This document shows positions 1 to 64,000 of a stretch of 64,000 bases of DNA, piece by piece. The stretch comes from Shigella phage ESh19. Under the pieces are notes generated by a model. That model made no database searches. It was not told the origin of the DNA and saw nothing but the letters and a program-made list of their open reading frames with translations. The first letter of the stretch is position 1. The number at the start of each line of letters is the position of its first letter. Both the position numbers and the translations under genes were made by a program. Where the stretch lies: sequence record ON528729; one strand, given 5' to 3'.

Positions 1-283
1 AATCTTTCAGGTTTATATCTTGAATTGATTCTAGAAGTATGTCATAATCACTGATTAACTTAAAATCACCTTCTAGAATGTTATCAATCCGATATGTCTC
101 TGCTTTAAATCGAAAGCTCATCTCTAAGCGTTTCAATTGTTCTAAGCTTAAACGCTCTAGAAAGCCACGTACAAGGTTTATTTTTAAATCCCTTGATAGT
201 GCCTTATTAGCTATACTGTGCGCTTGTAAGGCTTTATAGAGCGCCACAATAGAGATAAAAATTGCAGCGTATGTGATTAACAT
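1..283 (-). CDS. hypothetical membrane protein, 5' part only (gene runs off the window start)
   Basis: ATG at 283 on minus strand overlaps the stop of the upstream gene (ATGTTAA); frame open to window edge; hydrophobic N-terminus MLITYAAIFISIVALY; not in ORF track because truncated. Confidence 0.4.
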   Translation of the reverse strand, partial: MLITYAAIFISIVALYKALQAHSIANKALSRDLKINLVRGFLERLSLEQLKRLEMSFRFKAETYRIDNILEGDFKLISDYDILLESIQDINLKD

Positions 284-573
284 TTGTTTTTACCTTTGTG
301 GAATAGTTTACCAGTGTGACTAATTTCATATGAATCAACCATATCTCTAGTAGTCTTAATCGATGACTTATTAGTGTTATCATATATATCAACCTGAAGC
401 AATGGTTTTTTGTATTCTTTGCAAAAGTTCCATACACAAATTATTACTTCTTTTTTGTTAATCTTTCCATGATACCACTCTACGGCTTCAGAAGTACGGC
501 GCATGGATTCAATGAATTGAATATTACTTAATAGCTGGCTTAATTTAGTTCTAACGTTTGCGGCAATAAACAT
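277..573 (-). CDS. hypothetical early protein (98 aa)
   Basis: ORF preceded by conserved cassette ending in GGAGA SD; member of co-oriented small-gene operon. Confidence 0.55.
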   Translation of the reverse strand: MFIAANVRTKLSQLLSNIQFIESMRRTSEAVEWYHGKINKKEVIICVWNFCKEYKKPLLQVDIYDNTNKSSIKTTRDMVDSYEISHTGKLFHKGKNKC

Positions 574-657
574 TTTAGGTTCTCCAGTTTAGGATTGTTT
601 GTAAAGCTCTTTATCTGGGGCTATCTTATCAACTTGATAACCCCATGTAAAGCACTT
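574..657 (-). promoter_or_regulatory. conserved intergenic cassette, copy A (GGGG..CCCC hairpin, TTTACA box, conserved 5'UTR AACAATCCTAAACTGGAGA)
   Basis: near-identical flanks shared with copies at 1171-1262, 1521-1611, 1993-2076; fills whole intergenic gap; SD GGAGA 6-9 nt before ATG. Confidence 0.6.
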
Positions 658-1170
658 TTAGATATTAAAGATATTCATAACAGAATCTTTCAAGGCTTCT
701 AAACGCTCCATTACTTCAGATTCTCCATCGGAGTTCGACACTTCCTCTTCTAATCGTGAATCTAAATCTTCCCCGTCAAGATAGCACCAATCGAAGCCAT
801 AAGCAAGAGAAAAGCTATTTAATACTGTATTACCTTCTTTATCTTCTACCTTTGCAAATAGTACATAGCTATTAGCTTCTAAATCCCTTTGCAATTCATC
901 TTGTAAGCTCTTGTAAGCCTCTATAGATGGATTTTCACGGCCTTGTTTAGCATAATCACTCATCAATTGTGAAAGGCTGTAATGCTGTGGAATTGCATAT
1001 TTGTACCCGTTACGCTCTGGATTTTTAAGTTTGATTGTAACCCCGCCTTTGTGCTCATCGGTAAACTTCCAATTTTCCACACAATGGGATGCTTCACAAG
1101 CATTAACAGCTTCATAGATGATGGTGAATTTTTCTTTCTGAACTTCAAAGGTAGCTTCAACGTATGACAT
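658..1170 (-). CDS. hypothetical early protein (170 aa, acidic C-terminus)
   Basis: ORF with cassette-derived SD upstream; no recognisable motif. Confidence 0.55.
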   Translation of the reverse strand: MSYVEATFEVQKEKFTIIYEAVNACEASHCVENWKFTDEHKGGVTIKLKNPERNGYKYAIPQHYSLSQLMSDYAKQGRENPSIEAYKSLQDELQRDLEANSYVLFAKVEDKEGNTVLNSFSLAYGFDWCYLDGEDLDSRLEEEVSNSDGESEVMERLEALKDSVMNIFNI

Positions 1171-1262
1171 TTTTAGATTCTCCAGTTTAGGACTATTGGT
1201 TAGTAAAGCTCTTTATCTGGGGCTTAAGATACTAGCTTTTAAGCCCCATGTAAAGCACTTTA
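1171..1262 (-). promoter_or_regulatory. conserved intergenic cassette, copy B
   Basis: hairpin GGGGCTTAA-loop-TTAAGCCCC (1220-1248) flanked by CATGGGG and CCCCAGATAAAGAGCTTTAC conserved arms. Confidence 0.6.
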
Positions 1263-1520
1263 TTAGATTAAATTGTCAGTTAATGATAAGTGCATTTTAT
1301 AGCCTTTCTTTGTGTAGACATTAGTTCTACCAATTGCTCTTACACCTTTGAAAAGGTCATAGGAACTACGCTTCAGAGTAAGATGCTTATCACATTTCAC
1401 GCCCCATCTTACAGCAGATTCTTTTCCGTTGTCAACCACTTTACCATTTAGTTTTTTAGCAGTTGCGCGAGCGTCATCACGAGATTTTGCAGATACAATG
1501 ATGTTTTTGATAGTAGCCAT
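1263..1520 (-). CDS. hypothetical early protein (85 aa, basic)
   Basis: ORF between cassette copies. Confidence 0.5.
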   Translation of the reverse strand: MATIKNIIVSAKSRDDARATAKKLNGKVVDNGKESAVRWGVKCDKHLTLKRSSYDLFKGVRAIGRTNVYTKKGYKMHLSLTDNLI

Positions 1521-1611
1521 TTTTGATACTCCAGTTTAGGTTGATTGTTTGTAAAGCTCTTTATCTGGGGCTTATCTTATCTAACTATAAACCCCATGTA
1601 AAGGACTTTAT
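1521..1611 (-). promoter_or_regulatory. conserved intergenic cassette, copy C
   Basis: same conserved arms, divergent hairpin core. Confidence 0.6.
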
Positions 1612-1992
1612 TTAGTTAATTTTGAAAACTGTAACGTAGCCGTCACTACCAATTGTTTGAGATACTCCAGCTTTCTCTACATCATACCCCATTTTATCAA
1701 GATGGTACATTGCATCTTCATACCCATATTTTCCGCCTTGATAGCGTCTTTTTTCGCATCGTATCACAGTTTTACCACGTCCTGCAATAGCATTTATGAT
1801 AGCTTTTTCACCGGATAATGTACCGTCAAGCATAGTAGCTTTGTAGTGGTTAATACGGTTACCATTAACATCATACTTAAAATTGTAAGCGTGAACAACA
1901 ATTATTTTTCCTTTGAAGTTTTCTTTCATAGTTTCCTCTAAGATACTACGAAAGTTTTCTTTGTTGATAAATTTAGGCGCACGATATTTCAT
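1612..1992 (-). CDS. hypothetical early protein (126 aa)
   Basis: ORF; ATG 8 nt downstream of GGAGA of cassette D. Confidence 0.55.
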   Translation of the reverse strand: MKYRAPKFINKENFRSILEETMKENFKGKIIVVHAYNFKYDVNGNRINHYKATMLDGTLSGEKAIINAIAGRGKTVIRCEKRRYQGGKYGYEDAMYHLDKMGYDVEKAGVSQTIGSDGYVTVFKIN

Positions 1993-2076
1993 TTCAGATT
2001 CTCCAGTTTAGGATTGTTGGTAAAGCTCTTTATCTGGGGCTTAAGATACTAGCTTTTAAGCCCCATGTAAAGTACT
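1993..2076 (-). promoter_or_regulatory. conserved intergenic cassette, copy D
   Basis: hairpin GGGGCTTAAAAGCTAGTATCTTAAGCCCC plus conserved arms. Confidence 0.6.
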
Positions 2077-2238
2077 TTATGCAATAATTTTTATAAAATC
2101 TTTCATGGTTATTTTATCGCCATTTGTAAGGGCTACGCAAGCGTTACCCATAGCAGATTTATAGAGATAGAAGACTTTACCAATTTTTGGGTATCCGTCT
2201 AAATCTTTGTACTGTATTACATCGTTTTCTTTAATCAT
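2077..2238 (-). CDS. small hypothetical protein (53 aa; below ORF-track cutoff)
   Basis: hand-translated MIKENDVIQYKDLDGYPKIGKVFYLYKSAMGNACVALTNGDKITMKDFIKIIA; SD AAGAAGG 7 nt upstream; fills gap between 2251-2457 gene and cassette D. Confidence 0.35.
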   Translation of the reverse strand: MIKENDVIQYKDLDGYPKIGKVFYLYKSAMGNACVALTNGDKITMKDFIKIIA

Positions 2239-2250
2239 TGTCAAGCCTTC

Positions 2251-2457
2251 TTAAACGTTGTAATAATAAATTGCTGTATGTCTTGTAAACTGTCTTGTAT
2301 GATTTGTCAAGTAACAATCTGACCTGATTGATGTATCAACATATTCGTCAAAATCCTTTTCTGAAATACGTTGCCAAACATCACAAATTAGCATATAGAA
2401 ACGACGCTTATTTGTTTTGTTGTTGTCAACAATCATTAACTCACGTTGATATAACAT
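2251..2457 (-). CDS. hypothetical early protein (68 aa), first gene of operon
   Basis: ORF; upstream partial cassette (2458-2490) supplies the conserved 5'UTR and SD. Confidence 0.5.
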   Translation of the reverse strand: MLYQRELMIVDNNKTNKRRFYMLICDVWQRISEKDFDEYVDTSIRSDCYLTNHTRQFTRHTAIYYYNV

Positions 2458-2507
2458 TTTAGATTCTCCAGTTTAGGATTGTTGGGATGTTTCCCGTTGA
2501 TGCAAAT

Positions 2508-2535
2508 ACTATAAGACTGGATTTATGAAGTCAAC
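2508..2535 (-). promoter_or_regulatory. candidate sigma70-type promoter of the small-gene operon
   Basis: minus strand GTTGAC(T)-N15/16-TATAGT about 50 nt upstream of ATG at 2457. Confidence 0.4.
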
Positions 2536-2708
2536 AAAATTTTTAAAAATATTTTTGATGTTTCGTGAATAGAACGCACGTATGCGGATACACTAAAACA
2601 GGAATCTAGTCAAGAATTATTTTTGAGTTCTCTACAAATTTTTCTCTTGACTTTTGGGAGGAAGGGGAGTAAGAGGGGATGGTGGGGCTGGCTTCCTACA
2701 GCTACCTA

Positions 2709-2934
2709 CCTGCACAATTCGAAAATGAATTTTCCCTTTGGAGTCCAACTGCATCTGCACAAATTGAAAATGAAAAATCCCTTTGGAGTCTAGACCTGCA
2801 CAAATTTGAAATGAATTTTCCCTTTGGAGTTCAGCTAAAGAAATCTGTCCAGAGTTCTATGCAACTATACCTGCACAAATTTAAAATGAAAAAGCCCTCC
2901 TTACCTGAGATTTTAAACTCAAACTTTGGAGGGC
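2709..2934. repeat. degenerate direct-repeat array (4 copies of ~37 bp unit CCTGCACAAATTnGAAAATGAAnnnnnCCCTTTGGAGT)
   Basis: copies start at 2709, 2754, 2795, 2870; the fourth carries a 25 bp insertion; non-coding (indels break frame). Confidence 0.7.
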
Positions 2935-2935
2935 T
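2893..2935 (-). terminator. possible long-loop terminator after macrodomain gene
   Basis: GCCCTCC...GGAGGGC inverted repeat followed on minus strand by T-run; loop is long (25 nt) so weak. Confidence 0.25.
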
Positions 2936-2960
2936 TGTCTATGTCTATGTAGGTGACTTA

Positions 2961-3755
2961 TTAGTTACGTGCTTCAACATAGTTTACGTTTTCATGTGTG
3001 ATATAATCTTCTGCAAACTCTTCTGTAGTCGAATTGATATACACACTTGCATCATCACCAAACGTTACCGCTCTGTGGTGGTGACCTTGTAACGGGTGGG
3101 TAACTTGAGCGTTACTTCGATTGTACTTCTCAACCGGAGGGTAACTGGTGTGTACCTTGCCATTACGCTTCACCTTGAGGGTAACTTTATCCTTGCCTAC
3201 CACAGCAACACCATCAAAATATTGAGGCTCACTGAAGTTCTCCCAACCAGTAACAGGACTAGTCAACTGACTGTACATCTTATCTTCATAGACATACATA
3301 TATACGTCAACATCTTTCATAGTCTGATTAATAATGGACAGCACAGCCATACTATCAAGACCACCAATCCCTGCACAAATCATAGGAAGCCCAACTTTCT
3401 TAAGTTGGTTGACTTTGCAGTAATTATTCAGACGCTGCAAAGCTGCTTCTAAAGCATTGTACCGTGCATCTTTGCCAGTGATAACCTGAGTATAAAGGTT
3501 AGCAATCCGACCCTGCTTAAAACGTGCTACAGAGATGTTACCAAGCATTAGGTGCTTAGGGTTATGATTTTCACCACCTACTGTAGCATAAACCTCAGCG
3601 TCAGTTTCATAAGCTTTTGGGTAGCGTTTAGCAATTGTTGCTGCGATACCTGAACCCATCAAGTTCATGCAGTTACAACCGTGACCAATGATATCAAACT
3701 TCTTACCATCAAAGTCTTTAAAGATATCACCTTTAATAATTTTTACGATACCCAT
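2961..3755 (-). CDS. macrodomain protein, TARG1/DarG-like ADP-ribose hydrolase fold, with extra C-terminal domain
   Basis: KGDIF..DIIGHGCNCMNLMGSGIAATIAKRY matches TARG1-type macrodomain signature (catalytic Lys in KGD, G-rich phosphate loop); start re-set to ATG 3755 (MGIVKII), since track start 3812 overlaps the upstream gene and lacks an SD. Confidence 0.6.
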   Translation of the reverse strand: MGIVKIIKGDIFKDFDGKKFDIIGHGCNCMNLMGSGIAATIAKRYPKAYETDAEVYATVGGENHNPKHLMLGNISVARFKQGRIANLYTQVITGKDARYNALEAALQRLNNYCKVNQLKKVGLPMICAGIGGLDSMAVLSIINQTMKDVDVYMYVYEDKMYSQLTSPVTGWENFSEPQYFDGVAVVGKDKVTLKVKRNGKVHTSYPPVEKYNRSNAQVTHPLQGHHHRAVTFGDDASVYINSTTEEFAEDYITHENVNYVEARN

Positions 3756-3756
3756 A

Positions 3757-3957
3757 TTAGTAATGCTCCCAACGTTCGTTATCTTCAGAGGGTTTAACTC
3801 GGTTACCTTCATGGTCTACCCATAAAGCACCACAGCCTTCACAGATTACTGGCATTGCTGAACCAGCTTCAAACTCTGCTTTTGTAAAGAGACCTTTTAA
3901 GTCTCCTGTATCTTTTCCAAACATCTCAACAGAACACTTAGTGCAGAAATCAGCCAT
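3757..3957 (-). CDS. small zinc-ribbon protein (66 aa)
   Basis: CxxC ... CxxC pairs (CTKCS, CEGCG). Confidence 0.5.
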   Translation of the reverse strand: MADFCTKCSVEMFGKDTGDLKGLFTKAEFEAGSAMPVICEGCGALWVDHEGNRVKPSEDNERWEHY

Positions 3958-4210
3958 TTGAGATTACCTCTTGTAAGAATACTCTGTCACCGTATCTTTC
4001 CTTAATGAGGGTCTTCCAATATCCGAGTTCCTCTCTTAGATAGCCCCTGTCAATATAGTGACAAAAGTCACCAGCCTTAAAGTGGCTATGTGATAGTACA
4101 GAACCTTTATAGATTCGTGAACCAAATGGCATCACCTCATCCCTTCCAACAAATATAGCCCCTGCTAACACTTGACGTGTAACTTTACTTCTTACCAGAA
4201 TTGCTTTCAT
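3950..4210 (-). CDS. hypothetical protein (86 aa)
   Basis: ORF in operon, short overlap with neighbours. Confidence 0.45.
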   Translation of the reverse strand: MKAILVRSKVTRQVLAGAIFVGRDEVMPFGSRIYKGSVLSHSHFKAGDFCHYIDRGYLREELGYWKTLIKERYGDRVFLQEVISNG

Positions 4211-4511
4211 ACATCACCTTTTCAGTTAGCTCAAACAGGTCAACATGTTCGATGCTTTCAATATGGATACCAACTTTTGCATAGCGTTCTTTAACATTCT
4301 CTGCATTAAGCCATATCAGACACCAATGATTCTCTATGGATTCTTCAAGCTTGTCAACACAATCTTTAAAAGATTTCATATCTCCACGAGTGCCAATGAA
4401 TGCAACAACCCCATAGAGAAACTCTTTACCACTGTGACAGACTTGTGCTGTACCAATTTCTTTTTCACCATCTGAAAAGACGGCTACATAATTCTTACCA
4501 TCTAGTTGCAT
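4185..4511 (-). CDS. hypothetical protein (108 aa)
   Basis: ORF in operon. Confidence 0.45.
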   Translation of the reverse strand: MQLDGKNYVAVFSDGEKEIGTAQVCHSGKEFLYGVVAFIGTRGDMKSFKDCVDKLEESIENHWCLIWLNAENVKERYAKVGIHIESIEHVDLFELTEKVMYESNSGKK

Positions 4512-4513
4512 AA

Positions 4514-4786
4514 TTACTCTCCAATGAAGAACTTAACCCTGCTATTTCTTTTTAGGTCAGTGAAGTTAAAGAAGAAGTCTTTACAGTTAGAGCGGCCTTT
4601 CCTTTTAACCCCACAAAACTTTTGTTGGTATGTCTTCTTCTTAAACTCCAGATTACAGCATGGGCATTTAATCAAATCACCTACCTTGGCATTTGCATTA
4701 AGATAATACCTTGTTAGACAAATGTCCATTCTTTGTTGCAAACCTAAACCAGAGTTCATTAGATTGTTTTGGTGTATAACATACAA
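4514..4786 (-). CDS. hypothetical Cys-rich protein (90 aa)
   Basis: CPCC and C..C motifs; ORF in operon. Confidence 0.45.
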   Translation of the reverse strand: MYVIHQNNLMNSGLGLQQRMDICLTRYYLNANAKVGDLIKCPCCNLEFKKKTYQQKFCGVKRKGRSNCKDFFFNFTDLKRNSRVKFFIGE

Positions 4787-4909
4787 AGGAGATTTTGGAA
4801 AATCCTTTTGTGTATACTCTACAGTTGTTTTAGAGACCTCACCAAGAGGTCTCTAAACTCTGCCTTTAAATCTTGAAGTTCAGCCCAACGGTCTGCATCA
4901 TCTGCACAA

Positions 4910-5071
4910 TCACCCATTTGCAAGAACCTCTTTAATTTGTTGGAGTAAGGCTGCTGAGGATTCTTCCCAGAGTGTTAAACCCTCTATAGAGCCTACACAA
5001 CTTTCTCCAGCTTCATTGTAACGAGAATCACCATACTCTTCAATCAGTTTAAGCAACTTTTGCTTGTCCAT
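4910..5071 (-). CDS. hypothetical protein (53 aa; track ORF 4910-5212 trimmed to internal ATG)
   Basis: ATG 5071 with SD GAGGAA 6 nt upstream, immediately after stop of 5073-5342 gene. Confidence 0.4.
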   Translation of the reverse strand: MDKQKLLKLIEEYGDSRYNEAGESCVGSIEGLTLWEESSAALLQQIKEVLANG

Positions 5072-5072
5072 G

Positions 5073-5342
5073 TTATTTCCTCGTTTTAAGGACTGCATAG
5101 ATTTCTTTAGAATCTTCCCCAAACCATGTGTAGTGATTCTCGTTGATTTCAGGATGGTTGTCAACACGTATTTTGCAATCTCTTCCAACATGTTTAAGTT
5201 GTGCAGAAACACCCTGCATAAAGATGTGACAAGTTACATCATCCATAACCGTTGGCATAATGTCAAATCTCATGTAAGTGTTACTTGGTCTTGGTAACAG
5301 AAGATAACCTTCCACAAAAAATGTTTCATTCTTCTCTGTCAT
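5073..5342 (-). CDS. hypothetical protein (89 aa)
   Basis: ORF, stop/start coupled with o-spanin gene. Confidence 0.45.
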   Translation of the reverse strand: MTEKNETFFVEGYLLLPRPSNTYMRFDIMPTVMDDVTCHIFMQGVSAQLKHVGRDCKIRVDNHPEINENHYTWFGEDSKEIYAVLKTRK

Positions 5343-5608
5343 TGCTGCTTATTCCCTAACAAAATCATATCAATTAAATTGTTTGCCTTAATAGTGCATT
5401 CATAGTAACCATCACGATAAAACTCAAGAGCACTTGCAAGGTCTTCACCTTTAGTGCCTTTAACCTCATATCGTGCTTCTTCTTGAGTGTACTTGTCACT
5501 CTCACTTACTTGGGAGTTTTTGAAGGTACTGTTCACTTTGTTCGTTGAACACCCTGACATAAGGCTCAGTAGCACAATCATTAATAAAGACTGTCTTAGT
5601 TTTTTCAT
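5339..5608 (-). CDS. putative o-spanin (outer-membrane lipoprotein, Rz1-like)
   Basis: lipoprotein signal MKKLRQSLLMIVLLSLMSGC with lipobox; gene starts inside 3' end of i-spanin gene in another frame (overlapped architecture). Confidence 0.5.
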   Translation of the reverse strand: MKKLRQSLLMIVLLSLMSGCSTNKVNSTFKNSQVSESDKYTQEEARYEVKGTKGEDLASALEFYRDGYYECTIKANNLIDMILLGNKQQ

Positions 5609-5849
5609 AGTTCAATACCTCTTTGGTGTGTTTGTTTTTAGCAAGCACATCTTTCAAATCATTTTTGTAATTGGAGCTAAGATTTGATAAACCTTCTTGA
5701 TAAGCATCTTTAGCAACACTAACAAGCTTCTGATTAGTCAACTCTTTCTCGTTAACTTGGCTAGTCTTGTAAGTATAGCCACCCCAAGCACCTACACCTA
5801 ACAAAAACATGATTACAAAAGCTGCTTGACAAAATTCTTTGAATGTCAT
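5502..5849 (-). CDS. putative i-spanin (Rz-like, N-terminal TM + coiled coil)
   Basis: single N-terminal TM (AAFVIMFLLGVGAWGG) followed by charged helical region; overlaps lipoprotein gene; SD GGAGA. Confidence 0.5.
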   Translation of the reverse strand: MTFKEFCQAAFVIMFLLGVGAWGGYTYKTSQVNEKELTNQKLVSVAKDAYQEGLSNLSSNYKNDLKDVLAKNKHTKEVLNYEKTKTVFINDCATEPYVRVFNEQSEQYLQKLPSK

Positions 5850-5868
5850 TTGTCAATCTCCTAGACTA

Positions 5869-5970
5869 TTATAAGATAAAAGGCCAAAAAGCAGGGCAAA
5901 GCATAAGTATGATACCTACCCCTACTATGAGCATTACCAATGATGGTATTATCTTGATAACTTTAATCAT
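5869..5970 (-). CDS. possible small hydrophobic peptide (33 aa)
   Basis: hand-translated MIKVIKIIPSLVMLIVGVGIILMLCPAFWPFIL; ends 19 nt upstream of i-spanin ATG; not in ORF track; sits just after a terminator so expression uncertain. Confidence 0.25.
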   Translation of the reverse strand: MIKVIKIIPSLVMLIVGVGIILMLCPAFWPFIL

Positions 5971-5995
5971 AATATACCCCTTACATAAATGAAAA

Positions 5996-6011
5996 GGCTC
6001 CCGAAGGAGCC
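5996..6011 (-). terminator. rho-independent terminator (GGCTCC-UUCG-GGAGCC + U-run on minus transcript)
   Basis: perfect 6 bp stem, UUCG tetraloop, followed by TTTTCATTT on minus strand. Confidence 0.6.
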
Positions 6012-6023
6012 TCTATAATAACT

Positions 6024-6488
6024 TTAACCAAGAACTTTCGCAAGGACATTTGCTGCCATTGTTGAGGCTTTTGAAGCAGCAGCTACGCCAGCCTTAATGG
6101 TATTGTCCTTAATCGCAGAAACCGTTGCAGTATCTGTGAAGAGGTAAGTGGTAGTTTGAGAACCACTTGTAAAGGAAAGCATAAGAGCAGTTTCCAGATT
6201 GAAAGAACGGTAAGGAGCACCGGATTGTACAATCCCTTTTGCACCTAACTCTGAAGCCATACCCATATCATAGATAGTCATCAGATTTTCTTTATGAGCA
6301 GTAGTTGAACCAACACCCTTAACGTGTTTTGTGACATTCAACATGGCACGATACTCACGAATGTTACCATCAGCTTTCACGTTTACTGCACGAAAGATTT
6401 TACCATCGAAATTACTTTTGATAATCTCACGAACTACCTGTGATTTGTTACCGGAAGCATCGATAGCTACTGTAATAATGTTTTGCAT
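6024..6488 (-). CDS. hypothetical protein (154 aa)
   Basis: ORF with terminator downstream. Confidence 0.5.
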   Translation of the reverse strand: MQNIITVAIDASGNKSQVVREIIKSNFDGKIFRAVNVKADGNIREYRAMLNVTKHVKGVGSTTAHKENLMTIYDMGMASELGAKGIVQSGAPYRSFNLETALMLSFTSGSQTTTYLFTDTATVSAIKDNTIKAGVAAASKASTMAANVLAKVLG

Positions 6489-6499
6489 GGTTTACTCTC

Positions 6500-7195
6500 T
6501 CAGTTTTTAACAAGCATTGTTTTGATGTGTGGTAAGATTCTTTCAACCTTTGCCACGTTCTTCACTGTATCTTCTATAAAGCATACTACATCATAGTAAG
6601 GTAGAATGCAAGACTGAAGCATACGAACTTTTAAACTTTCTGCACTAATCTCATTGTCACCAAATCCACGCATAAACAGTAGGAAATCACTGTCTACATT
6701 CTCATTCAGGAAAAGATGTGTGACAACTCTTTGTGATTCTCCACGAGCAGTTAAGAATCCTATATCAGCATTTCTTGATATACCACACAGGATGTTAAAA
6801 ACATATGTTGGTTTAGCTCTGCGAGAGTCTACCAAGTTAGTATACTGTGAGTAAGTGCCGTCATCTAACAGAGTTGCATTAAGTTTCTTGTCAAAGCTTG
6901 TAAGAACACCATCAATGTCTGCTAAGACCATTTTACGTTTTTCTTCCAAGTTCTTTGCAACCAAGATAAGACTATTACGACCAACATATACAGTTTTACC
7001 TGTTAGCAAATCCTGACAAGGAATCTGTGTCTTTGTTGAGTGGAAGTCTTCAAAGCTACACACAACATCTCTTGCTGTATCTGCAAAGTCAGCTTTAGCA
7101 ATATCTGACCAACTTGCAGAACTGATATCTAAATCAAGTGGCTTGATATCATAAGCATGACACAGAACCATGTCAAATTGTTTTGATTCGCTCAT
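6500..7195 (-). CDS. HAD-superfamily phosphatase-like protein (tentative)
   Basis: MVLADIDGVLT resembles HAD motif I (DxDG[TV]); located mid-protein, N-terminal domain unassigned. Confidence 0.4.
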   Translation of the reverse strand: MSESKQFDMVLCHAYDIKPLDLDISSASWSDIAKADFADTARDVVCSFEDFHSTKTQIPCQDLLTGKTVYVGRNSLILVAKNLEEKRKMVLADIDGVLTSFDKKLNATLLDDGTYSQYTNLVDSRRAKPTYVFNILCGISRNADIGFLTARGESQRVVTHLFLNENVDSDFLLFMRGFGDNEISAESLKVRMLQSCILPYYDVVCFIEDTVKNVAKVERILPHIKTMLVKN

Positions 7196-7721
7196 ATTTT
7201 ACCTTTTTAATGTTTGTTGCAAACTCACATTGAGCCAGCAGTTTCATGTTATTGTACACATCTTGAGAGTATTGTCTAGCCTTTGGAATCTTGTATTTGT
7301 AACCAGCATTATAAGAAGCTAGGACACGCTTCATAGAGTACTTTCCATCTGGGTTACCATGAACCTTAGTCCAGAATAATAGCTCCTTATGAGCCTCTTT
7401 CGCTGAGTAATGGAAGTCGCTTACTAGCTTCTTCTTAGCAACCTTTGGAGATACCTTGTTACGCTTTACAACAGTCTTCAAGTGATTTTGGAAAACACCA
7501 TAATCATGAGTCTTTTTATTTTCTAACATGACACCTAATTGTGACTCTTGTAAGGCTATAGCTGCTAAAGGGATTCCCCAACCTTTTCCCATCTGTCCTT
7601 CGCCATAGTCATATGCTTTTAACATATTAACTTTCTGGCTGATTGTAAGCTCTGGACAGTCAGACGCTGTAGCTAAATGTGCTGTAAAGAATAAGCACAA
7701 ACCTAAAACAAATTTCTTCAT
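7173..7721 (-). CDS. secreted lytic transglycosylase (SLT-domain), probable signal-peptide endolysin
   Basis: signal peptide MKKFVLGLCLFFTAHLATA; SLT motifs AIALQES and SYNAGY; start set to ATG 7721 with AGGAG SD. Confidence 0.6.
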   Translation of the reverse strand: MKKFVLGLCLFFTAHLATASDCPELTISQKVNMLKAYDYGEGQMGKGWGIPLAAIALQESQLGVMLENKKTHDYGVFQNHLKTVVKRNKVSPKVAKKKLVSDFHYSAKEAHKELLFWTKVHGNPDGKYSMKRVLASYNAGYKYKIPKARQYSQDVYNNMKLLAQCEFATNIKKVKYERIKTI

Positions 7722-7788
7722 TTGCACTCCTATTTTGTTAAACATGCAGACAATTATACACTAACCTGCACATTTTTCAAATAAAAAA

Positions 7789-7804
7789 GGCTGCCGAAGC
7801 AGCC
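7789..7804 (-). terminator. rho-independent terminator after rIIB (GGCUGC-UUCG-GCAGCC + U6)
   Basis: stem-loop followed by TTTTTT on minus strand. Confidence 0.6.
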
Positions 7805-7822
7805 CCTTTAGGAATTTACTTA

Positions 7823-8935
7823 TTAGACTTCACGTTTACGCTGAGAAATCAGTTCACCAGCAGTGCCTACAACTACGTGGAGTGCTTCTGAACCATCCCA
7901 CTCTTTGATGATTTCACGGCGACTATTTACAATCGCTGCAACTTCATAACGGGAAGCTCGCATTTTCATGTCGTTGTAGTCAGTTGGTACTGAAACAACA
8001 TCACGAGGATGAACACGAACTTTCAGGATAGTGTCACCAGAGAAGCTAGTTACATAATCCCAAGCACCAACGTGCAGACCCTGAGAGCAGGTTACATGGC
8101 GGTTATTATCAACCATCCAACGTGGCATCTCTACAATGTTACCCAAATCATTTGGAACTTTGCAGGTACGAGAGTCAAACAGTTTACCACCACGAGTTGT
8201 GACTTTCTTCCAACCGATGATATAACCTTCTTCATCAATTTCAACATCGAGGTGTGATACGAAGCCCCAAAGTTGTTCTACAGAATCTTTTGATGGGTTT
8301 TCCATCAGTTTTTCGAAGAATGCAATCAGTCGAACAAAACCATTATCACCTTTCTTCATCATATCCAGAATACGGTCTACCAGAGTTGAGCGCATCTGAA
8401 CAGCACCGTAATACAGGTTGTCGCCTTTGATGGTTACAGCACCCTGAGTGAAGTTCTCAATAGACTTGCGAATGTTCATCAGTTCAAAAGCTTTCTTGTA
8501 CTCACCTGAAACAACAGCCATTACAATATCAGTGTAGTTAGGGTGAGTTGACTCAACAATCTCAGACTCTGCACCGAAAGTCATGATAACAGAATCACCA
8601 GTAATCATGTACTCAATCTGGCTGTTATTCTGCATTGCTTCATGCAGAGCATTTACAGGTTCTGCTTTGACTGCTTCTTTAACAGCTTTTGCAACAGGCT
8701 TCTGCTTAGATACTTTCTTGGTCGCTTTAGCTTTCTTTGCAATATCTTTCAGAGTCTTTGCAGGTTTTGCTTTGGTTTTCCCTGACAGCAGCGTTGCTTC
8801 ATGACGCTCTACAGCACGACCTACCGAACGGGTTGAAGTGTTATACTTCAGAGCGATTGCAGTTTTGGTCAGTTTACCTTCTTTAACCAGTGCATAGATT
8901 TCTGCGTCGATTTGTGCTTTAGTCTTAGTAGTCAT
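7823..8935 (-). CDS. rIIB: rIIB protein
   Basis: C-terminal block CSQGLHVGAWDY..KVRVHPRDVVSVPTDYNDMKMR and central LVDRILDMMKKGDNGF match remembered T4 rIIB; directly downstream of rIIA. Confidence 0.8.
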   Translation of the reverse strand: MTTKTKAQIDAEIYALVKEGKLTKTAIALKYNTSTRSVGRAVERHEATLLSGKTKAKPAKTLKDIAKKAKATKKVSKQKPVAKAVKEAVKAEPVNALHEAMQNNSQIEYMITGDSVIMTFGAESEIVESTHPNYTDIVMAVVSGEYKKAFELMNIRKSIENFTQGAVTIKGDNLYYGAVQMRSTLVDRILDMMKKGDNGFVRLIAFFEKLMENPSKDSVEQLWGFVSHLDVEIDEEGYIIGWKKVTTRGGKLFDSRTCKVPNDLGNIVEMPRWMVDNNRHVTCSQGLHVGAWDYVTSFSGDTILKVRVHPRDVVSVPTDYNDMKMRASRYEVAAIVNSRREIIKEWDGSEALHVVVGTAGELISQRKREV

Positions 8936-8985
8936 TTCAATATCTCTCTTTGTTGTTTAAAATTACTTAGTGGTTCGTATTCTAA

Positions 8986-9001
8986 GGGGCTTTTCAGCCC
9001 C
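8986..9001 (-). other. GNRA-tetraloop hairpin (GGGGCU-GAAA-AGCCCC on minus transcript) between rIIA and rIIB
   Basis: identical 16-mer recurs at 13847-13862; no U-run follows. Confidence 0.5.
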
Positions 9002-9014
9002 TGTCAAACTATTT

Positions 9015-11387
9015 TTATTCCCAACAGTTGGTATCTTCTGGGATGCTCTTAGTGTCAAAACCTAAAAACTTACCAACTTCGACGGGTGATACTTTATTCC
9101 AATCCAGATTAGAAAGCAAGAAGTTTTCTTTACGGCGTTTCTCAAAGTAATCTTTGAACTTGCTTTCAAGACGCTTCTTAGCATTATCCAGTACCTTTCT
9201 TGGCTTACAAGAACCTCTCATATTCCTGCGAATGGTATCAAGAGTGCTGGTGATATCTTTGTAAGCAACTGGTGCAGCAGTGTATGCCAAGCGTCCAAAC
9301 ATTGCTTCTATAGCCTCTTCATTCCCCTCTAAGAAGATAGTCTTCTTAAAGTCTTTACTGTACATGTGGCCTCTGGACTTACGTTTATCAGCAAACATAA
9401 AGTTTCGAGAAATCACATTACAATCAGTGATATCATGATTATTTGTCATGTACTGATATGTCAAGTAACGATGATACTCAATCCAATGAGTGTTATCAAT
9501 AAAATCTTTCAATACTTGTTCATTGACTTCTGTCCAATCTTCAGGAATCTTTTTCCAGTTGGCTTTACGGAAGACATAAACTGACTGTCCAGTTAACTCT
9601 GTCATCAACGTTGCAGCACGTTCTGGTGAACATGAGAAGATTCCACCAATCACTTCATCACTCTGTGCTTTGATATACAGTTGTGGTTCTTCAATCTCGT
9701 CAAAGTTCTCTTTAACCTCTGTATAGCGAATCATGTCGGTATTTGGACATATAAATGCTTTATACAGTTTTACAACACCACGTACAATAGTACGTTTTTC
9801 ATAGTGGTGTTCTTTAGATGACATTGTATGCACACTTAACAGACTTTTGTCAAGCATATGTAAATCTACAAACTCATCAAATTGCTGCTGACTGCTGAAC
9901 AAGAAAGCAATACCATTGTAGCGACGGAAGTTAGAGTCTTCCTGTTCACGGTCACGGCAAGCCCCACGGATAATCTGGTTTTTACCAGTTGTCTTTTCAG
10001 ACCCGTTCTTGTTTCGACGGTCATTGATAAGGAACAAGTAGTTGCTCAACTTATCTTTACTCATCGCTCCAAAGATACTAAACATTGCTGCATCTTGTGA
10101 ATAAGTCGCTGAAGTTGCCCGAATACGGTTCTCCAGACTGCTGTACTTGTAGTATGCTACAGGTTCATACAGATTACCAATATTAGGAACTGGATTACCA
10201 TCTTTATCAAGCCTCAAGTTACCCGCATCATCTTTCAAGAATGACGGAGAACCATCTGCTTCAGTTAACTGACCACGACGAATACCTAACAGTTTTTGTT
10301 CAAGCTTTTTCAAGTTCTGGCCTTGCCATTCCAGAGAATCTTGAACGTGATTAAAGATTTCACGAGCCTCTTTCCTCATGGTATCGTAAGCCTGTGCAGC
10401 ATCAATCAGAGTTGGCTTGTTAGCAATCTCTTTTACCACATCTTCTACGATTGTCTTAGTGATTTTCTTCACAGCTTCAACAATCTTAGTTTTGGTAGTC
10501 TCATTCATCTGCAATGCTTCACGAGATGCAGCAATAGCTACTGAACCAATTGGCATGTAGATGTTAACAAGGTCTACAGCACTACGGAAGAACTGAGGCA
10601 GAATGCTTGTAAACTCTGAACCAAGCAACTCACCCATTTCAACCGGATAAGCAATGTTACCCATGATTACATTGAAATGGACGCTGTTACTATTTGAGCG
10701 CCAGTTCTCTTTGTACTTCATTGCATCATAGACACCATCTTCACGAGAAATGGAAGTCATTGCTTCAAGAATGTCATAGTACTCAACATTACACTCTGGC
10801 TTAACTTTAAAGTACGAGTATACATTGCTCGCTTCTTCATGAAACTTGTTAATACGGTTATCAGATACCGCTACTCGAACAGCTAAACCATTTGGCTCTG
10901 TAGTTGGGTTAGTAGTCAACTTAGTTACTTGAGGGATACCATTCTCAAGGTAAACTGAGTATTTGTTAACTACACCATCAACATAGCTCGATACAGTGAA
11001 TGACTGAGCAATTGCAAATGGTGACTTTGAACCGATACCCATAGCACCAATGTAGTCATTTGAATCGTTCTTTGTGGATTCTCCATAGGTCATGTAAAGT
11101 TTCATAACTTTTTCATGAGTCAGCCCTGTACCAAAGTCACGAACTTCAAAGAATGGTTCAAAACGAGTTGGTAAGTGAACCAAGAAAGGTTTATCAACAT
11201 TACCAGAATCAATGTGAGCATCTACTGCGTTACATGATAACTCACGAATTACAGCACGTTCTTTATATGTGTAAACACCTGAGCTTAGAAGACTGAACAT
11301 TTCAGGTGTCATCTTAATTTGAGCCTGAGAGGTTTCCAGTGTACTTGAGCTTTTAATTACCGTTGCGTGGTCATTTACCATGCGCAT
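9015..11387 (-). CDS. rIIA: rIIA protein (GHKL ATPase-like N-terminal domain)
   Basis: N-terminal RAVIRELSCNAVDAH and DYIGAMGIGSKSPF blocks match remembered T4 rIIA / HATPase N-box and G-boxes. Confidence 0.85.
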   Translation of the reverse strand: MRMVNDHATVIKSSSTLETSQAQIKMTPEMFSLLSSGVYTYKERAVIRELSCNAVDAHIDSGNVDKPFLVHLPTRFEPFFEVRDFGTGLTHEKVMKLYMTYGESTKNDSNDYIGAMGIGSKSPFAIAQSFTVSSYVDGVVNKYSVYLENGIPQVTKLTTNPTTEPNGLAVRVAVSDNRINKFHEEASNVYSYFKVKPECNVEYYDILEAMTSISREDGVYDAMKYKENWRSNSNSVHFNVIMGNIAYPVEMGELLGSEFTSILPQFFRSAVDLVNIYMPIGSVAIAASREALQMNETTKTKIVEAVKKITKTIVEDVVKEIANKPTLIDAAQAYDTMRKEAREIFNHVQDSLEWQGQNLKKLEQKLLGIRRGQLTEADGSPSFLKDDAGNLRLDKDGNPVPNIGNLYEPVAYYKYSSLENRIRATSATYSQDAAMFSIFGAMSKDKLSNYLFLINDRRNKNGSEKTTGKNQIIRGACRDREQEDSNFRRYNGIAFLFSSQQQFDEFVDLHMLDKSLLSVHTMSSKEHHYEKRTIVRGVVKLYKAFICPNTDMIRYTEVKENFDEIEEPQLYIKAQSDEVIGGIFSCSPERAATLMTELTGQSVYVFRKANWKKIPEDWTEVNEQVLKDFIDNTHWIEYHRYLTYQYMTNNHDITDCNVISRNFMFADKRKSRGHMYSKDFKKTIFLEGNEEAIEAMFGRLAYTAAPVAYKDITSTLDTIRRNMRGSCKPRKVLDNAKKRLESKFKDYFEKRRKENFLLSNLDWNKVSPVEVGKFLGFDTKSIPEDTNCWE

Positions 11388-11420
11388 AAGAATATCTCCT
11401 TAGTTGTCGATGTGGCAAAC

Positions 11421-11449
11421 TATATAATTTTATAGATGCCACTGTCAAG
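11421..11449 (-). promoter_or_regulatory. candidate sigma70-type promoter upstream of rIIA overlapping an inverted repeat
   Basis: minus strand TTGACA-N17-TATATA; GTGGCA/TGCCAC inverted repeat (11412-11441) spans spacer and -10. Confidence 0.4.
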
Positions 11450-11629
11450 TTACTTTTTAAATTTCTTTCCAGTTCCATTGCAGTAAGGGCAACAATGTCC
11501 TATACCAACTAACCCAGAACCCTCACACCCATCACAAGGTTCAGTCTCTGAGAAGTACTTGCATAGTAACACTGCAATAGCAACAATACAACCGAGTGAA
11601 AGAACAATTTCTAACCAATAACCTTGCAT
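11450..11629 (-). CDS. small membrane-anchored protein with DnaJ-type zinc-finger repeats (59 aa; below ORF-track cutoff)
   Basis: hand-translated MQGYWLEIVLSLGCIVAIAVLLCKYFSETEPCDGCEGSGLVGIGHCCPYCNGTGKKFKK; two CxxCxGxG repeats; SD GGAGA 6 nt upstream. Confidence 0.35.
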   Translation of the reverse strand: MQGYWLEIVLSLGCIVAIAVLLCKYFSETEPCDGCEGSGLVGIGHCCPYCNGTGKKFKK

Positions 11630-11958
11630 ACCTTGTCTCCTATAGTTCTGAATAGGACAAAACTCCTGTCATGGACAATACTCGAAGATACTGCAAAACT
11701 ATTCTCAAGTATCTTTTTGTTTGGATTGTAAAATTCTTCTTGAAACAAATCAAGAGCTTCTTGATGGTTCTGTGGAAGACCTTTGATATAAACCTTCAAA
11801 GTAACCGTTGTATAAATCTCAGAAGCTAACTCTGATTGTGCTGCTTGAAACAGTTCATTGATAAACTTATGACCATCTTCATGTCGCTTGATGTTTTCCC
11901 AACGTTCTTCAATGATTAAATTAACATTCATCTGTTTAATTTTCATAGTAATCTCCAC
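11611..11958 (-). CDS. hypothetical protein (115 aa)
   Basis: ORF after terminator, SD present. Confidence 0.5.
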   Translation of the reverse strand: MEITMKIKQMNVNLIIEERWENIKRHEDGHKFINELFQAAQSELASEIYTTVTLKVYIKGLPQNHQEALDLFQEEFYNPNKKILENSFAVSSSIVHDRSFVLFRTIGDKVCKVIG

Positions 11959-11968
11959 AAATTAAAAA

Positions 11969-11984
11969 GGCTCCTACGGGAGCC
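11969..11984 (-). terminator. rho-independent terminator after Nampt gene (GGCUCC-CGUA-GGAGCC + U-run)
   Basis: stem-loop followed by TTTTTAATTT on minus strand. Confidence 0.6.
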
Positions 11985-11999
11985 TCTTATCATACTGTT

Positions 12000-13826
12000 T
12001 TAAAGTTGCTTGTCAATAGTATTTCGAACATCACGCAGGTTAACGTAACCATAAGGTTGCGAGTTACTAAATACCAGTTTCAAAGCACTATGACAATTGT
12101 CAATTGCACCTTCAAACTCTGCAAAGCCAAAACCATCTACAGCTACTAGCTTGTCACCATCCCACATAGGGACGACTCCACCAAAAGCAGACTTCTTAAG
12201 ACCACTGTCAGTTTTAGGGTCTTTAGCCAGCATAATTTCTTGACCATCCATCTGTGCAAGAGTTGCTTTAACAGCAAATGCAAATGTGTCACGAGTCAGG
12301 TACTGATAGGTGTATGAGCCTACACCAAACACTACGTTAGAACTTGCAAAACCTTTATCAGCAAGACGTGACAGAATCTCATTAGCCCTTTCCAGAGTGA
12401 TAGAATCACCGTAGATTAGTCCAATGTGCTCATCCAGTACTTTGTACCCTTTGGAGTTAACAGTGCCACCAAAGATGTTATACAGCGTGTGGATAGCTCC
12501 ATCAATTTCTGCTGTTAACATACGCTTCACAGTAAACTGTCCAGTTTTCTGAGCGGTAATCAGGTTGATTGTATCAATATAATCAAAATCTTCATTTTCA
12601 GCAACCATCTCATATCCTTCAGAGATTAACCAAGCAGAGAACCCAAAACCAATATCAGACATTTCACAATTCAAGATTGTGTCATGCAGATGGGTATTAT
12701 CTGGTGCAAGACCTTTCATGTGCTTGTAGAACATTGACTTAGCAGTTTCCCATTCAACGGCTTTGTAACCTGTAACAATGTGAACAGGGTCTCCAGAGTC
12801 TGGACGAATTACCAACTTACCATCACGATTCAGAATTACATTACGTAGCTCTGGCAGAATCTCTGTAACAGTACGCCAGAAGTTGTAAGTATCTGAAACA
12901 ACACTTGCAATACCAGTTGGATATACGTCTACCAGTAAATGCTCAAAGGTTTTAACCTCACCACGCCAACGTTTTGCATCCAGCAAGCTATCAGACCGCA
13001 TGATGTACTGTGAATGAATATCTTCCTCTGACAAGTCTTTCATATTCCATGAAATGTTTGCGCACATCACAGAGTGTTCAGTAGCTGGTACAGAGTTGCC
13101 GATATCACTTACTTCCATAAACTGACCATAAGAACGTTTAGCAGTGTAGACAGCAGGGAAGCTGTCAGTACCTTTAAAGCTTGTCAGGTGTCCTACTGCG
13201 TTAAACGCATCATCTGTGAAGCCAGACATGCCACGCATTGCAAAGTCATGACACTGCCAAGGTAAATGGGAGTCGTTGTCACAGGTTAAATCAGCCCATT
13301 GCTTACAAATACGTTTGTAATGCAGTGCAATAGTTGCAATCGTACAAGCTTTCCAGATTTCAGCAGAGAAAGCATCTTCAAGGTAACCAGCTACCCAATG
13401 GAATCCCTCTACAGTATTTTTGAAGACAATCATCGGGACACGCATAGGGACAATTGTACCTTCCTCTACAGAGTAGACTTCAACAGGTAGGTAACCCAAG
13501 TCATGAAGTTCTTCCCAATGTTGACGACCAATAGTATCTGCACCAAGGACACCATTCATGATTTCCAAGATTTCGTCAATGGCTTCTTTCTTATCACGTT
13601 CAAAGAACGTTGCATTCCAGTGGTCTACCAGATAGTCTTTTACAAAACGCTGAATACCAAAAGCTACAACACCATCAATCTCTAACGGAGAGTTAAACCA
13701 TTTATCTCCACGAGGTGTTAAGTTCAACATAAGATACTGTGTAGCATCTGGATACTGATAGATATGACCCGCTTTATAAGCATCTGCATTAAGACCTGCT
13801 GGTACTGCATAGATTGATTTAGTCAT
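12000..13826 (-). CDS. nadV: nicotinamide phosphoribosyltransferase-family enzyme (Nampt/NadV-like; possibly nicotinamide ADP-ribose transferase)
   Basis: blocks YKAGHIYQYP, HDFAMRG..SFKGTDS, PATEHS, VVSDTYNFW, IRPDSGDP, GVGSYTYQYLTRDT align with eukaryotic/bacterial Nampt; 608 aa, longer than canonical ~490 aa. Confidence 0.8.
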   Translation of the reverse strand: MTKSIYAVPAGLNADAYKAGHIYQYPDATQYLMLNLTPRGDKWFNSPLEIDGVVAFGIQRFVKDYLVDHWNATFFERDKKEAIDEILEIMNGVLGADTIGRQHWEELHDLGYLPVEVYSVEEGTIVPMRVPMIVFKNTVEGFHWVAGYLEDAFSAEIWKACTIATIALHYKRICKQWADLTCDNDSHLPWQCHDFAMRGMSGFTDDAFNAVGHLTSFKGTDSFPAVYTAKRSYGQFMEVSDIGNSVPATEHSVMCANISWNMKDLSEEDIHSQYIMRSDSLLDAKRWRGEVKTFEHLLVDVYPTGIASVVSDTYNFWRTVTEILPELRNVILNRDGKLVIRPDSGDPVHIVTGYKAVEWETAKSMFYKHMKGLAPDNTHLHDTILNCEMSDIGFGFSAWLISEGYEMVAENEDFDYIDTINLITAQKTGQFTVKRMLTAEIDGAIHTLYNIFGGTVNSKGYKVLDEHIGLIYGDSITLERANEILSRLADKGFASSNVVFGVGSYTYQYLTRDTFAFAVKATLAQMDGQEIMLAKDPKTDSGLKKSAFGGVVPMWDGDKLVAVDGFGFAEFEGAIDNCHSALKLVFSNSQPYGYVNLRDVRNTIDKQL

Positions 13827-13846
13827 CTTTTTATCTCTCTCAAAGT

Positions 13847-13862
13847 GGGGCTTTTCAGCCCC
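13847..13862 (-). other. GNRA-tetraloop hairpin between Prs-like and Nampt-like genes (identical to 8986-9001)
   Basis: GGGGCTTTTCAGCCCC exact repeat. Confidence 0.5.
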
Positions 13863-13870
13863 TAAAGTTT

Positions 13871-14770
13871 TTATTCAATATTTGCTACGGTCACTTGTGA
13901 GAAGTGGGAAAGACCACGGTCTTTTTCATCCCCTAGTGAGTTTGTAGTGTAGATATGGTCGATACCATTGTCAAGGAGATTTTCAACACCTTTAGAGAAA
14001 ATCCCATGAGTGACATACAGTTCTACACGTTCTGCTCCAGCTTCACGAAGATACTTTGCAGCCTCGATAAATGTTCGACCACCGTCACAGATATCATCCA
14101 GAATCATGACGGTCTTACCTGTCAAGTCTACATCATCAAGGATTCGCATACCAGTGATTTCACCAGTTTTCAGGTTTCGTACCTTAGCCATTGTAATGTA
14201 AGGTTTCTCAACCTCTTTAGCAGCCTCTTCAGTCTTCTTAGCTGCACCTGCATCTGGAGCCACTAAGTAATCAATGCGTGGGTCACTTGCAAAGTGGACT
14301 GCTGCCTCTTTTTGAGGGAGGTTGTAGAAGCTCTTAAACAAATTCTCTGCAACATTACTGTGAGTATCCAGAGCACATACTGCATCGAACTCCATAGCAT
14401 TTACAAGATTTGCAAAGACTTTAAGTGCTGCTGCATCACCTTTAAACATGTGACGGTCATAGCGAGCATTTGGTAAGAATCCAAAGACAACAGTTTTCAG
14501 GGTTGCTTTCTGAGGAATCAAACGGTCAATTGCTTCTTTAGCCATAGCCAATGCAAAGAGTGTGTCTTTGTCATAACCTTGTACAGTGAATATTACGTTT
14601 TCAATCTTACCAGCAGCATGTTCAGCAAAGTCTACTAAGTCTTCTGAGAAATTACCACCAATCTCCCCAGAAGGGAACTGGATAATGTTGAAGGTCTCTT
14701 GGTGAGTACCTTTGGAATTTGAATTAATCAGGACTCGAATAGTAGTTTTCATAATATCTCTCTCAGTCAA
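13871..14770 (-). CDS. ribose-phosphate pyrophosphokinase-family enzyme (Prs-like; possibly ADP-ribose pyrophosphokinase)
   Basis: PNARYDRH and VMILDDICDGGRTF resemble Prs divalent-cation and PRPP-binding loops; adjacent to Nampt-like gene. Confidence 0.75.
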   Translation of the reverse strand: MTERDIMKTTIRVLINSNSKGTHQETFNIIQFPSGEIGGNFSEDLVDFAEHAAGKIENVIFTVQGYDKDTLFALAMAKEAIDRLIPQKATLKTVVFGFLPNARYDRHMFKGDAAALKVFANLVNAMEFDAVCALDTHSNVAENLFKSFYNLPQKEAAVHFASDPRIDYLVAPDAGAAKKTEEAAKEVEKPYITMAKVRNLKTGEITGMRILDDVDLTGKTVMILDDICDGGRTFIEAAKYLREAGAERVELYVTHGIFSKGVENLLDNGIDHIYTTNSLGDEKDRGLSHFSQVTVANIE

Positions 14771-15041
14771 AAGTTACAAACGTTACAGCCATAGCTGATT
14801 TACATTTCTTTGGGTCTACAATGTGGTAGATAACTGAACAGTTTCCTGTTCCGTCTGGTACTGGTTTTGTCCAAGTACGTTCAATATTTGGTTCTCCAAA
14901 TTCTTTATAGAATCCGTTGGAGTAGTGGTCTATCATCTCAATAGCGAGTGCATCTGGGACGTGACCACGTATCATATACATCTCACTACCATTTCCAGCT
15001 TCGCTAATAAGCTCTTTGATATCCCATTGTTCTCTAGCCAT
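14763..15041 (-). CDS. hypothetical protein (92 aa from ATG 15041)
   Basis: track start is TTG; ATG 15041 has GAGG SD. Confidence 0.4.
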   Translation of the reverse strand: MAREQWDIKELISEAGNGSEMYMIRGHVPDALAIEMIDHYSNGFYKEFGEPNIERTWTKPVPDGTGNCSVIYHIVDPKKCKSAMAVTFVTFD

Positions 15042-15549
15042 GATAAGTTGCCTCATAAACTGTCTCAAGCTTCAACAAGAGTGATATTGCCAGAACTGCA
15101 TATTCCCTGTCAAGCATTGGTGGCATATTATTTTTAAGATATGCTTTCTGTTCTTCCCAAGTCATCTTAGGGGCTTCTGGAAGCTTCTCTCCCTGCTTCT
15201 GGTTATCTTCTTGAGTCTGGATAAACCAGTTAGAGCAATGGTGCTCTCCACCTTTTGTCACGGGCTTATGGTGACCTAACGTGAAAGCTTTCTTTCCAGA
15301 ATATCTACAAAGTTTATTAAGGGTTGCAATGGTGTTCTTGACAACACAATATTCATATAGGTTATCAATAGTGTAGTGAGGGTAATACTGGAACAAGGCA
15401 CTGTCACGGAACTTACCACGGTTCCAAAGCACCATGTGATTAGAATTTGAAGGGTCATACTGATGTGACTCGATGAACTCTTGACGCTCATCAAAATCAA
15501 GACGAAGAACAGACATTGCAGCAGCACGTTTCAGATTTGAATGGTACAT
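15034..15549 (-). CDS. HNH endonuclease-like protein
   Basis: LGHHKPVTKGGEHHCSNW fits HNH core (His-His ... Asn with flanking Cys). Confidence 0.45.
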   Translation of the reverse strand: MYHSNLKRAAAMSVLRLDFDERQEFIESHQYDPSNSNHMVLWNRGKFRDSALFQYYPHYTIDNLYEYCVVKNTIATLNKLCRYSGKKAFTLGHHKPVTKGGEHHCSNWFIQTQEDNQKQGEKLPEAPKMTWEEQKAYLKNNMPPMLDREYAVLAISLLLKLETVYEATYHG

Positions 15550-15568
15550 GATTTCTCCAAAATAAAAA

Positions 15569-15588
15569 GGGAACCTTTTACAGTTCCC
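15569..15588 (-). terminator. rho-independent terminator (GGGAAC-UGUAAAAG-GUUCCC + U-run)
   Basis: stem-loop followed by TTTTTATTTT on minus strand. Confidence 0.55.
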
Positions 15589-15601
15589 TAATCATATACG
15601 T

Positions 15602-15913
15602 TTACTGAGCTATTTTCAAGACTTTTAAGAAACCTTCCTCACCAATTGCATCATAAACGTTTTCAGTTGGCTTGATAAGGTTGTTCAAGCATACAATTTT
15701 CTTACGCTTCTTGTCATAAGTAAGCTTCAGTTGTTTCAACTCTTTGTCATCTTCAGGGTGCTCGTTGTACATCTTCACAGCTTCTTTAAAGCTAATGTAG
15801 CCACCACCTAAAGTAAGGAAACCCGTACCACAATAGTGGGAGTTGTGTTTATCAGCCATAAACTGGCACAGGATAGAAATCTGAATTTTACGAGTGTTAT
15901 AAATCTTTTCCAT
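15602..15913 (-). CDS. hypothetical protein (103 aa)
   Basis: ORF. Confidence 0.45.
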   Translation of the reverse strand: MEKIYNTRKIQISILCQFMADKHNSHYCGTGFLTLGGGYISFKEAVKMYNEHPEDDKELKQLKLTYDKKRKKIVCLNNLIKPTENVYDAIGEEGFLKVLKIAQ

Positions 15914-15924
15914 TTTAGTAATCC

Positions 15925-16182
15925 TTACTTGCTACGTTTACGGTTGCGAGCTTTTTTAGCTGCACGTTTAATTGCTGCTGCACCAGTTTGGCGATGAGCT
16001 TGCTTCTTACCACCTTTACCACGTCCAACATGGATGTAAGGTTGCTGTTCAATCTGGCTTGCAAGAACCTGTGCAACTGCTGAAGCATCTACTCCAACCT
16101 GCTTACCAGTCATTGAAACGATAGCTGCTGCTTTTGCCAGAGCCGCTAAGAAACCTGCTTTCATGTTTGAAAAAATACCCAT
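15925..16182 (-). CDS. hypothetical Ala-rich protein with basic C-terminus (85 aa)
   Basis: ORF; C-terminal KRAAKKARNRKRSK. Confidence 0.45.
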   Translation of the reverse strand: MGIFSNMKAGFLAALAKAAAIVSMTGKQVGVDASAVAQVLASQIEQQPYIHVGRGKGGKKQAHRQTGAAAIKRAAKKARNRKRSK

Positions 16183-16197
16183 TTTAATATCTCTCTT

Positions 16198-16476
16198 TTA
16201 AAGTTTAATACAGAACTGGTCTAGTTCTTCTTTTTCAATACAGACTTGTATGTTTCCGTATCTTACATCAGTGAAAAGCATTAGTCCATCCCCAAGTGTT
16301 GATTTTTCTTCAACTGTGAATGTTACCTGCTTAACAAGTGCAGCTAAAGCCGTTAAGCCATTCTCACCAAATTTTTCTTGAGTATAAACCATCCAAGCAT
16401 CAAGCTTGTTGATGTTATAAATCCACTTACCAGAGTAGCTATTCTGCTCTCCATTGACAGTCGCCTTGCCAGCCAT
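16198..16476 (-). CDS. hypothetical protein (92 aa from ATG 16476)
   Basis: ATG 16476 with GGAGA SD; overlaps 3' end of nrdG by about 38 nt. Confidence 0.4.
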   Translation of the reverse strand: MAGKATVNGEQNSYSGKWIYNINKLDAWMVYTQEKFGENGLTALAALVKQVTFTVEEKSTLGDGLMLFTDVRYGNIQVCIEKEELDQFCIKL

Positions 16477-16930
16477 ATTCTTTTCTCCAAAGTATTTGAT
16501 TGTCAGACCCACGATACGGTTTGTGTGTCGGTTTAGAAGCATCATACTTACCATCTATTACCACGTCAACATATTTCATCACTTCTAAGTGAATTTTTTC
16601 ATGTAGCTGGTAACCTGTCCATAACCAGATAGATTTGTCTGGGTAGATAGACCTAACCTTCTGACAAATCTTTGTAACTTCTTCAACGTTACGGTCATCA
16701 AGTGGTTCTCCACCTAGTATGGAAAGACCGCTTATAGCTTCATCTTCCATGAGTCTTAGAATGCCATAAAGGTTTGCATAAGTAAACTCTTTACCAGCAT
16801 TAAACTTCCAAGATTCCTTGTTAAAGCAACCTTCACAGTGATGTTTGCAGCCAGCTACAAAAAGACTGACACGAGCACCTTCACCGTTTGCTGTATCGAA
16901 TTTTCGTATTTCCATGTAGTTCATTAGCAC
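16439..16930 (-). CDS. nrdG: anaerobic ribonucleotide reductase activating protein (radical SAM)
   Basis: CKHHCEGC radical-SAM cluster motif near N-terminus; size ~160 aa; next to nrdD. Confidence 0.75.
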   Translation of the reverse strand: MLMNYMEIRKFDTANGEGARVSLFVAGCKHHCEGCFNKESWKFNAGKEFTYANLYGILRLMEDEAISGLSILGGEPLDDRNVEEVTKICQKVRSIYPDKSIWLWTGYQLHEKIHLEVMKYVDVVIDGKYDASKPTHKPYRGSDNQILWRKEYGWQGDCQWRAE

Positions 16931-17316
16931 ACCCCAACTTCAAACCTTACATGTTTTGTGACGTACTCTTCACAGTGCTCTTTAATAAATTCCTGAAGCA
17001 GCTCATCTTCCTGAGCACGAGTCATCAAAGCAACATACTTTGGATTCATTGTTTGCTGAATGCTGTAGAAAGACATATCACCAATTTCTGTTCCATATGA
17101 ATCTGACCATGTTCCAGTTACTACTAAGACTTTATCACTCAACTCCGTAGGCAGTCCAATGTCATCATCCTTTGCATCATCAATAACAGAATCAGTTATT
17201 AAAAGAGTACATGCTATGTAAAACTCTGAGTATTTTCTGTGAGTTTTCTCACAAGAGCCACACTCTAAAGCATAGTCTTTAAGCCAGTTCATTTGATTTT
17301 TATTTAATTTAGTCAT
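16924..17316 (-). CDS. hypothetical protein (130 aa)
   Basis: ORF; ATG overlaps stop of upstream small ORF. Confidence 0.45.
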   Translation of the reverse strand: MTKLNKNQMNWLKDYALECGSCEKTHRKYSEFYIACTLLITDSVIDDAKDDDIGLPTELSDKVLVVTGTWSDSYGTEIGDMSFYSIQQTMNPKYVALMTRAQEDELLQEFIKEHCEEYVTKHVRFEVGVC

Positions 17317-17410
17317 TTCTCTTTCCTTTCAATGTATTGTATAAAAGCCCTAACAAGAAACCTAGTAAGACAGAGCCTACTAAAGTGACTAACAAGAATG
17401 TCTTAATCAT
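17309..17410 (-). CDS. possible small single-TM peptide (33 aa)
   Basis: hand-translated MIKTFLLVTLVGSVLLGFLLGLLYNTLKGKRND; ATGA overlap with upstream gene and AATGACTAA overlap with downstream gene (translational coupling on both sides). Confidence 0.35.
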   Translation of the reverse strand: MIKTFLLVTLVGSVLLGFLLGLLYNTLKGKRND

Positions 17411-17757
17411 TCGCCATACCACCATATTGTTTGGTTGTTATCACAAACATACAGATACTCTGTCCCGATTTGCGGGACGATGATTGTAGTGTTGCCTGAG
17501 ATGACTGTCATGTAGTACATGTATTCCCTGCTTTGTGATGTTTGCTGGCAATTGTTTGCATTCATCCAAATTCTTGTTTGATAAGTATCATATACTAGAA
17601 ATCCTATCATAATTGCTAATGCAATTCCAAGGAGCCATAACCAAAATTTAGGCCAAAAGTCATAACTTAGCCTATCTTTGTACTTCATAATACCAAGAGT
17701 AATAAGCAATACTAAGCAAGCCAATGTGCAGACTGTAACATAAACCCATACGTTCAT
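17407..17757 (-). CDS. membrane protein with two predicted TM helices (116 aa)
   Basis: hydrophobic segments VWVYVTVCTLACLVLLITLGIM and FWLWLLGIALAIMIGFLVY. Confidence 0.5.
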   Translation of the reverse strand: MNVWVYVTVCTLACLVLLITLGIMKYKDRLSYDFWPKFWLWLLGIALAIMIGFLVYDTYQTRIWMNANNCQQTSQSREYMYYMTVISGNTTIIVPQIGTEYLYVCDNNQTIWWYGE

Positions 17758-17821
17758 AATTATTGCTCCAATAAAAAAGGTGATGTAAGCCTATCAAGAC
17801 CTACACCACCTTGTCAACTAC

Positions 17822-19963
17822 TTACATAGATTTTCTATCCTGAATCTCAGCAATTTTTGCATCGTTCATTCTGGAAGTACCTTTAATCTTAGTCCAGCCA
17901 AGATAACCACATACACGGTTAATCACAGAGATATCATGTGAGTTACACTTAGGACACAATTCAACATCTGCACTTGGACGGTGACCACAATTCTCACAGA
18001 TTGCCAAGTCAAAGTTAACACCTTGATAGAAACCTTTACCCATACCTCTTGTCACACAAGCCCTGATAGCTTTATGATTCTCTGGGTTAGCAATACGAAT
18101 GTACTGGATATGTCCTCCATTACAAGCATGGAAGAAAGGTTCTTCTAAGTCTTGCTTTTCAAATGGTGTAATATCCGCACCAACATTCATGTGGAAACTG
18201 TTTGTAAAGTATTCTTTATCAGATACACCTTTAACAACTCCAAACATGTTTCTAAACTGCTTCAATTGCGTACCACAAAGGCTCTCAGCAGGTGTACCAT
18301 AGAGGGCATACAAGAAACCATCTTCCTGTTTAAACTGCTCCAGCTTGCCATTCAGGTAGTTTAAAACCTTACTTGCAATATCACCGTCTGACTCATGTAA
18401 TCTTTTACCTTGTGCAAGTACTGTTAACTCATCTAATGCAGTAACACCGAAAGAGGCTGTAAAAGATTTCACAGTATCCCAACCAATCTTGTCAGTTGGC
18501 TTCTTATGGCCTTTATACAAACCACCTTGTGTGAATGCTAGAGGGTTAGAGCTTGCTGGCATATTAGCAATCATCTCATAACGCTTTTTATGAAAGCTTC
18601 TAATCATCTCAAGATACTTGTCAAGTTCTGTCCAGAAGTCTAAACCATTCTCTTCAGAATACTTGTAAATCATTGGCAGATTGAGAGATACTGCACCGAT
18701 ATTTGCTCGCCCTGTGTAGAACTCTTTACCATCTTCATCATAATATGGTGATAAGAAAGCCCTACAACCCATTGGAGAGATGACTGCACCTGAACGCTCA
18801 AAAGCTTCTGCAACAGAACCATGACCAGAAACACTTAAGAAGTCTGGATACATAGCTTTAGAACAGCACTCAATAGCTTTGTCATAAAGAGTTCCCTGCC
18901 AAGGGTCTAACATGTGCCTTGTCTCATCATAAATGTAAACCAGTTTAGGGAATACAACAGGCTTCTTAGACTTGCCTTGACCATTCATTCTCACATCAAG
19001 AATAGTCTTTGCAATCATAAATTGCAAGCGGTTATCTTCACTAGCCATATCTGGTTCGAGTAAACCAAACGTTAAAGTTGTGAATGCAAAATCACCACGG
19101 CTGCAAGGAACTGTATTCAGTTTCATTTCCAGAGATTGGAAGCCTTGGGTTAGCTCAATCTGAAGTTGCTCTTTAGCGTAGTGGTATACTTCTTTACTTG
19201 GGATATTATACTGCTTTGCTTTCTCCAGATGATACTCAAAAGACTTCTTAGCATATGGCACAAGAACCTTGTCAATCTCTGGGATAGTAAACCCACCAAA
19301 TTGCTGTGCAGTTGCTGAGAGTACAACGTCACCAATGACCTGTAAAGCTGAAAGTACAGACTTTGGTTCACAGTATTCGATGCCTGACATTTCAAAACCA
19401 CCTTTCAAGACGCTTCCAATGTCAAACAAGCAACAGTTAATACCACCGAAGATTAAATCTCTCAGGTCATGGATATAAATGAATCCATCTTCAATAGCAC
19501 TTGCTTCTTCTGGTGTCAAGTGATACTGCTTAAAGATTTCTTTTGTCAAATATCCACGGATGATTGAGCCTTTTGTAGAGATTAAGCTACTGTCAAAGTT
19601 AGCATTCTCACGGTCACCTAAGAAGAGTGTGTCTTTAGTTTTCTGGTAAAGTTCATCCCAATTCTGTGCAACCTCTTTACGATAGTTTCTGTAGGTTGAG
19701 TATGACTCATAGATTTCATGGTTTACCTCTGCCAGAGTTCCTTCCACAATACTGTGAACATCATCTACAGAGATGAGCATAGCATTCTGATTAGTTGCTC
19801 TGACAAGCAGTCTCATAAAGGCTGATTCAAGAGCATGGATAACTTCTAGTGGTAACTCTTTGTAGCCGACTCTATTAGCTGACTTGGTAACTGCTTCGAC
19901 GATTTTATTTACATTTGGTTTTTCCAGTGAACCGTCTTTCTTAATAATTTGTACTTTAACCAT
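17822..19963 (-). CDS. nrdD: anaerobic ribonucleoside-triphosphate reductase (class III)
   Basis: C-terminal glycyl-radical motif RVCGYLG and Zn-ribbon CENCGH..CPKC; start re-set to ATG 19963 (MVKVQII) with AGGAG SD, directly after terminator. Confidence 0.85.
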   Translation of the reverse strand: MVKVQIIKKDGSLEKPNVNKIVEAVTKSANRVGYKELPLEVIHALESAFMRLLVRATNQNAMLISVDDVHSIVEGTLAEVNHEIYESYSTYRNYRKEVAQNWDELYQKTKDTLFLGDRENANFDSSLISTKGSIIRGYLTKEIFKQYHLTPEEASAIEDGFIYIHDLRDLIFGGINCCLFDIGSVLKGGFEMSGIEYCEPKSVLSALQVIGDVVLSATAQQFGGFTIPEIDKVLVPYAKKSFEYHLEKAKQYNIPSKEVYHYAKEQLQIELTQGFQSLEMKLNTVPCSRGDFAFTTLTFGLLEPDMASEDNRLQFMIAKTILDVRMNGQGKSKKPVVFPKLVYIYDETRHMLDPWQGTLYDKAIECCSKAMYPDFLSVSGHGSVAEAFERSGAVISPMGCRAFLSPYYDEDGKEFYTGRANIGAVSLNLPMIYKYSEENGLDFWTELDKYLEMIRSFHKKRYEMIANMPASSNPLAFTQGGLYKGHKKPTDKIGWDTVKSFTASFGVTALDELTVLAQGKRLHESDGDIASKVLNYLNGKLEQFKQEDGFLYALYGTPAESLCGTQLKQFRNMFGVVKGVSDKEYFTNSFHMNVGADITPFEKQDLEEPFFHACNGGHIQYIRIANPENHKAIRACVTRGMGKGFYQGVNFDLAICENCGHRPSADVELCPKCNSHDISVINRVCGYLGWTKIKGTSRMNDAKIAEIQDRKSM

Positions 19964-19984
19964 TCTGACTCCTAATGCAAAAAA

Positions 19985-20000
19985 GGTCTCCGAAGAGACC
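19985..20000 (-). terminator. rho-independent terminator (GGUCUC-UUCG-GAGACC + U6)
   Basis: stem-loop followed by TTTTTTGC on minus strand; nrdD SD follows. Confidence 0.6.
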
Positions 20001-20012
20001 CTTATATTAATT

Positions 20013-20213
20013 CTACTTAGAAAACTTTTCAATAAGCTTTTTAAGCTTTCCACTCAAATCATGTTTGATATCTAATATCTCAAAGATAACCCATACTAGC
20101 ATAGCTCCAAATAGAGCACCTTGTTTTAAATCAGTAAACAGGCTAGTAACCATGAATGCCAGAGCAATCATCGGAGCATCTTCAACAAAACCATCCCATA
20201 AACGTTTAAGCAT
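20013..20213 (-). CDS. small membrane protein (66 aa)
   Basis: hydrophobic core MIALAFMVTSLF..LFGAMLVWVIF. Confidence 0.4.
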   Translation of the reverse strand: MLKRLWDGFVEDAPMIALAFMVTSLFTDLKQGALFGAMLVWVIFEILDIKHDLSGKLKKLIEKFSK

Positions 20214-20448
20214 TATTCACCTCTGCCATAAAGTTCTGTAGTGTTCCAACAGGTTTCATTTCATTGTCTTCAACCTTCATAATGAAAGGCATCTGACGAA
20301 CAGGTATCTTTGCAATATCCATCAGGTCACTTAGCTCATAATCTTTCCCAAGCATTCTAACAACATGGTCTAAGCCACGAGCCTGAGCAAAGTTCTTAGC
20401 AGTCACACACTGTGGGCATCCATCTTTTGAGTAAATTACATAAGTCAT
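20206..20448 (-). CDS. glutaredoxin/NrdH-like redoxin
   Basis: CPQC active-site motif near N-terminus, 80 aa, between nrdB and nrdD. Confidence 0.7.
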   Translation of the reverse strand: MTYVIYSKDGCPQCVTAKNFAQARGLDHVVRMLGKDYELSDLMDIAKIPVRQMPFIMKVEDNEMKPVGTLQNFMAEVNNA

Positions 20449-21521
20449 TAAGGAACCTCTAAAAATCCTGAATTTAAATCATCAACAACGGTATTCAAAA
20501 GGTACGCACCATTTTGTTGTTCTTGGTTAGCGTTTTGCTCTTTATCAATTTCCATCTTCTTAATCATATATTTCAAAGGTGGTTCTTTAGGAGCTACGAA
20601 GTCTCTTGGAATACCAAACATATCATACAATGGAGCAGCGTTGTAGTAAACCCATTCGTGAAGAAGTTTTGTATTCAAACCTACAACAGCACGTCCTTCA
20701 GAGAAGATATAATAAGACCATTTCTCTTCACTTTCAACTACTTCATCCAGAATTACTTTAATCTCTGGGAGTACTTGACGGAAAGCTTCTTGCCACTCTT
20801 CATCTTTCAAAGTTTCTTTTAATGCTTCGATATCAATCTTTGTGTGAATGATTTCGTCAAGCATAATTTTCTGTACTGCTTGTGCAATCCCTTGGAATTT
20901 ATCTTGTGCATCAAGTGCAAAGGTACATGCAAAGGATGCCATGAAGGAAATACCCTCAAGTGCTGTTACTGCAAAGAGACCTTTTAAGATTACTTTGTGG
21001 AAGTGTAAAGGGTCTTTCTCCATTAGCTCTTGACGAACATAGCTTAAACGATAGTTAATACCTTCGTCAAGTAATTCTGCCAGTGCTCTGTTCACAGTCT
21101 TCAATCTGTCCTGAACAGCAGCGTTCTGGTTAATCTCATCAAGGATTGTTTCAGGGTTCTTGATACACTGACGAACAATCTCTGAATAAGTTAGTGCATG
21201 AAGGTTCTCAATTTCTGATTGCTTCATGATAGCAGTTGCATAGATATCATCAGAGATGAATGGTGCAAATGCAAAAGCTAAACTCTTAGCAACCTGTGTA
21301 TCTGCTTCCCATTGCCATTTCAGAATCTCAAGCATTACACCAGACATTGATTGAGGGACACTCTCAAAGTCTAAACGTGACTGTTCAAATGGGAACTCAT
21401 CTTCAGACCAGTCTTGAGCTTTCTGCTGCTTATACAGTTCAAAGATTTTTGGATAGTGTTTATTAAGTGAATCAAAAGTCTTACGTTCTTCACCTAAGAA
21501 GATTGGATGTGAATTAATCAT
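20448..21521 (-). CDS. nrdB: ribonucleotide reductase class Ia small subunit
   Basis: di-iron ligand pattern (EGISFMASFA..., DEIIHT) and size 357 aa; adjacent to nrdA. Confidence 0.85.
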   Translation of the reverse strand: MINSHPIFLGEERKTFDSLNKHYPKIFELYKQQKAQDWSEDEFPFEQSRLDFESVPQSMSGVMLEILKWQWEADTQVAKSLAFAFAPFISDDIYATAIMKQSEIENLHALTYSEIVRQCIKNPETILDEINQNAAVQDRLKTVNRALAELLDEGINYRLSYVRQELMEKDPLHFHKVILKGLFAVTALEGISFMASFACTFALDAQDKFQGIAQAVQKIMLDEIIHTKIDIEALKETLKDEEWQEAFRQVLPEIKVILDEVVESEEKWSYYIFSEGRAVVGLNTKLLHEWVYYNAAPLYDMFGIPRDFVAPKEPPLKYMIKKMEIDKEQNANQEQQNGAYLLNTVVDDLNSGFLEVP

Positions 21522-21793
21522 TCTGGTAATTTTCCTGTTCTGAACATATCTCTCGCAGCTTGTCTTGTAAGGACTAGCCAGTTTTCCATATTAAATAACT
21601 CAGGTGCTCTAACATATTCTTTGCCGCCATTAAAGCAGTCAATATATCTCACACATTTCTTCCAAGAATCATCATCCTGCTTTACCATTACCTCTGTACT
21701 GGCAACATAGTAAAGTGTATTTCTTGGCTTATACATCAGATAAACAGATTTACCTTCTGCTTTATTTCTTGCGGATTCTATTAAGTCTATCAT
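21518..21793 (-). CDS. hypothetical protein between nrdA and nrdB (91 aa from ATG 21793)
   Basis: track ORF trimmed to ATG with GGAGA SD; preceded by hairpin GAGGGTC-loop-GACCCTC (21816-21836). Confidence 0.4.
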   Translation of the reverse strand: MIDLIESARNKAEGKSVYLMYKPRNTLYYVASTEVMVKQDDDSWKKCVRYIDCFNGGKEYVRAPELFNMENWLVLTRQAARDMFRTGKLPE

Positions 21794-21848
21794 AGACTCT
21801 CCAAAGTTAATTTTAGAGGGTCTTTTACGACCCTCATAGTTATTGAAA

Positions 21849-24083
21849 CTAAACACCACAACCTTCACAGTAAGCATCTTGTAGTGCTGACTTACCAACA
21901 CCAATACGACTGTTAAGATAATACATGGTTTTCATACCAACTGAGTTAGCATAAATCATGTACTTCAGAGCTTGCTCTAATGATACCTTCTTAGACTTCG
22001 AGTAGTCAACATAGAAATCTGAAGAGATAGCTTGACCAGTGAACTTTTGAACAATTGCATAGCAATCAATCATATCAAATGTGTCAATATCCCAAGCAAT
22101 TTCATAGACATACTTCAACTCTTCGTAGTCTGGTACGATAAACAGTACGTTACCAGTGGCAGACTTTTTAGTTAAGATGAAGTCACGAATAGGGTACAGA
22201 CCGTTTGTTGTGTTAGTTGCCAGAGAAGAACTCTCATTAGGCATGTAAGCCTCTAACACAGAGTTACGGATACCTCCATTTTCTTTGATTCGATGTGACA
22301 GGTCATCCCAATCATAACGAAGTTTTGCATCGTGCTTCTCATCAATTTTCTTGTTAGCAGTCTTTGGTGGAACCCAACCATCAGGGTACTTAGTAAACTG
22401 CATGTACTCTGGTACACCACGCTCTTTTGCGAGTCTTAAAGATGCTTCATGCAAGAAGTAAGAGTGCATCTCAGCCAACTCATGTAGTTTGGTTTTACCT
22501 GCTCTTGATGAGTAATTCACATAGTTCTTCGCAAGGTAGTGAGCCACATTAGTAAGGCCAATACCAACAGAACGACGCTTCTGAACATGGTTACGCATCG
22601 ACGGATACGGATAATCCATAAGGTCAATAACGGAGTCAACCATTGCCAGAGCATAATAAGCAACGTCAGCGTATTCATCTTCTGAGATTCTCCCTGCAAC
22701 CAAACTAGCTAGGAAGCAAAGAGCAACTTCACCATCTTCTTTCTTGGCTGTGTAGCTGTATAGGTCTCGTTCATCTTCAAAACCATGTACTGGCAATACA
22801 ATTTCCATACACAGGTTTGACATTTTCAAAGGCTCTTTGAAAGGTGTATGATAGTTTGCGTTGTTAGTAAAGAACGGGTAAACACGTCCTGTAGCATAAC
22901 GTTGCTGAATAAACAACTTGGCAACTTCACGAGCCTTTACACGTTTATGTTTAACACCTGTATGAACTGCGTGACCTACTGCCATAGCAAATTCATCAGC
23001 ACTTGCTGTGTAGAACATGTCATACAGTCTTGGTGCATCTTTGTAAGAGAATAGCAACCAATCTGTATCGTACTGTACACATTGCCAGAAGTAATCATTT
23101 GCACCAAATGAGTAATCCATTTCATTAATACGCTTTGCAGGAACCGTTGTAGGGTGCTTCAAGCGTAGCAAATCCTCAATCTGTGGGTCTAATGCAGTGA
23201 AGAAGTTATTAGCTGAACCACCACGACTCTTCTGCTTATTAGCCTCTACAGCAGCACGTACAAGCTTATAATAAGGGAGTTTTCCCATATGCTCAATAGT
23301 GTTTTGTCGGATTCCATCACCAATTGTTCTGGTCTCCATCAGCATACCAATACCTGCTTGCTTAGTGGTCATGTCATAAGCTACTTTTGTAGCAATGCCA
23401 AGAGATTCAGCAGTATCATTTGCTTTAATTAGGCAACATGAAGCATAGCCAGATTTTGTAGCTCTCAGACCATTCAGATACGGTGTAGGGGCATTAATCT
23501 TCAGGTCAGATAGATATGTGTAGAGCTTAATAACATCATCTAAACGACGCTGTTTAGGCTGTCTTTCAAAGGCTTTCATAGCCATACCCATGAACATAAA
23601 CTGTGGAGACTCAAACAACTTACCACTTTTAATGTCACGGATTCCATACTTATCACGGAACTGCTTCAGCACTGCATACCCATAAGAGATATCTTTTGAA
23701 TGTACGATGTGACCTTGTAAATAGTCAATCTCTTCAGGTGTGTAATCCATGTGTTCCCAAAGCCCCATCTGCTCCATCTTCATCACAAATGGAAGTAACT
23801 GAGGAACCTTTGTAAATCCACCAAAAGCTTCTTTGTAGATAATGCCAAGAAGTAGCCTCCCAGCCATATCAGAGTACTCTTGAGTTTGCTTATCAATACA
23901 AACGTCAATCATAGCTTGGTGCATTTCTTTTGTTGTACAACCTTCATAGACACGCTTCATAGCTTCCATTACAACTTCTGACCAGATAATTCCTCTCTTG
24001 TCAGCCCATGAAGCCCATTTATTTAAACGTTCTGGTTCGAATGGTACAATTGTACCGTCTGATTTGCGAATAGTGGTAATCAT
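21849..24083 (-). CDS. nrdA: ribonucleotide reductase class Ia large subunit
   Basis: N-terminal ATP-cone, active-site NLCMEIVLP block, 744 aa. Confidence 0.9.
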   Translation of the reverse strand: MITTIRKSDGTIVPFEPERLNKWASWADKRGIIWSEVVMEAMKRVYEGCTTKEMHQAMIDVCIDKQTQEYSDMAGRLLLGIIYKEAFGGFTKVPQLLPFVMKMEQMGLWEHMDYTPEEIDYLQGHIVHSKDISYGYAVLKQFRDKYGIRDIKSGKLFESPQFMFMGMAMKAFERQPKQRRLDDVIKLYTYLSDLKINAPTPYLNGLRATKSGYASCCLIKANDTAESLGIATKVAYDMTTKQAGIGMLMETRTIGDGIRQNTIEHMGKLPYYKLVRAAVEANKQKSRGGSANNFFTALDPQIEDLLRLKHPTTVPAKRINEMDYSFGANDYFWQCVQYDTDWLLFSYKDAPRLYDMFYTASADEFAMAVGHAVHTGVKHKRVKAREVAKLFIQQRYATGRVYPFFTNNANYHTPFKEPLKMSNLCMEIVLPVHGFEDERDLYSYTAKKEDGEVALCFLASLVAGRISEDEYADVAYYALAMVDSVIDLMDYPYPSMRNHVQKRRSVGIGLTNVAHYLAKNYVNYSSRAGKTKLHELAEMHSYFLHEASLRLAKERGVPEYMQFTKYPDGWVPPKTANKKIDEKHDAKLRYDWDDLSHRIKENGGIRNSVLEAYMPNESSSLATNTTNGLYPIRDFILTKKSATGNVLFIVPDYEELKYVYEIAWDIDTFDMIDCYAIVQKFTGQAISSDFYVDYSKSKKVSLEQALKYMIYANSVGMKTMYYLNSRIGVGKSALQDAYCEGCGV

Positions 24084-24108
24084 TATATTAAATCCTACAG
24101 GTGAAAAA

Positions 24109-24126
24109 GGGTCTCCGAAGAGACCC
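24109..24126 (-). terminator. rho-independent terminator (GGGUCUC-UUCG-GAGACCC + U5) upstream of nrdA
   Basis: same stem sequence as 19985-20000. Confidence 0.6.
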
Positions 24127-24134
24127 CTTAGAGA

Positions 24135-24470
24135 TTAAATGCTAAAAATCTTTTTACTTACCCAGAGTTCAACGAACTTCTGTGATACTTTTGTCAGTGA
24201 ACCTTTAGACATTGCATTCATGTACCAGTAACGCATACCATCATCGAATGCCATATCAAGTTTTTCACTAACATCATCTTCAAGTCGTGCAATTGAAAAG
24301 TTACCACGTACTTTGCAGACAACTCGTCCAAATTTGATATCACTGCGACCTTTGCAATCTTCAGTGTACATTACAAAGTCACCATGACGGAGTGTCTCAC
24401 CAAACTTATCAGTGCCTAGTTCTTCACCAGCTTTGATTTCTTCTTTAGTTAACTTTTTAATTTTAGACAT
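24135..24470 (-). CDS. hypothetical protein (111 aa)
   Basis: ORF. Confidence 0.45.
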   Translation of the reverse strand: MSKIKKLTKEEIKAGEELGTDKFGETLRHGDFVMYTEDCKGRSDIKFGRVVCKVRGNFSIARLEDDVSEKLDMAFDDGMRYWYMNAMSKGSLTKVSQKFVELWVSKKIFSI

Positions 24471-24789
24471 GATATCTATCCAAGTTTCGTTTCAAGTAAA
24501 TCCACTGGTCATCTGTGCGCTCTACACCCATGAACAGTGGGGCTACAACAACTTTACCAAAAGTATTTCTGTGCTGGCAAATCTCGTAAGAGTACGGTTT
24601 ATCAATATTTAAGCCATACTTATACAACACTGCTGCTAATACTTGTTCATTATCCAGAATCGTTTCTGGCTTCTCTCCGTACTTGTCTAACAGTGAATCA
24701 TTCATAAACACTGTCATAGAGAGGTTGTAGTTGGAGAAGTGGCTTTTTGCCACCACTTCTTCACCTTTATTAATGTTCTGTGAATCCAT
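24463..24789 (-). CDS. hypothetical protein (108 aa)
   Basis: ORF. Confidence 0.45.
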   Translation of the reverse strand: MDSQNINKGEEVVAKSHFSNYNLSMTVFMNDSLLDKYGEKPETILDNEQVLAAVLYKYGLNIDKPYSYEICQHRNTFGKVVVAPLFMGVERTDDQWIYLKRNLDRYHV

Positions 24790-25525
24790 TATAACCGACT
24801 CCTTTCAACCACTGCTTGAGGTTGATTGCATCATAATTCAATTTCGGATATGAGGTTACATGGAACTTCTCACCATCATAGTACACAATATCCGCAAGCC
24901 ATAATCCATTCTCACGGCAGAAGTCTTTATCTGCTTTTGAAGAGATTGGTTCAACTTTAGAAAAGTTTTTAATGCCAAGACTACCAAGACTTCCAATCAG
25001 TCCTTGGCAGATAACGCATGTGTCAGATGTTACCACAAATAATTCTTTTGCGTCAACTTCTGCAATAAAACTTTCAAGTTGAACTTTTGGAAGATTAGAC
25101 TGTTTCATAATCTTACCATCAGACTTGCGAATAATCGCAAACCACTCTTTACCTTCGATGATTGATTGACGCAGGTAACATTCATCACCAGTACGTTTCT
25201 CAATATCAAACATTCGCTGTAAAGCTTCTTGATAGTCGTCTGTGTATTTGAGGTTGTTGTTTTCACAAACAGCCTTGATAGCACCATCATGGTCATGTTG
25301 TGTCAGGAAAATTAAACCGTCAAGTACATACTGCAAATCAGCTTGAGCATCAAGGGTCTCAACAGGGTCTTTGGATTCTACTGCTGCGACTAACTCTCTA
25401 GCTTCTTCAAGCATACACAGAGATTGACTTTTCAGTGATTCCCAATACTCTGTGCTGTATGGTTCTTTTGGATTATTGCCACAACGTAGATTCCAATTTT
25501 TTACGGATTCTCTGGAATTAAACAT
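24770..25525 (-). CDS. hypothetical protein, N-terminal region MazG-like (tentative)
   Basis: EYWESL...LEEARELVAAVE...DAQADLQYVLDGL resembles all-alpha NTP pyrophosphohydrolase pattern. Confidence 0.4.
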   Translation of the reverse strand: MFNSRESVKNWNLRCGNNPKEPYSTEYWESLKSQSLCMLEEARELVAAVESKDPVETLDAQADLQYVLDGLIFLTQHDHDGAIKAVCENNNLKYTDDYQEALQRMFDIEKRTGDECYLRQSIIEGKEWFAIIRKSDGKIMKQSNLPKVQLESFIAEVDAKELFVVTSDTCVICQGLIGSLGSLGIKNFSKVEPISSKADKDFCRENGLWLADIVYYDGEKFHVTSYPKLNYDAINLKQWLKGVGYNGFTEH

Positions 25526-25755
25526 TAAGCCTCCTTATCTTCAAACAACTTTTGTTGAGACTCAATATAGTCCATTCGTTCTTTGAGTTCAACACGTTTG
25601 CTTAACAGATGTTGAATTTGTGATTCCAGAGCATCCATCTCAGCTTCTGTAGCTGACTTAGCTTTGCTGATAGTTTCCTTCAGTGCTGCTACGCCACTCT
25701 GGATTTTAGAAACATGGTCATTTTTGATTTTATTAAACATTTTAAACTCTCTCAT
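25525..25755 (-). CDS. small coiled-coil protein (76 aa)
   Basis: ORF, heptad-like charged sequence. Confidence 0.4.
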   Translation of the reverse strand: MREFKMFNKIKNDHVSKIQSGVAALKETISKAKSATEAEMDALESQIQHLLSKRVELKERMDYIESQQKLFEDKEA

Positions 25756-26242
25756 TAAGTTTCATGATTTTAGTGATTCTCTTCTCAGCTTCATCATAAG
25801 TCTCTTTTGTAAGAAACTTGATTGCTGCAATGTTCGCATTGTAGAAGAGTCGAAGCTTAGAGTCAATCCTTTTTGTCATGACGTCAAACTTATGTTGTAG
25901 GTTAGCTTCGCCATAAACCAAGCCACCTCGCGTATAGTAAGTCTGGATGATGTAGAAGTCAAACTCTTTTTCACCAAAAGATTCAATATCCTTCTTAATG
26001 TATTCAGAAGATGTTTGATAAGTCATCCAATCACTTTCTTTTGTCACGACTTTACGTCTGGTCTTTCCAGCAACCTTTCTCTTAGTGACGTTATTAAATT
26101 GTTTCTTTCCAATATAATATTGTCCAGTTTTCTTACAGTATACTAAATAGACAAAACCAAAATAGTTAGCGGGGTCAATTTCCCCGCACAGTGAAATCCA
26201 ATGTCCATAAACAGGGCAATTTCCAAATCCTTTAATCTTCAT
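25742..26242 (-). CDS. GIY-YIG-like endonuclease (tentative homing endonuclease)
   Basis: GFVYLVYCKKTGQYYIGKK resembles GIY-(10 aa)-YIG module. Confidence 0.4.
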   Translation of the reverse strand: MKIKGFGNCPVYGHWISLCGEIDPANYFGFVYLVYCKKTGQYYIGKKQFNNVTKRKVAGKTRRKVVTKESDWMTYQTSSEYIKKDIESFGEKEFDFYIIQTYYTRGGLVYGEANLQHKFDVMTKRIDSKLRLFYNANIAAIKFLTKETYDEAEKRITKIMKLNERV

Positions 26243-27272
26243 TCATAACTGGCTCCCAATTGTATTTTTTAAACGTAAAATCATCTTTAGGATTTCGTTC
26301 TTGATAAGCAATCCAGAAGTGCTGCTCCATTAGTTCTAGTGGAGTTCTTGTCACAATCTGACCATCCCACGATTCATAAGTATATGACTCTTTCTTAGCA
26401 TAAAGTTCATAGATTGCGTCTAAGCACTCTTTGTAGGTAGTTTTACCTTCCAGTGCATTCATCACCGCAACTTTACCAGCACCTTTTAAACCGAAGTAGT
26501 TATCTGCATTATCACCTGCTACAGCTTGATAGCAGAGGAATTTAAAACCTACCCCGACTGTCTTCTTAGCTTTCGGTTTAGATTTGATAGGGCAATCCCA
26601 AATCTCACCAACGTTATTATCTGCAATGAAAATTAATGGAGATTTCTCGTAAGTCATATCAATACAGTAAGTTCCTTCAGCTTGACGAAGGTCTTTATCA
26701 ATACTCATCAGAGCAGCTTTTTTACCCATCTTCTCAGCTTTTGCAATAACGATAGAGTCTGCTTCGAAGCCCCCCTTTAGGAGCTTAAACTCTGGTCGTG
26801 ACAGAAGATACTCACGACAAGCAACTAGGTGTGTAGGTGTTACAGCTTCTTTTCTGTTACCTTGGTATTGGTGTTCAAGACCTTTGATATCCTTGTGTTT
26901 GTGAACACCTTTCTCAGTAAGGTAACCCATCCATTTGCGTTCTTTACCAACGACTTTCAACCACTCCTGAAGAACTTGCTGTGTAGCCATAATTGCTTCA
27001 GCTTCACTCTTAGCTTCTTTCCAAGTCTGTCTTTCCCATTCATCTTCATCAAAGTCAAGTCCTAACTCTTCAGTTAAAACTCTTTGGTCAGACAACCATT
27101 GTGCTGCCAGTTTTGCACTATCAAAAGCGTCGGATTCTTCAGCAGTGATTTTATTCACATACTTGTACTTTGCTTTTTCAACTACACAAGCACCTTTGTA
27201 AGCAATGCTATCAGAGTCAATAAAGACGTGTGTAACGCTCTCTGGGAGCTTTGTTAAGGTGTATTGTTCCAT
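26232..27272 (-). CDS. 5'-3' exonuclease / flap endonuclease (RNase H-like)
   Basis: THVFIDSDSIAYKGA and FEADS..SIDKDLRQ blocks match remembered T4 RNase H / FEN motifs; start set to ATG 27272 with GGAGAG SD. Confidence 0.65.
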   Translation of the reverse strand: MEQYTLTKLPESVTHVFIDSDSIAYKGACVVEKAKYKYVNKITAEESDAFDSAKLAAQWLSDQRVLTEELGLDFDEDEWERQTWKEAKSEAEAIMATQQVLQEWLKVVGKERKWMGYLTEKGVHKHKDIKGLEHQYQGNRKEAVTPTHLVACREYLLSRPEFKLLKGGFEADSIVIAKAEKMGKKAALMSIDKDLRQAEGTYCIDMTYEKSPLIFIADNNVGEIWDCPIKSKPKAKKTVGVGFKFLCYQAVAGDNADNYFGLKGAGKVAVMNALEGKTTYKECLDAIYELYAKKESYTYESWDGQIVTRTPLELMEQHFWIAYQERNPKDDFTFKKYNWEPVMNED

Positions 27273-27334
27273 TGTACTCTCCATACGAAAAAGCCCCATA
27301 CGTCTGTACAGGGCTTTGTAGTAGTTACTGACTA

Positions 27335-28195
27335 TTACTCGTCGTCAGTTTCGAAATCATCTTCGTCGTCATCATCTGGGTTTGGTAGGTCGTCATCATC
27401 GTCATCACCACCTTTACCTTCATCACCAGAATCTTTTGCATCTTCTTCAGTGATTTCACCGTTATCTTCAACACCCGCAAGGCCAAGCATTGCCAGTTCA
27501 TCTTCATCCAGTTCGGTTTCAGTAGCACCACCAGTACCACCAGTGTAAGGAACCAGAGTATCAATGATGAATTGTTCCTGAATTGGCTTGGTCAGAACGT
27601 TACCTTCAAAAGTGTAGAAGTGAGTCGCCAGAATCACACTACCAAATGAACCGTTACCGACTGCAATATCTGGATGAATTACATCGTAAGTCTTGTCATC
27701 ATCATGTTTGTCAGATTTTGCTGCCTTGATTTTCTTCATAGGCTGCTTAACTGCAACACGTTTACCGTTGATTTCTTCAACCAGCATTACAGGGAAACTC
27801 TGTTTTGCTGACCAAACAGCACCATCTTTGTATGCTGCTGAACGGCTAACCTTCAGGATGTGATAGGTTTCAGCTTCGAATGGAGGCTCACAACCAAACT
27901 TCTCTTCGAAGTCATCTGCATCAACAGCCTCTGTAGTAACTTTATCCCAACCTTCAGGATTCTTCTTAGTCTTGGTGAACTCTTTAAAGAGCTTGTTACC
28001 ATCTTTTGCCAGAATTGAAACGCTGTAGTTACAATCTTTGCCCGGAAAATGCTTATCCACAGATTTACCCTTTTGAGGGCGTGGAATAGTGTTCAGGTAA
28101 TAGAACCAAACATCTTTCAGCAGGTAACGCAGAGTCTCACGTTCTTGACCATTGTACTTCTCTACCGGAGCTTTCATTTTAACAACTTTAGACAT
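27335..28195 (-). CDS. putative ssDNA-binding protein with acidic C-terminal tail
   Basis: C-terminus DDDDDDLPNPDDDDEDDFETDDE; located beside primase-helicase; fold not verifiable. Confidence 0.4.
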   Translation of the reverse strand: MSKVVKMKAPVEKYNGQERETLRYLLKDVWFYYLNTIPRPQKGKSVDKHFPGKDCNYSVSILAKDGNKLFKEFTKTKKNPEGWDKVTTEAVDADDFEEKFGCEPPFEAETYHILKVSRSAAYKDGAVWSAKQSFPVMLVEEINGKRVAVKQPMKKIKAAKSDKHDDDKTYDVIHPDIAVGNGSFGSVILATHFYTFEGNVLTKPIQEQFIIDTLVPYTGGTGGATETELDEDELAMLGLAGVEDNGEITEEDAKDSGDEGKGGDDDDDDLPNPDDDDEDDFETDDE

Positions 28196-28280
28196 TTTAA
28201 TACCTCTTTCTCAAATTAACTTTTAACTCAACTATCAAGGAGTACAATCTTACAGACTTCGTACTCCCTTGTCAAATACT

Positions 28281-28418
28281 TTAAGCAGATTTCTTAGCTG
28301 CTTTACGAGCCGTCTTACCTGTACGTACCCGCTTCTGTACATAGTGTTCAGCAGATTTACCAGCAGTTGCTTTCATGGAATCGCCAAATACTTTCTCGAA
28401 TGCTTTAGAATGTTTCAT
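28281..28418 (-). CDS. possible small basic protein (45 aa; below ORF-track cutoff)
   Basis: hand-translated MKHSKAFEKVFGDSMKATAGKSAEHYVQKRVRTGKTARKAAKKSA; SD GGAGA; ATGA overlap with upstream stop. Confidence 0.3.
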   Translation of the reverse strand: MKHSKAFEKVFGDSMKATAGKSAEHYVQKRVRTGKTARKAAKKSA

Positions 28419-28696
28419 GAATCTCTCCGATATATTTCATATTCAAAATGTTTATTAGTCAAGGTAAAGATGTAAACTGTGGACAAATTATCAATTGCTA
28501 ATGCAAACATCTCAACATTGTCTTTTGATATATGTTCAAACTTTACTTTATGTCCCTTGTTGATGAGTACTTTACCGAACTGTTCTATCTTAGTCAAGCA
28601 CTCATTTACAAATTTTTCTCTACTTTCTTCTGAATAGAAGGGTTCAAAACCCTCCTTCAGATAACTATCAATCAGTTTCGAACGGACAGTCATCAT
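28415..28696 (-). CDS. hypothetical protein (93 aa)
   Basis: ORF overlapping 3' end of primase-helicase. Confidence 0.45.
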   Translation of the reverse strand: MMTVRSKLIDSYLKEGFEPFYSEESREKFVNECLTKIEQFGKVLINKGHKVKFEHISKDNVEMFALAIDNLSTVYIFTLTNKHFEYEIYRRDS

Positions 28697-30659
28697 TATC
28701 CTCGTTAATCACAGGTGGAATGGTAGAACTTTCACGTTGCTCTTGTGTGTAAATCTCTCCAGATTCACGGTCAAAATCAACATCTTCATAGTGTGGCATA
28801 GAGTCATCGTAATGGTCTTCAGCCTCACCAATACCAAACTGCTGACGAATATTCTCTGCTGCACCATCAATATCAACACCACATCCAGCAGCCTTTACAA
28901 GACGACCTGTATCTGGATTATACCAAGTGTGACCAGCAATACCAGTTGATTTACCATGACGACGACATTTCGTTAACTTGATTTTTGTCAAGTTCTTTTT
29001 AACAGGGTCTGGGTCAACCTTGTTACGCATAAGCAAAATGTTGTTCATGGAAATCTGGAAGTATGCACCAGAACCCTTGATATCTTCTTCAGAAATATCA
29101 CCACCTTCAGAGTTGGCCTTTTGACCACCTGCACTCTTACGAACGTGACACACGTTTACCTGAGCATACTGGTAACGCTTACAGCGACGAAGTAACTCAG
29201 ACAGAACTTCCTCTTCATCTGTATCAGAGCGTGACAGCGCCAATGTAATAGGGTCAAGGATGATAATCTTACAATCAAGACTGTTAACCAGATAGTCAAC
29301 AAACTCCAGCAGGTTATCTTGGTCAATTGCCCCTTGGTGGTCTACGATGTGAATACGACGACCTTTTGACAACTCAGCATGTGCAACCTTAATCTCATCC
29401 CAATTACGCTCATCGTAAGGAATCTCTGAAATCTGCTTACTAAGATGGATTGCACAGAGCATTTCCATAAGTTCTTCGTAAGTATCTTCTACAGGAATTA
29501 CACCGATGTTGTACTCAGTATCTTTCCATGCTTTGTAAATCATCTCACGAGTATATGCAGATTTACCTACAGATGAAGGTGCAGCAAGGGTTGTAATCTC
29601 ACCTAAACCATACCCGCCATAAGTCAGCTTATTCAAATCCCCGAAAGAATCTGGGAAAGGAATTAAAGGAATCTGACCACGATTCTTCATAGCATCGAAA
29701 CCATCTGCAAAGTTCTTGATACCAGCAGGGCAGTAACGAGGTGCATTGTAGATTCGTTGTTTAAATCCTTCTAAGACTGTATCTTTGTCTTTGAAGAACT
29801 TAGTCCACCACTCACTAAGGTCTTTAATACCTTCAGGATACTGGAACAGTCTTACTTTCTCAATAGGTAAGATACCAGCAGCTTCCTTAGTTGCTTTAGC
29901 CCCTGCTTCATCATTATCAAAGCATAGGTAAATCTCATCAAAGGAAGTAATATACTGATAGTTCTCTTTGATAGACTTAACATTAGCACCAGATGGTACA
30001 GAAACGTGGCAGTAATTCTTACGTCTAGACTTATCTTTAATTGCTAAAGAAGTCATGTAGATTGCTGTAGCACATTCCATCTCACCTTCCCAGATGAAAA
30101 GACGGTTACCACCTTCTGGAGCAATCCATGAACCGAACATAGCCAGTTCACCTTTAATATCTCCGACACCACCAGAAAAGTCTTTCAACTTCCCACGTAA
30201 GTGCTCTTTGTGATAGTCATCTGGATATTTGTGACGAACACGATAACCTACATGTTGCAACTTACCATCTTCATCTTTTTTGTATGTTGGATAGAAATGT
30301 GCATCAATGTCGCCATTATCGTCAATATCAACTTTAATACCAAGACGCTCAAGGACTTTTGCAGGAATCTTCCTGTCTTTTAAATCCATTGCTTCTAGGT
30401 TTTCTTTCACATCATCCAAATCCATACCACGAAATGTACGGTTTTTATTCTCTGAACCTGAAGTATGAGTACTCACAATCTGCCCTTTATCAAAATCCCA
30501 CTCTGGAAAACCTTTTCCACAACTGAAACATGTCATTGAATATGAACCGTCATCATGACGATATATAGAACCTGCATCTGAAGATAAACATTGAGGGCGT
30601 GGACATGCACAGTGACCTACAAATGTTCCAGCATCTTTCAGTTTTCTCTGTTTAGCCAT
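28668..30659 (-). CDS. DNA primase-helicase (zinc-binding domain, TOPRIM, SF4 helicase)
   Basis: N-terminal Cys4 zinc ribbon; TOPRIM E (IWEGEMECA) and DxD (DNDEAG); Walker A AAPSSVGKSAYT. Confidence 0.85.
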   Translation of the reverse strand: MAKQRKLKDAGTFVGHCACPRPQCLSSDAGSIYRHDDGSYSMTCFSCGKGFPEWDFDKGQIVSTHTSGSENKNRTFRGMDLDDVKENLEAMDLKDRKIPAKVLERLGIKVDIDDNGDIDAHFYPTYKKDEDGKLQHVGYRVRHKYPDDYHKEHLRGKLKDFSGGVGDIKGELAMFGSWIAPEGGNRLFIWEGEMECATAIYMTSLAIKDKSRRKNYCHVSVPSGANVKSIKENYQYITSFDEIYLCFDNDEAGAKATKEAAGILPIEKVRLFQYPEGIKDLSEWWTKFFKDKDTVLEGFKQRIYNAPRYCPAGIKNFADGFDAMKNRGQIPLIPFPDSFGDLNKLTYGGYGLGEITTLAAPSSVGKSAYTREMIYKAWKDTEYNIGVIPVEDTYEELMEMLCAIHLSKQISEIPYDERNWDEIKVAHAELSKGRRIHIVDHQGAIDQDNLLEFVDYLVNSLDCKIIILDPITLALSRSDTDEEEVLSELLRRCKRYQYAQVNVCHVRKSAGGQKANSEGGDISEEDIKGSGAYFQISMNNILLMRNKVDPDPVKKNLTKIKLTKCRRHGKSTGIAGHTWYNPDTGRLVKAAGCGVDIDGAAENIRQQFGIGEAEDHYDDSMPHYEDVDFDRESGEIYTQEQRESSTIPPVINEDNDDCPFETD

Positions 30660-30852
30660 TCACACCTCTTCGTTGTAGTTCTGCCTTAAGACCGTTTTCA
30701 ATCTTATCAAGCTCATGGATTTCTTCTGCAATCTCTTTCCTTCTTGAAGCGACCCTTTCAAGTCGCTCCATCATAACTTCTTTGGAAAGAGATGAGAGTT
30801 CCACTGTACGGTGGTCAATTACTTTAAAGTTATTCTCTCTCATCTTCAACAC
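30652..30852 (-). CDS. hypothetical protein (66 aa)
   Basis: ORF. Confidence 0.4.
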   Translation of the reverse strand: MLKMRENNFKVIDHRTVELSSLSKEVMMERLERVASRRKEIAEEIHELDKIENGLKAELQRRGVNG

Positions 30853-30855
30853 CTT

Positions 30856-31596
30856 TTATAGATTGATAATGGTTTTAAGTTTACTCTCTAACTCTTCCAT
30901 CGTTCCGTTATTCTGGATAATATCACGGGAGAAGTTAGTGGAGATACCACGTTCAGAGCTATGGGAAGCCACCTGAATAGCATCTTTTCTTGTAATCTCA
31001 ATTATCTGGCTATCATAGCTTTGAAGGAACTCAGCTTCAATATCAAATCTTAAATCACATACCAGTGCAATACCTATGTGACTTTTCTTAACGCAATCAC
31101 CATAGAATTTTTCAATACGTTCTGCCAAATCTGTAATCCAGAAACGCTCTCCAAGAATTTTACGGATAACCTCACTACCCCAGACTTGCTGTATTTGTCT
31201 TGAGGAAATCATATATTCATTTTTCAAACCAAGCTTTGTAAGCAATGTTGGCTTACCAACTTTCTTTAACTCTTTGATAAGTCTGTCTGTGATTTCCCCA
31301 CAAAGTTTTGCATCATCTTGTATACCCTTGCTTTTCATGTTTATATTGAAAGCCCATGCCACACGAGAGTTAAGGTTGTCAAAATCTAAGCTAAACTTTT
31401 TAGGCGTTTCTTTCGTATCACCATATAGGTCGTGCCAGTTTAAGTCAAAGATAAACCCAGCAGTTGCTTTTAAGTTATCGGCAAACGCAAACACTTTAAC
31501 AGTGTATCCAGCCTCATTCAATAGATTTTTTACAATGCTGCAAGACGTATCCTTTCCAGAACGAGCTTTTCCAGTAAATGCAATAACACTTTTCAT
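30856..31596 (-). CDS. deoxynucleoside monophosphate kinase (T4 gp1-like)
   Basis: P-loop FTGKARSGKDT and C-terminal GTMEELESKLKTIINL match remembered T4 dNMP kinase; start set to ATG 31596 (track start is TTG). Confidence 0.7.
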   Translation of the reverse strand: MKSVIAFTGKARSGKDTSCSIVKNLLNEAGYTVKVFAFADNLKATAGFIFDLNWHDLYGDTKETPKKFSLDFDNLNSRVAWAFNINMKSKGIQDDAKLCGEITDRLIKELKKVGKPTLLTKLGLKNEYMISSRQIQQVWGSEVIRKILGERFWITDLAERIEKFYGDCVKKSHIGIALVCDLRFDIEAEFLQSYDSQIIEITRKDAIQVASHSSERGISTNFSRDIIQNNGTMEELESKLKTIINL

Positions 31597-31653
31597 ATCG
31601 TTCACTCCATAATAAAAAGCCCCCAATTAAGGAGGCTGAAGGGTATGCCACAA

Positions 31654-32448
31654 TTATTGTAGTTGAGAACCAGTGAGTTCACGCTCAGACATTGCTTCTA
31701 GCTGCTGAACAAACTCTTCACCGAAGTTGATTGCAATCTTGGTGCTAAGGACTGCTGCACCAGTTTGGCTAAATACATCCCCTAGTGCTGCTGTATGAGC
31801 ACCTTGTGAAATGCTCTCTACAAAGCTTGGGTCAGACTCTAACATTTTTGACACTTCAAGTAAAGCATGAATACCCATGATACTAAAGATAGCGTTTAAC
31901 AGTGAAGTTACCTTAACCTGAATAGGGTCTAAAGAGAGACCATTAGTAATCTCTGACAGCTTATTCATTGTCTCATCAGCGTACTGAATTGCCTTGTCAG
32001 AGACTTCATCAAAGCCCCAATCCAGTTTTGCATAACGTGGTGACTTATCATTCATACGCTTCTCTAGCGATGCCATTACAGCAGCAACTGGTGTACAAAT
32101 ACCTTTCAGAAGGTCTTCATCACTCATGTTATCAAGCTCTTTAATACCCTTCTCAGTAATCTGGATGTATCCACCTGAATACATTTCATCAAAGATGTAT
32201 GTTGCAAAGGCATCAACACCAATGAGGATGGTTTTCAGAGCATCAGTCTTATTAGCCAGCAGGTATTCAACCTCTTTACGGAAATCTTCGTCATTCTCTA
32301 CAGCGTTTTCTACAACACGCAGAGATTCAGGGATAAATTTTCCTGACAGTGAGTTGCTACGCATAATGATAGCAAGAGTCTCAACAGTGTTCAGCATGAA
32401 TGCTTCGTCAATACCTTTTTCTTCCAGAATCTCATTTACAGTTTTCAT
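31654..32448 (-). CDS. hypothetical protein (264 aa)
   Basis: ORF. Confidence 0.5.
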   Translation of the reverse strand: MKTVNEILEEKGIDEAFMLNTVETLAIIMRSNSLSGKFIPESLRVVENAVENDEDFRKEVEYLLANKTDALKTILIGVDAFATYIFDEMYSGGYIQITEKGIKELDNMSDEDLLKGICTPVAAVMASLEKRMNDKSPRYAKLDWGFDEVSDKAIQYADETMNKLSEITNGLSLDPIQVKVTSLLNAIFSIMGIHALLEVSKMLESDPSFVESISQGAHTAALGDVFSQTGAAVLSTKIAINFGEEFVQQLEAMSERELTGSQLQ

Positions 32449-32872
32449 CTTTAATCTCTCTCATTTTGTTAATAGTAAGTCGTGATAATCTTAAGCTTTC
32501 TTGTGAAGAGAAGTCAAGTCCTTTTTCAGACCGTGGGAAGTAATTTCTGTCCCAAGTATTCTCTGCATCCTGAAGCAGTTGGGATAGACTATCTAAGTCC
32601 GTTCCATTTTGCAACTTATTTTTTAAGGTATCTATCAAAAAGATTGTGTCTTTCGCTTTACGTCTTTCTGAAGATATCTCTTTCATGTGCTCAAATACCG
32701 AGCACTTTAAACCTTCGTCATATCCACTTGATAGTTCTATCTCATGCTGAACATCAACCATTCGACGATGTTGATAAGCATACTCCTTCTGAGCCTCAAT
32801 GTAAAGTGCTTCAACTTTTTCTAAAGCTTGGACAAGGTTATTGATATCTGGGTGAACGTACATCCTCTGCAT
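32432..32872 (-). CDS. hypothetical protein (146 aa)
   Basis: first gene of minus operon facing divergent region. Confidence 0.5.
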   Translation of the reverse strand: MQRMYVHPDINNLVQALEKVEALYIEAQKEYAYQHRRMVDVQHEIELSSGYDEGLKCSVFEHMKEISSERRKAKDTIFLIDTLKNKLQNGTDLDSLSQLLQDAENTWDRNYFPRSEKGLDFSSQESLRLSRLTINKMREIKDENCK

Positions 32873-33131
32873 GATTGCCTCTGTTAAGTATCTATAAAGA
32901 TTTTAATCTCTTATCTTTATGTATGTTATACATATAACTTTAAAGATTTTTAAAAGCTATTAAAAATCTTTTAAGACTTTTAAAGAAACTGTATAGTTAA
33001 TCTATAAAGGGAGTCTATTAAGATAAAACCCACTTCGAAAAGACTAACACCTTGTCAAGTAGTTTGTCAACTTGCTTTTTGAAGAAAATTGCTGTAGGGT
33101 ATTATCCAGAATGATTTGAGAGGGAGTAAAA
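32873..33131. promoter_or_regulatory. AT-rich divergent intergenic control region
   Basis: between divergent operons; repeated TWTAAAGA boxes, palindrome GTTATA-CA-TATAAC (32925-32938), tandem TTGTCAA (33051-33070), TTTGAA-N16-TATTAT upstream of DNA polymerase. Confidence 0.45.
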
Positions 33132-35831
33132 ATGGACAATGTAGATTTCGAAAAATTACATTTGGTTGGTGATACAGAAACTGATGGGTTGCTCCTTGAG
33201 TTTACAAAAGCACACGTAATGGCTTTCGCAGACTATAAAGATGACAGTGATGAACCTGCTGTGTGGGTTTTCACTGATGAGCCTATTCTTGGTCACAAGT
33301 ACACAAAATACATCAAAGGTGGTCTGCGTGAAGGTGTTGAGTTTGCACTGAAAGCTAAACGTCTTTGCATACATAATGGTTTAGGTTATGACTGGTGGGT
33401 GTTTAATCACATTGCACCTGACCTGTGGAACTTTGAGAATCCTAAGTGCAAGCCTTGGAGTGACTTCTTTCAGGATTCACTTATCCAATCTCGCGTACAG
33501 TGGATGGATAGACCTACACCAAAAGGTTACAAAGGTGCTCATGGTTTGGCTGCATGGGGTGCTCGTGTTGGTGTTCGTAAACCAGAGATTGAAGAGTGGG
33601 GTGTCTGGAATGCAGAGATTCTTACTCGTGTTGTAGAAGATATTAAGATTAACGCCAAAACTAAACGTGCTCTTGATAATGAGTACCTCAAGCTTAAGAA
33701 GTGTGGTGTTGACACTTATGAAACCTACATGCGAGCTAAAGAAACATCTTTCTGGATGAGTCAGCAAGCTATCAACGGTTGGAAAGCTGATGTAGAACTT
33801 ATGCAGTTCCACGTTAAAGAGCTTGACAAGTTAACTAATGAGTTGGCTGCTGAGGTTGAACCACACCTTCCACCAACTATTAAGACAAAAGGTAAAGTCA
33901 CAGGTGAAGAATTTGCCAAGTCTTGGAATGAGTATGTAGATACATTTGGTCACGTTGACGGTTTAAAAAGGATTACCAAGTACCCTAAGACAAAGTATCG
34001 TGAACAGATGCGTGAAGGTGAGTTGAAGCAGTACCCTATCAAGCCATATGGTAAGCCAACCACAAAGATTTTTAATGTTGAGAAACGCAACTGCTACACT
34101 CCAACTAACACGGTCACAAAAGAAGAGTACCCTGAAGGTTTTGTAGCAATGAAAGATGCTCGTGCAGTTTGTAATGAACTGAATGAGAAGATTGGCAAGA
34201 AGTGTAAAGATTGGAAGCCAGTTAAGACTGTGAAAACTGTGAAGTACTACAACGTTCACGTTGTTAATCACTTTGAGTTAGAGTCTAGTCGCTACACTGG
34301 TTTGATTGATGCACCATTCACACCAATTGAGTTTGAAGTTTCACGAATGACTCAGGTAGCTGTGGTGAAGGATTACTTAAAATCCGTTGGCTGGATTCCT
34401 GATGATTGGAACTATAAAAAAGATTCTGACGGTCGTCCTATCAAGGTTTGCAGGTTCAAAGACAACAAAAAGATGATTCGCAAACATCCTAAGTGGGATG
34501 AGATGGTTGAACGTTGTGGGTTGAACTATATTGAGCATGAAGGTGTCTACTACATCGAGCATAACTGGTCTGTTAAGAAGTACACAGATGTGCTTGAGCC
34601 TTGCTTGATTAGGACTTCACCAAAGCTTACAGAATCTTCTTATGATACAATCGAAGGTGAGCTTGGACAGAAGATTGCGAAGTACTATACTTTGATGCAC
34701 CGACGCAGGACTATCGAGAACTCAAAGGATGATGAGAAAGGTTGGCTGAACCAGATTCGTCCAGATGGTCGTTTGAGTGCAGGTGCAATGGTGTTTGGTA
34801 CTTCTACTGGACGTATGACTCAGTATGGTATTGTGAACGTACCTTCTGGTGCTGCTGTGTACGGTGAGCCAATGAGGGCAGTGTGGATTTGTGAAGAGGG
34901 AACCAACGTAGTATCTGTTGATATGAACTCTGCACAGCTTGTACTACTCTGTAACTTCATGGGTGATAAAGATTTCACCAAAGCGGTAACAGAGGGTAAA
35001 GAAGAGATTGAGTTTGTTCGTCAAGAGGATGGAAGATACTACTGTAAACACTTTGACCAGTATCTGAATCCAGAGATTGACAAGTATCTGCGTTACGACT
35101 CTGAAAACGATTTGTACGTAGTTTACTCAGGGACTGATGCTCATACCCTGAACAGTATCTACTTCAGCCTTAATGATGAGCAAGATATCTTGACTTGTCG
35201 TGCTACTCAGGATGAGAATCTTCTTCATGAGATTAGCAAGGGACGTAAGAAAGCTAAGAATGGTATCTATGCCCTGTTGTTCGGTGCAGGTGATGAGAAG
35301 TTTGCTAAAACAATTAAAGCAGCAACTACTCAGGAAGGTGCATTGACTAAGCAGACTTACTTTGTGCGTTTACCGAAGATTAAGAAACTGTTAGACAACT
35401 TGGAAGCTGATTTCAAAGCAACTAAGAAAGCACTTGAAGAGGTGTTTGGTAAGACTGCTGCAATAGCTAAAGGTGGATTTGTTCAGGTTGCTGGGGCGTG
35501 GTTGTGGTGTAAATCTCCACACAAACTCTTGAACTATCTGTTGATGGGTTCAGAAGCACAAGTTCAGAATGAAGCAATCAACCTTGCTTGTCGTCGTATG
35601 ATTGATGAAGGTTTGATGAAACTAAATGGTCGTAAGCCAGCTATCGGTGCTCGTTTACTTTGTGCTTACCACGACGAAACAAGCTGGGAATGCCCAGAAA
35701 GCATGACAGCAGAAGTTAAGGCAGTAACTGACTGGTATTATGGTCAAGCTTCTAAAAACTTGGGACTGAAGAAGGATACTTTGGTAACGGGTACTGGTAA
35801 GGTTGGTAAATCGTGGCTTGAAGTCCACTAA
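33132..35831 (+). CDS. DNA polymerase, family A, with 3'-5' exonuclease domain
   Basis: Exo I DTETDG near N-terminus; Pol A motif C LLCAYHDETSWE; 899 aa; SD GAGGGAG. Confidence 0.85.
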   Translation: MDNVDFEKLHLVGDTETDGLLLEFTKAHVMAFADYKDDSDEPAVWVFTDEPILGHKYTKYIKGGLREGVEFALKAKRLCIHNGLGYDWWVFNHIAPDLWNFENPKCKPWSDFFQDSLIQSRVQWMDRPTPKGYKGAHGLAAWGARVGVRKPEIEEWGVWNAEILTRVVEDIKINAKTKRALDNEYLKLKKCGVDTYETYMRAKETSFWMSQQAINGWKADVELMQFHVKELDKLTNELAAEVEPHLPPTIKTKGKVTGEEFAKSWNEYVDTFGHVDGLKRITKYPKTKYREQMREGELKQYPIKPYGKPTTKIFNVEKRNCYTPTNTVTKEEYPEGFVAMKDARAVCNELNEKIGKKCKDWKPVKTVKTVKYYNVHVVNHFELESSRYTGLIDAPFTPIEFEVSRMTQVAVVKDYLKSVGWIPDDWNYKKDSDGRPIKVCRFKDNKKMIRKHPKWDEMVERCGLNYIEHEGVYYIEHNWSVKKYTDVLEPCLIRTSPKLTESSYDTIEGELGQKIAKYYTLMHRRRTIENSKDDEKGWLNQIRPDGRLSAGAMVFGTSTGRMTQYGIVNVPSGAAVYGEPMRAVWICEEGTNVVSVDMNSAQLVLLCNFMGDKDFTKAVTEGKEEIEFVRQEDGRYYCKHFDQYLNPEIDKYLRYDSENDLYVVYSGTDAHTLNSIYFSLNDEQDILTCRATQDENLLHEISKGRKKAKNGIYALLFGAGDEKFAKTIKAATTQEGALTKQTYFVRLPKIKKLLDNLEADFKATKKALEEVFGKTAAIAKGGFVQVAGAWLWCKSPHKLLNYLLMGSEAQVQNEAINLACRRMIDEGLMKLNGRKPAIGARLLCAYHDETSWECPESMTAEVKAVTDWYYGQASKNLGLKKDTLVTGTGKVGKSWLEVH

Positions 35832-35892
35832 TAGTGTTGACAAGGTGCTCATGGAAGAGTACCTTATACTATATATTATATAGGAGACTTGT

Positions 35893-36093
35893 ATGACTAT
35901 TTCAGAAATTGAAGTTCAACTGCAATGTGCTGGATATTCTCAAAGTGAGATTGAGGCTATGTGCATCATCATTTGCAGTAGCCATAAGCACCTCAAGCTT
36001 TCTAATGAAAATCTTAGCAAGGTTGATATTTTTATTGCTGGAGGTAAGATTATCAAGGATAAGACAGGATACCTTAAAGGTGAACGTCTATGA
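35893..36093 (+). CDS. hypothetical protein (66 aa)
   Basis: ORF with AGGAGA SD. Confidence 0.45.
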   Translation: MTISEIEVQLQCAGYSQSEIEAMCIIICSSHKHLKLSNENLSKVDIFIAGGKIIKDKTGYLKGERL

Positions 36094-36299
36094 GCCATCG
36101 TGGAAGAACTCATCTCGCTATGATGCAAGGTGCTTCAAAAGAGACTATCAAGAATCGGAAGAAAACTCTTTTTGACAGAATGAATAGACTCATTGATAAT
36201 GCGAGCCTACCTAACTCTGAAAAGGTTTTCTTGAAAGGGAATCTGAAGAGTATTGCACAGGAACTTATTGACATTGAATTTTGGAGACACCAAAAATGA
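36090..36299 (+). CDS. hypothetical protein (69 aa)
   Basis: ORF, ATGA-coupled. Confidence 0.45.
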   Translation: MSHRGRTHLAMMQGASKETIKNRKKTLFDRMNRLIDNASLPNSEKVFLKGNLKSIAQELIDIEFWRHQK

Positions 36300-36547
36300 G
36301 CAATAAAGAGCAAGAAGCTTTAGCAATCTTCAAGAGCGAAGACAAATCAATAGCTTTTGTCTCAGAGGCTTGGTGCAGGGATTTGGGGTATGATTGGTAT
36401 ATCTTCTTATGCGCTAAGAAAGATGTTAAACCAGTTGATGAAACCCGATTCAAAGAACTGTATACTATCTGCCAAGAGGGTTATGAAGAACATTACGAAG
36501 GTTCTTTGAATCCTGTAAATTCAAAAGCTTCAGATTTATTTTATTGA
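36296..36547 (+). CDS. hypothetical protein (83 aa from ATG 36296)
   Basis: ATGA overlap with upstream stop. Confidence 0.4.
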   Translation: MSNKEQEALAIFKSEDKSIAFVSEAWCRDLGYDWYIFLCAKKDVKPVDETRFKELYTICQEGYEEHYEGSLNPVNSKASDLFY

Positions 36548-36557
36548 GAGGTTTAAA

Positions 36558-36803
36558 ATGTTAAAATTATTGATACCAGCTTTAGCAGTCCTACTGGTTG
36601 GGTGTAACCCTTCTTATGAGAATAAGGATGCTTCTTACAGACTTCCTCCAGAAATGCAAGACTGCAAGATTTATAAGCTTAATGGTGATGCCATTAGCAG
36701 GGATGTTATTGTAGTTCGCTGCCCAAATTCTCAGACGACAACTTCTTACAAGTATGGGAAGAATAGTCAGTCACACGCCACAGTTTTTGATGAGGGATAT
36801 TGA
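36558..36803 (+). CDS. putative lipoprotein (81 aa)
   Basis: signal MLKLLIPALAVLLVGC with lipobox. Confidence 0.5.
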   Translation: MLKLLIPALAVLLVGCNPSYENKDASYRLPPEMQDCKIYKLNGDAISRDVIVVRCPNSQTTTSYKYGKNSQSHATVFDEGY

Positions 36804-36804
36804 T

Positions 36805-37011
36805 ATGCAGGTTCTGGTAAACTTTATCTATAAGTATGAAAACATCTTCAGCACTATGACTGTAGCTCAACGCAATCCAGTTATTCCCCGAGAAGGGGAG
36901 ACTGTTGAGATTAATGATTGGAACTACAGAGTTGAAGAGGTCAAGCATAAACTTAAAGATGGTTATGACCACCAAGTTGTAAATGTGTATTTAAAAGGTA
37001 AGTGGCAATGA
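36805..37011 (+). CDS. hypothetical protein (68 aa from ATG 36805)
   Basis: SD GAGGGA 7 nt upstream. Confidence 0.4.
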   Translation: MQVLVNFIYKYENIFSTMTVAQRNPVIPREGETVEINDWNYRVEEVKHKLKDGYDHQVVNVYLKGKWQ

Positions 37012-37250
37012 GTAGAGAAGACCAGTTAATTGATATGCAAAATGACAAAAATGAGGCAATATCCATAATCCCAATATTGTGGGGGCATGACTGCACATAT
37101 GGTAACTATCTGTGTGTTTGTGAAGACCGAAACATTGAACCCGTAAGCCGTGATGAGTATCAAAAACACTTAAAGGCTCTTGACAATTACTTCACAGATA
37201 ATAAATGCTCTCAGATTTCAAGTGAGGTCTTGCATGAAGATTTTTATTAA
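37008..37250 (+). CDS. hypothetical protein (80 aa from ATG 37008)
   Basis: ATGA overlap with upstream stop; track start is GTG. Confidence 0.4.
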   Translation: MSREDQLIDMQNDKNEAISIIPILWGHDCTYGNYLCVCEDRNIEPVSRDEYQKHLKALDNYFTDNKCSQISSEVLHEDFY

Positions 37251-37331
37251 AGTTATTGATGAAGATTTTGGAGGGTGCTCTTGGCACTCATTTTTCACAA
37301 AAGGTTGTCTAGCTTGTGAGGCACGTAATAA

Positions 37332-38432
37332 ATGACAATTCTGTACAAACAAAACAAAGATGGTTCTTTCAACGTCTGGTCATGTGTTGCTGTAGGTGAT
37401 AAAGTCGTCACAACTTATGGTAAAGAAAATGGCAAGATGATGTTTGAAGAGTACACAGCAGAACCTAAGAACATCGGTAAAAAGAATGAGCGTAATGCTG
37501 AACAGCAAGCTCTCTTTGAAGTTGCTGCTAAGTACAAGAAGCAGGTTGACCGTAAAGGATATGCTTACACAAAATCTGAAGCAGAGAATGTTGAGAAGGT
37601 TGGTGTACAGCTTGCTCAGGATGCTTCCAAGATAAGTCACAAGAAGTATCTGGTATTCCCTGCCGATGCTCAACCTAAACTTGATGGTGTTCGTTGCAGG
37701 ATTTCAAGAGATGCTGACTCAGAAAGTTTTACGGCATATTCTCGTGAGAACACGGTATACAACATTCCTGTAGAGTTGATTCCTGATGTTCTTCTTATGC
37801 TGAAACTGCACAAAGATGTTGAGGATTTCGACGGGGAGATTTATGCTCATGGTTGGGACTTGGAAGATATTGTATCTATGATTAAGAATGCTGACAATCC
37901 AGACCGTCACCTTCTTAAATTCTACTGGTATGATATCTGTGACAAGACTAAATCTTGGCCTGAGCGTCGTGAAGTTATTGATAATTCACCAATCGTTGAA
38001 CTCGGTGATGCTTGCAGGGTTGTACCTGTTCAGACAATCCGTGTTAACTCTTGGGAAGAATTTGATAATGCTCATGACAACTGGGTTAAACTCAAGTTTG
38101 AAGGGGCAATGTATCGGTCAATCTCACCAGATTCGTTCTATGAGTGTGGTCATCGCTCTTACTTCCTGATTAAGCACAAGAAGATGCACACACAGGAATT
38201 TAAAGTAACTGGTGTAAAGACTGATAAACGTGGTCATGGTAAGTTCGTTGTAGAGACTCTTCCTAACGTCTTTGTAGATGTTTCATGGAAAACTACACAC
38301 GAGAAGAAAAAGTATCTTGCTGAACATCCTGAAGAGTTTATCGGGAAGCCTTTAACGGTTCAGTTCCAGAAGATGACTCGTAAGGGTTCTTTACAGTTCC
38401 CTGTTGGGCTAGTAATTCGAGATTATGAATAG
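37332..38432 (+). CDS. ATP-dependent DNA ligase
   Basis: adenylation motif I PKLDGVRCR (KxDG); 366 aa. Confidence 0.8.
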   Translation: MTILYKQNKDGSFNVWSCVAVGDKVVTTYGKENGKMMFEEYTAEPKNIGKKNERNAEQQALFEVAAKYKKQVDRKGYAYTKSEAENVEKVGVQLAQDASKISHKKYLVFPADAQPKLDGVRCRISRDADSESFTAYSRENTVYNIPVELIPDVLLMLKLHKDVEDFDGEIYAHGWDLEDIVSMIKNADNPDRHLLKFYWYDICDKTKSWPERREVIDNSPIVELGDACRVVPVQTIRVNSWEEFDNAHDNWVKLKFEGAMYRSISPDSFYECGHRSYFLIKHKKMHTQEFKVTGVKTDKRGHGKFVVETLPNVFVDVSWKTTHEKKKYLAEHPEEFIGKPLTVQFQKMTRKGSLQFPVGLVIRDYE

Positions 38433-38440
38433 AGGTTAGT

Positions 38441-38590
38441 ATGTTTAGCACAATTATCCTGTTTGTTTTTGTTGTTTTATCATTATCTTACTTCATAAGT
38501 AAACTTTTAAGCATAACATACAAAGCAGCCTTAGCCCTTACTCTGTTGTCATTTGCAGTAAATGCAGCAGTTAGAATGTATTTAGTATAA
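38441..38590 (+). CDS. possible small membrane protein (49 aa; below ORF-track cutoff)
   Basis: hand-translated MFSTIILFVFVVLSLSYFISKLLSITYKAALALTLLSFAVNAAVRMYLV; SD GAGG 6 nt upstream. Confidence 0.3.
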   Translation: MFSTIILFVFVVLSLSYFISKLLSITYKAALALTLLSFAVNAAVRMYLV

Positions 38591-38595
38591 AATTG

Positions 38596-38656
38596 TTGAC
38601 ATGAGTAACCTGACGGGTATACTACCTATATAGAAAATTATATAGGAACCCGTCAG
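38596..38656 (+). promoter_or_regulatory. sigma70-type promoter with nested inverted repeats (operator-like)
   Basis: TTGACA(38596-38601)-N16-TATACT(38618-38623); outer IR CTGACGGGT/ACCCGTCAG (38610-38618, 38648-38656), inner palindrome CCTATATA/TATATAGG. Confidence 0.5.
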
Positions 38657-38673
38657 AAACCTCGGAGGTGTTT

Positions 38674-39054
38674 ATGAAAAAGTTACTTGTTGGTGTCATT
38701 GCTATTGGTATGAGTTTTAGTGCAGCAGCTATGAAGATGCCTGAAGCAAACTTTAATGGTGTTGCTTTAGAATCTTGTAAGATTGTACAGAAAATCGCTT
38801 CAAATGCTGGAGAGTTGACTAAACCGTTGTCTGCTCAGACTGTTCAAGAAATGACTGATAAGATGGTTGACTACAACTACCATTTTATGGGAGATTACTA
38901 TGACAGATTAGCAGATGAGATGGTCACTCAGAACGTTGACCTTCTTGATAGCAAAGGTATTGAGACTGTAGAAGATGTGAAAGACAACTTTATGCGTGAG
39001 TCTTTCAAAGGTGTTCAATACTTTATTGAAAATCGTCACTGCATGGGTTTATAA
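38674..39054 (+). CDS. secreted protein of unknown function (126 aa)
   Basis: signal peptide MKKLLVGVIAIGMSFSAAA; start at ATG 38674 after GGAGG (track start is GTG). Confidence 0.55.
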   Translation: MKKLLVGVIAIGMSFSAAAMKMPEANFNGVALESCKIVQKIASNAGELTKPLSAQTVQEMTDKMVDYNYHFMGDYYDRLADEMVTQNVDLLDSKGIETVEDVKDNFMRESFKGVQYFIENRHCMGL

Positions 39055-39056
39055 TC

Positions 39057-39260
39057 ATGAAGAAGAACATCTGTAGAACAGACTATGGTGAAGTGGTCGA
39101 TGATGACGGAGTAGTTATTTACAGAGTTTGGGCTAATGATTTTGCAACCGTTGTAGAGTCTTTAGATAACTACATCAATGGGACTCGTGAAAACGTCAGA
39201 GCAACTAATCTTGATTCGTTAATAGACACTTCTCGAAAACGGAGAAAGAAAGATGAATGA
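39057..39260 (+). CDS. hypothetical protein (67 aa)
   Basis: ORF. Confidence 0.4.
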   Translation: MKKNICRTDYGEVVDDDGVVIYRVWANDFATVVESLDNYINGTRENVRATNLDSLIDTSRKRRKKDE

Positions 39261-39552
39261 AGTCTTTGACCCATATGCACCTCAAGATTCTTGGGAGGCT
39301 GATAGAGAGGCTGAAATGGAGAGTTATGTCTGTCCAATGGATATAGAAGAGATGAAAGACTTTGTATCTTTCAGATTCTCTAAAGAGATTGAGAAGCTAA
39401 AACTTTCTCAGGCTCAAGTAGCAACTGTTTGTGAAATCTCACAGAGTCGTGTGTCAAATATCATTAACGACCCTCAAAAGATTTCTTTAGAGTACATGCT
39501 TAATGCTTGTACAAAACTTGGTGTAAATTTTAACTTAAGGCTGGCAGATTAA
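39253..39552 (+). CDS. putative HTH DNA-binding protein (99 aa)
   Basis: LSQAQVATVCEISQSRVSNIIN resembles XRE-type helix-turn-helix. Confidence 0.4.
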   Translation: MNEVFDPYAPQDSWEADREAEMESYVCPMDIEEMKDFVSFRFSKEIEKLKLSQAQVATVCEISQSRVSNIINDPQKISLEYMLNACTKLGVNFNLRLAD

Positions 39553-39553
39553 T

Positions 39554-39913
39554 ATGAAACGTGAAAATGCAATCTTTAACGATAACTTTGCAATTGGCTT
39601 CTATGGTAAACCAACTCCAGCAGAGAAACTTTATGGTAATGCAATTCTGGAGACCTTGAAAGAGGTTTACACAACTGGTGGTATGAAGCATACTGAAGCA
39701 AACCGTGTAAGAGGTTATATGGCAATTGGCTCTGCAATCTCTAACATCAAACTTGAAACTACAAGTGCTAAAAAGGTGCGAGACCACTTCATCAAAGAGT
39801 TGTCAGAGAACCTAGATGGTGTTGAAGTCAAGGCTGTCTGGTTAGATGTTGATGGTCACAACTACACAACTTTTGTGTTTAAAAATGAGGATATCAAATG
39901 TCTCTTCCCTTAA
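39554..39913 (+). CDS. hypothetical protein (119 aa)
   Basis: ORF. Confidence 0.45.
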   Translation: MKRENAIFNDNFAIGFYGKPTPAEKLYGNAILETLKEVYTTGGMKHTEANRVRGYMAIGSAISNIKLETTSAKKVRDHFIKELSENLDGVEVKAVWLDVDGHNYTTFVFKNEDIKCLFP

Positions 39914-40401
39914 AACTTGATTTATACTTTGGTTACAGTGTATTACAGGGTAGCATACTTTCACTACCAAAGTCAGATTACCGTTGTGATTTAGGTTCTG
40001 TGAAACGTGCATCACACTTCAATAACAACATTTTAGGCTTGCAGACACTTCACAGGTGGCTTGAGGAAGATGGACGGTTGAATGAGTATCTTCACCAACT
40101 CGAACTAGCCAAAGAAGAAGGTCATATGGGCTATGAGATGCTTCCACATCTTTACAAACCTGTAAGCCCAAATGAGATTCGTTGGAATGAGCAAGCTGTT
40201 GAGAGCTATAATAAATTTAATATAACTATTGGCTCCAGAGCTTGGAAGGAGTATATGAAACTCCGTGAAATCATCATACAGACTATTGGAAAGCGTGTAG
40301 CAAAAGGTCTTGTTTATGATGAAAAGGTTGACTGGAATACACAAAAGTGTATAAAATTCTTCAAGTACGATAATGACAAGGATACTTTTGTAGAGGTTTA
40401 A
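39898..40401 (+). CDS. hypothetical protein (167 aa)
   Basis: ORF with GAGGA SD. Confidence 0.45.
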   Translation: MSLPLKLDLYFGYSVLQGSILSLPKSDYRCDLGSVKRASHFNNNILGLQTLHRWLEEDGRLNEYLHQLELAKEEGHMGYEMLPHLYKPVSPNEIRWNEQAVESYNKFNITIGSRAWKEYMKLREIIIQTIGKRVAKGLVYDEKVDWNTQKCIKFFKYDNDKDTFVEV

Positions 40402-40402
40402 C

Positions 40403-40918
40403 ATGAAAATTGGAATTACCCTTTGCCAGCCTGAAGCAGAGTTCTTGAAATCAATGTTGTCTGAGCATATGAAAGCTACAAATCATACTGAGAAGGCATT
40501 CTTGATTGATACCAACTATGATGCAGGAACTATTGAGTTCATCGATGAAGACACTGCTGACTCTCTGTGTGTTCTCCCTGCTCATCTGTTCACTCCAGAA
40601 TTACGTGATAGTCGCTCTATTGAAGTTAATATGGAGCCAAGTATTGAACTGTACTCAGATACACAGTATCCAAGAAGTTTTAAAGCATTGCTAAACATCT
40701 TCATAGCTGATATTGTAGAAATTGTTAAACAAACTGAAGGTGGTCATGTAGTGACTGCTGAGTACGAACAAGGTACTATTAAGTTGACAGGTGATTTTGG
40801 TTCTATGAGTTTCTTAGACTTTGTTCCAAAACACTTCGAAGATTTCTTGTCAAGTGAAGTTGATGACCTTGACTTCATACTCAAATTTGAACGCACTTTT
40901 AAGGTAAACAAAAAATGA
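40403..40918 (+). CDS. hypothetical acidic protein (171 aa)
   Basis: ORF with AGAGG SD. Confidence 0.45.
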   Translation: MKIGITLCQPEAEFLKSMLSEHMKATNHTEKAFLIDTNYDAGTIEFIDEDTADSLCVLPAHLFTPELRDSRSIEVNMEPSIELYSDTQYPRSFKALLNIFIADIVEIVKQTEGGHVVTAEYEQGTIKLTGDFGSMSFLDFVPKHFEDFLSSEVDDLDFILKFERTFKVNKK

Positions 40919-41187
40919 AAATCTTAAGCGGAGTATCACAGTGTTACATGAATGATGGTGAGCCAGTTAAATGCTGCCATTGTGGAGGTGAGAACTTCCA
41001 AGGTGAAGTTTCAGAGATTGTCTCTGGCAATATCGCTGAAGAGTACACCCGTTGCTGTGGATGTGGAAAGATTTTATCTTTTTGGGCTTATGGAAGTTAT
41101 GAACCACAACCTCACCTTATTTACCATCCAAACAGGATTGTGAAGCGTGTTCTGAATTGGTTCATTATCAAAGGATTTACAAAATGA
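40915..41187 (+). CDS. zinc-ribbon protein (90 aa)
   Basis: CCHCGG ... CCGCGK. Confidence 0.45.
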   Translation: MKILSGVSQCYMNDGEPVKCCHCGGENFQGEVSEIVSGNIAEEYTRCCGCGKILSFWAYGSYEPQPHLIYHPNRIVKRVLNWFIIKGFTK

Positions 41188-41729
41188 TTAAGTTAATTTT
41201 TGCAAGTGGTATTAACGGGGAGTTTGGCACAGCTACTGGAATGCCTTGGCCTCGTAATAAACAAGATATGGCAGAGTTTAAGAAGCAGACTATTAACCAG
41301 TTAGTCTTGATGGGTAGCGAAACTTGGAAGACTCTTGGGAGCAAGCCTTTGCCAAACCGTGATAATATTGTCTTGACAAACTCTCTTGACTTTTATGGTC
41401 TGGATTTTAAAGATGACTCTCATTGTAAAGCAAGAGTTAAGCCTGAAGCTTTTGGGGCTTTCCTGAAGTATATTGATAGTTCTATTGATGAAGATGTTTT
41501 AGTAATCGGTGGAGCCAATATCTTAATCTCAGCTTTGCCGTATGCTGACGTAGTTTTCCACAGTGTTATTAAGGAAGTTACTGAAGAGGCTACTGTCAAG
41601 CTACCTTATGAGGGTTTCTTCCAGTACTTGTATGACACAGAGTTATTTGCTAAAGTACAGTCCAAACCTTCAGAAGATAAGTCTGTGGTTTTTGATACCT
41701 ATGTTCCACAAGTAAGAGGACGTTTCTAA
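41184..41729 (+). CDS. dihydrofolate reductase
   Basis: GMPWP, LVLMGSETWKTLG, PNRDNIVLT, VIGGANIL; start set to ATG 41184 (ATGA overlap). Confidence 0.8.
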   Translation: MIKLIFASGINGEFGTATGMPWPRNKQDMAEFKKQTINQLVLMGSETWKTLGSKPLPNRDNIVLTNSLDFYGLDFKDDSHCKARVKPEAFGAFLKYIDSSIDEDVLVIGGANILISALPYADVVFHSVIKEVTEEATVKLPYEGFFQYLYDTELFAKVQSKPSEDKSVVFDTYVPQVRGRF

Positions 41730-41730
41730 T

Positions 41731-42630
41731 ATGTCACAAGCAGATGTAAGCTACAAAGCTATTTTAAACCACGTTTTATCAGTTGGTGAGTTGCGTAATA
41801 CCCGAACTGGCTCAGTGATTTCAACATTTGCTCCACCTGAGTTTCGTTTTGATATGCGTAGTGGATTTCCATTAATCACCTCAAAACAAACATTTATGCG
41901 TCAAGTTCTCGGTGAAGCATTATGGTTTATGAACGGAGAAAATCAACTAGGGCATTTGCGTTACAGAACTTGGGGAGAGAACGACGGAGAGCGTTGGACT
42001 ATCTGGACAGATGATTTTAAACGTTGGTTGAAAACAACCTATGCTACAGAGAATGATTGGCTGGAGGACGCTGGAGGAAGAATCTACGGAGTCCAATGGA
42101 GAGCCTACGAAGGTCATGGTGGCGTTGTTGTAGACCAGTTGAGTAATCTTGTAGAGAAGATGAGAAAGTCTCCTACAGACCGTTACATGCTCGTTAACGC
42201 ATGGAATGCAGCAGATATCTCAAGTAACTCTATGGCATTAGCACCTTGTCATGTACTTTTTCAGATTTATATCTCGAACACTAATGAGGTTGATTTGAAA
42301 TGGTATCAGCGCTCTTGTGATACATTCTTAGGGTTACCGTTTAACATTGCTTCCTATGCCTTTATCTTGGAAGTGTTGTGTAAACTGACGGGATATACAC
42401 CGCGATATCTGATAGGGACTTACGGTGATACTCAAATCTATCAGAACCATATGTCGCAGGTTTTTCAGCTTCTTGGCAATGAAGAGTTTCCAGCACCTAA
42501 GTTTGAAATTCATCAAGATTTGAAGTCTCTTGAAGACTTGAGACATATGACAGCAGATGACTTCCTAGGTGGGTTGAAAGGGTATAAACATGCTGGTAAG
42601 ATTGAAGCTCCCTTGTCAGTAGGTAAGTAG
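41731..42630 (+). CDS. thyA: thymidylate synthase
   Basis: LAPCHVLFQIY, YQRSCDTFLGLPFNIASYA active-site blocks. Confidence 0.9.
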   Translation: MSQADVSYKAILNHVLSVGELRNTRTGSVISTFAPPEFRFDMRSGFPLITSKQTFMRQVLGEALWFMNGENQLGHLRYRTWGENDGERWTIWTDDFKRWLKTTYATENDWLEDAGGRIYGVQWRAYEGHGGVVVDQLSNLVEKMRKSPTDRYMLVNAWNAADISSNSMALAPCHVLFQIYISNTNEVDLKWYQRSCDTFLGLPFNIASYAFILEVLCKLTGYTPRYLIGTYGDTQIYQNHMSQVFQLLGNEEFPAPKFEIHQDLKSLEDLRHMTADDFLGGLKGYKHAGKIEAPLSVGK

Positions 42631-42641
42631 ATACAAAAAAA

Positions 42642-42661
42642 GGCTCCTTTTTACGGGAGCC
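42642..42661. terminator. bidirectional terminator at convergence of plus and minus operons
   Basis: GGCTCC-TTTTTAC-GGGAGCC flanked by A7 upstream and T-rich downstream. Confidence 0.6.
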
Positions 42662-42667
42662 TTAGCA

Positions 42668-43042
42668 TTATTTCTTTTTAGCATTCTGTGTATTTTGTTC
42701 GGTAATTGCTTGTAAAGCTGATACAGACTGTGCTAAGTTGTTCACACTATCTGAGAATTTATCAAGGGTTTTGGTCAACTTAGCGTTCTCCCCTTTAACG
42801 TTCTCTAACTGCACTTTCTGGTTTTCCATCCCTAACTGAAGGAGTTTCATATCAGACTGTAAATCACGAATAGCTGAATAGTTACCTTTTGAGTAACCAT
42901 CCAACTGTTGTAACTTTGTGTTGATAGAAACTTCTTGCTTTCCATCAGAGACCTGCATCGTAGTGTACATACCAATTACACTGAAAATACCTACAACGAT
43001 TGCACCAATATTATTCTTAAAAGCATCTTCAAGCCACTTCAT
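42668..43042 (-). CDS. membrane protein, N-terminal TM + coiled coil (124 aa)
   Basis: TM IGAIVVGIFSVIGMYTT then heptad-rich region. Confidence 0.5.
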   Translation of the reverse strand: MKWLEDAFKNNIGAIVVGIFSVIGMYTTMQVSDGKQEVSINTKLQQLDGYSKGNYSAIRDLQSDMKLLQLGMENQKVQLENVKGENAKLTKTLDKFSDSVNNLAQSVSALQAITEQNTQNAKKK

Positions 43043-43236
43043 TATTTCTCACCTTTAAAAGCCTTTTCCAAGGTATCTACAAATTCATCATCAATAGGTG
43101 TATCTGTTTTACTCGCAAGGTATCTTGCAAGCTTAAAGAACACTTTTTCAATCATGTATTCACTGAGAAGAGAAAAAAGAAGCTTCCAAAAGAATGCCCC
43201 AAGGTTTTTCATGAAGATTGCTAGAATGGTTGGCAT
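43042..43236 (-). CDS. small membrane-associated protein (64 aa)
   Basis: hydrophobic N-terminus ILAIFMKNLGAFFWKLLFSLL. Confidence 0.45.
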   Translation of the reverse strand: MPTILAIFMKNLGAFFWKLLFSLLSEYMIEKVFFKLARYLASKTDTPIDDEFVDTLEKAFKGEK

Positions 43237-43322
43237 TTAATCACCTTACTTCTTGAGCCAAGATGGTGAGAATACCTACTAAGAAATATTAACACCATCT
43301 TGACAGTTAGTCAACAAGGTAA

Positions 43323-45698
43323 TTATGCAGTTCTTACCCAAGCCATTAATTTAATGTAAGTGTTAAGAACACTGAATGCTGCACCAGAACCAGTTGCACC
43401 AGTGTTACCACTGAATGTGTGGTTGTGAGCACCAATACCTACACCGTGACCGTGAGCACCTACCCAACTTGTTCTCCCTGTCCAAGTTCTGGAAGCATAG
43501 AAGTTAACTGGCGCACCATAAGTGAAGTGAGAACCTGTCCAGCTATGCCCACCTTGGCTACCACTCATTGCAAAAGCACCGTCTGCAACGTAGAACGAGT
43601 TATTATCACTTCTAAACCATCCAAAGTTACCAGAGATTTCCATATTACCTCTGTCATGGTCGTGAGCACCTTGAGCGTCTGTGTACTTAGTGCCATAATC
43701 AAATGTACTTGTTGTTCCAGAGAAGCTATGAGTGTGCGCAGGAATATGACCAACACTTAGAGCCACCGTATCAGAACCACCAAGACCTTTCACATCGGAA
43801 CCATTTGCAGAACCAATTCTAATAGTTCTGTTTGCACCCTCTGTCAAGTAAGTCCAAGTAGTGCCTGGGAAAGCTGTATTTGGGTTGACATTAGAAGCAA
43901 AGAACGTCACAATACCAACTGGATACACTTTTTTAAGGTCTGTAGCATCAGTTACAGCGGAAGCAATACGTTGGTCTACTTCAGCCTTGGTGTAAGCACC
44001 AAGTTCAGAGGGTGTAGGTTTGTCTTGGTCTGTGTAGATTTTAGCCCAAACCTCTTCAAAACCAAATCCATCCCTTGCTGTTCTATAATAGATTCCAGTA
44101 TTCTTGTAGTTAAATTTAAACTGTGCAGTCGGTGTAGATGCACCAACTCCAAGGTACATTTGGTAAACTAAGTGAGTAGACCCACCAGTTGAATTTGTAA
44201 CACTGTACAAACCTGTTTTTGAATTCCAAGCAATACCTGTTGCATCACCAACTTCTGTTCCCGTTCCAGATACACCAGACAACATATATCTTGAGTTTGA
44301 AGCAGATTGTGTGTAGTATCTTGAGTCAAAGTTTGACCAATCGCTTGGTCTTACTTGTCCAACAATATTCACATGTGTATTCACATCTAAATCAGTACCA
44401 ATATTGATTGCCTTTCCTGTTACATCATTGTTAAGTACCACATTGTTTTGACCAGCATCACCAATACCCAACCACCATCTCCTGCTCCCATTAGCATTAT
44501 GTGCAGACATGTAGATTCCAGAGTCTTGTACTGTTGCCTGTAGTCTAAAAGGATTGTCGCTGTCAGTATTGATAGTCTGTGGACTAGTAAAAACGTTTGC
44601 AGCATTAGTTCTTGCAAGAACATTCGTTAAAGAGCTTGGAACGTATCTTGTATCAAAGTTTGCAAAGTCACTTGGTTTTACCTGACCAGTTACATTGATA
44701 GCTTTATTAAATGAAAACTCTGTAGCAATTTTCAAGTTAACATTTGTCATCTGATTTGCTAAAACAATCTCAGACTGCGTACCATCTGGTTGACCTACAT
44801 ACCAAGTTCCTGTCCCAGCACTGTTATAACCACGCATAAATAATGCAGCATTCTCTGTAACCGCTCTTAAGTTAAGTGCATTACTATCTGCAATAACATA
44901 AGTCTTACCATTGAAGTTGTTAACCCCAACAAAGTTATTACTTGCATTAAGTTTTGCAAATCTCTGGTCAGCAGCAGTCTGTGTAAAGAATCTTGCATCA
45001 AGGTTATTCCAGTTATTAGGCTGAACCTGTCCATTGATTTCAAAATTCTTATCAACACTAACAGAGTTTGTGCCAAGAGTCAACGTAGCACCCTTACTAT
45101 TAACTAATGTAACATCAGTACCAGAAGTCAAGTTACCAACTGTGAATCTCAAAGCATTATTTGAATCCCTTGCTTCAATATATGCTCCACCATCTGGTAA
45201 GATACTTTTAAGTGTTAAACCAACACCGTTGATATTAATGATTTGTCTTGCCAAGAAGGTATTTTCAGTTTCCTTCATAGCGTATCTTGCATCATTTTCA
45301 GTATTAGTTCTCATACCTAATTCATTAGGAGATGGTTTATTAAGTGTGTGATAAACTGTTGCAGACCTTGTGGCATCATTTACAGTTAATCTTAAAGCAC
45401 TTGCATTAATTCTAAAGGTCTTGGCAGTGTCACCGAGAATAACCTCAGAAGAACCTGTTGGGTCTAATAAGTCTTTTCCACCGTATCTTAATTTGACGAT
45501 GCCAAGATTCCCTGTCATATCCCCACCAGTTAGTTGTAAGAATCTTTCTAGTTTGAAAGAGGCAAGGAAATTTGCATAGGTCATTTTACGGTCTTCATCA
45601 CCTAGCATATCAGACCTTTTGATAATTCTTAGGTGAAGTAAATCTTCTGAGCGAACTGTATCAATACTGTTTAGCTCACTTAGCTTATATTCAGCCAT
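43323..45698 (-). CDS. tail fibre protein (long), His-rich C-terminal domain
   Basis: GGDMTG fibre motif, three internal ~35 aa repeats (VQPNNWNNLDARF / VKPSDFANFDTRY / VRPSDWSNFDSRY), C-terminal HxH repeats ending AWVRTA. Confidence 0.7.
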   Translation of the reverse strand: MAEYKLSELNSIDTVRSEDLLHLRIIKRSDMLGDEDRKMTYANFLASFKLERFLQLTGGDMTGNLGIVKLRYGGKDLLDPTGSSEVILGDTAKTFRINASALRLTVNDATRSATVYHTLNKPSPNELGMRTNTENDARYAMKETENTFLARQIININGVGLTLKSILPDGGAYIEARDSNNALRFTVGNLTSGTDVTLVNSKGATLTLGTNSVSVDKNFEINGQVQPNNWNNLDARFFTQTAADQRFAKLNASNNFVGVNNFNGKTYVIADSNALNLRAVTENAALFMRGYNSAGTGTWYVGQPDGTQSEIVLANQMTNVNLKIATEFSFNKAINVTGQVKPSDFANFDTRYVPSSLTNVLARTNAANVFTSPQTINTDSDNPFRLQATVQDSGIYMSAHNANGSRRWWLGIGDAGQNNVVLNNDVTGKAINIGTDLDVNTHVNIVGQVRPSDWSNFDSRYYTQSASNSRYMLSGVSGTGTEVGDATGIAWNSKTGLYSVTNSTGGSTHLVYQMYLGVGASTPTAQFKFNYKNTGIYYRTARDGFGFEEVWAKIYTDQDKPTPSELGAYTKAEVDQRIASAVTDATDLKKVYPVGIVTFFASNVNPNTAFPGTTWTYLTEGANRTIRIGSANGSDVKGLGGSDTVALSVGHIPAHTHSFSGTTSTFDYGTKYTDAQGAHDHDRGNMEISGNFGWFRSDNNSFYVADGAFAMSGSQGGHSWTGSHFTYGAPVNFYASRTWTGRTSWVGAHGHGVGIGAHNHTFSGNTGATGSGAAFSVLNTYIKLMAWVRTA

Positions 45699-45706
45699 TT
45701 ATAAAT

Positions 45707-45722
45707 CCTCTTTCTAGGGGCT
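45707..45722 (-). other. hairpin GGGGCU-loop-AGCCCC between fibre genes
   Basis: GGGGCTGTGTAGCCCC; same stem as 8986/13847 hairpins. Confidence 0.4.
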
Positions 45723-45743
45723 GTGTAGCCCCTTATAAAATAA

Positions 45744-46919
45744 TTACGCAGTTCTCTTCCAAACATATACAACATAAGAAGGTTGCTCAATATTAAATGC
45801 TTGTCCAGCACCAAATGCACCAGTTGTACCTGAGTGAGTGTGCTCAGAAGATTGAACTGTCACAGTACCTGAGTGTCCATGTGAACCAATTGCAACGCTG
45901 TGTCCATGTGCTCCAATATACACACTGTGAGAGTGGTTACCACCAACTGAAGAGTTAACGTTGAAGGTATGTGTGTGAACCCCATCAAAGTCTGTATATG
46001 ACGCATTACCAACACCTGCATCAGCCGTTGCCGTAATAGCGTTTACACCACCCCTGTCGGAACCCCTCAATGGAATCCTGTGGCTGTGACTACCAGCACT
46101 GCTTACAGAACCATTAACGTTATGAGCGTGGCTTCCAGAGTCGTTTGTGGCCTTAGAACCATAATCAAAACTTGATGTGCTCTTAGTCCCATAGTCAAAG
46201 CTAGAAATTACTACTGTTGCATTATGGGAGTGTCCACCACCAGTTAGTAATACAGAGTGTGTGTGACTTGGAATGTTATTTTGTGTAAGTGTTACAGTAG
46301 CAGAACCAAATACTGATTCTACAGGTCTTGTATCTGTGTCATAACCAACAAGAGACCTTCCTTTAGAAACTAACTCCCAAGTACCACCACAAAGTAAATA
46401 TGTAGATGGGTTTGCAGGGTTAACTGACAAATGAATAGTACCAATTGGATAGCTATTCTGGATAGCTCTGTATAAAGCATTCACAGCTTTTGCAGTAGCG
46501 TACTTATCAGCATCTTCAGAGTAAGAGTTTGAGTATGTCCAGTTTTGAATATTAGACAAACCTACTTGAATCTTGTTAGTGTTGTGAGGGTTATTCTTGT
46601 CATTAATGTGATTTTGAATAAGGGCATTAACTTCATCACTTGATAGAATATTAAGGTTCTGTCTAGCCTCTTCAACACTAACCACGTCTGACAAGTTATT
46701 AGCAGCCACTAATTGGAGTGCGTTAACAACATTACCAAGTTCTACGTGAACCTTTGTAACACCGTGTGGGTTATTTCTTAAAGATGCGTGTGGAGCAAGT
46801 AATTGCTCAAGTGTGCATCGTTTATCCTCAATACCTTGCTTCAGGTGAAAGATATCACTTAAATCAATCGGTAATGAGGCTTGAGGCAATGCACTAATTT
46901 GAATTTCACCGACTGCCAT
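45744..46919 (-). CDS. tail fibre protein (short), paralogous C-terminal His-rich domain
   Basis: C-terminal HSH/HTH/HGH repeats and ending VWKRTA shared with 43323-45698 product. Confidence 0.7.
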   Translation of the reverse strand: MAVGEIQISALPQASLPIDLSDIFHLKQGIEDKRCTLEQLLAPHASLRNNPHGVTKVHVELGNVVNALQLVAANNLSDVVSVEEARQNLNILSSDEVNALIQNHINDKNNPHNTNKIQVGLSNIQNWTYSNSYSEDADKYATAKAVNALYRAIQNSYPIGTIHLSVNPANPSTYLLCGGTWELVSKGRSLVGYDTDTRPVESVFGSATVTLTQNNIPSHTHSVLLTGGGHSHNATVVISSFDYGTKSTSSFDYGSKATNDSGSHAHNVNGSVSSAGSHSHRIPLRGSDRGGVNAITATADAGVGNASYTDFDGVHTHTFNVNSSVGGNHSHSVYIGAHGHSVAIGSHGHSGTVTVQSSEHTHSGTTGAFGAGQAFNIEQPSYVVYVWKRTA

Positions 46920-46921
46920 TA

Positions 46922-47221
46922 TTAGCTCCCTTTATATTCGTATGTGTAAAGGTTAGTCGTGCTGGTGTGTGCAGTTCCTGTTACTGTGTCAATTAATTCC
47001 CAACCATTGGAAACTAAATCAGGTTGCTCCGTAGCAAATGAACGAACCTCTCCAACCGTACCATTTACTTTGTTAAGCAAATAGTTGATAATATAGTTAA
47101 ACCACTGACGACCCATAGGTTCACCCCTTAATAGGCCAGTGGCTTGAATTTCTGGAGGTGGTAAAACTTTAAGCTGGTTACCATCAGCATCAACTGTATC
47201 TGTAGACCATGAAAGAGACAT
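46922..47221 (-). CDS. hypothetical tail protein (99 aa)
   Basis: ORF between baseplate and fibre genes. Confidence 0.45.
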
Positions 47222-48078
47222 TATGAACTTCCTTCTTGTTGAGATTTATCTTTTCTGCCTTTGACGATTTGGGCGACTTCTGCCATAATCCCATAATCAC
47301 CACCTGCTACTGTTTCTTTACCAGCAATGAAATAGTCGTTGCTATTGTTTGTTTTGCTGACTTTTAAATAATCTTTACTGGTACTTCCACCAGTTTTATC
47401 CACTCTTACATAACCATCTCTTACACCTGCATCTGCAAAACTACCTAATTTGTTTGCTTCTAGAGAGCCACCTGTGTTATTCGTAATAAGACCCTTGTTA
47501 GTGTTTGTTACAAACCAGTTATTGTTCTCATCAGTGATTGCCAGAGATGAATCAGCAACCTCTACAGGAGTCCAAGCAGTACCATTTAAGGTAACATCTC
47601 TAAGGATAACTGCCGAACCAATAGTTGTTGCAGCAATCTTAGAAAGTGTGTATGCTGTATCTAACACGTTATTACGAGTGTTTACACGGACAACGATTCC
47701 ACCAGTCATTGGTGTAATGTGCTCAAAAATCTGACTGAATGATGCGTTGTAAAGGGTCATAACAGCCCTTTGTAAGAAGTTTGGTGTGGTGTCAGAACGT
47801 CTTAAGAAAATTTGAATGTAGAGGATAGCTCTGTAAGTGTCATCATCAGCACCAATAGGTCTAGGGACTTTAATCAAAGCCCCAATGTTATCAAGTTGTG
47901 TGCCAACACCTACACGAATATTTCTTTCAGTATATAACTGGTTACTGATATCCTCTAATAATTGTAACTCATCTGTGATAGATTTCAATAGACTTGTGTA
48001 AATAAACTTATCTTTGAATTGAGTTACAGTTCTTTCGTCCAATGTTTTCTCATAAAAGTTTTCAATCTTTTTAAACAT
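47221..48078 (-). CDS. baseplate protein (P2 gpI-like by synteny)
   Basis: follows J-like gene; start set to ATG 48078 with AAGGAG SD. Confidence 0.45.
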
Positions 48079-48080
48079 TG

Positions 48081-49550
48081 TTACTCCTTGGTAATTGTAT
48101 ACTGTGAGCTTTCCCAAACAGTGTACTGGTCACCATCAATAGTGATTCTTGAAGTTGTGTACTGCCCCTCAGCAGGTGGAATTGCTTGGTTATTTGAAAG
48201 TGCAACCTTAATCTCGTTAATCTCGATACCTTGAATCACATCATAGATATGTCCATAGATTCTGTTAGGGATTACATCGTTACCAACTTTCAACGTTCTA
48301 CCATAGGCATTAATACCTTGAACAATTCTGTCATGAATATCCTGTTCAGGGATGTTAAGAGTTTCTTCATCGTAAAGAGAGTAAGTAACCTTGACAAAAA
48401 CATATTTAGGCATTGGTCTGCTAAAGTAAACATCATGAGGGAGAGAACCTAAGTCATATGCAGTCCCAAAGATTGAACCATATGGGCGAATACCAGCAGG
48501 TTTCGTGTCCCAGATTGCCTGTGCAATATTATCATTCTGACCACCAACTACAACAATCTTAAAAGACTTCGGAGGAAGACCATCAGCGTTTGTTGTCTCA
48601 GTATCATTTTCTACACCAGAAGCATCAGACACACCTTGCACTCTCTTGACAGCAGCTACAATAGCATCCAGAGTACCTACACCAGTAACAGCCAGAGATT
48701 CTAAGTAACGCTGTCTCAGTTCTGTGTCAGTTTCCTCATCACGACCTGTTGTCAAGTCATATCTGTTGAAAACACTATCAAGACCATCTACAGTTGTTTC
48801 AATCTCAATCAAGGTTCCTGCAAGAGTCTGGATAGCTCCAGTTTCATCTGCTACAACGTCACTGATTGAAGTAATCTTTGTAAATGTTAAGAATGTCGTT
48901 GCAGTAACAACCATAGGGTTAGTTCTGGCAATGATATCTCCAGTGTCTTTATAGATTCTTAGAACTGAGCCATCATTAATAACTTCAGCCTTTGCAATAA
49001 TACCACCATTGATAGCATCTGCAAGTTTCTGTAGCAATGTTGTAATGGTATCAGAGCTAGTCGGATGATATGAATACTCAATGTTGTCAATGATAATAAC
49101 ATAGTTTGCATCTGTTCGTAAAGAGTTAACTTCTAAGTTTGCCTCTACACAGTAAGATGGAGTCAGCGTGAAAGTTGACACAGGGTAAAAGATATTACCT
49201 GCTGTGCTTCTTAACCTTGTAGTGGCTGGTACAGGAGCACCAGAATTACCAGTGAACTCAGCTTGACCTCTTGTAGCCTGTGCCACATATCTGTATACAG
49301 CGTTCAAAGCTGTTACATCATCTAAACTGAATCCTTCAGCTTTGTCAATAGTACCACCGTCATAGATTTCTGACAAGATTTCATGAACGTCTGCAAGACC
49401 TCGGCAAACAGAAGCTAAGAATAACCCAAGTTCGCTATCTTCAGAAACATCAAGGTTTGGTGAGATATCTCTATACAGACTTGCTTTAACATCATCCAAG
49501 ATTTCTTGATATCTTTTTGTTTGTAAACCTGTAGTTGTTAATCCAGCCAT
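48081..49550 (-). CDS. baseplate J-like protein
   Basis: [10 protein letters not shown] block typical of baseplate J family; 489 aa. Confidence 0.55.
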
Positions 49551-49965
49551 TAAATGTTTACCTCTGTATTAATTTCAACATCGTCAGCAGTTGTCGTTGC
49601 ATTAAATCTTACTGACACTTTTCTCATTGCATTATCCATTGTTGAAGAGTAGTTGTAGATGTTTGTTACATCTCTCGTTTCAACAAGGTAACCTTTCATA
49701 TAATTATCAAAAATAGAGGTCTTCTGCTTGAACTTAGCAAGCTGTAAATAAGGGAATCCAGCAGATGTATTAAAGAATACCTCTCCAGCCCTTAGAAGAC
49801 ACCTAATATGTAATCTTTGAGCTACCTGAGTAGCTTTATCGTCTTCTGGGATAATTCTAATCTGATTACCCGTAATTTTTAAATCTCCGTGAGCAACGTA
49901 TACAGAATCATTTCCTAATTTAGCTACGTAGTCACCACCAAGATTAATTGCAAAATCTGTTTTCA

Positions 49966-49966
<1 letters not shown>
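49550..49966 (-). CDS. baseplate wedge protein (gp25/gpW-like by size and synteny)
   Basis: 138 aa directly upstream of J-like gene. Confidence 0.45.
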
Positions 49967-52727
<2,761 letters not shown>

Positions 52728-52728
<1 letters not shown>

Positions 52729-54965
52729 TATTCATCCTCTGGGTAGCTAGAGTTTAACAGAATATCTTCCTGACTCTTATCAGTGATATCCACCATCTTA
52801 GTAGCAATCTGCTTACCATCCAGATTAAAGGAAACGTTAAGCGTCTGCTTAGTTTGCAATGGTAGTCCAGAGGGAGTCATCATCATAGGTGTCTGGTTAA
52901 ACTTGTTTGCAAAGTTATTTAGAGACTCAGACAGGTTGTTCATGATAATATCCCAATTTGACAAACCATTATCAACCCTCTGAATATTTCCAGAAGTGTC
53001 TGTGGTATATTGTGCAAACTGAAGTTGTCCATTCTGGTCAAAGAACATTGGACGTTTTGGATTAGTGATTCCTGAGATAGCTTCATTGAAAGGATTAGGT
53101 GTGTTAACCTCGTTAAATCTCTTTCCAGCATTCTTGTCAACTGAACCAGATAACATTAATGCAGAACCACCTACACCAAGAGCCATTCTGGTTGCTGATA
53201 CACCAGCCGTTGTAGCTGCTGTTTCTGCTGCTGTAGTTAACCCAAACTTCTGTGCAATCTTAGCTAAGATACCTTCTTCAAAAATACTCTTGACAAATGC
53301 TACAGTACCACCAAAGATTTTAGCAACTTTTGTAATAGCTGCAATTGAAACACCGATAGCGGTGAACGTAGCAACTAACTCAGCAGAGTCCTTGATTAGT
53401 TTCTGTTGACTAGCATCTAATTCCTTGAAATAACCCATTGAGGTGTAGTACAATGAAGAAATGCGGTACATGATATCTGTCACGAAATCTAGGAGGTTAC
53501 TAGCACCTTTTAAGAGGTAACCAATACCTGTACCAAGTGCTTCAGATGTACCAAGGGAACCTTGCAAGAACATTGCAACTGAGTTAGAGAGTTGTGAAAT
53601 ACCTTCGCTAGAGTTGTTAAACAAAGCTACAAGGGTGTTATCCCACATTGCCTTTGCTTGACCCATAGAGGTAGCTGTCTGCTTAGAAACTGCATTCATA
53701 CCACCTGCTGCTTCAACAAGCTCTCTCATTTTTTCTGAGACTTTTGGTAGAACGTCTTTTGCAAGAAGCTGACCATCTTTCATCATCTTGTCAAGTTCTT
53801 GTGGAGTTTTACCAATAGCATCAGCAAATAACTGAACAGCACCTGCCAAACGGTCACCTAACTGTCCACGAAGTTCTTCAGCCTGAATCTTACCTTTAGA
53901 TGCCATTTGCTGGAAAGCAACCATGATACCTTTCAAGTCTTCATCAGAAGCACCACGAATACGTGAGAACATAGCAGCATTCTTATAGAACTCTTGAGTT
54001 CCTTTAAAACCTAACTCTGGTTGAGCACCAGCAGCGAAGTTTGAGTACTGCTTCATAGTGTCTGTGTAGTTCTGACCAATCTGGTGAGAGAACGTAGCAG
54101 CGAACATTCTAGCTTGCTGTGTATCCCCTCCAAAGATAGCTGTTGAGGCTAACTGTGCAGACTGTCTCTTTACACCTGCATCAATAGTCTTCTGAGCTAA
54201 TTCCAGCATAGCATACGCTGAAACAAAACCACCTACAAGCTGTCTTAGTGAAGAGTTTGCTCTGTCTTGTAACCAAGCTGACTCTCTGACTGCCTTAAGT
54301 CTAGCATTTTCTGCAATAACCCAACGTTTGGTAGTGTCAATGAGTTTCTTGACTTCCATCTCATACTCACCAACTTTACCACTACCTTTGTACTTATTAT
54401 AGATTCCTTGTAAGCTTCCTCTGAAGGAAGTAGCCATTTGGTTACCTTGTCCACCAATTGTTTCAAGACGACGAGTCAAACCAGAGTAGAAGTTGTTATT
54501 AAACATTCTTTCCATTTGTCTTTGAGCAATATCAGGTCTAACTCTAGGTGAACCACCACCTCCAACCGGAGGGATAGTATTACCACGGCCTCTACCAACT
54601 CCACCACGAACATTAACTTTACCTTCAACATTCATAGCTTGTCTTAGAGCCTTATTAATCTCTTTGGCTGTTTTCTTACCCTGTGTTTCTAATCTACGAA
54701 GTGATTTTACACCTTGTGAATCTAAATTCATAGCATTGTTTAGGGATTTATTGATTCTGCCTGAAGCAGTCTGAGCGTTTTTTACAAGTCTGTTTAGAGC
54801 GTCTTGTGAACTTCTATTAGGCTTCACATCAAAGGCTTTATTGATATTGCGTTCAATACGTTGAGCAGACTGCATAGCCATTTTCTCAACTCTTTGCAAA
54901 CCCTTAATAACCTTTTCACTGAATCCAAGTTCAACAATAAAACTATCAACTGTATATTGTGCCAT
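52728..54965 (-). CDS. tail tape measure protein
   Basis: 745 aa, Gly/Ala-rich hydrophobic segments, preceded by chaperone pair. Confidence 0.7.
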
Positions 54966-55192
54966 TAAATTTTACCTGCTTTTCTGAGTTCGTTGTAAGC
55001 CATTTCTTCTTTATATGACTTCTGGATTTCTAAATATTGACGTAGAGATAATAAATCAACGAAGGTCATATCAAAAAGTTGGTTGAGTGTTTCTTTACAC
55101 CCATCCATACCATAAATAGCAAGCACAAATTTCATCTCATCTGCTTCATCATAAGTTGCCTTTACAGCCCCGTCAGTCAGCGGGGTCTGCAT
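54965..55192 (-). CDS. tail assembly chaperone, frameshift extension ORF
   Basis: -1 frame relative to 55201-55602 ORF; frame open upstream across slippery heptamer. Confidence 0.5.
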   Translation of the reverse strand: MQTPLTDGAVKATYDEADEMKFVLAIYGMDGCKETLNQLFDMTFVDLLSLRQYLEIQKSYKEEMAYNELRKAGKI

Positions 55193-55200
55193 AGAATAAC

Positions 55201-55602
55201 TTAAGCTTCCTGTTGAGAAGTTAGGCTTTTGAAAATGCTTGCCTCGAAAAAACTTCCGAAGTTTGCCTCCAAAGCAAAAGCTAAAAAGTCAATAAATTCA
55301 CCGTAGTTCGCTTGGAAGTAACTATCAATTTTCAGTGGGAAGTCATTAACTGTTGCCCCCTGAAATAGTGTCTCTGCCATTGCATCAATATCCAGTTCAT
55401 CAACCTTTTCAAAGCAAGCTTCTACAAGCTCTTTAAAGGGAACTTTCACCTCTCCATCTTTTGAGGTTAGTCCAGAGAACATCTGTGCAAATGCTGGTAC
55501 AACTGCTTTACCAAGCTTCATAGAGATACGGATACCATCTCTAGCTCCAAGAAGAATAATAGTTACCTTCTTGCCATTAATCATTTTAGTTTCAGTTTTC
55601 AT
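55201..55602 (-). CDS. tail assembly chaperone
   Basis: 133 aa immediately upstream of tape measure; contains T_TTT_TTC slippery site near 3' end. Confidence 0.55.
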   Translation of the reverse strand: MKTETKMINGKKVTIILLGARDGIRISMKLGKAVVPAFAQMFSGLTSKDGEVKVPFKELVEACFEKVDELDIDAMAETLFQGATVNDFPLKIDSYFQANYGEFIDFLAFALEANFGSFFEASIFKSLTSQQEA

Positions 55603-55639
55603 TGTGATTCCTTAAAAGTTCTGGTATAAAAACACAAAA

Positions 55640-55665
55640 GGGGAAGACCTTTTACAGTCTCCCCC
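55640..55665 (-). terminator. rho-independent terminator after tail tube gene
   Basis: GGGGGAGAC-UGUAAAAG-GUCUUCCCC + U-run on minus transcript. Confidence 0.5.
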
Positions 55666-55678
55666 TTATTAGGATTTG

Positions 55679-56125
55679 TTAAACGCTTGACGCAGGGATT
55701 GTTGAAGCGTAGTCTAACTTCTCACAACCGAAAATCCAAGTTTTAGAGTTCTGGTAACGTCCAAGTTCAATCTGTGGAAGCTCTTGCAACCAAGCATTGA
55801 TACCTGTAGCCAGTACTGAACCGGATGGGTCATAAATTACGAAGTTAGATGAAATGTCTTCTTCAAGTTCCATGTCATCTTGTTTAGCTTGAATTGCAGA
55901 AAGCATCTGGTTAGATAGAGAAGTCTGCATTAGCTCAATCTCAATCGTACCTGTCTTGTCTGCATTTCTTGTCAGAGCTACTTGACCACCTGCACCTACA
56001 ACTGGCGTAACAAGTGGAGAAGTTCTCTGAAGACGCAAGAATGAGTCTGGTGCAAAACCTTCAATGGCAATGCCATTCCAGCTACAAACTACATCTTTAG
56101 GGGAATATTGCTGATACATAGCCAT
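55679..56125 (-). CDS. tail tube protein (by synteny)
   Basis: 148 aa between sheath and chaperones. Confidence 0.45.
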   Translation of the reverse strand: MAMYQQYSPKDVVCSWNGIAIEGFAPDSFLRLQRTSPLVTPVVGAGGQVALTRNADKTGTIEIELMQTSLSNQMLSAIQAKQDDMELEEDISSNFVIYDPSGSVLATGINAWLQELPQIELGRYQNSKTWIFGCEKLDYASTIPASSV

Positions 56126-56139
56126 TCCTAATTACTCCT

Positions 56140-57492
56140 TTATTCGTAAGCCACTGTGCCTTTCAAGTCAACATCCAAGATAGCCCCTGCAAGAATACCG
56201 TGGAAGGTAACGTCTTTCAGGATACGTGCTTTCTTATCTGCCAATGCAACTTGTGAGGCTTTAGGAACAGTAACGGTGTAAGTTGACAAAAAGTTTCTGT
56301 TAACTGCTCGCTGAAGAGATGTTTCAATGACCTGACGAATACGGGTAATACCAGTATCATCATAAGTAATCTTACCACCCTTCTGATTAATTAGCAAGTC
56401 TCTCAGAGATGTTTTCAAATCAGATTCAAGCCAATCAACACCACGTACAATGTCAATCCATTCACCACCAGAAGTGATACCTCTGCGCACTACAGGAACC
56501 CCACCATCGAGGTCAATGAAGTTACAGCTACGAGTGTCTAAAGCTGACTTCTGAATGCTTGTCAGTGGTCTCTGGTTAGCGGGTTGTAGAGATGCTGCAA
56601 CACCAGTTAATTGAGCGTTACCCCAAGCAATTGAACCTGCATCGTATGGAGCGCCATATGCGATGTAAGCCATTTCTGGGTAGTCATACTCGGCTGTGTG
56701 ATGCCACAAGCAAACTGTACGAGTGTACTTGCTCTTAGCTAACTGTGCCGGAACATCTGTTGCAGAGGTCAAATCAGTGCCTTGCAGAGCCTTAACATCA
56801 GCATTAGCTGTGAAGAAAATCTTCTTACGAGCCTGAATCTCTGAAGCCATTGCCAAGACAAACTGTTGAGTTCTGTCTTCTGCTGAGATGAAGTACCAAT
56901 CTGTTGAATATGTTTCAATGGATGCCAGAGCAGCAGAAGCCGTGTCAGCAGTTGTTGCTGCAATAGATGTTGTAGGTGTAATAGACGTTACTTTTACGAA
57001 GTCATTATCACCAGCTTTAGTAATAATCATCGTCGCAGAAGCACCAGTACCTGTTACACTAACATTAACACCATCTTTAATTGTTGGGCTTGCTTCAATC
57101 TGTGATTTAAACTCATTCAAGACAATAAGTGCTGTGTCGCTTTCTTTTGCAGTGTACTGGAATGGCTGAGAAACACCACCACCAATAGCAACTGTCAATG
57201 AATATTCACTTCCTTCAGCCACTGTGTCGGGAATAGAAACAGTATATTGCATAGTTCTTCTACCAATATACAGTTGAGTTACTTTTGGAGTTTGGCTCCA
57301 TAGCTGTTTTGCAGCTTTATACGCAGCAGTACTTTCATCAAAGTCTTCAGCTACTTCTGTTAATGAAGTGTAACCACGGATTCTTTCTTCAAAGTTATCT
57401 GTTGAAGCAAGGAATAATGGTAAACCAAAACCTTCTCTTGTAGTTCCTGCTGTGTTCAATGTAATATCTACATTAACAATTGGATTCCACAT
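56140..57492 (-). CDS. tail sheath protein
   Basis: 450 aa, Ala/Thr-rich, positioned upstream of tube in contractile-tail order. Confidence 0.55.
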   Translation of the reverse strand: MWNPIVNVDITLNTAGTTREGFGLPLFLASTDNFEERIRGYTSLTEVAEDFDESTAAYKAAKQLWSQTPKVTQLYIGRRTMQYTVSIPDTVAEGSEYSLTVAIGGGVSQPFQYTAKESDTALIVLNEFKSQIEASPTIKDGVNVSVTGTGASATMIITKAGDNDFVKVTSITPTTSIAATTADTASAALASIETYSTDWYFISAEDRTQQFVLAMASEIQARKKIFFTANADVKALQGTDLTSATDVPAQLAKSKYTRTVCLWHHTAEYDYPEMAYIAYGAPYDAGSIAWGNAQLTGVAASLQPANQRPLTSIQKSALDTRSCNFIDLDGGVPVVRRGITSGGEWIDIVRGVDWLESDLKTSLRDLLINQKGGKITYDDTGITRIRQVIETSLQRAVNRNFLSTYTVTVPKASQVALADKKARILKDVTFHGILAGAILDVDLKGTVAYE

Positions 57493-58092
57493 TTATTTTA
57501 CCCCTTTGGAGTCTACATCTAGATGGATAGTATATTCTGGTGGCTCCTGTCCTTCCTCGTAAACCAATTCACCATCCACAATGATGCGCTCAATAATACT
57601 CCCACGCTCATCTTTTAATACTGAATTTTTTACAAGGGTTACAACAAGAGGTGCAGAATTTTCAAAATCTGTGTTGAGATAAGTATAATCATTTGGGATA
57701 GCCCCTGTATCAAGTACTGAAGCACCTGTCATGTCAGCTAGATAATCTCTTGTAGTACTCATCTCTAATCTTTGTTTTAGCTCAAGCATAATACTGTGAG
57801 CACCTTTACCATTTACAGTAATAAGTACAGGAATCTGAAAAGCAATTCTATAACAAACTACATCATCTTCCACGAACTTATCAAGAACCCAACCATAAGG
57901 TGTGGTAGCATCTTGACAGTATACTGTAATAAAAGGCTGGTCTGGTTTTAGACCTTTATCATTGGAATTATCTGAAGGGTAAGCCCTAATAACGTTTGGT
58001 CTGTTATTCTTGTCTCTCGCTAAACGGTGACCAATAACATCAACCAAAACTCGGACAATACCTTTCTCAAGTTCTGCTGTTTCTAACTGCAT
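57493..58092 (-). CDS. hypothetical head-tail joining protein (199 aa)
   Basis: ORF, synteny. Confidence 0.4.
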   Translation of the reverse strand: MQLETAELEKGIVRVLVDVIGHRLARDKNNRPNVIRAYPSDNSNDKGLKPDQPFITVYCQDATTPYGWVLDKFVEDDVVCYRIAFQIPVLITVNGKGAHSIMLELKQRLEMSTTRDYLADMTGASVLDTGAIPNDYTYLNTDFENSAPLVVTLVKNSVLKDERGSIIERIIVDGELVYEEGQEPPEYTIHLDVDSKGVK

Positions 58093-58468
58093 TCATCTTA
58101 TTCCTTCTAATAATGATATACTCATAATGGGATGTGTGAGCTAATTGTTCAGACCAATCCATTGTCATAAAGACTTCGTATTCGTGTCCCTTAATCATGA
58201 CAATATCAGCTTCAGTCCAATCAACATCATCAGACGTTCTTAACTCAGCTACAGTGAAAAGGATTCTTGTATCTGTCAGTCTGATACCTTCAGGTAAAAC
58301 AATCTGTGTACCATTCTTTACAGAACCCTTAATATAAGGTTGAATATTACCTTTACAGTTAATTGATACAATATCCTGTGAAGCTACCCAATCACCATCT
58401 TCATTGTAATAACCATCTTCAGATACCTTTCTTTTAACTACAAAGCTGTGTCTATTTAAGAGTCTCAT
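58067..58468 (-). CDS. hypothetical head-tail joining protein (133 aa)
   Basis: ORF, synteny. Confidence 0.4.
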   Translation of the reverse strand: MRLLNRHSFVVKRKVSEDGYYNEDGDWVASQDIVSINCKGNIQPYIKGSVKNGTQIVLPEGIRLTDTRILFTVAELRTSDDVDWTEADIVMIKGHEYEVFMTMDWSEQLAHTSHYEYIIIRRNKMNAVRNSRT

Positions 58469-58947
58469 TTTTTAATACCTTTCTTAGTAGAGATTTTATA
58501 AGCAAGGTTATCTCGTAAATCTCCAGTTTCCACAAGAGGGGCATTGAAGCCTTTCTTTTTAACTGTAGATGGAGCGTTAGGAGGCAATATAGCCGTATTA
58601 CCAAAACCTCTTTTAATTGCTTTCTGAGCACTCTTTGCAAATGCTTCTAAAGTATCTGAGGGGTCAGTATTAAGACTGTTTAATTGCTTATAGAGATTCT
58701 TCTTAGTCTGCTCTAACAAGGTCTGTCTGTGTAACATCATAGTAATTTCAAACAACCTACGATATACTTTACCTGAAGCTGCTGGTACACCAATAACTTC
58801 ATGCAAGTACATTAAAGCAGAGTAAGAAAAACCAGAGCTATGTTGACCTTGTTCCTGAAAATACCCAACTTGAGCATTAGCCGTATGCAAGTTCTTCATA
58901 GCCCCGACTAATTTAGCTCTAGCGGGGTGAATAACCCTTTTAACCAT
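58465..58947 (-). CDS. hypothetical head-tail joining protein (160 aa)
   Basis: ORF, synteny. Confidence 0.4.
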   Translation of the reverse strand: MVKRVIHPARAKLVGAMKNLHTANAQVGYFQEQGQHSSGFSYSALMYLHEVIGVPAASGKVYRRLFEITMMLHRQTLLEQTKKNLYKQLNSLNTDPSDTLEAFAKSAQKAIKRGFGNTAILPPNAPSTVKKKGFNAPLVETGDLRDNLAYKISTKKGIKK

Positions 58948-59396
58948 TATTCATCTCGCTCGATAATAAATACACCATTGACACGTTCACAGTAATCTCT
59001 ACCGTAGTATCTAACAGCATCGCCATATTCAGTATATTTCTTGACAGAGCAAGGATTTTGACGACGCATGTCAATATCACACTGGTTAATACCACCCGCA
59101 TAAGGGAGGCCACTAACAGAGCTTTTAACTAGGTCGTCATAGACAGCTTTCAGAGATTTGAATCTGGAAGAGTTTCGTAAATAAACACCACCAACTTTCT
59201 CATCTCCCATCTTGGCTACTTGAAAGAGTAAATATTTAAGAGCTTTGATGGCTGCTTTCTTTTCATCCTTTCCAGATTCTTGGTAGAACCACTCTAGAAC
59301 CGATTGGTCAATGAGGATTTCATTGTTGTCAGTATCGGTGCAGAGGATTCGAACTCTATCAAGAGGGTTATTAGCGGGGTCGCCTGTATAACACAT
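58947..59396 (-). CDS. hypothetical head completion protein (149 aa)
   Basis: ORF, synteny. Confidence 0.4.
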   Translation of the reverse strand: MCYTGDPANNPLDRVRILCTDTDNNEILIDQSVLEWFYQESGKDEKKAAIKALKYLLFQVAKMGDEKVGGVYLRNSSRFKSLKAVYDDLVKSSVSGLPYAGGINQCDIDMRRQNPCSVKKYTEYGDAVRYYGRDYCERVNGVFIIERDE

Positions 59397-59418
59397 TTAT
59401 AACCCTCCTTTCAAGTTA

Positions 59419-60522
59419 TTACTCAGCGTCTGAACGAACGTCAACAAGCAGTTGAGGACGTGTGCAGTATGGCAGCATGTAAGAGTGGGCTTCGAAGTCA
59501 ATACCTTCGTCACGGTCTTTCTCATATTCGAACACATACAGTTCCTGACCCAGAGTGTTTGCATAACCCATCTTAGGACATGGAGCGTAAGCAACTTCGA
59601 AGATGTTGTTAGCTTCACCCAACATTGCTACGTTAGGGAATGCGTGACCTACACCAACATTAGTGTCAGATACACCGTCAATGCTAACCAGCGTATGAGT
59701 CTTACCACGCTTGTCTTTGAACTTACCGTTGTACTGTACGAATACAACACCACCGTAGTAGAAGCGGTTCATGTGAGCCTGAACACCATCAGTACCACCA
59801 GTTCTTAGAGAACCAGTAATCTGTTGCCAAGCCAGCGGAGTCTGCTGTGCAAGGTATGCGTCACGAATCTTAGGATGCTTGATAAGCTTGCTGAAGAAAG
59901 TTCTGTCAACAACGATGTGAATTTCTTCACCGTTAATTACAGTACCTGTCTTAGCTTCATCTTCCATGTGCATACGCAGGTCTTCAATGTGCGCATCGAT
60001 ATCAGAGTTCGGGTTGTCCAAGTCGAAGTAGATAGTCTTCTTAGTTACATCAAACTGCTTGTACAGGTCTGCGTACAGAACACCGTTAGCGTCGATAACT
60101 TTACCCTTCAGAGCTTGCATAAACAAGAACTCACGAGTAATATCAAACTTGGTACGAATCTTCATCAGCTTCTTAGCACGTACAACTGCTTCAGTAGTCA
60201 GTTCATTTGCAGTGCCTGGCTGACGAACACCCTGAATCTCATCAGGAGTGATGCTTTCAACTTCCTTGAAGTACATCATCGGGAAGCTAATCTGACGAAC
60301 ACGCTCAGGAGCGCTAGTCTCAGCTTTACGGCTGGTACGGTCTACCGCATCCAGTAAGCTGATATCCCAATCAGTCAAGTCCATCAGGAAAGTAGTCTGT
60401 GTTTGTGGAGCAGAACGGAACAGTCCCAGACCAGAGATATATCCGTAAGTATTTGGAATAGACTGGACTTCACCAGTTAAGTCAGCAAGGAAAAATCTGC
60501 TTTTTTCAGAATTAGTCAACAT
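59419..60522 (-). CDS. major capsid protein (lambda gpE-like)
   Basis: 367 aa; C-terminal ...YMLPYCTRPQLLVDVRSD resembles lambda E tail (..LMLLADPDEFVSV); follows decoration and protease genes. Confidence 0.7.
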   Translation of the reverse strand: MLTNSEKSRFFLADLTGEVQSIPNTYGYISGLGLFRSAPQTQTTFLMDLTDWDISLLDAVDRTSRKAETSAPERVRQISFPMMYFKEVESITPDEIQGVRQPGTANELTTEAVVRAKKLMKIRTKFDITREFLFMQALKGKVIDANGVLYADLYKQFDVTKKTIYFDLDNPNSDIDAHIEDLRMHMEDEAKTGTVINGEEIHIVVDRTFFSKLIKHPKIRDAYLAQQTPLAWQQITGSLRTGGTDGVQAHMNRFYYGGVVFVQYNGKFKDKRGKTHTLVSIDGVSDTNVGVGHAFPNVAMLGEANNIFEVAYAPCPKMGYANTLGQELYVFEYEKDRDEGIDFEAHSYMLPYCTRPQLLVDVRSDAE

Positions 60523-60553
60523 TGTAAAATTCTCCAGAATGTCTTATTATTAA

Positions 60554-60931
60554 TTACAGGCCAGTTGGGACGAAATCAATACCTTTCGCCTTAAGAGCAG
60601 ACTTGACAGCAGCAGCATCAACACTATCTGCCAGAGTTAGCATGTCTTTCAGTTCAGCGTCACGGTAAATACCAACAACTTTTAACTGACCGTGGTAAGA
60701 CAGTTGTAGGTCTGCGTAGAAGTTAACGATACATACAGAATCTGCCTGAGCTTCTTCACCTGCTGCAACTTTAGTACCATCAGCTTTCAGAACTTCACCT
60801 ACACGATACTCAGTGCTGGCTACTGGAGCGTACTCTTTACGAGAGTGACCAGTTGGTGTAATCTGTTCCCAAAGGATGATATCGTTCAGAGGTTCTCTGT
60901 TACCTAATTTAGTAAAACCTTGATATGCCAT
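60554..60931 (-). CDS. head decoration protein (gpD-like by synteny)
   Basis: 125 aa between protease/scaffold and capsid genes. Confidence 0.45.
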   Translation of the reverse strand: MAYQGFTKLGNREPLNDIILWEQITPTGHSRKEYAPVASTEYRVGEVLKADGTKVAAGEEAQADSVCIVNFYADLQLSYHGQLKVVGIYRDAELKDMLTLADSVDAAAVKSALKAKGIDFVPTGL

Positions 60932-60943
60932 TATTTGTGTTCC

Positions 60944-62290
60944 TTATTTGATAAGAGTTTTCAAAGCATTCTGGAGAGCCAGTTTGCGTTGGTCAGCGTT
61001 AGCATTAGCATTTGCTTCTGGAGCGGTGTCTTTACCGTCATCCACTTCTGCTTCGCCGTCATTGCCAAGTTCTTCCATAGCGTTTGAGTGTTCCAGAACA
61101 GCACCAGCAGTTTCTTTCAGCTTAGTGATTTCAGAATCCTTCTCAGACATGGCAGAAGCGTGGGACGCGATAGTTTCATTAAGTTTCTGGTTAGCACCTT
61201 CCATAGCATTCATAAACAGAACACTCAGAGGGTTGTCAAGACCAGCACCTAAAATAGCTGTTGCAGCTTCTTTTGCATCAAACCCAAAAGTTTCAGCAGA
61301 TGCAGAAATCTTACCAGTTAAATCTGTAAGAACTGCTTCCTGTTCCTTAGCTTTCATTTGAGCAACCTGAAGACGCAGAGCTTCTAGTTCTTGCTTTTCT
61401 TGTTCAGTCATTTCTTCACCTGAATTGTTTGTGTTTAAACTTACAGGAGCTTCTTCAGAACCTTGTAAGTAATTTAAGAAATCATCTTGAGACATGATAG
61501 AGTTAATTAAACCAAGTTCAAGAGCTTCCTGAGCAGAATAAACATTCGCCTCAGTATTCTTTACAGCTTCTTCAGAGATATTACGTGAGTCTGCAACAAA
61601 ACTAGTAAAAGTCTTGTAAGTGTCATCAATTCTCTTTTGAAGTCTATTCTTGCTTTCTTCTGATAATGCTTGGAATGGGGAACCCATACCTTTAAATTCA
61701 CCAGCTTTAATAACGTTAATAGTTACGCCATTCTTTTCAAATGCTTTAGTTAATTCTTGGTGAACCATAATCACACCAATTGAACCAACATCTGCATCTG
61801 GTGATGCAATAATTTCTTCAGCGGAAGATGCAAGAGCATATGCAGCAGAGCAAGCAAACTCATCTACATAAGCAATAATTTTCTTTTGGCCTCTTGAAGC
61901 CATGATGTGTCGTGCCAACTCAAAACAACCTGACGCTTCACCACCACCTGAATCAACGTGCAGCACGATAGTCTTAATAGACTCATCTGCTAGGGCTTCG
62001 TCAAAGCCTCTGCGTAAACCTTCATAAGAACTTAGTCCACCAGTACACATTGCATCCATGAAGGTCATACGATGTGTTAGGCCACCCATAATAGGGATAA
62101 TAGCAATATCATCTTTAACTTTTAAAAGACTTCTTGCCTCACCTTTTGGTTTATCAAAGTTTACTGCTGCTTGTACCTCACCTAACAAGCGGTTATTAAC
62201 ATAAGTCGCTGCTGAGTGGGCTAATGATTCTGTAGCTAGTAAAGGTTGGTTGAATAATCTGTCAGCAAGTCTGAAGATATTCGAACTCAT
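60944..62290 (-). CDS. prohead protease (S49/ClpP-like) fused to scaffold-like coiled-coil domain
   Basis: DSGGGEASG and DEFACSAAYALASSA blocks of S49 peptidases; C-terminal half Glu/Ala/Lys-rich coiled coil. Confidence 0.7.
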   Translation of the reverse strand: MSSNIFRLADRLFNQPLLATESLAHSAATYVNNRLLGEVQAAVNFDKPKGEARSLLKVKDDIAIIPIMGGLTHRMTFMDAMCTGGLSSYEGLRRGFDEALADESIKTIVLHVDSGGGEASGCFELARHIMASRGQKKIIAYVDEFACSAAYALASSAEEIIASPDADVGSIGVIMVHQELTKAFEKNGVTINVIKAGEFKGMGSPFQALSEESKNRLQKRIDDTYKTFTSFVADSRNISEEAVKNTEANVYSAQEALELGLINSIMSQDDFLNYLQGSEEAPVSLNTNNSGEEMTEQEKQELEALRLQVAQMKAKEQEAVLTDLTGKISASAETFGFDAKEAATAILGAGLDNPLSVLFMNAMEGANQKLNETIASHASAMSEKDSEITKLKETAGAVLEHSNAMEELGNDGEAEVDDGKDTAPEANANANADQRKLALQNALKTLIK

Positions 62291-62301
62291 TTTTACTCAC
62301 C

Positions 62302-62634
62302 CTATTTATTTAAGTCAATGGATACTGAAGAGATAACATAAATTCCTTCTTCAGCAAAGAACTGAGGGCTACTTAGAGCACCTGTTGCCACGCACTTAGA
62401 GTTGTCATCCCATAAACTAAAATGAGAAACTGTAGCAGAAGCTGGAACAGTAATATTAACTGTGTCTTCTGAGGCAATTAATCCATTATTAGGTTCTGAG
62501 AAGAAGATAGCCACTGGCTGAGTAACCTTGTTTGCTGTAGGGTCTGCCGTTGGGTCTACATTGTGTAATACAATAGTTGTCGGGGTTAGTGTGGCTAGGA
62601 TTTTATTCTTACCATCAATCGTTAATGTTCCCAT
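62302..62634 (-). CDS. hypothetical head protein (110 aa)
   Basis: ORF. Confidence 0.4.
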   Translation of the reverse strand: MGTLTIDGKNKILATLTPTTIVLHNVDPTADPTANKVTQPVAIFFSEPNNGLIASEDTVNITVPASATVSHFSLWDDNSKCVATGALSSPQFFAEEGIYVISSVSIDLNK

Positions 62635-63134
62635 TAATTAAACCTTACTTTTTGTTTAAGGATTGTTGAATGGTTACCAGATTCATCTACCACATTTACA
62701 ATCATATCATAAACTTTACCTTTGACAAGTACTTTGTAATCATTTTGTGAAAAAATGTACTCAAGTCTGTTAGACTCTTTGTTTACTGTCATTGGAGATT
62801 GAAATGCTGTATCAATGGTAATGAACGCAGCTTCAACACTATTAACGTTAACACGTTTATTCTCACAGTTATATAACTTTACACCCAAAAGGCATGAACT
62901 GTCAAATGGAATTTTAACAATTTCGTTACAATTGTTTGAAATAAACTGTTTTCCGCTCATTGGAGCATCAAGTAACCTGCAAATAGTGAAAACGTCAGAG
63001 GTTCCACCATCACTAACATACCCTGAAAGGCTGACCCTTGAGCCAGCCTCTACAGTTAATTCATCAGTGATAATTAAGACACCTCTATAAGAATGCACTC
63101 GCGTAGCATTGGAAATAGAGATAACTTCTGCCAT
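62634..63134 (-). CDS. hypothetical head protein (166 aa)
   Basis: ORF. Confidence 0.4.
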   Translation of the reverse strand: MAEVISISNATRVHSYRGVLIITDELTVEAGSRVSLSGYVSDGGTSDVFTICRLLDAPMSGKQFISNNCNEIVKIPFDSSCLLGVKLYNCENKRVNVNSVEAAFITIDTAFQSPMTVNKESNRLEYIFSQNDYKVLVKGKVYDMIVNVVDESGNHSTILKQKVRFN

Positions 63135-64000
63135 TATTTGTTTGCCTTATTAGCTGTGCTTGGGTCTTTAGCTGAAGGAGTTTTAGCAGTCCCTTCTCCA
63201 GCAGTTTGATAACCATCACCAGAACGACTTTGAGTGTTTGGGGATAGTTTCTCAGATACTGGTTTAGACTCATCAGCAGGTTCAAGGTCAAGATATTCTC
63301 TAAGCTTGTCAGACAATGGCTTATCAACTTCCAGAGCACCAACTGCAACTGTCTTCTGAATGAATGATGCAATAGCTTCAAGGTCTGGTGTCTCAATATC
63401 ATCATACACAATTTCTACGTGTTCTTCATCATCCCACATATTTAGTGCATAAGTCTGAGCAACCAAATCACGGTTAATTACATTCTTCACTTGCTTCAGA
63501 AGAATATCAACTGACATTGCCAGTAAGCTTGTCTTAGAATCTGCCAGAGAGAATGAACCATATTTTGACTGTCCCATAGCAAGAACATCAGACATAAACG
63601 CCATCATAATTTGCTTAGAGTATCTATCAATGATAGAACCTGTATCATAAGCTTTAGCACCCTGTCGAGAAACTAATGAGAACTCAAAGATATCTTCTTT
63701 AGTTTCTGGGTCGATAAATCTAGGCCAAATTAAACCTGCTCTGTCATTAGCAATTAAATCATTTACTACTTCTTGGCAGTATTTAACAAAAGCTTTCTTT
63801 TCAGGCTCTGCATCTTCACCTAAGTAATCAGGTGGAAGACCAATCTTTGGCATACCTACTAAGTCTCTGGAAACACCAACTGCTTCAAACTCTTCAATTT
63901 GAACTTTGTATTTCCAAGGAACATAAGCATTAAGTAATGGTGAACGTCCCTCTGGGTTACCGTATTCATCGTCATACTTGAACAATAAGAATTTACTTCT
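63134..64000 (-). CDS. portal protein, C-terminal part (gene runs off window end)
   Basis: frame open to window edge (track start is a TTG); position upstream of protease and capsid; Lys/Ala-rich C-terminus. Confidence 0.45.
   Translation of the reverse strand, partial: RSKFLLFKYDDEYGNPEGRSPLLNAYVPWKYKVQIEEFEAVGVSRDLVGMPKIGLPPDYLGEDAEPEKKAFVKYCQEVVNDLIANDRAGLIWPRFIDPETKEDIFEFSLVSRQGAKAYDTGSIIDRYSKQIMMAFMSDVLAMGQSKYGSFSLADSKTSLLAMSVDILLKQVKNVINRDLVAQTYALNMWDDEEHVEIVYDDIETPDLEAIASFIQKTVAVGALEVDKPLSDKLREYLDLEPADESKPVSEKLSPNTQSRSGDGYQTAGEGTAKTPSAKDPSTANKANK

Follow-up and report, generated by a model that had tools for sequence, protein, structure and literature searches.

Probable promoter, stem-loop and leader cassettes between the small early genes of a Shigella Mooglevirus and its Ounavirinae relatives

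Repeated cassettes between small early genes of Shigella phage ESh19 (record ON528729) are probably self-contained early-expression modules resembling the promoter-early stem-loops (PeSLs) of T4-like phages, in which a promoter, an RNA hairpin and a translational leader form three overlapping layers. The cassettes share a common anatomy and display layer-specific patterns of conservation, covariation between stem partners and footprints of recombination, from which we infer promoter activity, a start site and a role for the hairpin in RNA. The window, i.e., the whole 64,000-nt stretch that was analysed, belongs to a Mooglevirus (Ounavirinae) with approximately 97% identity to Shigella phage Sf19.

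The original prediction held that one element of about 85 bp fills every gap between six consecutive small minus-strand genes. Four copies were found on the minus strand in four consecutive intergenic gaps (g18/g3, g3/g8, g8/g0, and g0/g1), with lengths of 84-92 nt and a variant leader in copies 2 and 3, where the leader diverges somewhat; g7 and g18 are separated by 12 nt with no cassette, and g1 is overlapped by the next gene (ATG 281-283), which leaves the window at position 1. A Pfam search with the six operon proteins gave no match and their PHROG families are all of unknown function, in keeping with the predicted lack of recognizable motifs; the accompanying label of host-takeover or anti-defence genes is therefore a guess. 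The features are as follows, each gene with its PHROG family.

2506-2534, minus strand: type A (first) operon promoter, sigma-70-like, predicted; -35 TTGACT 2529-2534, 17-nt spacer, -10 TAGTAT 2506-2511
2484-2495, minus strand: small hairpin GGGAaacaTCCC, from folding, where the type A transcript is predicted to begin
2458-2483, minus strand: standard leader copy 1, AACAATCCTAAACTGGAGAATCTAAA, with SD GGAG, preceding the ATG at 2455-2457
2251-2457, minus strand: gene g7, 68 aa, phrog_5293
2077-2238, minus strand: gene g18, 53 aa, phrog_14219
1993-2076, minus strand: cassette B1; hairpin 2021-2079, leader CCTAAACTGGAG 2001-2012; -35 TTTACA 2066-2071, -10 TATCTT 2043-2048; predicted start near A2035
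1612-1992, minus strand: gene g3, 126 aa, phrog_4495
1521-1611, minus strand: cassette B2; hairpin 1552-1610, leader 1529-1540; -35 TTTACA 1597-1602, -10 TAAGAT 1574-1579
1263-1520, minus strand: gene g8, 85 aa, phrog_5089
1171-1262, minus strand: cassette B3; hairpin 1204-1262, leader 1180-1191; -35 TTTACA 1249-1254, -10 TATCTT 1226-1231
658-1170, minus strand: gene g0, 170 aa, phrog_4190
574-657, minus strand: cassette B4; hairpin 603-658, leader 582-593; -35 TTTACA 646-651, TG-extended -10 TAAGAT 623-628
277-573, minus strand: gene g1, 98 aa, phrog_4401

The two arms bear out the conservation claimed for them. A sequence search of the 64 kb found each exactly four times, always on the minus strand and nowhere else, with CCCCAGATAAAGAGCTTTAC at 601-620, 1203-1222, 1551-1570, and 2020-2039 and CTTTACATGGGG at 641-652, 1244-1255, 1592-1603, and 2061-2072; the matches expected from shuffles are 0.00 and 0.17, respectively. 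The cores enclosed by the arms are identical in B1 and B3. The leader CCTAAACTGGAG has five copies (582, 1180, 1529, 2001, and 2466), each followed after 8-9 nt by ATG, such that the SD and start codon end the cassette at its 3' side, and the sharing of a leader, as proposed, is confirmed. The fifth copy, at 2466, does follow a different promoter-like sequence as had been noted; this was given as GTTGAC-N16-TATAGT but is better read one register off, as TTGACT-N17-TAGTAT at 2506-2534. Leader copy 1 of the window had been described in phage Mordin as a 26-bp repeat.

TTTACA-N17-TA...T was found, as predicted, in all four window cassettes. Among 76 distinct cassette variants, T at -12 and A at -11 are invariant (76/76 each) and T at -7 is nearly so (75/76), positions -10 to -8 varying freely between them; G occupies -14 in 65 of 76, TG occurs at -15/-14 in 38 of 76, and the spacer is 17 nt in 71 of 76. 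CTTTACA and GATAAAGAG served as search anchors, and their own invariance is partly by construction. AT content upstream of the cassette boxes is 75% against a background of 62%. A simple promoter scan gave 16 matches versus 11 +/- 3.4 for background, i.e., near the background rate, and the case for promoters therefore rests on conservation. The Sf19 operon has 16 leaders, eight behind hairpin cassettes and eight behind plain promoters of the form TTGACA/TTGCAA-N17-TAnnnT, and all 16 have a sigma-70-like promoter 28-40 nt upstream. Relative to ATCAAC and the leader, the window's type A promoter has the register of seven further TTGACA/TTGCAA-N17-TAnnnT promoters in Sf19. A loose regular expression for type A promoters yielded mostly noise, and obvious members alone were used. 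In Felix O1, ORFs 16 and 20, each located just 3' of a 57-bp repeat, peak 5 min after infection. A literature search for Ounavirinae or Felix O1 transcriptomes found none, and promoter activity and start sites are given here as predictions. At the level of sequence, these observations support the view that the cassettes carry a sigma-70-type promoter conservation pattern.

A hairpin had been placed between the arms. It is present, but the inverted repeat extends further out, with TAAAGTGCTTTACATGGGGCTTAA pairing with TTAAGCCCCAGATAAAGAGCTTTA to form an interrupted hairpin of 21 bp that includes the upstream stop codon (in B1, the TAA at 2077-2079). From the base, it consists of 6 bp, a mismatch, 5 bp, a 2x2 loop, 10 bp, and a terminal loop of 10-11 nt. 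When folded, as had been suggested, the four window cassettes gave energies of -24 to -28 kcal/mol with z of -3.8 to -5.2 (B1, -27.3 kcal/mol, z -4.0; B2, -23.9, z -3.75; B3, -27.9, z -4.0; B4, -27.4, z -5.2). Across the 76 variants, 94-96% of cells are paired, although these variants are phylogenetically related and homogenized by conversion, and independent events are far fewer than the counted cells. The covariation score was 0.126 versus 0.054 in shuffles (0/500 reached it) and at most 0.034 when the hairpin partners were slid. Changes on both sides of the stem include GC<->UA (66/10 and 59/10), UA<->AU, and others. An anchor-based count gave 137 G.U against 10 A.C pairs, an excess due mainly to three columns; this count is free of a gap that the MAFFT alignment misplaces in the 65-nt class, lowering pair counts for three columns. 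Together with the compensatory changes, the G.U excess indicates that the hairpin is selected in the sense RNA. The polyG...polyC stem-loop also occurs in other registers: it lies downstream of the -10 box in type A, and in phiEa21-4 it falls between the boxes or surrounds them. The Sf19 and Felix O1 positions homologous to the type A hairpin carry different GGGG...CCCC hairpins. An Rfam 15 covariance-model scan of positions 1-3300 gave nothing at E <= 1. Rather than marking a promoter, the invariant UA of the loop could be kept for an RNA-binding factor.

For comparison, the T7 RNase III sites (R0.3, R0.5, R1, R1.1, and R1.3) were folded. Both sets of hairpins are intercistronic, span about two helical turns, comprise a lower stem, an internal loop and an upper stem of approximately 10 bp, and lie 20-40 nt before the next SD-ATG. 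An RNase III site of this type is expected to present an interrupted duplex of some 20 bp or more between the cistrons of a read-through RNA, and the three stem segments of the cassette add up to 21 bp. The two sets share no sequence similarity, the terminal loop is 10-11 nt here versus 4-5, and the internal loop is 2x2 here versus about 4x5. The T7 annotation places minor E. coli promoters B and C next to or within RNase III sites; the major T7 promoters lie only upstream, whereas here each module seems to own one. On modelled structure, the cassette hairpin resembles the T7 sites more closely than an intrinsic terminator, and by analogy its processing by RNase III is plausible.

The closest overall parallel is with the PeSLs described for RB49/phi1, PST/T4, and nt-1/KVP40 (Arbiol et al., 2010, PMC2839356; Comeau et al., 2014, PMC4122927). 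Both systems consist of intergenic cassettes repeated among small ORFans in a plastic early region, and both present the same order of parts, namely stop codon, AT-rich stretch, sigma-70 -35/-10 boxes, GGGG...CCCC stem-loop, SD, and ATG. In each the stem-loop overlaps the boxes or lies downstream of them, its position defining several subclasses, and in each the cassettes are crossover points of gene indels between close relatives. The Ounavirinae are not T4-like, and the elements are likened to PeSLs by anatomy, with no claim of a shared lineage. The hairpin here is 11 bp longer and so takes in the -35 and -10 boxes, the stop codon and the start of the transcribed sequence, and the leader is a fixed sequence of about 26 nt. 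Promoter and terminator activities and mini-circles have been demonstrated for PeSLs, whereas the Ounavirinae cassette is known here from its sequence. For the 26-bp leader, the Mordin authors drew a comparison with the start-associated sequences (SAS) of cluster K mycobacteriophages, likewise a short conserved motif that contains an RBS and is repeated immediately before many start codons; the two are unrelated in sequence, host and phage group, and the motif here forms the 3' portion of a larger cassette of promoter and hairpin.

A search of related phages, which the original prediction had proposed, located the cassette at 1,432 places in 287 phage records, all Ounavirinae by name and including Felix O1 and Erwinia phiEa21-4. 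Taking the window and the Sf19 loci together as a whole genome, the copies are confined to the early operon. A pattern scan of viral contigs returned many single chance matches in unrelated contigs; those retained had a G-rich and a C-rich core, and all were in Ounavirinae contigs of 84-91 kb. A literature search for descriptions of these elements found two repeat listings alone. The Felix O1 paper gives a 57-bp direct repeat, CTTTACATGGGG...CCCCAGATAAAGAGCTTTACCACT, and a 39-bp TTGACA...ATCAAC repeat, and CCAACAATCCTAAACTGGAGAATCTA appears in the Mordin announcement; all three correspond to the elements described here. Both papers present them as direct repeats alone, and neither mentions a hairpin, a promoter, covariation or any tie to the shuffling of genes. 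The subfamily-wide spread of the cassettes, the presence of their parts in the literature, and the breakpoints of gene gain and loss that parallel PeSLs had all been missed by the original prediction.

Early-operon gene content differs among relatives. Compared with the window, Moogle, Felix O1, L039, and L031 have indels that end within cassettes, and the HSP overlaps at these indels are about 100 nt, equal to one cassette. Mordin has two tandem cassettes, and Michonne has one empty cassette and one duplicated gene. The orthologous site before g0 carries three different cores in the window, Sf19, and Sf13, which are approximately 96% identical phages. As read from these genome comparisons, the cassettes are breakpoints of gene gain and loss, and cores are swapped between positions. 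An apparent 1.3-kb insertion in Sf13, 3HA14, and ESh20 was rejected as an artefact that arose when BLAST pieces lying on downstream cassettes were merged into 4.6-kb places; the gene order of Sf13 is the same as that of Sf19.

Other readings of the cassettes can be weighed against these data. Were a single polycistronic early transcript produced, as in T7, the cassettes would be RNase III or stabilizer hairpins with leaders, and TTTACA-N17-TAnnnT would be incidental. The hairpin architecture, covariation and strand-specific G.U pairs, the likeness to the folded T7 sites, and a promoter scan without enrichment over shuffles would all fit. Such an arrangement is nonetheless unlikely, as T-12, A-11, and T-7 stay invariant while the rest of the loop and stem varies freely, TG is over-represented at -15/-14, and the boxes keep a fixed distance of 17 nt. 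Erwinia phage variants with the hairpin in other registers keep their -35 and -10 boxes. Moreover, plain near-consensus promoters alternate with cassettes at an equal distance from the same leader, indicating that the operon is clearly multi-promoter. It is also rather doubtful that the cassettes are canonical PeSLs, whose stem-loop would act as a terminator or attenuator insulating each promoter-gene module with no RNase involved. Published PeSL stem-loops lower lacZ expression as strongly as rrnB T1 (PMC2839356/PMC4122927), and the upper stem here is GC-rich (GGGG/CCCC) and lies just past the stop codon. Against this, no U-tract follows either the upper stem, where the sequence is GAUAAAGAGCUUUAC with the tail GAUAAAGAGC, or the full hairpin (CCAACAAUCC), and a terminator scan of the minus strand found no terminator. 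The AU-rich lower 11 bp, which a terminator would not need, are also under selection (L4 GC<->UA 59/10). With no U-tract and a loop of 10-11 nt, the reading as an intrinsic terminator was rejected; attenuation without a U-tract is conceivable, since PeSL stem-loops are reported to act as terminators.

An element acting in DNA, with the RNA hairpin irrelevant, is very unlikely. The arms TAAAGnGCTTTA and TAAAGAGCTTTA would then be palindromic repressor operators flanking the promoter, or else the inverted repeat would act as a recombination site or a cruciform. Taken alone, each arm reads as a near-palindrome in the sequence, the cassettes are recombination breakpoints, and a DNA-binding recombination factor acting at GGGG...CCCC was the subject of speculation by the PeSL authors (PMC2839356/PMC4122927). 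Yet a change of TAAAG to TAAAT in the 5' arm, accompanied by CTTTA to ATTTA in the 3' arm, keeps the pairing between arms and breaks both palindromes within them, and with 137 G.U against 10 A.C pairs the complementary strand would hold mismatches; no candidate repressor was identified. The arm TAAAGnnCTTTA was rejected as a repressor operator since covariation preserves inter-arm and not intra-arm pairing. The multiple copies, concerted evolution, core swapping, and empty and tandem copies might suggest a selfish or neutral dispersed repeat (REP- or MITE-like) that recombination has spread and that plays no part in expression, but this can scarcely be credited for an element in fixed register between stop and start codons, limited to one operon and one strand, and retained in phages from Escherichia to Erwinia, its TAnnnT intact and its stem changes compensatory.

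Under the preferred reading of PeSL-like modules, the original alternatives of a promoter or a processing/terminator module give way to both layers being present at once in the 76 variants, with the classical terminator set aside for lack of a U-tract. In the DNA, TTTACA, 17 bp and TAnnnT, often with an extended -10 TG and an AT-rich stretch upstream, would direct host RNA polymerase to start at about the A of CCCCAGAT, so that each gene or gene pair could be transcribed on its own; the predicted starts fall at about 2035, 1566, 1218, and 616 for the cassettes and at about 2499 for type A. In RNA, the same bases, joined by the preceding stop codon and the ~25 bases transcribed first, would form the 21-bp hairpin. 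As the cassette's own transcript would begin 3' of the upper stem, only read-through RNA from upstream could form the hairpin, which would thus mark the 3' end of the upstream message. By analogy with the T7 early intercistronic sites, its most likely role is in RNase III-type processing and/or 3' stabilization, preferred to intrinsic termination because there is no U-tract and the whole two-turn helix is kept by selection. Cleavage in the internal loop would leave processed RNA with a 5' leader nearly the same as that of primary transcripts, and the fixed CAACAATCCTAAACTGGAGAATCTAAA-ATG would provide every cistron with a common ribosome-binding region. As direct repeats of ~90 nt, the cassettes would be substrates for homologous recombination that could delete, insert, duplicate or convert gene modules. 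More tentatively, the cassette may be a doubly coded switch used throughout the Ounavirinae, in which an RNase III site and its embedded promoter yield one leader, that GGAG leader is the single target of a phage factor shutting off the early genes together, and the cassettes function as integrase-free 'attachment' repeats that exchange modules, possibly through mini-circles. If so, the mRNA of each early cistron would be identical and independently tunable whichever way it had been transcribed.

Felix O1-like phages have found wide use in typing and biocontrol. The temporal control of their transcription was stated to be unknown in the Felix O1 genome paper. The cassette reading gives a concrete map of early transcription units with testable start and processing sites, and accounts for the differing early gene sets of closely related phages. 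With a DNA signal and an RNA structure overlapping in one sequence, and each leaving its own mark of conservation, the cassette is a clean case of dual coding, and it could be a compact expression part in phage engineering. The idea arising from PeSLs, that regulatory cassettes act as recombination linkers, is carried over to phages that are not T4-like, suggesting convergence on one way of shuffling small host-takeover genes.

The cassettes occupy the beginning of the minus-strand operon of small genes, after the macro-domain gene (2961-3812) and its terminator; the operon leaves the window at position 1, and in Sf19 it goes on for ~7.5 kb. Over window positions 1-3300, identity is 96-97% to Shigella phages Sf19, Sf15, and Sf13 and 87-89% to Citrobacter phages Mordin and Moogle, all of which belong with the present phage to the genus Mooglevirus of the Felix O1-like subfamily Ounavirinae. 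As described, two conserved arms recur, with exactly four copies each, on the minus strand only and in this operon only (0 expected by chance), and the leader CCTAAACTGGAG is present in five copies in the window. The claim that the element fills every intergenic gap holds for four gaps but is a slight overstatement, since the 12-nt gap between genes g7 (2251-2457) and g18 (2077-2238) has no cassette.

Cassettes, leaders, and the separate predicted promoter in the window
1993-2076, minus strand, gap filled by cassette B1
1521-1611, minus strand, gap filled by cassette B2
1171-1262, minus strand, gap filled by cassette B3
574-657, minus strand, gap filled by cassette B4
582-593, minus strand, leader
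1180-1191, minus strand, leader
1529-1540, minus strand, leader
2001-2012, minus strand, leader
2466-2477, minus strand, leader (the fifth)
2506-2534, minus strand, promoter TTGACT-N17-TAGTAT ahead of the fifth leader, then a small GGGA/TCCC hairpin

The proposed inverted repeat is present and extends further than originally described. In RNA folding all four cassettes adopt the same structure (successive stems of 6, 5, and 10 bp, the first two separated by a 1x1 mismatch and the last two by a 2x2 internal loop, under a terminal loop of 10-11 nt) at -24 to -28 kcal/mol (z -3.8 to -5.2), and the upstream TAA stop codon lies within, or abuts, the stem base. Every leader variant carries a CCU that starts pairing distance from the SD, 5-7 nt ahead of it, and is able to pair with it, as in CCUAAACUGGAG, the Felix O1 leader CCUUAAACUAGGAG, and the phiEa21-4 leader CCCUUAUAAAGGAA; the weak 3-bp hairpin that folds may partially mask the SD or serve as a common target of a regulator.

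A 96-nt cassette query matched 1,432 places in 287 phage records, the carriers being Escherichia, Salmonella, Shigella, Citrobacter, and Erwinia phages of the Ounavirinae, including Felix O1 and phiEa21-4. Additional copies were gained by a pattern scan of IMG/VR using only the anchors CTTTACA and GATAAAGAG, in which the true cassettes were all within 84-91 kb contigs; after filtering, 76 distinct variants made up the set. Across the window and the Sf19 loci, which cover one whole genome, there are no leader or cassette copies outside the early operon.

A count of pairs that took the two anchors as its reference, with no fitting, had 95.6% of cells paired among the 76 variants compared with 33-56% for slid partners, although the variants are related and homogenized by conversion, so that independent events are far fewer than counted cells. 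Both-side changes occur at six pairs, including GGGG/CCCC to GGTG/CACC in the upper stem of Erwinia phages (66 GC, 10 UA) and TAAAG/CTTTA to TAAAT/ATTTA in the lower stem (59 GC, 10 UA). A MAFFT alignment gave 93.8% pairing and a covariation score of 0.126; shuffled alignments gave 0.054 +/- 0.005, with 0/500 as high, and slid ones scored no more than 0.034. G.U pairs outnumber A.C pairs by 137 to 10; this excess, which implies mismatches on the complementary strand, indicates that selection acts on the sense RNA. An operator site is disfavored as a reading of the repeat, since the lower-stem covariation preserves pairing between the arms and destroys palindromes within them.

The same bases carry a second pattern. 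TAnnnT, in 14 different hexamers, always stands 17 nt after TTTACA (18 in 5/76), with -12T and -11A in 76/76 variants and -7T in 75/76, while all four bases are used at -10 to -8. In addition, G occupies -14 in 65/76 and TG occupies -15/-14 in 38/76, and A+T content is 75% in the 22 nt preceding the -35 box compared with 62% in the same genomes. Judged from sequence, this is the pattern of a sigma-70 -10 element within an otherwise variable loop, which the hairpin alone would not explain. Transcription is predicted to start at the A of CCCCAGAT, and the cassette's own transcript would therefore be without the upper stem and unable to form the hairpin.

The hairpin would thus form only in RNA reading through from upstream and, on that account, would be part of that message's 3' end. 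It has no U-tract after it, and a terminator scan of the minus strand found no terminator; selection maintains both turns of the helix, down to the AU-rich lower 11 bp. Folded by the same procedure, the early RNase III sites of T7 consist of two helices, 7-8 bp below and 9-10 bp above an internal loop, and precede the next SD-ATG. RNase III-type processing and/or 3' stabilization is therefore favored, as an inference, over classical termination. Attenuation by the cassette hairpin is a live rival, as the promoter-early stem-loops (PeSLs) of T4-like phages behaved as strong terminators in reporter assays (Arbiol et al., 2010; Comeau et al., 2014).

The T7 annotation puts the minor E. coli promoters B and C next to or within early RNase III sites, a precedent for a promoter sharing its site with a processing hairpin. 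The annotated start of promoter C lies inside the hairpin of the gene 0.7/1 intergenic region, and that of promoter B ~36 nt downstream of the gene 0.4/0.5 intergenic hairpin (T7 1030-1100, 2698-2775); we take these hairpins to be RNase III sites R1 and R0.5.

The Sf19 early operon has 16 leader copies, eight behind hairpin cassettes (type B) and eight behind a plain near-consensus promoter (type A; TTGACA/TTGCAA-N17-TA(A/G)AGT), and therefore a sigma-70-like promoter stands 28-40 nt upstream of every standard leader. Downstream of seven of the eight plain promoters come ATCAAC, which is TTCAAC in one case, and a variable hairpin of the GGGG...CCCC form, placed at the predicted transcript 5' end. 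In Erwinia phage phiEa21-4 (10560-10655, 13060-13150, 15050-15440) there are further cassette classes with the hairpin in different registers, one of them TTGACA...GAGGGG-TTAAAAT-CCCCTC, in which the loop is the -10.

When genes and cassettes were mapped in 14 early operons, modules between cassettes proved to be present in some and absent from others. Moogle has a single cassette in place of window 1987-1263 (g3, cassette, g8), and its two alignments to the window share 97 nt of Moogle sequence, the expected trace of recombination between direct repeats. Overlaps of ~100 and ~114 nt accompany loss of g0 in relative L039 and of g8 in relative L031, respectively. Felix O1 is without g18-g3-g8, similarity restarting where the cassette before g0 begins. 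The common leader links g3 of L039 to a type A promoter. Mordin (2555-2663) has two hairpin cassettes in tandem, fused head-to-tail at ...GCTTTACCAA|CTTTACATGGGG. Citrobacter phage Michonne has a tandem duplicate of g8 (85 aa) and, on the reverse strand (~7354-7520), an "empty" complete cassette with a residual 9-codon mini-ORF (MLYMGFIVR), its ATG abutting the next cassette. At the orthologous site before g0, three different cores are found in the window, Sf19, and Sf13 (~96% identical phages). The window B3 core (1204-1262) is exactly its own B1 core (2021-2079), CTTAAAAGCTAGTATCTTAAG, and the opening codons of the 170-aa gene downstream also differ from those of Sf19 and Sf13, as if a conversion tract had arisen recently. 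Felixounavirus genomes repeat one core at several sites. Together with core swapping before g0, this points to gene conversion and concerted evolution.

Other features were seen around the operon. Four tandem ~37-45 nt repeats, each ending in TTCATTTnnAATTTGTGCAGGT, lie on the minus strand between the macro-domain gene terminator and the first early promoter (2700-2915) and could be a phage-specific promoter, iterons, or binding sites. A similar motif also occurs just after two further terminator-like hairpins of the window (~7785 and, weaker, ~11972). The array is kept in 3-4 copies in Sf19, Mordin, and Felix O1 (7988-8170), and as a GTGCATAG variant in phiEa21-4 (8546-8690). A minus-strand C-rich tract upstream of the early promoter (~2650-2690, ccagccccaccatcccctcttactccccttcctccc) is atypical for a 39% GC genome, and a small opposite-strand ORF is annotated there in relatives (Sf13 gp58, Mordin_126). 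Past the early operon, ~1.6 kb without annotated genes (Sf19 581-2259; Felix O1 12305-13928; outside the window) could hold a genome terminus or origin.

The Felix O1 genome paper lists parts of these elements, 57 and 39 bp long, among its direct repeats but does not remark on them, and describes temporal transcription control as unknown; in its RT-PCR table ORFs 16 and 20, each immediately 3' of a 57-bp repeat, are among the genes with a 5-min peak. The Mordin announcement called the 26-bp leader "reminiscent of start-associated sequences." Our literature search found no paper reading these repeats as hairpins or promoters, and no Ounavirinae transcriptome. The cassette is real, ancient within the Ounavirinae, and clearly functional, and is best described as PeSL-like, with a predicted promoter within a hairpin and then a standard leader. 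It matches the PeSLs of T4-like phages part for part and in evolutionary behavior, and the hairpin-register classes of phiEa21-4 mirror PeSL subclasses. An element of the PeSL kind is thus found in a phage lineage other than the T4-like phages, with a twist of its own compared with known PeSLs, a long RNA helix and a predicted promoter on the same bases.

Follow-up and report, generated by a model that had tools for sequence, protein, structure and literature searches.

The macrodomain gene and its neighbourhood

The 64,000-nt stretch of Shigella phage ESh19 DNA analysed here (record ON528729; hereafter the window) belongs to a Felix-O1-like phage (Mooglevirus) and carries a gene for a 264-residue protein composed of a macrodomain followed by an extra C-terminal region (Table 1). 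The open reading frame in its longest form spans positions 2961–3812 and would encode 283 amino acids. The start was placed at the ATG at 3755, and the longer form dropped, because this codon directly abuts the stop of the upstream gene (TAATATG), because CDSs of 795 nt are also annotated in RefSeq for Sf17 (gp041, 'phosphatase'), SUSP1 and ESh21, and because, in the 283-residue form, the PHROG match sets in only at residue 16. The same evidence confirmed the 264-residue reading frame proposed from the sequence alone as a real gene. It is 99% identical at the DNA level to the Sf17 'phosphatase' gene, and the FelixO1 CDS measures 786 nt.

The genes around it encode small phage proteins belonging to PHROGs of unknown function, and no Pfam matches were obtained in the adjoining genes, nor was a darT gene present next to it. 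The upstream four-Cys protein is a conserved neighbour, being 75% identical and found in the same position in FelixO1 and in the metagenome contig L007. Downstream, a hairpin followed by a U-run (dG –22.6 kcal/mol, z=–3.95, with 0 of 200 shuffled sequences as stable), which is kept in Sf17, is the likely intrinsic terminator of the gene. Rfam and tRNA scans revealed no RNA genes in the window.

The window also encodes both enzymes of NARP1 (Adps and Namat), a pathway first found and defined in the Felixounavirus Bas63. The Sf17 counterpart of the Namat-like gene is annotated as nicotinamide phosphoribosyltransferase. The Adps-like gene has counterparts of 77–81% identity among the listed records of Escherichia and Salmonella phages (86–89 kb) and occurs at 60% identity or more in 252 phage records. 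The macrodomain gene lies outside the NARP1 operon, at a distance of 8.2 kb with 15 genes between (as counted in Sf17), among them rII, lysis and PNK genes. Osterman et al. defined NARP1 linkage as location within two genes of Adps or Namat, and the macrodomain gene lies beyond that distance, although NARP1 is encoded in the same genome.

Table 1. Features of the macrodomain locus and of the NARP1 genes in the window.
Feature	Position	Strand	Basis or remark
CDS of macrodomain plus C-terminal domain, 264 aa	2961..3755	-	ORF list, sequence; stop codon 2961-2963
Macrodomain, residues 1-157	3285..3755	-	Pfam, profile, Foldseek, Tk.4 similarity
C-terminal extension, residues 158-264	2964..3284	-	AF2 models; orphan domain
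H25-G-C-N28 motif	3672..3683	-	Alignments with Poa1p, Adpp, DarG
N86-L-Y-T-Q90 motif	3486..3500	-	HMM alignment to 4j5r; MAFFT with PDB-verified DarG sequences
P124-MICAGIGGL-D134, second ADP-ribose phosphate-binding loop	3354..3386	-	Alignments
Upstream 66-aa protein, four-Cys (CxxC...CxxC), phrog_2210	3757..3957	-	Stop abuts macrodomain start codon
Hairpin plus U-run, likely intrinsic terminator	2887..2936	-	RNA fold; 25 nt past stop codon
Namat-like gene (Nampt fold), second NARP1 enzyme	12000..13826	-	Pfam NAPRTase, NAMPT_N
Adps-like gene (Prs fold), first NARP1 enzyme	13871..14770	-	Pfam Pribosyltran, Pribosyl_synth

Fold, family and active site of the macrodomain

The assignment of the N-terminal part to the macrodomains, made in the sequence-only reading, was sound by several independent searches. 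The protein matched the Pfam Macro family PF01661 (E=3.8e-7, 30.5 bits, gathering cut-off 22) and phrog_335 (E=3.6e-106), and a family profile searched against the PDB retrieved human TARG1 (9.4e-15), yeast Poa1p (1.4e-14) and M. tuberculosis DarG (2.4e-13). Similarly, Foldseek comparison of the AF2 model (pLDDT 79.6) returned TARG1 (TM 0.82–0.86), DarG (0.80) and Poa1p (0.74) with a probability of 1.00. The anticipated best matches to TARG1 and DarG were thus obtained, and TARG1, Poa1p and DarG are, on profile and model comparison, the nearest solved relatives of residues 1–157. The motifs that had been quoted from the protein (KGDIF, DIIGHGCNCMNLMGSGIAATIAKRY, GLPMICAGIGGLD and QGHHHRAV) were all found in the sequence. 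The two-part layout also held, but its limits shifted, since the macrodomain occupies about residues 1–157 rather than some 145 and the extension comprises 107 residues instead of about 120.

The label of TARG1/DarG-type enzyme did not survive alignment. Residue Q90 stands where the catalytic lysines of TARG1 (K84) and DarG (K80) stand, and G131, within GIGGLD, aligns with TARG1 D125; this loss of the catalytic Lys and Asp on proper alignment is precisely what the sequence-only reading had named as contrary evidence. Because the lysine is replaced by an invariant glutamine and the aspartate by glycine, the protein is not an enzyme of that type. H25 aligns with H23 of Poa1p and H24 of the Adpp protein of Vibrio phage Gary, and N28 with N22 of DarG and N26 of Poa1p; N22 and K80 are the active-site residues named for DarG2 (PMC13309987). 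The family alignment shows no variation at H25, N28, N86, T89 and Q90, and the Kolesnikvirus orthologue carries Gln where the window protein has H25.

By its signature (HGCNC...NLYTQ...P-x-I-x-A-G-I-G-G), which differs from that of Lys-dependent glycohydrolases, the window protein belongs to the Poa1p-like phage Tk.4/Adpp family, phrog_335. This 'HxCNC...NLYTQ' family has two characterised members, T4 Tk.4 (AdfM) and Gary Adpp. RefSeq and PHROGs label this family 'phosphatase', and several relatives are auto-annotated as 'O-acetyl-ADP-ribose deacetylase'. The Tk.4 relationship, already noted in the original FelixO1 annotation, extends to 40% identity over 136 amino acids (BLASTP, E=1e-18). Like the window protein, Tk.4 belongs to phrog_335 and presents HGCNC, GSG[IV]A, NLYTQ, P-x-I-G-A-G-I-G and a loop of 8 residues following the Gln, and its gene sits amid small, mostly uncharacterised genes without NARP1 linkage. 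It has 155 residues and consists of the macrodomain only, whereas the window protein adds the 107-residue region. Gary Adpp (KNV71_gp137) belongs to the same family at about 29% identity (HQCNC...NVYGQ...PLIGCGLAGGD), conserves the His, Asn and Gln and comes from a phage that also has NARP1. In contrast to the window protein, it is encoded inside the NARP1 operon, has an aromatic-rich loop of 15 residues after the Gln and lacks a C-terminal extension.

The loop after Q90 (VITGKDAR) has the same length of 8 residues in all Ounavirinae orthologues, Tk.4, both DarGs and TARG1, while the loop after the corresponding Gln or Ser measures 11–15 residues in all 13 distinct NARP1-adjacent macrodomain types examined and in Poa1p. 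Among about 125 NARP1-adjacent macrodomains (Osterman Table S1), none of the short-loop type was found. As a marker of NARP1 linkage, the long loop works one way only and was discarded in that role, as two more distant relatives are long-looped without NARP1 nearby: one encoded near SSB (P0014), the other beside PIF1-family helicase and clamp-loader genes (P0015). A closer, macrodomain-only relative with the short loop (P0009) is encoded next to DNA polymerase A, again with no NARP1 nearby. In a neighbour-joining tree, the window protein grouped with Tk.4 and NARP1-unlinked macrodomains, apart from the NARP1-adjacent ones, with a node support of 100 of 200 replicates; identities were about equal to both sets (29–37% for NARP1-adjacent macrodomains, 35–40% for Tk.4). 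Taken together, similarity, tree and loop length place the window protein with Tk.4.

Among the structurally characterised relatives, S. cerevisiae Poa1p (PDB 6LFQ-6LFU), the founding ADP-ribose-1″-phosphate phosphatase, gave the top single-sequence PDB match (E=5e-5) and shares H-x-C-N-C, GxGIA and the macrodomain sub-clade. Poa1p differs by a Ser at the Q90 position, the long loop, a large insert ahead of the second phosphate loop and the lack of a C-terminal domain, and its role lies in the metabolism of eukaryotic tRNA-splicing by-products. Human TARG1/OARD1 (PDB 4J5Q, 4J5R, 4J5S), the top profile and fold match, has a His at the H25 position and the short loop, but it is a eukaryotic protein de-ADP-ribosylase with K84 and D125 in place of Q90 and G131 and with Ser at the N28 position. 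The DarG2 proteins of T. aquaticus and M. tuberculosis (PDB 5M31, 5M3E, 5M3I) share the macro fold (TM ~0.80), the Asn (N22 for N28), the GGLD motif and the short loop, and are likewise two-part proteins, with a second domain that binds the toxin DarT2. However, identity is only about 22%, K80 is Gln in the window protein and the window gene has no adjacent darT. In addition, the NCBIfam DarG model NF048014 reached 49.2 bits where its cut-off is 250, with a match only at profile positions 2–152 of 338, that is, over the macrodomain part, so that no DarT-binding C-terminal domain of DarG was detectable. Finally, gp104 of PhiKZ, a chimallivirus AdfM, is also a phage macrodomain deployed against DarTG2, and its removal of ADP-ribose from DNA has been proven (PMC13309987). 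It differs in being DarG2-like and keeping the catalytic Lys (N23/K78), in belonging to another macrodomain sub-family and in being imported into the phage nucleus.

The C-terminal region

In the AF2 models, the extension comprises a low-confidence linker (residues 158 to about 178) followed by a β-rich module (about 180–264) of six strands and one helix, with block-mean pLDDT values mostly of about 67–90 in the folded part. The earlier statement that this region has no assignable fold was borne out: no Pfam family matched, Foldseek found no significant PDB neighbour (best E 0.22) and the sole BFVD match was the orthologue from phage SUSP2. The PDB and BFVD searches gave no sign of a fold that binds DNA or toxins. 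The 'His-rich' string QGHHHRAV is present in the window, but the run is not conserved, since orthologues read QGHHHR, QGHCHR, AGHCMR, HDHCLR, KGSMQR or KSNHRI at this site, and this variation rules out a conserved metal site.

A profile of the region searched against 1.84 billion representative proteins yielded five matches, and the true homologues were only members of the same fusion. One match is a fragment (P0016) and another a genuine but frameshifted fusion member (P0018), while two α-helical TPR-repeat proteins (P0017, P0019) were rejected as spurious, having matched through the repeat string 'GDxRSRAVTxGxIAxIY'. The extension of the Kolesnikvirus orthologue has the same length and genomic position, with an hhalign probability of 0.4%. 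By tblastn, the domain was found in 242 phage records (about 82–90 kb among those listed), and it appears to be confined to Ounavirinae.

The rate of evolution in the C-terminal domain is several times that in the macrodomain. Between the window protein and that of ESh21, amino acid identity is 58.9% in the C-terminal domain against 91.7% in the macrodomain, with dN values of 0.311 and 0.051, respectively; the dN/dS of the C-terminal domain (0.12–0.59) stays below 1. Moreover, contig L007 keeps the flanks of the macrodomain gene but carries, over the entire gene, a divergent allele. The fast evolution and this allele amount to an arms-race signature. By analogy with DarG2, the module may act as a targeting or partner-binding domain, with DNA or a host toxin as the candidate partner. 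The enzyme family itself was already known, and here it is fused to a fast-evolving extra domain seen nowhere else.

Proposed substrate and role in counter-defence

The window protein is probably a macrodomain hydrolase that acts at C1″ of ADP-ribose to counter host immunity based on NAD+ or ADP-ribose. Its macrodomain would bind the ADP-ribose moiety via the GxGIA and P-x-I-x-A-G-I-G-G loops, and the group on C1″ of the distal ribose would be hydrolysed by H25, N28 and Q90, not by a Lys of the TARG1/DarG type. The literal sequence-only reading, of a glycohydrolase with conserved catalytic Lys and Asp, is hardly tenable: TARG1 and DarG lead the fold and profile matches and GGLD resembles the GNGGLD of DarG, but the alignments contradict it at both residues, the DarG model falls far below its cut-off with its C-terminal half unmatched, and no darT accompanies the gene.

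As to the substrate, we tentatively favour, at somewhat less than even probability, the removal of ADP-ribose from phage DNA modified by DarT2. Fold, family membership, active-site substitutions, distribution and evolutionary rates come directly from the analysis, whereas substrate, timing and the part played by the C-terminal domain are inferences. Early in infection, the protein would strip the ADP-ribose that a host DarT2-type toxin places on thymidines of single-stranded phage DNA, so that replication and packaging would proceed, and the phage may then use its own NARP1 enzymes to make NAD+ from the freed ADP-ribose. The C-terminal module would resemble the DarT2-binding domain of DarG2 in logic, not in sequence. 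The reversal of a DarT-type attack, already suggested from the sequence, gained support from the 40% identical T4 homologue, since T4 was reported to need Tk.4 to resist DarTG2 on the evidence of depleted transposon insertions and of a clean knockout of tk.4, for which Tk.4 was named 'anti-DarT factor macrodomain', AdfM (10.1101/2025.11.20.689424, HIDEN-SEQ preprint). The grouping with Tk.4, the 8-residue loop, which is missing among the NARP1-adjacent macrodomains, the location outside the NARP1 operon, the relatives found among DNA-replication genes and the arms-race signature in a protein built, as DarG2, from a macrodomain and a second domain all argue for this role. Against it, the Lys essential in DarG and TARG1 is Gln here, which leaves cleavage of the N-glycosidic thymidine-ADP-ribose bond without explanation; PhiKZ gp104, the phage AdfM that is proven biochemically, keeps its Lys, whereas the Tk.4 evidence is genetic only, comes from a preprint and includes no enzymology (10.1101/2025.11.20.689424). 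Furthermore, NARP1-adjacent macrodomains are about as similar to the window protein as Tk.4 is, the top single-sequence PDB match is the phosphatase Poa1p, the long loop is not exclusive to NARP1-linked genes, the role given to the C-terminal domain is pure inference, and no literature on the function, and no experiment, was found for any Ounavirinae macrodomain protein.

The phage NARP1 and the aRES homologues found in Escherichia, Shigella, Salmonella and Citrobacter fit the main rival equally well, in which the gene is an Adpp standing apart from its operon, a possible but rather unlikely reading. The RES-domain host defence aRES converts NAD+ by phosphorolysis into nicotinamide and ADPR-1″P, which NARP1 cannot use, and the macrodomain would dephosphorylate this product to ADPR, from which Adps and Namat would rebuild NAD+. 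Gary Adpp dephosphorylates ADPR-1″P in vitro and is required by NARP1-AP to overcome aRES, inactivation of any one of the three NARP1-AP genes abolished the anti-aRES activity, and an H24A mutant of Adpp was constructed for that test (10.64898/2026.01.28.702374). The window protein belongs to the same family and conserves this histidine as H25, and the Poa1p match, with its HxCNC motif common to both, and the 'phosphatase' label in RefSeq and PHROGs point the same way, as do the NARP1 genes of the window and the discovery of NARP1 in a Felixounavirus. It had been suggested earlier that the Nampt/Prs-like pair could draw on released ADP-ribose. A precedent for this has been published, as the pair is NARP1 and linked Adpp macrodomains supply it with ADPR; ADP-ribose set free by the macrodomain may be consumed by the Namat-like enzyme. 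The records of Adps and of the C-terminal domain are similarly distributed, but because their counts are almost equal (252 and 242) the co-occurrence is uninformative. The distance from NARP1 with its intervening genes, the missing aromatic-rich (QYxYG-type) loop of the NARP1-adjacent macrodomains examined and Poa1p, the tree, and the Gln that the Kolesnikvirus orthologue has for the His speak against an Adpp, and it is not obvious what a small-molecule phosphatase would do with an extra C-terminal domain. Tk.4-type macrodomains are, besides, common in T4-like phages, and T4 is not known to carry NARP1.

Hydrolysis of another conjugate, namely MARylated proteins, ADP-ribosylated RNA, O-acetyl-ADP-ribose or the ribose-ribose bond of Thoeris cADPR isomers, is improbable; a toxin modification would then be reversed or an immune signal destroyed. 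CmdT-type toxins ADP-ribosylate RNA, and macrodomains of this clade are known to take several C1″-linked substrates. Viral macrodomains dephosphorylate ADPR-1″P in vitro according to the aRES preprint, and several relatives carry the deacetylase annotation. RyDEP, a phage enzyme that converts 2′/3′cADPR into ADPR and thereby also feeds NARP1, makes it conceivable that a C1″-directed hydrolase supplies the pathway from further substrates. Nevertheless, RyDEP, the known cADPR-degrading enzyme, has a different fold, the annotations are automatic transfers and no family member has been shown to act on such substrates. Self-regulation is also unlikely because the annotation of the related Sf17 genome lists no ADP-ribosyltransferase over the 50 kb examined. 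Very improbable is a non-catalytic binder, whose macrodomain would sequester ADP-ribose-containing molecules or whose C-terminal domain would stoichiometrically block a host toxin. In its favour stand the absence of the canonical catalytic Lys and Asp, the loss of the His from the Kolesnikvirus orthologue, the resemblance of the fast-evolving domain to a protein-protein interface and the report that AdfB of ICP1 neutralises DarT, likely by direct interaction; but Gary Adpp, with the same Gln, is a proven enzyme, and the family-wide invariance of H25, N28, N86, T89 and Q90 argues for catalysis over mere binding. A two-pronged factor can be imagined as well, though it is a distant prospect: a Lys-independent macrodomain would strip ADP-ribose from phage DNA or from ADPR-1″-X metabolites and pass ADPR to NARP1, while the hypervariable C-terminal domain would directly bind, neutralise and co-evolve with a host ADP-ribosyltransferase or NADase, following DarG2 logic with unrelated parts.

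Phage macrodomains have recently been tied to two roles, that of AdfM against DarTG2 and that of Adpp feeding NARP1 against aRES, and the gene described here stands at the junction of both, with a Tk.4-like sequence in the lineage where NARP1 was discovered. It raises the questions of whether a macrodomain with Gln for Lys can cleave DNA-linked ADP-ribose, and by what chemistry, of whether a NARP1-unlinked macrodomain extends NARP1 protection to aRES, and of what the fast-evolving, lineage-restricted C-terminal domain adds, all of which can be addressed by experiment in tractable phages of E. coli and Shigella, such as FelixO1-like phages, Sf17 and their relatives. In practical terms the gain would be modest: it would become easier to predict which defence systems can be evaded by Ounavirinae, phages employed for the biocontrol of Salmonella and E. 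coli, and in about 240 genomes an annotation as 'phosphatase' or 'hypothetical' that says little would be corrected.

Macrodomain fold and active site

The macrodomain gene at 2961-3755 (minus strand) is real, and every motif quoted in the sequence-only reading was found in it. The 264-aa product scored 30.5 bits against Pfam Macro (threshold 22) and matched phrog_335, annotated as 'phosphatase', from end to end (E=3.6e-106). Searched against solved structures, a profile of this protein and its 15 database relatives matched TARG1 (9.4e-15), Poa1p (1.4e-14) and the DarG proteins of M. tuberculosis (2.4e-13) and T. aquaticus (2.6e-10). The AlphaFold model (pLDDT 79.6) was superposed on TARG1 with a TM of 0.82-0.86, on DarG with 0.80 and on Poa1p with 0.74. 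These profile matches and superpositions place the protein in the TARG1/Poa1p/DarG sub-clade, as had been proposed. The N-terminal domain is still a macrodomain, and its ADP-ribose-binding loops are intact.

The catalytic assignment did not hold. HMM alignment paired TARG1 K84 with Q90 of the invariant N-L-Y-T-Q motif and TARG1 D125 with G131 of GIGGLD, and alignment to PDB-verified DarG sequences paired DarG K80 with the same Q90, DarG N22 being kept as N28. The NCBIfam DarG model gave 49 bits (cut-off 250), the match being confined to the macro half of the model. The sequence-only reading had itself named loss of the catalytic Lys and Asp as grounds for abandoning a TARG1/DarG-type enzyme; what stands of its interpretation is the macrodomain, the counter-defence role and the link to NARP1, the phage NAD+-rebuilding pathway.

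AdfM-like and Adpp-like readings

The enzyme family itself is already known and annotated. By tblastn, the macrodomain was matched in 2,784 phage records, T4-like Tk.4 genes among them, and the FelixO1 orthologue was originally annotated as 'protein in tk-vs intergenic region'. T4 Tk.4 was 40% identical to the window protein over 136 aa (E=1e-18), sharing HGCNC, GSGVA, NLYTQ and PRIGAGIG; in the Kolesnikvirus orthologue (Erwinia phage vEam_W_25, L005:2932-3714), a Gln replaces the otherwise invariant His of HGCNC (GQGCNC). Functional evidence for Tk.4 and for Adpp comes from preprints. Genetic data, from a screen of transposon insertions and from a clean tk.4 knockout, demonstrated that Tk.4, named AdfM, is required for T4 resistance to DarTG2 (10.1101/2025.11.20.689424). 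A second protein named AdfM, PhiKZ gp104, is a DarG2-like macrodomain with proven DNA de-ADP-ribosylation, but it differs from Tk.4 and retains the Lys (N23/K78) where the window protein has Gln (PMC13309987). Adpp of Vibrio phage Gary is a Poa1p-like macrodomain inside the NARP1 operon, which dephosphorylates the ADPR-1''P made by the host defence aRES and so enables NARP1 to rebuild NAD+; an H24A mutant was made for the anti-aRES test (Osterman et al., 10.64898/2026.01.28.702374). The same invariant Gln is present in Gary Adpp and in all other NARP1-adjacent macrodomains of Table S1 of that study.

The window protein could be an ADPR-1''P phosphatase encoded outside the NARP1 operon, a reading we consider rather unlikely. 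The window does encode the two-gene NARP1 NAD+-reconstitution operon (12000-14770, minus strand; labelled ribose-phosphate pyrophosphokinase and nicotinamide phosphoribosyltransferase in RefSeq relatives), the lineage is the one where NARP1 was first described (in Bas63, a Felixounavirus), and the presence of aRES homologues in the hosts of these phages keeps this reading viable. Nevertheless, the macrodomain gene is 8.2 kb and 15 genes from NARP1, separated from it by rIIA/B, lysin, PNK, spanins and small genes, and falls outside the adjacency criterion of Osterman et al. (within two genes of NARP1), whose Table S1 includes no Ounavirinae. The PNK-like and rIIB/rIIA-like genes lie on the same strand as both. 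Co-occurrence was uninformative, since the records with the C-terminal domain and with NARP1 are nearly equal in number (242 vs 252).

A neighbour-joining distance tree clustered the window protein with Tk.4 and other macrodomains not linked to NARP1, separately from the NARP1-adjacent ones, a grouping taken with caution given the large distances over ~148 columns. The loop after the Q/K position was a cleaner character: it has 8 residues in the window protein, in every orthologue from Ounavirinae, that of the Erwinia Kolesnikvirus among them, and in Tk.4, both DarGs and TARG1, whereas it has 11-15 residues and is aromatic-rich (QYxYG-type) in Poa1p and in all 13 distinct NARP1-adjacent types examined. 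The short-loop type was absent from the ~125 Table S1 entries accounted for by motif counts. A long loop is no proof of NARP1 linkage, since two relatives carry it without NARP1 nearby, close to SSB (P0014) or PIF1-family helicase (P0015) genes; the closest macro-only relative (P0009), with a short loop, adjoins a DNA polymerase A gene. An AdfM-like DNA de-ADP-ribosylating enzyme is therefore tentatively favoured over the phosphatase. One enzyme may also perform both reactions, as a C1'' substituent is cleaved in each.

Organization of the locus

The window is a Mooglevirus genome segment (Ounavirinae, Felix-O1-like). Over bases 2600-4000 it shares 99.0% DNA identity with Shigella phage Sf17, and 93-96% with further Ounavirinae of Shigella, Citrobacter and Escherichia. 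The ATG at 3755 (264 aa) is a better start than 3812, since it abuts the upstream stop codon (TAATATG), agrees with the annotated CDS (795 nt in Sf17, SUSP1 and ESh21; 786 nt in FelixO1), and the longer product aligns with the PHROG only from residue 16 onwards. The upstream 66-aa protein, which may be a functional partner of the macrodomain protein, was 75% identical in FelixO1 and in a Felixounavirus-like metagenome contig (L007), a conservation far above that of the C-terminal domain.

Features around the macrodomain gene and NARP1
Feature	Position	Strand	Remarks
Pyrimidine-rich tract CCCCACCATCCCCTCTTACTCCCCTTCCTCCC	2640-2700	-	long; directly downstream of the repeat array
Four direct repeats, ~43 nt each	2708-2911		within the 500-bp gap on the downstream side of the macrodomain gene
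Hairpin AGCCCUCC...GGAGGGCU, then U-run	2887-2936	-	just past the macrodomain stop codon; dG -22.6 kcal/mol, z -3.95
Long ORF of the macrodomain gene	2961..3812	-	ORF list
66-aa protein, CxxC...CxxC, phrog_2210	3757-3957	-	stop codon adjoins macrodomain start codon
Polynucleotide-kinase-like gene	6500-7195	-	position relative to annotation of near-identical Sf17
rIIB/rIIA-like genes	7823-11387	-	position relative to annotation of near-identical Sf17
Namat-like gene, Nampt fold	12000-13826	-	NARP1
Adps-like gene, Prs fold	13871-14770	-	NARP1

The hairpin and U-run are probably the intrinsic terminator of the macrodomain gene, missed by the consensus scan because of its long loop. The repeat core TCATTT[TC][CA]AATTTGTGCA (minus strand) matched four times in 64 kb, all in this array (0.02 expected), and the distant Erwinia phage vEam_W_25 carries it three times in the syntenic region, which indicates selection. 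The repeats had no Rfam match; they may act as a promoter, as an operator or in the manner of iterons. The pyrimidine-rich tract is kept in Sf17, and its translation recurs in contig L007.

The C-terminal domain

Residues 158-264 are predicted to form a linker followed by a module of six strands and one helix, the folded part having block-mean pLDDT mostly of ~67-90. This extension had no Pfam family and no significant PDB structural neighbour (best E 0.22), and its sole BFVD match was the SUSP2 orthologue. Exhaustive search of 1.84 billion representative proteins with a profile of eight orthologues retrieved only members of the same fusion and two TPR-repeat proteins (P0017, P0019), dismissed as spurious. 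By tblastn, the extension was present in 242 phage records, those listed being of ~82-90 kb and mostly from Escherichia, Salmonella, Shigella and Citrobacter phages; the equal-length extension of the Kolesnikvirus orthologue had no detectable similarity to it.

Purifying selection acts on the C-terminal domain, yet its evolutionary rate is far above that of the macrodomain (dN/dS 0.12-0.59 vs 0.07-0.27; identity between the window and ESh21 58.9% vs 91.7%). In contig L007, the macrodomain and C-terminal domain were 47% and 30% identical to FelixO1, while the flanking 66-aa gene was nearly FelixO1-like, and such a diverged gene between conserved flanks is the pattern expected of an arms-race locus. 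A frameshift there (L007:291-1069) leaves two ORFs, one of 162 aa for the macrodomain and one of 114 aa for the C-terminal domain; either the gene has become a pseudogene or a hypervariable locus was misassembled. By analogy with DarG2, whose macrodomain is likewise paired with a toxin-binding domain, the C-terminal domain may have a targeting or partner-binding role.

The Ounavirinae fusion of a macrodomain with an orphan, fast-evolving domain is an uncharacterised variant, which occurs in the phage lineage where NARP1 was discovered and whose function is open to clean genetic and biochemical tests; the Lys-to-Gln question raised here extends to T4 AdfM.

What the first reader, a model, noticed from the sequence alone, without database searches (positions are those of the whole stretch)
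5339..7721. Lysis cluster: signal-peptide lytic transglycosylase plus overlapped spanin pair, holin not evident
The SLT-domain enzyme (ES and AYNAG-type motifs) has a cleavable-looking Sec signal, implying holin-independent export or a SAR/signal-peptide endolysin. Downstream are an N-terminal-TM coiled-coil protein and a lipoprotein starting inside its 3' end in another frame, the overlapped spanin arrangement. No conventional holin ORF lies between them. The only candidate is a 33 aa hydrophobic ORF (5869-5970) directly upstream of the i-spanin, too short for known holins. A HAD-like protein and a 154 aa protein sit between endolysin and spanins.
Basis: partly seen in the sequence, partly recalled or inferred. 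Interest (0 to 1): 0.5.

Follow-up and report, generated by a model that had tools for sequence, protein, structure and literature searches.

The report
Known phage spanins beside exported transglycosylase
This stretch of a Felix O1-like (Mooglevirus) phage holds a real, already annotated spanin pair and an exported cell-wall-cutting enzyme related to the uncharacterised T4 protein Vs.1, but it is not a self-contained lysis cassette, because the phage group's lysozyme and putative holin lie elsewhere in the genome.

Summary
The sequence features are real. On the minus strand lie an SLT-type protein with a Sec-type signal peptide (7173-7721), a HAD phosphatase-like gene, a 154-aa gene, a terminator, a 33-aa hydrophobic ORF, and an overlapped i-spanin/o-spanin pair (5502-5849 and 5339-5608). 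The window is about 98% identical to published Mooglevirus phages (Shigella phage KPS64, Citrobacter phage Mordin), where the spanins are already annotated.

- **Endolysin.** The SLT protein is not the endolysin. It is a homolog of phage T4 Vs.1 (PHROG 600), which occurs in about 1,900 phage genomes. All relatives also carry a soluble GH24 lysozyme, which falls in the roughly 25 kb of genome outside this window.
- **Expression.** The SLT gene has its own sigma-70-like promoter beside rIIB. An intrinsic terminator separates it from the spanins. T4 vs.1 is an early transcript.
- **Holin.** It has never been tested experimentally.
- **33-aa ORF.** It sits in a 122-nt insertion shared with only one other phage record, so it is not the group's holin.

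Residual interest: the Vs.1 family is conserved and exported, keeps its catalytic residues, and has no known function.

The parts
7784..7809 (-). Intrinsic terminator hairpin (UUCG loop followed by a U-run) after rIIB
   Evidence: RNA fold -15.6 kcal/mol, z -3.1. A terminator is annotated at the same place in Mordin.
7753..7780 (-). Sigma-70-like promoter (TTGAAA-16-TATAAT, 11 of 12 matches) in front of the transglycosylase gene
   Evidence: Consensus scan and the sequence itself. A consensus match only; not tested.
7173..7721 (-). Exported Vs.1-type (GH23/SLT-fold) lytic transglycosylase, 182 aa
7665..7721 (-). Predicted Sec signal peptide (residues 1-19, cleavage after A-T-A)
   Evidence: Sequence rules applied. 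pLDDT is below 50 for residues 1-19. Small residues at -3 and -1 are conserved in relatives. An N-terminal hydrophobic segment is present in 138 of 158 family representatives.
6500..7195 (-). HAD/PNKP-phosphatase-like protein, 231 aa, annotated 'polynucleotide kinase' in relatives; overlaps the transglycosylase stop by 23 nt
   Evidence: PHROG 3970 at E 1.6e-127. HAD motif DIDGV at residue 93 and no P-loop. The orthologous gene in related contigs hits PF25109 HAD_PNKP.
6024..6488 (-). 154-aa protein of unknown function, no TM segment
   Evidence: PHROG 2267, unknown function. Hydropathy.
5993..6014 (-). Intrinsic terminator hairpin between the 154-aa gene and the spanin unit
   Evidence: Terminator scan. 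RNA fold -14.8 kcal/mol, z -3.0, 0 of 200 shuffles as stable. Annotated as a terminator in Mordin.
5869..5970 (-). 33-aa hydrophobic ORF inside a 122-nt insertion (about 5865-5990) that is absent from Mordin and KPS64
   Evidence: Alignment. Only Escherichia phage pEC-M719-6WT.1 shares it. The 3 nucleotide differences are all synonymous third-position changes. No PHROG or Pfam hit.
5502..5849 (-). i-spanin, 115 aa: N-terminal TM helix plus periplasmic domain
   Evidence: PHROG 1152 'Rz-like spanin' at E 5e-38. TM segment at residues 6-24. Annotated i-spanin in Mordin, KPS64 and others.
5339..5608 (-). o-spanin, 89-aa precursor: lipoprotein signal with lipobox LMSG-C20, Ser at +2; +1 frame, 107-nt overlap with the i-spanin gene
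   Evidence: The lipobox and a second Cys are conserved in Felixounavirus, Hafnia and Erwinia phage orthologs. Homologs occur in 301 phage records, many annotated o-spanin.
42668..43042 (-). Putative class III holin of the phage group: 124 aa, one N-terminal TM segment and a long periplasmic coiled-coil-like tail; last gene of the tail-fibre operon
   Evidence: 97% identical to Mordin_56, annotated 'holin'. TM segment at residues 12-30. PHROG 4038, unknown function. Never tested experimentally.
43042..43236 (-). 64-aa ORF with a hydrophobic N-terminus abutting the holin candidate
   Evidence: 98% identical to Mordin_57. PHROG 402, unknown function.

Best explanation
The interval is part of the early/middle gene region of a Mooglevirus (Ounavirinae, Felix O1-like) phage. 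It is not a lysis cassette.

Two transcription units lie head to tail.

Unit 1 starts at a sigma-70-like promoter just after the rIIB terminator. It encodes (a) a Vs.1-type lytic transglycosylase, (b) a PNKP-like HAD phosphatase and (c) a 154-aa protein of unknown function, and it ends at a strong hairpin terminator.

Inferred action of the transglycosylase:
- The Sec system exports it and signal peptidase I removes residues 1-19.
- It acts on peptidoglycan in the periplasm without needing a holin, from early or mid infection.
- This does not lyse the cell. I consider an accessory wall-remodelling role most likely, one that conditions the sacculus for faster or more complete lysis. That step is speculative.

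Unit 2 follows the terminator and holds the two-component spanin.
- The i-spanin is anchored in the inner membrane by its N-terminal helix.
- The o-spanin is a lipoprotein sent to the outer membrane.
- By established spanin biology, the two bind across the periplasm and fuse the two membranes once the wall has been degraded.

The wall is degraded by a separate soluble GH24 lysozyme, encoded about 12 kb beyond the window start in relatives. A holin releases it; the best candidate is at 42668-43042.

The 33-aa ORF is a probably real but strain-specific small membrane-peptide gene carried on a 122-nt insertion.
For: Identity of the phage: 96-98% nucleotide identity to KPS64, Sf16, Mordin and Michonne.

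Spanins: already annotated in those records. Their defining features are verified here.

Transglycosylase:
- It belongs to the Vs.1 family.
- tblastn finds it in 1,928 phage records, including T4-like phages that have their own endolysin e.
- 623 representatives are found in the deep profile search.
- Catalytic residues are conserved 158 of 158 and an N-terminal hydrophobic segment is present in 138 of 158.
- The fold is that of GH23 transglycosylases.

Separate endolysin: a GH24 lysozyme with no signal peptide is present in 252 relatives at 80% identity or more. It is absent from the window by tblastn, and its locus maps to the uncovered part of the genome.

Literature:
[quoted passage not shown] - Felix O1: lysin gp35 is a PF00959 protein, with no holin-lysin cassette (PMC3185647).

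Transcription signals: promoter and two hairpin terminators.

Timing: T4 vs.1 gives early RNA and middle protein and is detected by mass spectrometry (PMC9697503 supplement).

Synteny: rIIB next to the transglycosylase is kept in distant relatives, while the number of genes between it and the spanins varies from 2 to about 7. In T4, vs.1 and the spanins are about 73 kb apart.
Against: - No experiment on this protein or on T4 Vs.1 was found, so export, signal-peptide cleavage, enzymatic activity and biological role are all inferred.
- SignalP and LipoP could not be run.
- The GH24 lysozyme cannot be seen in this genome itself because that region lies outside the window. Its presence is inferred from 252 relatives.
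- The holin of this phage group has never been demonstrated. Whichard et al. list five candidates, so a non-canonical lysis scheme is not formally excluded.
- In Mordin there is no room for a promoter between the terminator and the spanins. Some read-through co-transcription of the transglycosylase and the spanins is therefore likely, which leaves a functional link possible.
Confidence: 0.85

Rival explanations
1. The signal-peptide SLT enzyme is the phage's endolysin, exported by Sec without a holin as in Oenococcus phage fOg44 Lys44 or the SAR endolysins. Together with the adjacent spanins it forms the lysis cassette.
For: - A muralytic fold with an intact catalytic Glu.
- A Sec-type N-terminus.
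- The same strand as the spanins and about 1.3 kb upstream of them.
- Some GenBank records label it 'putative lysin'.
Against: - A canonical soluble GH24 endolysin is present in all 252 close relatives, and the literature names it as the endolysin.
- The homolog Vs.1 coexists with endolysin e in T4-like phages. By established T4 genetics (my own knowledge), e-defective T4 does not lyse despite having vs.1.
- T4 vs.1 is expressed early.
- The gene has its own early-type promoter and a terminator stands before the spanins.
- The N-terminus has an AXA cleavage site and a strongly hydrophobic core, unlike a Gly/Ala-rich uncleaved SAR domain.
- Linkage to the spanins is not conserved outside Ounavirinae.
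Confidence: 0.04
2. The exported transglycosylase is a specialised 'space-making' enzyme like EtgA, IagB, IpgF or VirB1. It opens local gaps in peptidoglycan so that a phage envelope-spanning assembly can form. The best candidate is the i-spanin/o-spanin bridge encoded downstream.
For: - It has the same architecture as the specialised transglycosylases: a signal peptide plus a single SLT domain of about 150 aa.
- Synteny with the spanins holds across Ounavirinae.
- In T4, both vs.1 and the spanin genes are early transcripts.
Against: - There is no linkage with the spanins in T4.
- The number of intervening genes is variable and a terminator intervenes.
- Spanins of lambda and most other phages work without such an enzyme (established knowledge).
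- There is no direct evidence.
Confidence: 0.08
3. The protein is not exported. The N-terminal hydrophobic stretch is an uncleaved membrane anchor, or the protein is a virion or ejection protein used to breach the wall at infection.
Against: - The n-h-c signal layout with small -3 and -1 residues is conserved.
- The protein is small and single-domain.
- No gene from the genome end that holds the rIIB-adjacent transglycosylase is among the Felix O1 structural proteins identified by mass spectrometry: gp23, 36, 49, 53-55, 57-59, 63, 64, 67-69, 73, 74 and 77. I did not establish its Felix O1 gp number.
- It has an early-type promoter.
Confidence: 0.03

Closest known systems
Spanin pair of Mooglevirus and Felixounavirus phages (e.g. 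Citrobacter phage Mordin gp134/gp133, Shigella phage KPS64 gp134/gp133)
   Same: Orthologous genes in the same order and with the same overlap. The region is 96-98% identical at the nucleotide level.
   Different: Essentially nothing in the spanins themselves. The window has an extra 122-nt insertion with a 33-aa ORF just upstream of the i-spanin. Many GenBank records start the o-spanin at an internal GTG and so lose the lipobox.
Phage T4 Vs.1 (NP_049725, P13311; PHROG 600)
   Same: It is homologous over the whole length (33% identity, E 1e-14). Both are about 180 aa, have an N-terminal signal-like segment and carry the E-S, G-x-F/M-Q and S-Y-N-x-G motifs. Both have only a marginal Pfam SLT match, as reported for vs.1 in 2006 (PMC1524935). 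Both lie in an early gene region.
   Different: The neighbours differ: regB and vs in T4, rIIB and a PNKP-like gene here. The Ounavirinae clade has a conserved Cys22/Cys165 pair that T4 Vs.1 lacks. The function of Vs.1 itself is unknown, so the homology gives a family name rather than a function.
T4 PseT.3/PseT.2 and lambda Rz/Rz1 two-component spanins
   Same: The parts match: an N-terminally anchored inner-membrane protein plus an outer-membrane lipoprotein. As in T4, the spanin genes are linked to a pseT-like (PNKP) gene.
   Different: There is no detectable sequence similarity to T4 PseT.3 or PseT.2. The architecture here is overlapped, whereas T4 is separated and lambda is embedded. The mature o-spanin has no proline, unlike proline-rich lambda Rz1 (my own knowledge).
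Specialised Sec-exported lytic transglycosylases of secretion systems (EtgA, IagB, IpgF, VirB1) and housekeeping family 1 transglycosylases (Slt70, MltC, MltE, MltF)
   Different: Sequence similarity is too low for profile searches against PDB sequences to detect. This protein is phage-encoded and has no known partner machine.
Signal-peptide and SAR endolysins (fOg44 Lys44; P1 Lyz, phage 21 R)
   Same: A muralytic enzyme that reaches the periplasm through the Sec system without a holin.
   Different: Those enzymes are the sole lysis muralytic enzyme of their phage and sit in late lysis cassettes, in the SAR cases usually with a pinholin. Here a separate soluble GH24 endolysin exists, the gene is early-type, and the N-terminus looks cleavable rather than SAR-like.

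Membership tests
Two-component spanin, overlapped architecture | i-spanin: a type II inner-membrane protein with one N-terminal TM helix and a periplasmic helical domain | tested here: met
   Hydropathy peak at residues 6-24. PHROG 1152 'Rz-like spanin' at E 5e-38 over the full length.
Two-component spanin, overlapped architecture | o-spanin: a small outer-membrane lipoprotein with a signal peptidase II lipobox, Cys at +1 and no Asp at +2 | tested here: met
   MKKLRQSLLMIVLLSLMSG-C20-S. The sequence fits the PROSITE PS51257 pattern on inspection. The lipobox is conserved in orthologs down to 34% identity. LipoP was not available.
Two-component spanin, overlapped architecture | The o-spanin gene starts inside the i-spanin gene in the +1 frame and extends beyond its stop | tested here: met
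   Frame offset 1 and a 107-nt overlap; o-spanin stop at 5339 against i-spanin stop at 5502.
Two-component spanin, overlapped architecture | The two proteins interact through their C-termini and are needed for outer-membrane disruption (complementation of lambda Rz/Rz1) | not testable with these tools
   This needs genetics. One periplasmic Cys in each protein (i-spanin C92, o-spanin C71) is available for disulfide links.
Family 1 lytic transglycosylase / GH23 (Pfam SLT, PF01464) | Catalytic Glu in an E-S motif, plus the G-L-M-Q-like and A-Y-N-A-G motifs | tested here: met
   E59-S60, G75-x-F-Q78 and S136-Y-N-A-G140. Glu is present in 158 of 158, Ser in 153 of 158 and Tyr137 in 158 of 158 representatives.
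Family 1 lytic transglycosylase / GH23 (Pfam SLT, PF01464) | Score above the Pfam gathering threshold | tested here: not met
   15.6 bits against a 21.3-bit cut-off for the window protein. 9 of 10 relatives match at E 0.05 or better, the best at 2.6e-6. Two relatives carry precomputed PF01464 hits.
Family 1 lytic transglycosylase / GH23 (Pfam SLT, PF01464) | Goose-lysozyme-like (GH23) fold | tested here: met
Family 1 lytic transglycosylase / GH23 (Pfam SLT, PF01464) | Non-hydrolytic cleavage that yields 1,6-anhydroMurNAc products | not testable with these tools
   This needs muropeptide analysis. A muramidase (hydrolase) activity, as in goose-type lysozymes, is not excluded.
T4 Vs.1 family (PHROG 600) | Full-length sequence homology to Vs.1 and PHROG 600 | tested here: met
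   PHROG 600 at E 6.1e-57, profile positions 1-176 of 178. BLASTP to T4 Vs.1 gives E 1e-14.
Phage endolysin (canonical, SAR or signal-peptide type) | It is the muralytic enzyme responsible for lysis; no other dedicated endolysin is encoded | tested here: not met
   A GH24 soluble lysozyme is present in all 252 close relatives and is annotated as the endolysin. This is an inference for this genome, because the locus lies outside the window.
Phage endolysin (canonical, SAR or signal-peptide type) | Late expression and/or linkage to a holin or pinholin | tested here: not met
   A sigma-70-like promoter beside rIIB. The T4 ortholog gives early RNA. No TM protein is adjacent except the non-conserved 33-aa ORF.
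Holin (for the 33-aa ORF 5869-5970) | Conserved in phages that share the same lysis system; at least one TM segment plus a charged C-terminal tail; usually 60 aa or more | tested here: not met
   One TM-length hydrophobic stretch is present. The ORF is found in only 1 other record out of 50,697, it ends in ...FWPFIL with no charged tail, and it has no family hit.
Class III holin (for 42668-43042) | A single N-terminal TM segment with a large periplasmic C-terminal domain; late expression; lethal hole formation on triggering | tested here: inconclusive
   The topology fits (TM segment 12-30). The position at the end of the tail-fibre operon fits. It is annotated 'holin' in Mordin on these grounds. 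It has no similarity to any known holin family (PHROG 4038, unknown function), and its function has not been tested.

The most novel reading that the evidence does not exclude
The Vs.1-type exported transglycosylase has a specific, still undiscovered role in envelope biology during infection. It is conserved with intact catalytic residues in about 1,900 sequenced phages of Gram-negative hosts, T4 among them, and it is made early.

Possible roles:
- pre-conditioning the sacculus so that the holin, endolysin and spanins act abruptly;
- clearing peptidoglycan for spanin bridges;
- modifying the wall against superinfection or lysis from without.

Its conserved position beside rIIB, and its position upstream of the spanins in Ounavirinae, would then be meaningful.
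Probability: 0.15. Interest if true: 0.5.

Novelty: already known. Interest (0 to 1): 0.15.

Why it matters
For this window it matters little. The genes are orthologs of already annotated genes in published Mooglevirus genomes, and the scattered layout of lysis genes in Felix O1-like phages is in the literature.

Two practical points follow:
- The 'putative lysin' label on the Vs.1-like gene in several GenBank records should not be read as 'the endolysin', for example when choosing enzymes for enzybiotic work.
- Many records start the o-spanin at an internal GTG, which removes its lipobox.

The broader open question is what an early, Sec-exported, catalytically intact transglycosylase does in T4-like and Felix O1-like infections. 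A simple knockout in T4 could test this.

Tried and rejected
- **NCBIfam.** No family was found for any of the six proteins.
- **Literature on T4 vs.1.** Only Nolan et al. 2006 and an omics table turned up. Two searches failed on term length. One returned clinical 'vs.1' noise and one returned nothing. Miller et al. 2003 is not held.
- **Lys68.** I had recalled that Salmonella endolysin Lys68 came from a Felix O1-like phage. The paper shows that phage phi68 resembles SETP3, so I dropped that line.
- **T4 spanin homology.** No similarity was found between the window spanins and T4 PseT.3/PseT.2.
- **33-aa ORF as holin.** Rejected because it lies in a rare insertion.
17407-17757 (116 aa, two TM-like segments) and 20013-20213 (66 aa) hit only unknown-function PHROGs. 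The first has an insignificant holin hit at E 0.036. They are neither supported nor excluded.


Full report
**What the window is.** A megablast of 5000-8000 finds 257 phage records. The best matches are 96-98% identical over 93-96% of the query: Shigella phages KPS64, Sf16 and Sf17, and Citrobacter phages Mordin and Michonne. All belong to genus Mooglevirus, subfamily Ounavirinae, the Felix O1-like myoviruses. Aligning Mordin to the window shows which part of the genome it covers. The window spans Mordin positions about 11050 down to 1, and then 89596 down to about 35635. About 24.6 kb of the roughly 89.6-kb genome therefore lies outside it.

**Checking the observation.** The minus strand carries these features in order:
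- rIIA (9015-11387) and rIIB (7823-8935)
- an SLT-like ORF (7173-7745 mechanically)
- a HAD-like ORF (6500-7195)
- a 154-aa ORF (6024-6488)
- a 33-aa hydrophobic ORF (5869-5970)
- a 115-aa ORF with an N-terminal TM segment (5502-5849)
- an 89-aa ORF (5339-5608) that starts inside the 115-aa ORF

It has an AGGAG 6 nt upstream, and the earlier ATG at 7745 lies at the very edge of a promoter-like site (TTGAAA-16-TATAAT, 7780-7753). Orthologs are annotated at 182 aa.

The N-terminus is MKKFVLGLCLFFTAHLATA|SDC. It has two lysines, a hydrophobic core and Ala at -3 and -1. AlphaFold gives pLDDT below 50 for residues 1-19 and a confident domain after about residue 27.

The o-spanin ORF is in the +1 frame relative to the i-spanin and overlaps it by 107 nt. 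Its N-terminus is MKKLRQSLLMIVLLSLMSG-C20-ST, a textbook lipoprotein signal. Orthologs from Felixounavirus, a Hafnia phage and an Erwinia Kolesnikvirus share as little as 34-42% identity. They still keep the lipobox (TMSGC, SMSGC, TTASC) and a second Cys near the C-terminus. The one limit is that SignalP and LipoP were not available.

**The spanins.** The 115-aa protein matches PHROG 1152 'Rz-like spanin' at E 5e-38. It is annotated i-spanin, and its partner o-spanin, in Mordin, KPS64, Michonne and many other records. This part of the finding is correct and already known. There is no detectable similarity to T4 PseT.3/PseT.2. In T4 too, however, the spanin genes sit next to the polynucleotide kinase gene pseT.

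**The SLT-like protein.**
- Pfam SLT is a sub-threshold hit for this sequence (E 0.012, 15.6 against 21.3 bits).
- 9 of 10 aligned relatives hit SLT, the best at 2.6e-6.
- It matches PHROG 600 ('unknown function') at E 6e-57.
- A tblastn against 50,697 phage records finds homologs in 1,928 of them. Most are T4-like phages of Escherichia, Klebsiella, Vibrio, Aeromonas and Acinetobacter, plus the Ounavirinae.
- In T4 the homolog is vs.1, between regB and vs, at 33% identity and E 1e-14 over the full length.
- A profile search of 1.84 billion representative proteins finds 623 members at E 0.001 or better. Nearly all are 160-200 aa and align from the N-terminus.
- In 158 representatives the catalytic Glu, Tyr137 and Tyr151 are invariant, the E-S serine is present in 153, and 138 have an N-terminal hydrophobic segment.

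The only statement on function I found is from Nolan et al. 2006. [quoted passage not shown] In a T4 time-course study, vs.1 is classed as early RNA and middle protein and is detected by mass spectrometry (PMC9697503 supplement).

**Why it is not the endolysin.**
- Mordin encodes a 154-aa 'lysozyme' (Mordin_93). It matches PF00959 Phage_lysozyme at E 6.6e-39 and has no signal sequence.
- tblastn finds this protein at 80% identity or more in 252 records. That is essentially the same set of phages that shares the region studied here. It includes KPS64 at 69561-70022, about 17 kb from that phage's spanins.
- The gene is absent from the window (best tblastn E 1.6) because its locus lies in the uncovered 24.6 kb.
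- Michonne is described the same way, with a 'putative class-III holin'.
- The Felix O1 genome paper names the PF00959 protein gp35 as the lysin and notes that holin-lysin cassettes are absent.
- Vs.1 homologs coexist with the dedicated endolysin e in T4-like phages. By established T4 genetics (my own knowledge), e mutants fail to lyse although vs.1 is intact.

**Transcription layout.** A hairpin with a UUCG loop and a U-run follows rIIB (7784-7809; -15.6 kcal/mol, z -3.1). A second follows the 154-aa gene (5993-6014; -14.8 kcal/mol, 0 of 200 shuffles as stable). Both are annotated as terminators in Mordin.

The transglycosylase, the PNKP-like gene and the 154-aa gene therefore form one unit behind a near-consensus sigma-70-like promoter. 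The spanins lie beyond the terminator. In Mordin only 53 nt separate the 154-aa stop from the i-spanin start. The spanins are therefore probably read by terminator read-through or from a promoter further upstream.

Across Ounavirinae and more distant metagenomic relatives, the transglycosylase stays next to rIIB. The number of genes between it and the spanins varies from two to about seven. In T4 the two loci are about 73 kb apart. The proximity seen here is synteny within one subfamily. It is not a conserved functional module.

**The holin question.** No TM protein lies between the transglycosylase and the spanins except the 33-aa ORF.
- That ORF sits in a 122-nt insertion absent from Mordin and KPS64. 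Both DNA and protein searches find it in only one other record, Escherichia phage pEC-M719-6WT.1.
- The two copies differ at three nucleotides, all synonymous third-position changes. It is therefore probably a real small gene, but it cannot be the holin of this phage group.
- The ORF annotated 'holin' in Mordin (Mordin_56) is 97% identical to window 42668-43042. It is the last gene of the tail-fibre operon. It has one TM segment at residues 12-30 and a long coiled-coil-like tail.
- It belongs to PHROG 4038 (unknown function) and resembles no known holin family.
- Whichard et al. could only list five candidates for Felix O1. 'Holin not proven' therefore remains a fair statement for the whole group, but it is a known gap and not a new anomaly.

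**Most likely mechanism.**
- *Shown:* gene identities, order, motifs, fold and conservation.
- *Inferred:* the transglycosylase is made early from a host-type promoter, exported by Sec and cleaved after Ala19. In this clade it may be stabilised by a Cys22-Cys165 disulfide; the pair is invariant in the 10 closest relatives but absent in T4. It cuts glycan strands in the periplasm without causing lysis.
- *From established lysis biology:* late in infection the holin permeabilises the inner membrane, the soluble GH24 lysozyme destroys the wall, and the i-spanin/o-spanin complex fuses the inner and outer membranes.
- *Undetermined:* the specific contribution of the exported transglycosylase. I favour an accessory wall-loosening role, and I give low probability to a dedicated spanin-helper or superinfection-related role.

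**Verdict.** The reading as a lysis cluster with a signal-peptide endolysin is not supported. Everything here has orthologs in published, annotated genomes. Interest is low, apart from the long-standing unknown function of the Vs.1 family.

Noticed in passing
window 5339-5608 (-); L002 2139-2336; L010 3073-3270: Many GenBank relatives (KPS64, GEC_vB_BS and others) annotate the o-spanin as 65 aa, starting at an internal GTG (Val25 of the 89-aa ORF). That start removes the signal peptide and lipobox. The 89-aa form used in Mordin keeps a lipobox that is conserved as far as Hafnia and Erwinia phages.
   Followed up: partly
window 5865-5990 (33-aa ORF 5869-5970, -): A 122-nt insertion between the terminator and the i-spanin ribosome-binding site carries a 33-aa one-TM peptide gene with its own AAGGGG ribosome-binding site. 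It is shared only with Escherichia phage pEC-M719-6WT.1, which has a further 50-aa ORF at the same spot. The three nucleotide differences between the two copies are all synonymous.
   Followed up: yes
window 6500-7195 (-): The gene called 'polynucleotide kinase' in relatives has the HAD motif DIDGV at residue 93 but no P-loop kinase motif. Orthologs hit only PF25109 HAD_PNKP and Acid_phosphat_B. It may be a phosphatase-only relative of T4 PseT, in which case the kinase label is doubtful.
   Followed up: partly
window 2961-3812 (-): The macro-domain protein is a homolog of T4 Tk.4 (40% identity, E 2e-17). Together with the transglycosylase/Vs.1 match, this echoes the T4 gene block regB-vs.1-vs-tk.4 and suggests an early-gene block shared by T4-like and Felix O1-like phages.
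   Followed up: partly
window 43042-43236 (-): A 64-aa ORF with a hydrophobic or amphipathic N-terminus (PHROG 402, unknown function). Its stop overlaps the start of the putative holin by one base. It could be a holin partner or antiholin.
   Followed up: no
window 17407-17757 (-) and 20013-20213 (-): Two small membrane-protein ORFs sit in the nucleotide-metabolism region next to nrdD and a glutaredoxin-like gene: 116 aa with two TM-like segments, and 66 aa. They hit only unknown-function PHROGs (8826 and 4532). They cannot be excluded as alternative holin candidates.
   Followed up: partly
L007 6003-7782 (T4 134002-135781) versus window 5339-7195: In T4 the spanin genes pseT.3 and pseT.2 lie immediately upstream of pseT.1 and pseT. 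Here a PNKP-like gene lies two genes upstream of the spanins. The linkage between PNKP and spanin genes recurs in both phage groups, although the spanins show no sequence similarity.
   Followed up: partly
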